Of a stretch of 11,632 nucleotides of DNA, positions 1 through 11,632 are shown in pieces. The DNA is from Candidatus Thorarchaeota archaeon (GTDB lineage Archaea > Asgardarchaeota > Thorarchaeia > Thorarchaeales > Thorarchaeaceae): NCBI GenBank assembly GCA_016839445.1, contig JAEOUG010000108.1, positions 1-11,632 of the forward strand. The letters are read 5' to 3'. Position 1 is the first letter of the stretch. Each line of letters opens with the position of its first letter. The translations under genes and the position numbers were made by a program. The notes under the pieces are model-generated. The model saw only the letters and a list, made by a program, of their open reading frames with translations, was not told where the DNA came from and searched no databases.

Positions 1-968
1 AACTGAGTCTTTTCAGGATTCAGCCGTAGTGCGCCATGAAAAGCAGCCATTTGCAGTACAAAACAGTTGGGGATTACCTGCGCTAGCTGGGTTTCAAGTC
101 CTAAGAAGTCAGGAGCTTGGAGCTGATACGTTCTGAGCTTGAGAGTGTCCTTCAAGACCCTCAAGTAATCATCATTTTGGCCAGACCGGGATGTGTCAGT
201 CACCAAAACGGCACTGTCTTCCTCTTTGAGACCAAGATTGTGGTGATGACAGAACTCCTCCCGAAGGGACGCTATCCCTCTGGTAATCGAGTATTCGTTG
301 AACTTCATCATGCCAATCTGCGCTGCAACGTAGTTTGGCCCCTCAGAGATGAGATAGATAGGATGCTCCTCACAGGTCAGATCCGAGATGATCTTACCCT
401 CTTGCTCTGCCCAGACAAGCGCCCTTTCATCAAGGCTCTGCAGTCGGCGAAGATCTCGGTCTAGTGCGTCTCCGTAGATGTTATCAAACGTGCTCAACAG
501 ATTCAGGAGGTAAGCCATCGCCGCCGTGGTTGGAGCAGAAGGGCTTGTATCGTAGGTCGGCACATGAGACTTGGTAACCCAGAGTTCATCTGCGTGTTCT
601 GAAGCTGCGCCATCGGGATTGTCAGTCAGAGCCACAGTAGTAGCTCCGCTGGCTCTTGCCCGGGCCAGCGCGTCGATTGTGACCAAACTCCTCCCCGATG
701 CCGTTATACCAACTACTGCCGTGTTCGAGCCAATTGGCACATATCTTGTTTCGTCTGGAGAGAGACACAGTGACTTGATGCCAGCGGATTGCATACACCA
801 CTTACCGAAGTCTGCTACAGCGTATGAATCTCCGCAGCCCACGAAGATGACGGTATCTTTGTCCTGCAAAACACTTGCGGGTGAACGGCTTGCTTCCACA
901 ATGGTTCTAGCAACCGAGGTACTCTGTGCTCGCATTGCACCGTAGCATGTTTCATAGAACTCTGTCAT
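1..968 (-). CDS. Double SIS-domain sugar-phosphate isomerase/deglycase (GlmS C-terminal/FrlB/AgaS-like), 3' end runs off the window
   Basis: Not in the ORF track because it has no stop in the window. Manual translation from ATG at 968 is open to base 1: MTEFYETCYGAMRAQ...VIFVGCGDSYAVA...VVGITASGRSLVTIDALARARASGATTVALTDNPDGAASEHAD...IYLISEGPNYVAAQIGMMKFNE...EEFCHHH. GCGDS, (S/T)xSG(R)S and ALTDNP fit the first SIS domain; GPNY...(M/L)KxxE...EEFxH fits the second. No glutaminase domain. Confidence 0.88.
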   Translation of the reverse strand, partial: MTEFYETCYGAMRAQSTSVARTIVEASRSPASVLQDKDTVIFVGCGDSYAVADFGKWCMQSAGIKSLCLSPDETRYVPIGSNTAVVGITASGRSLVTIDALARARASGATTVALTDNPDGAASEHADELWVTKSHVPTYDTSPSAPTTAAMAYLLNLLSTFDNIYGDALDRDLRRLQSLDERALVWAEQEGKIISDLTCEEHPIYLISEGPNYVAAQIGMMKFNEYSITRGIASLREEFCHHHNLGLKEEDSAVLVTDTSRSGQNDDYLRVLKDTLKLRTYQLQAPDFLGLETQLAQVIPNCFVLQMAAFHGALRLNPEKTQ

Positions 969-1035
969 TCCTGGCACCAGTGTAGTTCATTCACGGCAGC
1001 TTCAAGAAGTTCACGGTGCATGACAGAAAGCAGAG

Positions 1036-1057
1036 AGTGGCGCCCCCGCCGGGATTC
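1036..1057 (-). repeat. Exact 22-bp direct repeat of the tRNA-Asp 3' end (att-like site)
   Basis: AGTGGCGCCCCCGCCGGGATTC at 1036-1057 is identical to 2272-2293, which covers the 3' part of the T-loop, the T-stem, the acceptor 3' strand, CCA and 2 nt of trailer. Confidence 0.95.
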
Positions 1058-1448
1058 AATCATGCAGTTGGTGTTCAACTCCTCCTCCCTTGGACTTGAA
1101 CGCGGAGTAATCAAAGTAAAGGACGAAACAAAGGCCTGTCGCTGCTATTGCAAGCAATGCGATGGAGATTAGACCGAACGCCGCTAACACAATGCCATTC
1201 TCAGAAACTCCCAGGGACATCACAAGAGCAAGCAGAGTGAAAGCTATCCCACTTGCGACGAGCAGAAGCCATCCATTCCTCTCCCCTCTCTTGAAATCAT
1301 TCTCAGCATCGAACTCGTGTACCAGCAAGACGCCCCCAAGTCCGAATGCGATTAGAGTTGTAAGGTAGCAGACCAGCGAACCGTAATCCAGAGCGCAGAC
1401 TAGGAACGAGATGAGCAGAAAGATGATTGTAGCTCCACCGAGAGTCAT
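1056..1448 (-). CDS. Hypothetical membrane protein, about 130 aa, about 4 TM helices
   Basis: Four hydrophobic segments separated by a charged loop (HEFDAENDFKRGERNG). I placed the start at ATG 1448 (preceded by GAGGA) rather than 1604, because the longer ORF runs through the tRNA-like repeat at 1541-1561. Stop TGA at 1056-1058. Start uncertain. Confidence 0.65.
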   Translation of the reverse strand: MTLGGATIIFLLISFLVCALDYGSLVCYLTTLIAFGLGGVLLVHEFDAENDFKRGERNGWLLLVASGIAFTLLALVMSLGVSENGIVLAAFGLISIALLAIAATGLCFVLYFDYSAFKSKGGGVEHQLHD

Positions 1449-1540
1449 TCCTCTGTCCTTCTTCCTGCTAACCGACTCGCCTACGAAAATCACCCAACAG
1501 CTACTGAACTGCAGTGAGATATACATCTTACGAAGAGAGA

Positions 1541-1561
1541 TGGCCCGCCGCCGGGGTTCGA
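1541..1561 (-). repeat. Degenerate tRNA 3'-end copy (second att-like site)
   Basis: TGGC-CCGCCGCCGGGGTTCGA versus tRNA-Asp TGGCGCCCCCGCCGGGATTCGA: 19/22 identical with one gap, same orientation, ends in CCA on the minus strand, followed by a pyrimidine-rich trailer. Confidence 0.7.
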
Positions 1562-1600
1562 TCAGAAGAATTGACTCTATCTCACTTCCACAGGCTGTCA

Positions 1601-1957
1601 TCAATCACTAGTCATCTGGACTTGTGCTAACCAACTCTGTATTTCTTGCCTGACGCTTCCAGCCCGATACCCGGAGATGGCAAGTCCTTCTAGTATTGTT
1701 GCGTTTCCAACCAGTTTCTTGATGTCCGTATTACAGTTTGCCACACCGCCGCCCCCATGAGTCACAAATGGAATCACGTTTTTTCCGGACAGATCATGTT
1801 CTGAGAGAAATGTGGCAACTGGCGGTGCAATAGTACTGTACCAGTTCGGAGAACCAACAAAGATTGTGGCGAACCTCTCGAGATCTATCACCTTCTCTTT
1901 CAGAGGCGGCTTGACACCATGGTCAATCTCTGCTTTACTAACTTTCAGGACTTCTTG
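1601..1957 (-). pseudogene. Flavodoxin (Flavodoxin_4-like), N-terminally truncated
   Basis: QEVLKVSKAEIDHGVKPPLKEKVIDLERFATIFVGSPNWYSTIAPPVATFLSEHDLSGKNVIPFVTHGGGG...EIQSWL matches the family core. The N-terminal FMN-phosphate loop (YxSxxGNT) and the D(L/I)xEI...PYP segment are absent; the upstream sequence is the antisense of another gene. Confidence 0.8.
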
Positions 1958-1960
1958 GTC

Positions 1961-2221
1961 TTCTTGGAGGTGCACCCTGAATTGAGTAGTAGGGTCTTGT
2001 CAGATCAGCTAAAGGGATTAGAGAAACATGGCTACATTGAGAAGAAGCTAGTTACTATGAGCCCCGTTCGTGCCGAATATGTACTAACAGAACTCGGAAG
2101 AGGGCTGAACAAGATGCTTTACGAGAAGGCGATGTTCGCAATCAAGTATGGATTAATCGATAGGAATGATCCCTACTTCAGAGGCAATGACAGAGAGAAA
2201 GCATTTGGCATTGAAGAGTAG
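1961..2221 (+). pseudogene. HxlR-family winged-helix transcriptional regulator, N-terminally truncated
   Basis: FLEVHPELSSRVLSDQLKGLEKHGYIEKKLVTMSPVRAEYVLTELGRGL has the HxlR recognition helix and wing (SxxxLSxxLKxLExxGxI...PxRxEYxLTxxG). It lacks the N-terminal KWxxxI helix. ORF bases 1919-1958 are flavodoxin antisense sequence. Confidence 0.78.
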
Positions 2222-2261
2222 GGGTATCACTCAAACTCGTTTAGCAACTCGTAACCAAGGT

Positions 2262-2273
2262 AAAAGGAAGAAG
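2262..2273 (-). terminator. Pyrimidine/U-rich trailer, possible archaeal terminator of tRNA-Asp
   Basis: Minus strand CTTCTTCCTTTT immediately after CCA. Confidence 0.4.
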
Positions 2274-2305
2274 TGGCGCCCCCGCCGGGATTCGAACCCG
2301 GGTCT

Positions 2306-2338
2306 GTCTCTGTCCCTCTCAACACAATGAGAGAAACT
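2306..2338 (-). other. tRNA-Asp intron 2 (33 nt, non-canonical 43/44)
   Basis: Helix CTCT(38-41)/AGAG, bulges TG|A and AC|A, 10-bp internal stem GTTTCTCTCA/TGAGAGGGAC. Removal restores the AGAC variable loop. The outer helix is weak (relaxed BHB). Confidence 0.85.
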
Positions 2339-2344
2339 CAAGAG

Positions 2345-2373
2345 GTCTGCTTCAAGCGCCAATCCGCTTGGAT
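2345..2373 (-). other. tRNA-Asp intron 1 (29 nt, canonical 37/38)
   Basis: Bulge-helix-bulge (BHB): helix CTGT(32-35)/GCAG, bulges CA|A and AC|C, internal stem CAAGCG/CGCTTG, outer helix is the anticodon stem. Confidence 0.92.
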
Positions 2374-2439
2374 TGACAGTCTTGAATGCTAGGCCGGACT
2401 ACACTACAGGGGCTTCAGCACGCTGCAAAGTCGGTTTTC

Positions 2440-2446
2440 TATTAAA
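2440..2446 (-). promoter_or_regulatory. TATA box of tRNA-Asp
   Basis: Minus strand TTTAATA lies 27-33 nt upstream of tRNA G1, the typical archaeal spacing. Confidence 0.65.
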
Positions 2447-2460
2447 GTTGTCGGAGCAGC

Positions 2461-3441
2461 TTACTTCAGCTTCAGAGCCATTATTGTTTCTCCACCGTTC
2501 TCGTACCATCCCAGCTTCGTATACAAACTATGTCCTCTTGTGTTTGTGACCGCACAGGAGAGGCTCATTGTCTGGTATCCGCTTTGCTTGGCTACATTAG
2601 CAATGTGCCTCATCAGAAACTCGCCGAGGCCGTGTTCTCTATGGTCTGGGTGGACTCCCATCCATTCAACAAGATAGTTACCCTCAATACCGTATGGACG
2701 GGCAAACGAGAATCCCGCAATGTGGGTCCCACTTAGAATGGCAATTGTGGCATCGGTTGCCAGACTCTCCGGTTTAGACCAGGTCTGGAAGTACTGCCTC
2801 CTCTCGTTATCACTCTGATCGAAGAAGAAAGGCGACTGCCCTTGACTGAAGGTTTCGTAGTAACACCTGAACAGATTCTCATGGTCTACTTCTCTGACTG
2901 GAACGATATCATATCCTTCAGGTACGGCAAGGGTTTCAATGGCATGATTCTCTAGTTCATATTCCATGAAGATGTCTCTCTCTCTGATGTTGAAACCGAT
3001 TCTTTGATACATCTCCATTGCGAATCTCTGAAGCGCCCGTGCTGTGGACTCAGAGTGACTTCTGTAGAAGATGATAGACTCGAACTCCCTCTCCACAGCC
3101 CACCTACGAATCCAACTGATCAGGTCCATGCCCACCTCCTCCCGATCCAACTCTGGATTTGGAGATACGAACGGATCCCCTCCAAGCCAAGTCGGATTCA
3201 TCTCCACGCTGGTCCTTGTGACTCCCAGACCAACGAAGCCAACGAGATTGTCTTCCCAGTGATACGTGACCCCCATGTAAGACTGGTCGTCATCACTCTC
3301 GAATTCGGTAAGGTATGATTCAATCTTGGCAGGAGTATTACTCTCTCCCCAGTCTGGATTGCCTGCTGCGAAGATTTCGTAGATCAGCTGGGCTATCCGT
3401 TCAAGATCGAGCATCTCCCAATCTGCAATACTGATGTCCAT
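2461..3441 (-). CDS. Tandem (two-domain) GNAT-family N-acetyltransferase
   Basis: 326 aa. The C-terminal domain has motif A (MGVHPDHREHGLG) and NTRGHSLYTKLGW. The N-terminal domain is a degenerate GNAT (LVGFVGL...PFVSP...REEVGMDLI...MYQRIGF). Substrate unknown. Confidence 0.88.
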   Translation of the reverse strand: MDISIADWEMLDLERIAQLIYEIFAAGNPDWGESNTPAKIESYLTEFESDDDQSYMGVTYHWEDNLVGFVGLGVTRTSVEMNPTWLGGDPFVSPNPELDREEVGMDLISWIRRWAVEREFESIIFYRSHSESTARALQRFAMEMYQRIGFNIRERDIFMEYELENHAIETLAVPEGYDIVPVREVDHENLFRCYYETFSQGQSPFFFDQSDNERRQYFQTWSKPESLATDATIAILSGTHIAGFSFARPYGIEGNYLVEWMGVHPDHREHGLGEFLMRHIANVAKQSGYQTMSLSCAVTNTRGHSLYTKLGWYENGGETIMALKLK

Positions 3442-3513
3442 TGTCCTTCAATCCCAGTGTTCTATACTCATATCCATAGACGGAATATGGTAGTGCTGAA
3501 CACGTAGGATTAG

Positions 3514-3522
3514 TATATAATA
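3514..3522. promoter_or_regulatory. TATA-like element, probably for the GNAT gene
   Basis: TATATAATA (minus strand TATTATATA) about 75 nt upstream of the GNAT ATG, in an AT-rich divergent intergenic region. Confidence 0.4.
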
Positions 3523-3858
3523 CCACAGTAAATCCTGAAACCCCTAAATACCTGAAAGGAGTCCATGTTTCGGGCTATTCAATCGTTTTCCTCACTACGG
3601 GAGCAATCCTTGCCAAGTGACAGAGTAAGTTTATTACTGTCGGAGATGTATGTGCAAGTGGCTCACAGAGCCAAGCCGTCCTTAGATGTTATGCCATTTC
3701 GTCGTTTTATCGTAACCCTTTTATGGCTACAGAATTCCCCGTCCGCTGCTCAGACAGAACTGCTTCCCTCATGCATGGCTGTGTATATCTGACATGAGAC
3801 TTCTTGTCATGCAAGAAGAGGCACTGTGCTATGGGACCTTACCCATCTGACGCGACAT

Positions 3859-3965
3859 GGGCTCGTGGCGCAGCCAGGTAGCGCAGCAGGCTTTTAACCT
3901 GGTGGCCTCGGACTCGCCGAGGTCAGGTGAAAGGGCCGCGGGTTCGAATCCCGCCGAGCCCGCCA
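3859..3965 (+). tRNA. trnK: tRNA-Lys(TTT) with a 28-30-nt non-canonical intron near 43/44, CCA encoded
   Basis: GGGCTCG/CGAGCCC acceptor, GCGC/GCGC D-stem, (G)CAGG-CTTTTAA-CCTG anticodon arm, GCGGG-TTCGAAT-CCCGC T-arm, G73, CCA. There are 36 nt between positions 42 and 49 instead of 6, including the hairpin GGCCTCGG/CCGAGGTC. Confidence 0.92.
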
Positions 3966-4127
3966 CTGTCCGCCATGGCACTAAAGGGTCGGGTTCTGCG
4001 AGAGCAAAACAACAAACGGGGCGGCTATTGCGGCAGATGTGTGAGCTCGGATTTCTGGGTTCCATGCGTTGGGAAGCGTGTATGTCTGCAGTAGTTCCCC
4101 CGTCCTTCACGATCACGGTGTGATTAC

Positions 4128-7100
4128 ATGGCAGCAGGCGCACAAGAACGGGACAAGTACTGGCCGGTAATGGAGGCATTCTTTGACCAATACGGACTAG
4201 TAGGTCAGCATCTTGACTCATTCAATCGGTTCATCAGAGAGGAGTTACAGCAAGTAGTTGACAGCGTTGCGAGGCTCACTCCAAAGATAGAGGGCTACAC
4301 TGTAGAACTCGGAGAGATTGCTATCGACCCACCATCAGTCCGTGAGGCTGATGGCAGTGAGCATGCACTCTTTCCGAATGAAGCTCGTATACGGAATCTC
4401 ACGTATGCCAGCAAGCTCCATCTGGAGATGACTCCTGTAAGGAAAGAAGGATCCGTGTCAACTAGACTGGAGACCCTGCGTATCTACATTGGCGACATGC
4501 CAATAATGCTCCGAAGCGAGAAGTGCCTCCTGCACGAGATGTCGGATGAGGAACTTATCGCTCATGGAGAAGATCCAAAGGATCCTGGCGGTTACTTCAT
4601 CATCAATGGCTCTGAGCGAGTTCTAGTAACACAGGAAGATTTGGCGCCAAACCGAATCCTCATTGAAGAAGCAAGCAAGAGCTCGAGTTATACGCACATT
4701 GCGAAGGTATTTTCCACTTCTCGCGGATTCAGAGCGCCTGTCACGATTGAACGGAAGCGCAGTGGAGAACTACGAGTTTCCTTCCCCTCTGTGCCGGGCA
4801 AGATTCCTCTTGCGATTCTTCTCAAGTCTCTTGGTCTGGAGTCAGACAAGGAGATTGTGGATGTCATCTCAGACGACGAGGAGATTCGCAATGAGCTCAT
4901 TGTGACTATTGAACAGTCAGCTCCCATCAATGCGGCGCGAGATGAAGAAGAAGGCTCCACCCGGGTGAACGCCCTTGACTTCATTGGCAAGCGAGTTGCC
5001 GTTGGACAGACCAAGGAATACAGGCTCTCTCGTGCTGAGAAGGTCTTGGACCGCTACCTATTGCCACATGTTGGCACAGAAGAGGATAGCCGTCTGCACA
5101 AGGCCTACTACCTGGGCCAGATGGTTGAGCGCCTCCTAGAGCTAGTATTGAGTAAACGCACACCTGATGACAAGGATCACTATGCAAACAAGAGGTTGAA
5201 ACTCTCAGGGGACCTCCTCATGTCACTCTTCAGAGTGGCACTCTACTCACTCACGCGTGACATCAAGTACCAGCTCGAACGTACTGCAGTCAGAGGCCGC
5301 AAGCCAAACATCAGGACTGCAGTGAGGGCGGATGTGATTACTCAGAGGTTGAAGCACGCTCTCGCTACTGGAAACTGGGTCGGTGGCAAGGCAGGCGTGT
5401 CACAGCTGCTGGATCGGACCAACTACATCTCATCCCTTTCTCATCTGCGCAGGGTTGTATCTCCCCTATCTCGTTCACAGCCTCACTTCGAGGCACGAGA
5501 CCTGCATTCCACGCATTGGGGGAAGATCTGCCCCAACGAAACTCCTGAAGGTCCCAACTGCGGGCTAGTGAAGAACATAGCAATGATGGCATACATCTCA
5601 GTGGGCACTGATGAGGAGTCAATTGAGAGAGCGCTAGTCAAGGCCGAGGTCACAGCTATTGACAAGATACGTGGGAAGCGAGGTGCGAAAGGAGCCGATG
5701 TCTTTCTCAATGGGAGACTGGTCGGTATTCACTCAGCTCCACAGGTACTTGTCAAGACAATTCGTCAGAAGAGAAGGGCTGGAGAGATTGACGCCCAGAC
5801 GAACATTGCTTACTACGAAGATACACACGAGGTTCAGGTGAACTGCGATGCAGGTCGAGTTCGAAGGCCAGTGATTGTCGTGGAGAATGGCAAGAGCCGG
5901 CTCACAGAAGAGCATCTCCGCATGGTAGACGAAGCCGAGTGGAGCTTCTTGGACATTCTTCGCAACGGCATCGTTGAGTTCATTGATGCTGAAGAAGAAG
6001 AGAACACACTCATCGCAATGTATCCTAATGAGATTGGTCCGAACACCACACACCTAGAGATTGTGCCCGCCACAATACTTGGCATATCCGCTGCCCTGAT
6101 ACCCTTCCCAGAGAGGAACCAGTCACCACGTAATGTGTACATGGCTGGCATGGCAAAGCAGTCGGTAGGAGTGCCAGCCGCGAACTTCAGATTCAGAGCT
6201 GACACACGCTCGCACTTCTTCCACTATCCTCAGGTGCCGCTTGTCAAGACGCGTGCTATGGACGCTATTGGATATGAGGAGCGCCCTGCAGGACAGAACT
6301 TCATTGTGGCAATCCTCTCATTCGAGGGCTACAACATAGAAGACGCCCTGATAATGAACAAGGCGTCCATTGAGAGAGGCCTAGGCCGGAGTACCTTCAC
6401 ACGAGTTTACGAAAGCGAAGAGCGCAAGTATCCTGGCGGCCAAGAGGACAGATTCGAGATTCCCGAGCGAAGTGTCAGAGGATACCGCGCTTCAGAGTCT
6501 TACAGGAATCTCGGTGAAGATGGTATAATCGAGACCGAGGTGGAAGTCCAAGGCGGCGATGTGCTCATTGGACGAACGTCACCTCCTAGATTCCTCGAGG
6601 AATATTCAGAGTTCGAGATTGCATCACCCAATCGACGAGAAACCTCAGTGGCAGTCCGCCATGGCGAATCTGGCGTAGTTGACAACGTCATTCTCACTGA
6701 AACTATCGATGGAAATCGTCTTGTGAAAGTAAGAGTAAGAGACCTCAGGATTCCCGAGCTGGGCGACAAGTACGCTTCACGTCACGGACAGAAGGGAGTC
6801 ATCGGCTACATAGTCCCTCAGCAAGATTTGCCGTTCACAGAAGATGGCGTTGTTCCGGATCTTCTGATTAACCCTCATGCCATTCCAAGCCGGATGACCA
6901 TTGGTCAGATACTTGAGATGGTTGCAGGCAAGGCGGCGTGCATGGAGGGCAAGCAGCAGGATGCGTCACCCTTCTCTGGTGTGACTGAACCAGAGCTCTT
7001 CGCGATTCTGCGCAGGCACGGCCTGAAACACAACGGCAGAGAAACCATGTACTCGGGAATAACTGGCGAGCGACTGAAGGTGGACATCTTCATGGGTGTC

Positions 7101-7499
7101 ATCTTCTATCAGAAACTGCACCACATGGTAGCTGACAAGATCCATGCGAGAGCTCGTGGTCCAGTTCAGATTCTCACGCGACAACCTACTGAGGGCCGAG
7201 CCAGAGAAGGTGGTCTTCGATTTGGAGAGATGGAGCGCGACGTGCTCATTGGACACGGCGCCGCAATCCTCCTCAAAGGCCGATTGCTGGATGAGTCTGA
7301 CAAGAGCAACATGCTCGTCTGTGAGGACTGTGGACTGATTGGCGTATATGACAGGAACAAGGACCAGTATTACTGCCCGATCTGTGGCACTAACGCGAAG
7401 ATCAGCAGTGTAGTGGTTTCCTATGCATTCAAGCTTCTCATACAAGAGATGATGTCGCTGGGTCTGGCCACCAGGCTCAGGCTCAAGGAGATGATCTAA
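4128..7499 (+). CDS. rpoB: DNA-directed RNA polymerase subunit B (Rpo2), undivided
   Basis: 1123 aa. QHLDSFN, GGYFIINGSERV, CPNETPEGPNCGLVKN, GDKYASRHGQKG, RQPTEGRAREGGLRFGEMERD and a C-terminal CxxC...CxxC Zn ribbon. SD-like GGTGTGA upstream. Confidence 0.99.
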   Translation: MAAGAQERDKYWPVMEAFFDQYGLVGQHLDSFNRFIREELQQVVDSVARLTPKIEGYTVELGEIAIDPPSVREADGSEHALFPNEARIRNLTYASKLHLEMTPVRKEGSVSTRLETLRIYIGDMPIMLRSEKCLLHEMSDEELIAHGEDPKDPGGYFIINGSERVLVTQEDLAPNRILIEEASKSSSYTHIAKVFSTSRGFRAPVTIERKRSGELRVSFPSVPGKIPLAILLKSLGLESDKEIVDVISDDEEIRNELIVTIEQSAPINAARDEEEGSTRVNALDFIGKRVAVGQTKEYRLSRAEKVLDRYLLPHVGTEEDSRLHKAYYLGQMVERLLELVLSKRTPDDKDHYANKRLKLSGDLLMSLFRVALYSLTRDIKYQLERTAVRGRKPNIRTAVRADVITQRLKHALATGNWVGGKAGVSQLLDRTNYISSLSHLRRVVSPLSRSQPHFEARDLHSTHWGKICPNETPEGPNCGLVKNIAMMAYISVGTDEESIERALVKAEVTAIDKIRGKRGAKGADVFLNGRLVGIHSAPQVLVKTIRQKRRAGEIDAQTNIAYYEDTHEVQVNCDAGRVRRPVIVVENGKSRLTEEHLRMVDEAEWSFLDILRNGIVEFIDAEEEENTLIAMYPNEIGPNTTHLEIVPATILGISAALIPFPERNQSPRNVYMAGMAKQSVGVPAANFRFRADTRSHFFHYPQVPLVKTRAMDAIGYEERPAGQNFIVAILSFEGYNIEDALIMNKASIERGLGRSTFTRVYESEERKYPGGQEDRFEIPERSVRGYRASESYRNLGEDGIIETEVEVQGGDVLIGRTSPPRFLEEYSEFEIASPNRRETSVAVRHGESGVVDNVILTETIDGNRLVKVRVRDLRIPELGDKYASRHGQKGVIGYIVPQQDLPFTEDGVVPDLLINPHAIPSRMTIGQILEMVAGKAACMEGKQQDASPFSGVTEPELFAILRRHGLKHNGRETMYSGITGERLKVDIFMGVIFYQKLHHMVADKIHARARGPVQILTRQPTEGRAREGGLRFGEMERDVLIGHGAAILLKGRLLDESDKSNMLVCEDCGLIGVYDRNKDQYYCPICGTNAKISSVVVSYAFKLLIQEMMSLGLATRLRLKEMI

Positions 7500-7500
7500 G

Positions 7501-11525
<4,025 letters not shown>

Positions 11526-11612
11526 GTGTTGGGTAGATACACGACGGAAGCGTTAAAACAGAATCCCCTTTGACGCAGATAGTCTGCATGGAAACCATGG
11601 AGAGGTTACGAA

Positions 11613-11632
11613 ATGAGCCTAAATCAACCGAT
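11613..11632 (+). CDS. Start of the next gene (MSLNQP...), probably 50S ribosomal protein L30e by synteny
   Basis: ATG at 11613 preceded by GAGGT (11602-11606). Only 6 full codons are visible. The identity rests on the conserved archaeal order rpoA2-rpl30e-nusA. Confidence 0.4.

Follow-up and report, generated by a model that had tools for sequence, protein, structure and literature searches.

Copies of a tRNA-Asp 3' end bound small gene modules without a local integrase in a Thorarchaeota genome and its relatives

Our analysis of the window, an entire contig (11,632 nt) of a Thorarchaeota MAG with a 2.91-Mb genome, found the 3' end of a tRNA-Asp gene repeated twice more in the same orientation, with orthologous copies and both empty and occupied sites at the same locus in relatives, horizontal exchange of genes lying between the copies, and no integrase encoded locally. 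The explanation we favor, to which we assign a probability of roughly 55%, is that site-specific recombination has acted on tRNA-Asp again and again and that the repeats are its att-type scars, left by integrase-less units that are decaying here. The three repeats would then represent one functional tRNA-Asp end and two orphan copies of its 3' exon. Foreign DNA would repeatedly recombine into the end of the tRNA-Asp gene, which would be a genus-wide hotspot; at each event the tRNA would stay intact and a copy of its end would be displaced downstream, so that each copy would mark the far boundary of a unit. The tRNA-proximal unit would be what is left of a horizontally shared HxlR island, killed in this genome by a microhomology deletion, and the far unit a single ORFan membrane-protein gene with the exact copy at its end. 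Recombination at the locus would be site-specific and integrase-catalysed; the enzyme, absent from the locus, would in all likelihood be a tyrosine integrase working in trans.

Table 1. Positions of the tRNA-Asp gene, its 3'-end copies and neighboring features in the window
Feature	Position	Strand	Remarks
SIS-domain gene	3..977	-	Pfam SIS, 9.8e-18; extends past the contig end, onto contig C102
Spacer between copy 1 and SIS gene start	978..1035	-	opens with trailer CTCTCTGCTTTCT
Copy 1, exact 22-nt tRNA-Asp 3' end	1036..1057	-	begins inside the T-loop, GAATCCCGG...CCA plus CT
Module 1, 156-aa ORFan ORF	1056..1526	-	four hydrophobic segments (hydropathy)
Copy 2, degenerate tRNA-Asp 3' end	1541..1561	-	~3-4 edits, one of them a lost base
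Flavodoxin_4 gene fragment	1601..1957	-	Pfam profile positions 57-153 of 155
Deletion junction	1949..1968	none	duplicated microhomology CTTCTTGG; from alignments with relatives
HxlR-family regulator fragment	1957..2221	+	Pfam profile positions 25-80 of 91
tRNA-Asp(GTC) gene	2274..2413	-	Rfam RF00005, 38.3 bits at 2277-2413
GNAT acetyltransferase gene	2461..3441	-	Pfam; between tRNA-Asp and ORF75/tRNA-Lys
tRNA-Lys(UUU) gene	3859..3965	+	one intron; divergent from tRNA-Asp; Rfam, 56.4 bits

The tRNA-Asp gene and its repeated 3' end

The tRNA-Asp gene encodes its CCA and contains two introns, one of 31 nt in the anticodon loop and one of 34 nt just before the T-arm; the anticodon GTC was taken from the alignment. 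ARAGORN with introns allowed reported 22 tRNA genes in the genome and missed tRNA-Asp, as did the family search of the same genome, a warning for annotation in that standard tRNA finders miss intron-rich tRNA genes and fragments of them. Positions 1036-1057 are identical to 2272-2293 on the same strand over 22 nt, which comprise two trailer bases, the CCA, the discriminator, the 3' strands of the acceptor stem and T-stem, and four T-loop bases. A repeat search returned a three-member family (spacings of 502 and 734 nt), confirming the sequence-only reading of this DNA, which had described same-orientation tRNA ends as an exact copy at 1036-1057, a decayed one at 1541-1561 and the real gene. 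That reading had also drawn attention to a pyrimidine-rich trailer behind each copy; we saw such trailers at all 35 tRNA ends listed, and they are not special to this array. A 20-mer from the repeat had two exact matches in the window vs. none in 200 shuffles, and these two were the only exact copies in the whole genome. The degenerate copy at 1541-1560 is three edits from the 20-mer; with up to three edits there were eight places genome-wide (three in the window, four at other tRNA gene ends, and one unrelated), from which the chance of a match inside the 1.2-kb interval on the right strand is ~2e-4.

The two orphan copies differ in what they retain. Copy 1 is without the 5' strand of the T-stem and, since it lacks this partner, is not a symmetric core site; copy 2 has lost the T-stem 5' strand and one base. 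Full 3'-exon copies that are better kept and orthologous to copy 2 are present in relatives G019 and G020, in the corresponding position behind the stop codon of the flavodoxin gene, and copy 1 with its trailer was 93.5% identical over 31 nt to an orphan copy with its trailer in G014. Of the 35 tRNAs checked no other had an orphan end, such repeats being found at tRNA-Asp only; two candidate orphan ends (C20:27640 and C86:3913) proved to be full multi-intron tRNA genes.

The array lies between conserved flanks. Distally this is the SIS gene, homologues of which also border the locus in relatives and which we could follow beyond the window (C102:48040-48166 is identical to window bases 1-127); proximally it is tRNA-Lys(UUU), ahead of rpoB. 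We considered that the SIS gene itself might be foreign, as its product is 45-53% identical to those of all relatives, and dropped this idea because the rpoB tree puts the genome outside the other 16, which accounts for the divergence. The composition of the modules showed no clear anomaly. Outside the repeat array, the GNAT gene marks a second variable spot: judging from spacing it is absent there in most relatives, and tblastn against the relatives' loci gave no match to it.

Module contents

Module 1 is predicted to be an ORFan gene for a membrane protein with four hydrophobic segments. Its start codon (ATG) is 14 nt downstream of the copy 2 CCA, so that there is no space for a promoter of its own, and its TGA stop overlaps copy 1; an annotated 181-residue form with a TTG start at 1604 would read through copy 2. 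We identified no Pfam match to the protein and no homologue in 27 genomes of the genus, with both word-indexed and full HMMER searches returning only the query, and blastn and tblastx searches against all fetched loci found nothing.

While the sequence-only reading had given each module a gene or gene pair, module 2 consists of two gene fragments. The flavodoxin fragment is missing profile positions 1-56, and with them the FMN-loop part, relative to the full 166-residue gene in G019 and G020; the HxlR fragment lacks ~25 N-terminal residues relative to the full 126-residue gene in G019, and is 90-91% identical at the amino acid level to the proteins of G019 and G009. The deletion junction fuses the two genes, each truncated at its 5' end. 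An island of HxlR, aldo-keto-reductase and flavodoxin genes (roughly 2-2.6 kb) occupies this tRNA locus in three further species (G009, G019, and G020), ending at a copy in each and followed by different distal neighbors. Judged from alignments with relatives, module 2 is the remnant that a microhomology deletion left of this three-gene island, not a minimal cassette. Fourfold-site identity between the window and G019 was 53/80 (66%) for the island vs. 45/131 (34%) for rpoB (Fisher p = 9e-6), with 28-33% for SIS; since the island is far closer than rpoB at synonymous sites, it has moved between species.

A metagenome scan with the G019 HxlR protein found ten loci, five of them close. The closest HxlR (85% amino acid identity) is beside a flavodoxin-like gene and two ORFs, one of them aldo-keto-reductase-sized; no tRNA-Asp copy was within reach at this locus, and it gave no integrase lead.

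The same locus across the genus

A 17-mer search with one mismatch allowed matched 23 of 28 genomes in the genus, 15 of them at least twice. Two of these (G010 and G042) were set aside as apparently having two full tRNA ends on separate contigs, leaving 13 with orphans, and G019 adds one degenerate orphan copy; at least 13 of the 28 genomes therefore have orphan tRNA-Asp 3'-exon copies at the locus, with one to three per genome. The modules they delimit are 0.3-1.6 kb long and hold ordinary genes that vary: 14 copy-bounded modules in ten genomes ranged from 321 to 1594 nt, and the smallest modules are 301-332 nt. By Rfam scans at the gathering threshold there is at most one recognisable tRNA-Asp per locus (one in 14 of 20 loci, none in six). 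Empty sites, which the sequence-only reading had anticipated, were seen as tRNA-DinB-SIS in G001, G013, and G015 and as a tRNA ~110 nt from SIS at locus L049, and content varies widely, not invariant as that reading had allowed it might be. In G021 (94% over 50 nt) and in G023, the sequence behind the last orphan corresponds to the 68-nt tRNA-to-DinB spacer of G015.

Two modules were informative about exchange. The MT278 module measures 938 nt from copy to copy in G004 and 939 nt in G014, with 81% identity and different neighbors on both sides. The 4HBT module is bounded by copies in G016 (both sides) and in G021 (one side, at the tRNA end), and is precisely missing between copy and neighbor in G014 and G017; fourfold-site identity of its gene between clades is 61-69% vs. 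35-43% for rpoB, and as module genes are far closer than core genes at these sites, the units do move. Orphan copies start recurrently at the start of the 3' exon, at the T-stem, or at the T-loop, as different lengths of attP homology would give. Comparison of G019 and G020 suggests that the copies decay like neutral DNA, with 4/34 positions differing between orphans and flanks 92.7% identical.

About nine single-gene modules are co-oriented with the tRNA and have a stop codon within ~40 nt of the next copy, with exceptions of up to ~90 nt (MT278 in G004, and U483) and ~200 nt (U210); they are the window ORFan and flavodoxin, MT278 (G004 and G014), U483, U210, U292, U187, MT282, and HTH+DUF1761 (G009). 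This pattern of a single co-oriented ORF fails for HxlR, 4HBT, hemerythrin, and ATC-hydrolase-like genes. Several of the relatives' locus genes sit in multi-gene blocks not bounded by copies, e.g., distal ORF253-4HBT-hemerythrin and ATC-hydrolase-like blocks, which are on the opposite strand and have no internal copies. At six copy-less module junctions, alignments for copy remnants scored no better than shuffles.

Searches for a recombinase, circles, and attP

None of the 169 ORFs at 31 relatives' loci (132 ORFs at 20 loci and 37 at 11 more) matched an integrase or a fragment of one, nor did any of ten window ORFs scanned contain a recombinase domain, in agreement with the proposal that the modules have no local recombinase; the large integrase-bearing element that would have reduced the array to simple decay was likewise absent from these 31 loci. 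Twenty-two unknown locus proteins had no mobile-element match in PHROGs or NCBIfam. PF00589 recombinases are present in only 8 of the 28 genomes, and neither ten integrase loci in relatives nor the partial own-genome match L033 included a tRNA-Asp end; the 17-mer had no match on integrase contigs. In the genome of the window the only tyrosine recombinase seen was one partial, Xer-like PF00589 match (18 bits) at the end of contig C103, and no link to the array could be established for this gene or for a serine recombinase on C92. PF16795 had no match in the genome. Contigs, integrase loci, and viral contigs contained no circle junction, attP, or attP-bearing free element; the viral contig scan with a T-loop-to-CCA pattern gave two matches, both of them bacterial tRNA genes in DNA of 67-70% GC.

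Alternative explanations

It is very improbable that the repeats are an artefact or chance, i.e., a short repeat at which a chimeric contig was assembled, or a fortuitous similarity. This would fit the MAG contamination of 6.45%, the interval 1760-2137 with the deletion junction, which is uncovered by contigs of four runs (X1, X2, X4, and X5), and one G020 contig that begins exactly at the HxlR breakpoint. However, both repeat junctions are bridged with 0-5 differences in contigs from other studies, the SIS-copy 1-ORF segment by a contig of another public run (X2, 876-1158) and the ORF-copy 2-flavodoxin fragment segment by contigs of X1 (1269-1732) and X4 (1192-1586), which speaks against the misassembly that had been considered for this array. 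In addition, shuffles yield no matches, the same architecture is present in at least 13 other genomes, and the junction microhomology of just 8-10 nt is below what an assembler joins on. No joint of copy 1 to the tRNA end was seen in the contigs of the same four runs, which cannot show rare forms.

Homologous recombination only, an unlikely explanation though one with several observations behind it, would start from one or more founding duplications of the tRNA end, after which the tRNA and its 3' exon (20-35 nt) would serve as portable homology arms through which DNA of related species inserts, swaps, and deletes content between copies. It would accord with an integrase found nowhere at the locus, with deletions that fall exactly between copies, and with exchange limited to the genus and to one locus. 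Orphans also share their T-loop variant (GAAT, AAAT, or AAGT) with the resident tRNA in most genomes with a non-inverted tRNA (the window, G008, G009, G011, G019, G020, G021, and G023; exceptions are G012 and G017), which suggests gene conversion. Set against this, the tRNA-side crossover that brought the island here had at most ~17-20 nt of identity, and the window tRNA is unlike those of G009, G019, and G020 in T-loop and intron content, yet the island begins right after the CCA; the origin of the first copies is left unexplained, as are recurrent copy starts, including those inside the T-loop, in unrelated contexts. An integron-like cassette system, in which a recombinase encoded elsewhere would cut out minimal units, each of one gene or a few with a tRNA-Asp 3'-exon copy as its recombination site, as circles and place them at the tRNA or at an orphan copy, perhaps with expression by read-through from the tRNA promoter, we regard as a little harder still to credit. 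The co-oriented single-gene modules with stops near the next copy, the near-equal length of the MT278 module between different neighbors, the 4HBT module being copy-bounded or cleanly missing by genome, the minimum module sizes, the horizontal exchange of module genes, the 31 integrase-free loci, and the lack of room for a promoter ahead of the ORFan all point its way. But no recombinase co-occurs with the arrays, the circle junctions and free attP-bearing element it calls for did not appear, orthologous orphan copies diverge as much as the surrounding neutral DNA (the window copy 2 being a base short), the distal multi-gene blocks run on the opposite strand without internal copies, and module 2 is a broken three-gene island.

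Our preferred reading of att-type scars has its own difficulties. For simple serial insertion at the tRNA the order of ages is odd: an old, shared unit sits nearest the tRNA, and beyond it come a module seen in this genome alone and an exact copy. This age signal is weak, however, as 22 unchanged bases are not improbable. All modules are also below 2.6 kb, the size of the smallest archaeal cryptic integrated element, itself integrase-bearing, cited in PMC6563490. On the supporting side, PMC6563490 mentions arrays of integrase-type elements for archaea, and the tycheposon preprint (bioRxiv 10.1101/2020.12.28.424599) documents bacterial tRNA genes into which elements have integrated serially, with partial tRNAs left behind. 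The interpretation offered by the sequence-only reading, serial cassette capture or decayed islands, is partly supported: units are mobile and module 2 is a decayed island, with the integron analogy unproven. We regard as unlikely a farther-reaching view, that the locus is a tRNA-Asp-anchored cassette platform, where integrase-less units of one to three genes ending in an exon copy are captured, reshuffled, and passed between species; such a platform would be driven by a recombinase encoded elsewhere or by recombination on the exon copies themselves.

Implications

For Asgard archaea, gene flow is a matter of debate and its mechanism little known. This locus gives one tangible site at which foreign genes have entered repeatedly, with clean tRNA-exon boundaries, cargo that moves between species, flanks that do not, and the usual enzyme nowhere in evidence. 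Discovery of a recombinase acting in trans, or of a mechanism based on exon homology, would add a new route to variable gene arrays, and if the platform view is true, the locus would be a functional integron analogue made from a tRNA exon, in the archaeal lineage closest to eukaryotes. On the ordinary reading, it is still a well-documented archaeal case of att scars in tandem, the units being unusually small and free of integrase.

Comparison with known systems

Integrons, which are reported in Archaea too (PMC9668308), resemble the array in their small, mostly single-gene, recombinase-free units, many of them co-oriented, with a repeat after each and variable content. The array differs in having no adjacent IntI, in its anchor (a tRNA gene, not attI), and in the many locus genes outside such units; what repeats is the tRNA-Asp 3' end, not an attC hairpin, an Rfam scan by E-value found no attC-type match, and since copies 1 and 2 are missing the T-stem 5' strand, neither forms even a T-arm hairpin. 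The copies are also unlike the 3' half of a split or trans-spliced tRNA gene, copy 1 starting inside the T-loop and copy 2 being short of a base and of the T-stem 5' strand.

Like a tRNA-targeting element of the tyrosine integrase type, the locus keeps its tRNA intact, repeats the 3' part of that tRNA directly at the distal boundary of the insert, and has an empty-site flank match in relatives, but it encodes no integrase of its own. Archaeal gene capture by SSV-type integrases, whose own gene is split upon integration (reportedly described by She et al. 2001; PMC7253208), likewise leaves chromosomal DNA between direct repeats of the downstream part of a tRNA gene, without a functional integrase; in contrast, no int(N)/int(C) fragments run through the copies here, PF16795 is absent, and the ORF at copy 1 is a membrane-type ORFan. 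In tycheposon-type tRNA islands, e.g., those of Prochlorococcus (preprint cited above), direct copies of a tRNA 3' part bound units arriving at the same tRNA, old units decay, cargo is ordinary and accessory, and content differs between close relatives; those islands have tyrosine recombinases and fragments of them, whereas we saw none at 31 loci, and here the units, in an Asgard archaeon, are 0.3-1.6 kb (~2-2.6 kb for the HxlR island) and the repeat coincides with the 3' exon of the tRNA.

The cis-mobilisable elements (CIMEs) of streptococcal ICEs are integrase-less, att-flanked, and mobilised by the integrase of a related element. The Thorarchaeota units belong to another domain of life and scale, and their mobilisation is a candidate one, by analogy, with no helper element or integrase found here; they share with CIMEs the attL/attR-like repeats that flank each unit, the absence of recombination and transfer genes, the tandem arrangement, and the signs of horizontal spread.

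Copies of the tRNA-Asp 3' end in the window

The sequence-only reading had described three same-orientation repeats of a tRNA 3' end, and the repeats proved real: positions 1036-1057 match 2272-2293 base for base, the shared 22-nt stretch comprising two trailer bases, CCA, the discriminator, the acceptor 3' strand, the T-stem 3' strand and four T-loop bases, and a third copy lies three edits from the tRNA-end 20-mer. A search of the whole genome found no 20-mer copy beyond the window's two (0 matches in 200 shuffles of the window) and eight places within three edits, namely the three here, four other tRNA gene ends and one unrelated site. The copies are spaced 502 and 734 nt apart. Their pyrimidine-rich trailers, which had been singled out as distinctive, were present at 35 of the 35 tRNA ends listed; they mark the copies as tRNA ends whose flanks resemble terminators, nothing special.

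Features of the window around the tRNA-Asp gene
Feature	Position	Strand or orientation	Description
SIS gene	3-977		conserved distal flank
Copy 1	1036-1057		exact tRNA-Asp 3'-end repeat
Module 1 (copy 1 to copy 2)	1058-1540		one ORF; ATG at 1526, stop at 1056-1058 overlapping copy 1
Copy 2	1541-1560		repeat with three edits
Module 2 (copy 2 to tRNA-Asp)	1562-2273		two gene fragments, Flavodoxin_4 and HxlR regulator
tRNA-Asp	2277-2413	minus	Rfam, 38.3 bits
GNAT acetyltransferase gene	2461-3441		
75-aa ORF	3565-3792		between both tRNA genes
tRNA-Lys(UUU)	3859-3962	divergent from tRNA-Asp	Rfam

The window, all 11,632 bp of it, is one entire contig (C76). The host genome is a MAG of 2.91 Mb in 190 contigs (89.8% complete, 6.45% contamination), and its RpoB residues 1-400 have 86-90% identity to Candidatus Thorarchaeota MAGs, which makes the host an Asgard archaeon; the rpoB, rpoA' and rpoA'' genes lie beyond tRNA-Lys. 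The Rfam alignment of tRNA-Asp showed insertions of 31 nt in the anticodon loop and 34 nt immediately 5' of the T-arm, and gave the anticodon as GTC (Asp). This gene was missed by ARAGORN and by the Rfam-based search of the genome. Introns abound in the genome's tRNA genes, non-canonical ones before the T-arm among them, and every tRNA gene listed encodes CCA; ARAGORN with introns counted 22 genome-wide vs 31 by the Rfam-based search.

The 75-aa ORF (48-80% amino acid identity in relatives) had no family match and was not recognisable as RpoH. The gap from tRNA-Asp to this ORF and tRNA-Lys is ~100 nt in most relatives; the GNAT gene occupies it here and other unknown genes do so in genomes G015 and G023 of the genus. 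Variability thus extends to the tRNA's 5' side. No repeat was seen around the GNAT gene.

That each module holds a gene or gene pair stood for module 1 but not for module 2. The module 1 ORF, its ATG 14 nt from the copy 2 CCA, encodes 156 residues with four hydrophobic segments; the protein had no match in Pfam, PHROGs or NCBIfam, and no homologue turned up among 5.8 billion clustered proteins, 1.84 billion representatives (HMMER) or the 27 other genus genomes. By Pfam, the Flavodoxin_4 fragment of module 2 lacks profile positions 1-56 and the HxlR fragment is ~25 residues short. Aligned to their intact counterparts in G019 and G020, the fragments break at a duplicated CTTCTTGG. The break is a microhomology deletion in which both 5' ends and the intervening DNA were lost; an aldo-keto reductase gene occupies the place of the deleted interval in G019 and G009. 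The deletion junction is known from this assembly alone, no contig of the compared runs reaching it. Base 1 of a G020 contig (L002, G020:C78) is the exact start of HxlR homology at window position 1957, which may be coincidence or the same deletion polymorphic in that population.

The locus across the genus

We fetched the locus first from 19 genus genomes (20 loci) and later from more. A 17-mer scan found the tRNA-Asp end in 23 of 28 genomes, in 15 of them at least twice; in G010 and G042 the two matches look like complete tRNA ends, each on its own contig, leaving orphan copies in 13 genomes, plus a degenerate one in G019. Rfam recognised at most one tRNA-Asp per locus. All 17-mer matches fell on contigs of the tRNA-Asp locus, none on contigs with tyrosine recombinases. 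Fourteen modules with copies (or the tRNA and a copy) on both sides measured 321-1594 nt, and a contig of public run X4 has two tRNA ends 301 nt apart.

The gene content of these modules is ordinary and varied. It comprises SAM methyltransferases, 4HBT thioesterase, hemerythrin, ATC-hydrolase-like proteins, the flavodoxin, HxlR and aldo-keto reductase set, AlbA_2/Schlafen and GapS1-like proteins, HTH with DUF1761, DUF4332, fasciclin and many unknowns.

Orphan starts fall on a few recurring points: at AGAC/GAC ahead of the T-arm, the site of the second intron in the window's tRNA-Asp, so that the copy equals the 3' exon; within the T-stem; or within the T-loop (copy 1 here; G009, G014, G016, G017). 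The T-loop itself has three variants genus-wide (TTCGAAT, TTCAAAT, TTCAAGT), discordant with the RpoB tree and differing, for instance, between the sister genomes G001 and G013, a distribution that would agree with incoming DNA having replaced the 3' exon. At a G016 locus (L025, 3203-3976) a tRNA-Asp 5' half is followed by a T-loop-broken copy, a 4HBT gene and a full-T-arm copy, with no tRNA-Asp found by Rfam; the gene is either disrupted there or carries a very long insertion.

Empty sites had been proposed as a check and were found in G001, G013 and G015, in the order tRNA-DinB-SIS, and at locus L049, where ~110 nt separate the tRNA end from SIS. The spacer after the G015 tRNA recurs behind the final orphan copy of two genomes, G021 (with 94% identity across 50 nt) and G023; therefore, relative to G015, two modules in G021 and one in G023 were inserted or deleted exactly at the copies.

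In most relatives SIS is immediately preceded by a co-oriented DinB-family gene (154 aa). The window, G008, G012, G016 and G017 lack this gene, and in the first three a tRNA-end copy stands in its place, 59-94 nt off the SIS start. Elsewhere tRNA-Asp is inverted relative to the orphans (L015 in G004, 3478-11474; L023 in G014, 3250-10640; L016 in G005, 9900-13653; L044), an orphan 3' exon in the old orientation still beside it. The inverted 3' end adjoins a giant gene of 1192-1697 aa that matches no Pfam family; a TnpB gene comes next in G004, G014 and L044, not in G005.

The HxlR/aldo-keto reductase/flavodoxin island of module 2 also occurs in G009, G019 and G020, again at the end of tRNA-Asp, with a copy at its end in each and three different distal neighbours. 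An RpoB tree (300 residues) placed the window's genome outside a clade formed by the 16 other genus members in the tree (support 95/88). Fourfold-site identity between the window and G019 was 53/80 (66%) for the island vs 45/131 (34%) for rpoB (Fisher p = 9e-6) and 28-33% for SIS; between clades, the 4HBT gene had 61-69% vs 35-43% for rpoB. Module genes were thus swapped between species long after their split, and the flanks were not.

Search for a recombinase

We scanned 132 of the 148 ORFs of the 20 loci (the 16 omitted being SIS genes) and 37 of the 61 ORFs of later loci (the 24 omitted being already-identified genes and short overlapping ORFs). Consistent with the proposal of an array without a local integrase, these ORFs contained none, nor did any relative have an integrase-bearing element here; the sole transposon-type protein was TnpB, in G004 and G014. 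Integrase fragments, attP and helper elements were likewise found at none of the loci examined. Elsewhere, where a look for an orphan tyrosine recombinase had been suggested, the window's genome has only a partial Xer/integrase-like gene running off a contig end (C103:3-506, minus) and one resolvase; neither is linked to the array. The C103 gene lacks an orthologue (E <= 1e-5) in the 27 other genomes of the genus and may come from an unassembled mobile element or contaminating DNA.

Origin of the array

Site-specific recombination, occurring repeatedly at the 3' exon of tRNA-Asp, is the origin we favour (probability roughly 0.55), because the repeats are direct and the tRNA is kept intact, only one tRNA is affected, occupied and empty sites have common flanks, copy start points recur, and the island's proximal junction falls within the tRNA's last 17-20 nt despite differing T-loops and introns. 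Homologous recombination, with the tRNA and its exon copies as the shared sequence for exchange, agrees with the tendency of orphans to carry the resident tRNA's T-loop variant; we consider it rather unlikely. A cassette system dedicated to the array and acting in trans seems improbable to us. An artefact is very improbable, and misassembly at the repeats was not supported: contigs of public runs span the SIS-copy 1-ORF junction (X2, 876-1158, five differences) and the ORF-copy 2-flavodoxin junction (X1, 1269-1732; X4, 1192-1586; no differences), and the source sample may be one of these runs. The array in this genome looks like one decaying rather than active, because copy 2 lacks one base and the T-stem, module 2 is broken, and the orthologous orphans in G019 and G020 diverge about as much as neutral flanks.

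Comparison with known systems

No description of tRNA-exon arrays in Thorarchaeota was found in the open-access text of the literature. Growth of tRNA-linked islands by repeated recombination at the tRNA is known (bioRxiv 10.1101/2020.12.28.424599); what is unusual here is the very small units and the lack of an integrase, fragment, attP or helper at the loci examined. Asgard mobile elements reported to integrate at tRNA genes are much larger. The inverted-tRNA loci are reminiscent of the giant-gene "aloposons" at tRNA sites of Heimdallarchaeum, as described in PMC8813620. By the features tested this is not an integron: IntI and attC are missing and the anchor is a tRNA gene, not attI. The locus behaves like a tRNA gene at which att-flanked units lacking an integrase have accreted in tandem.
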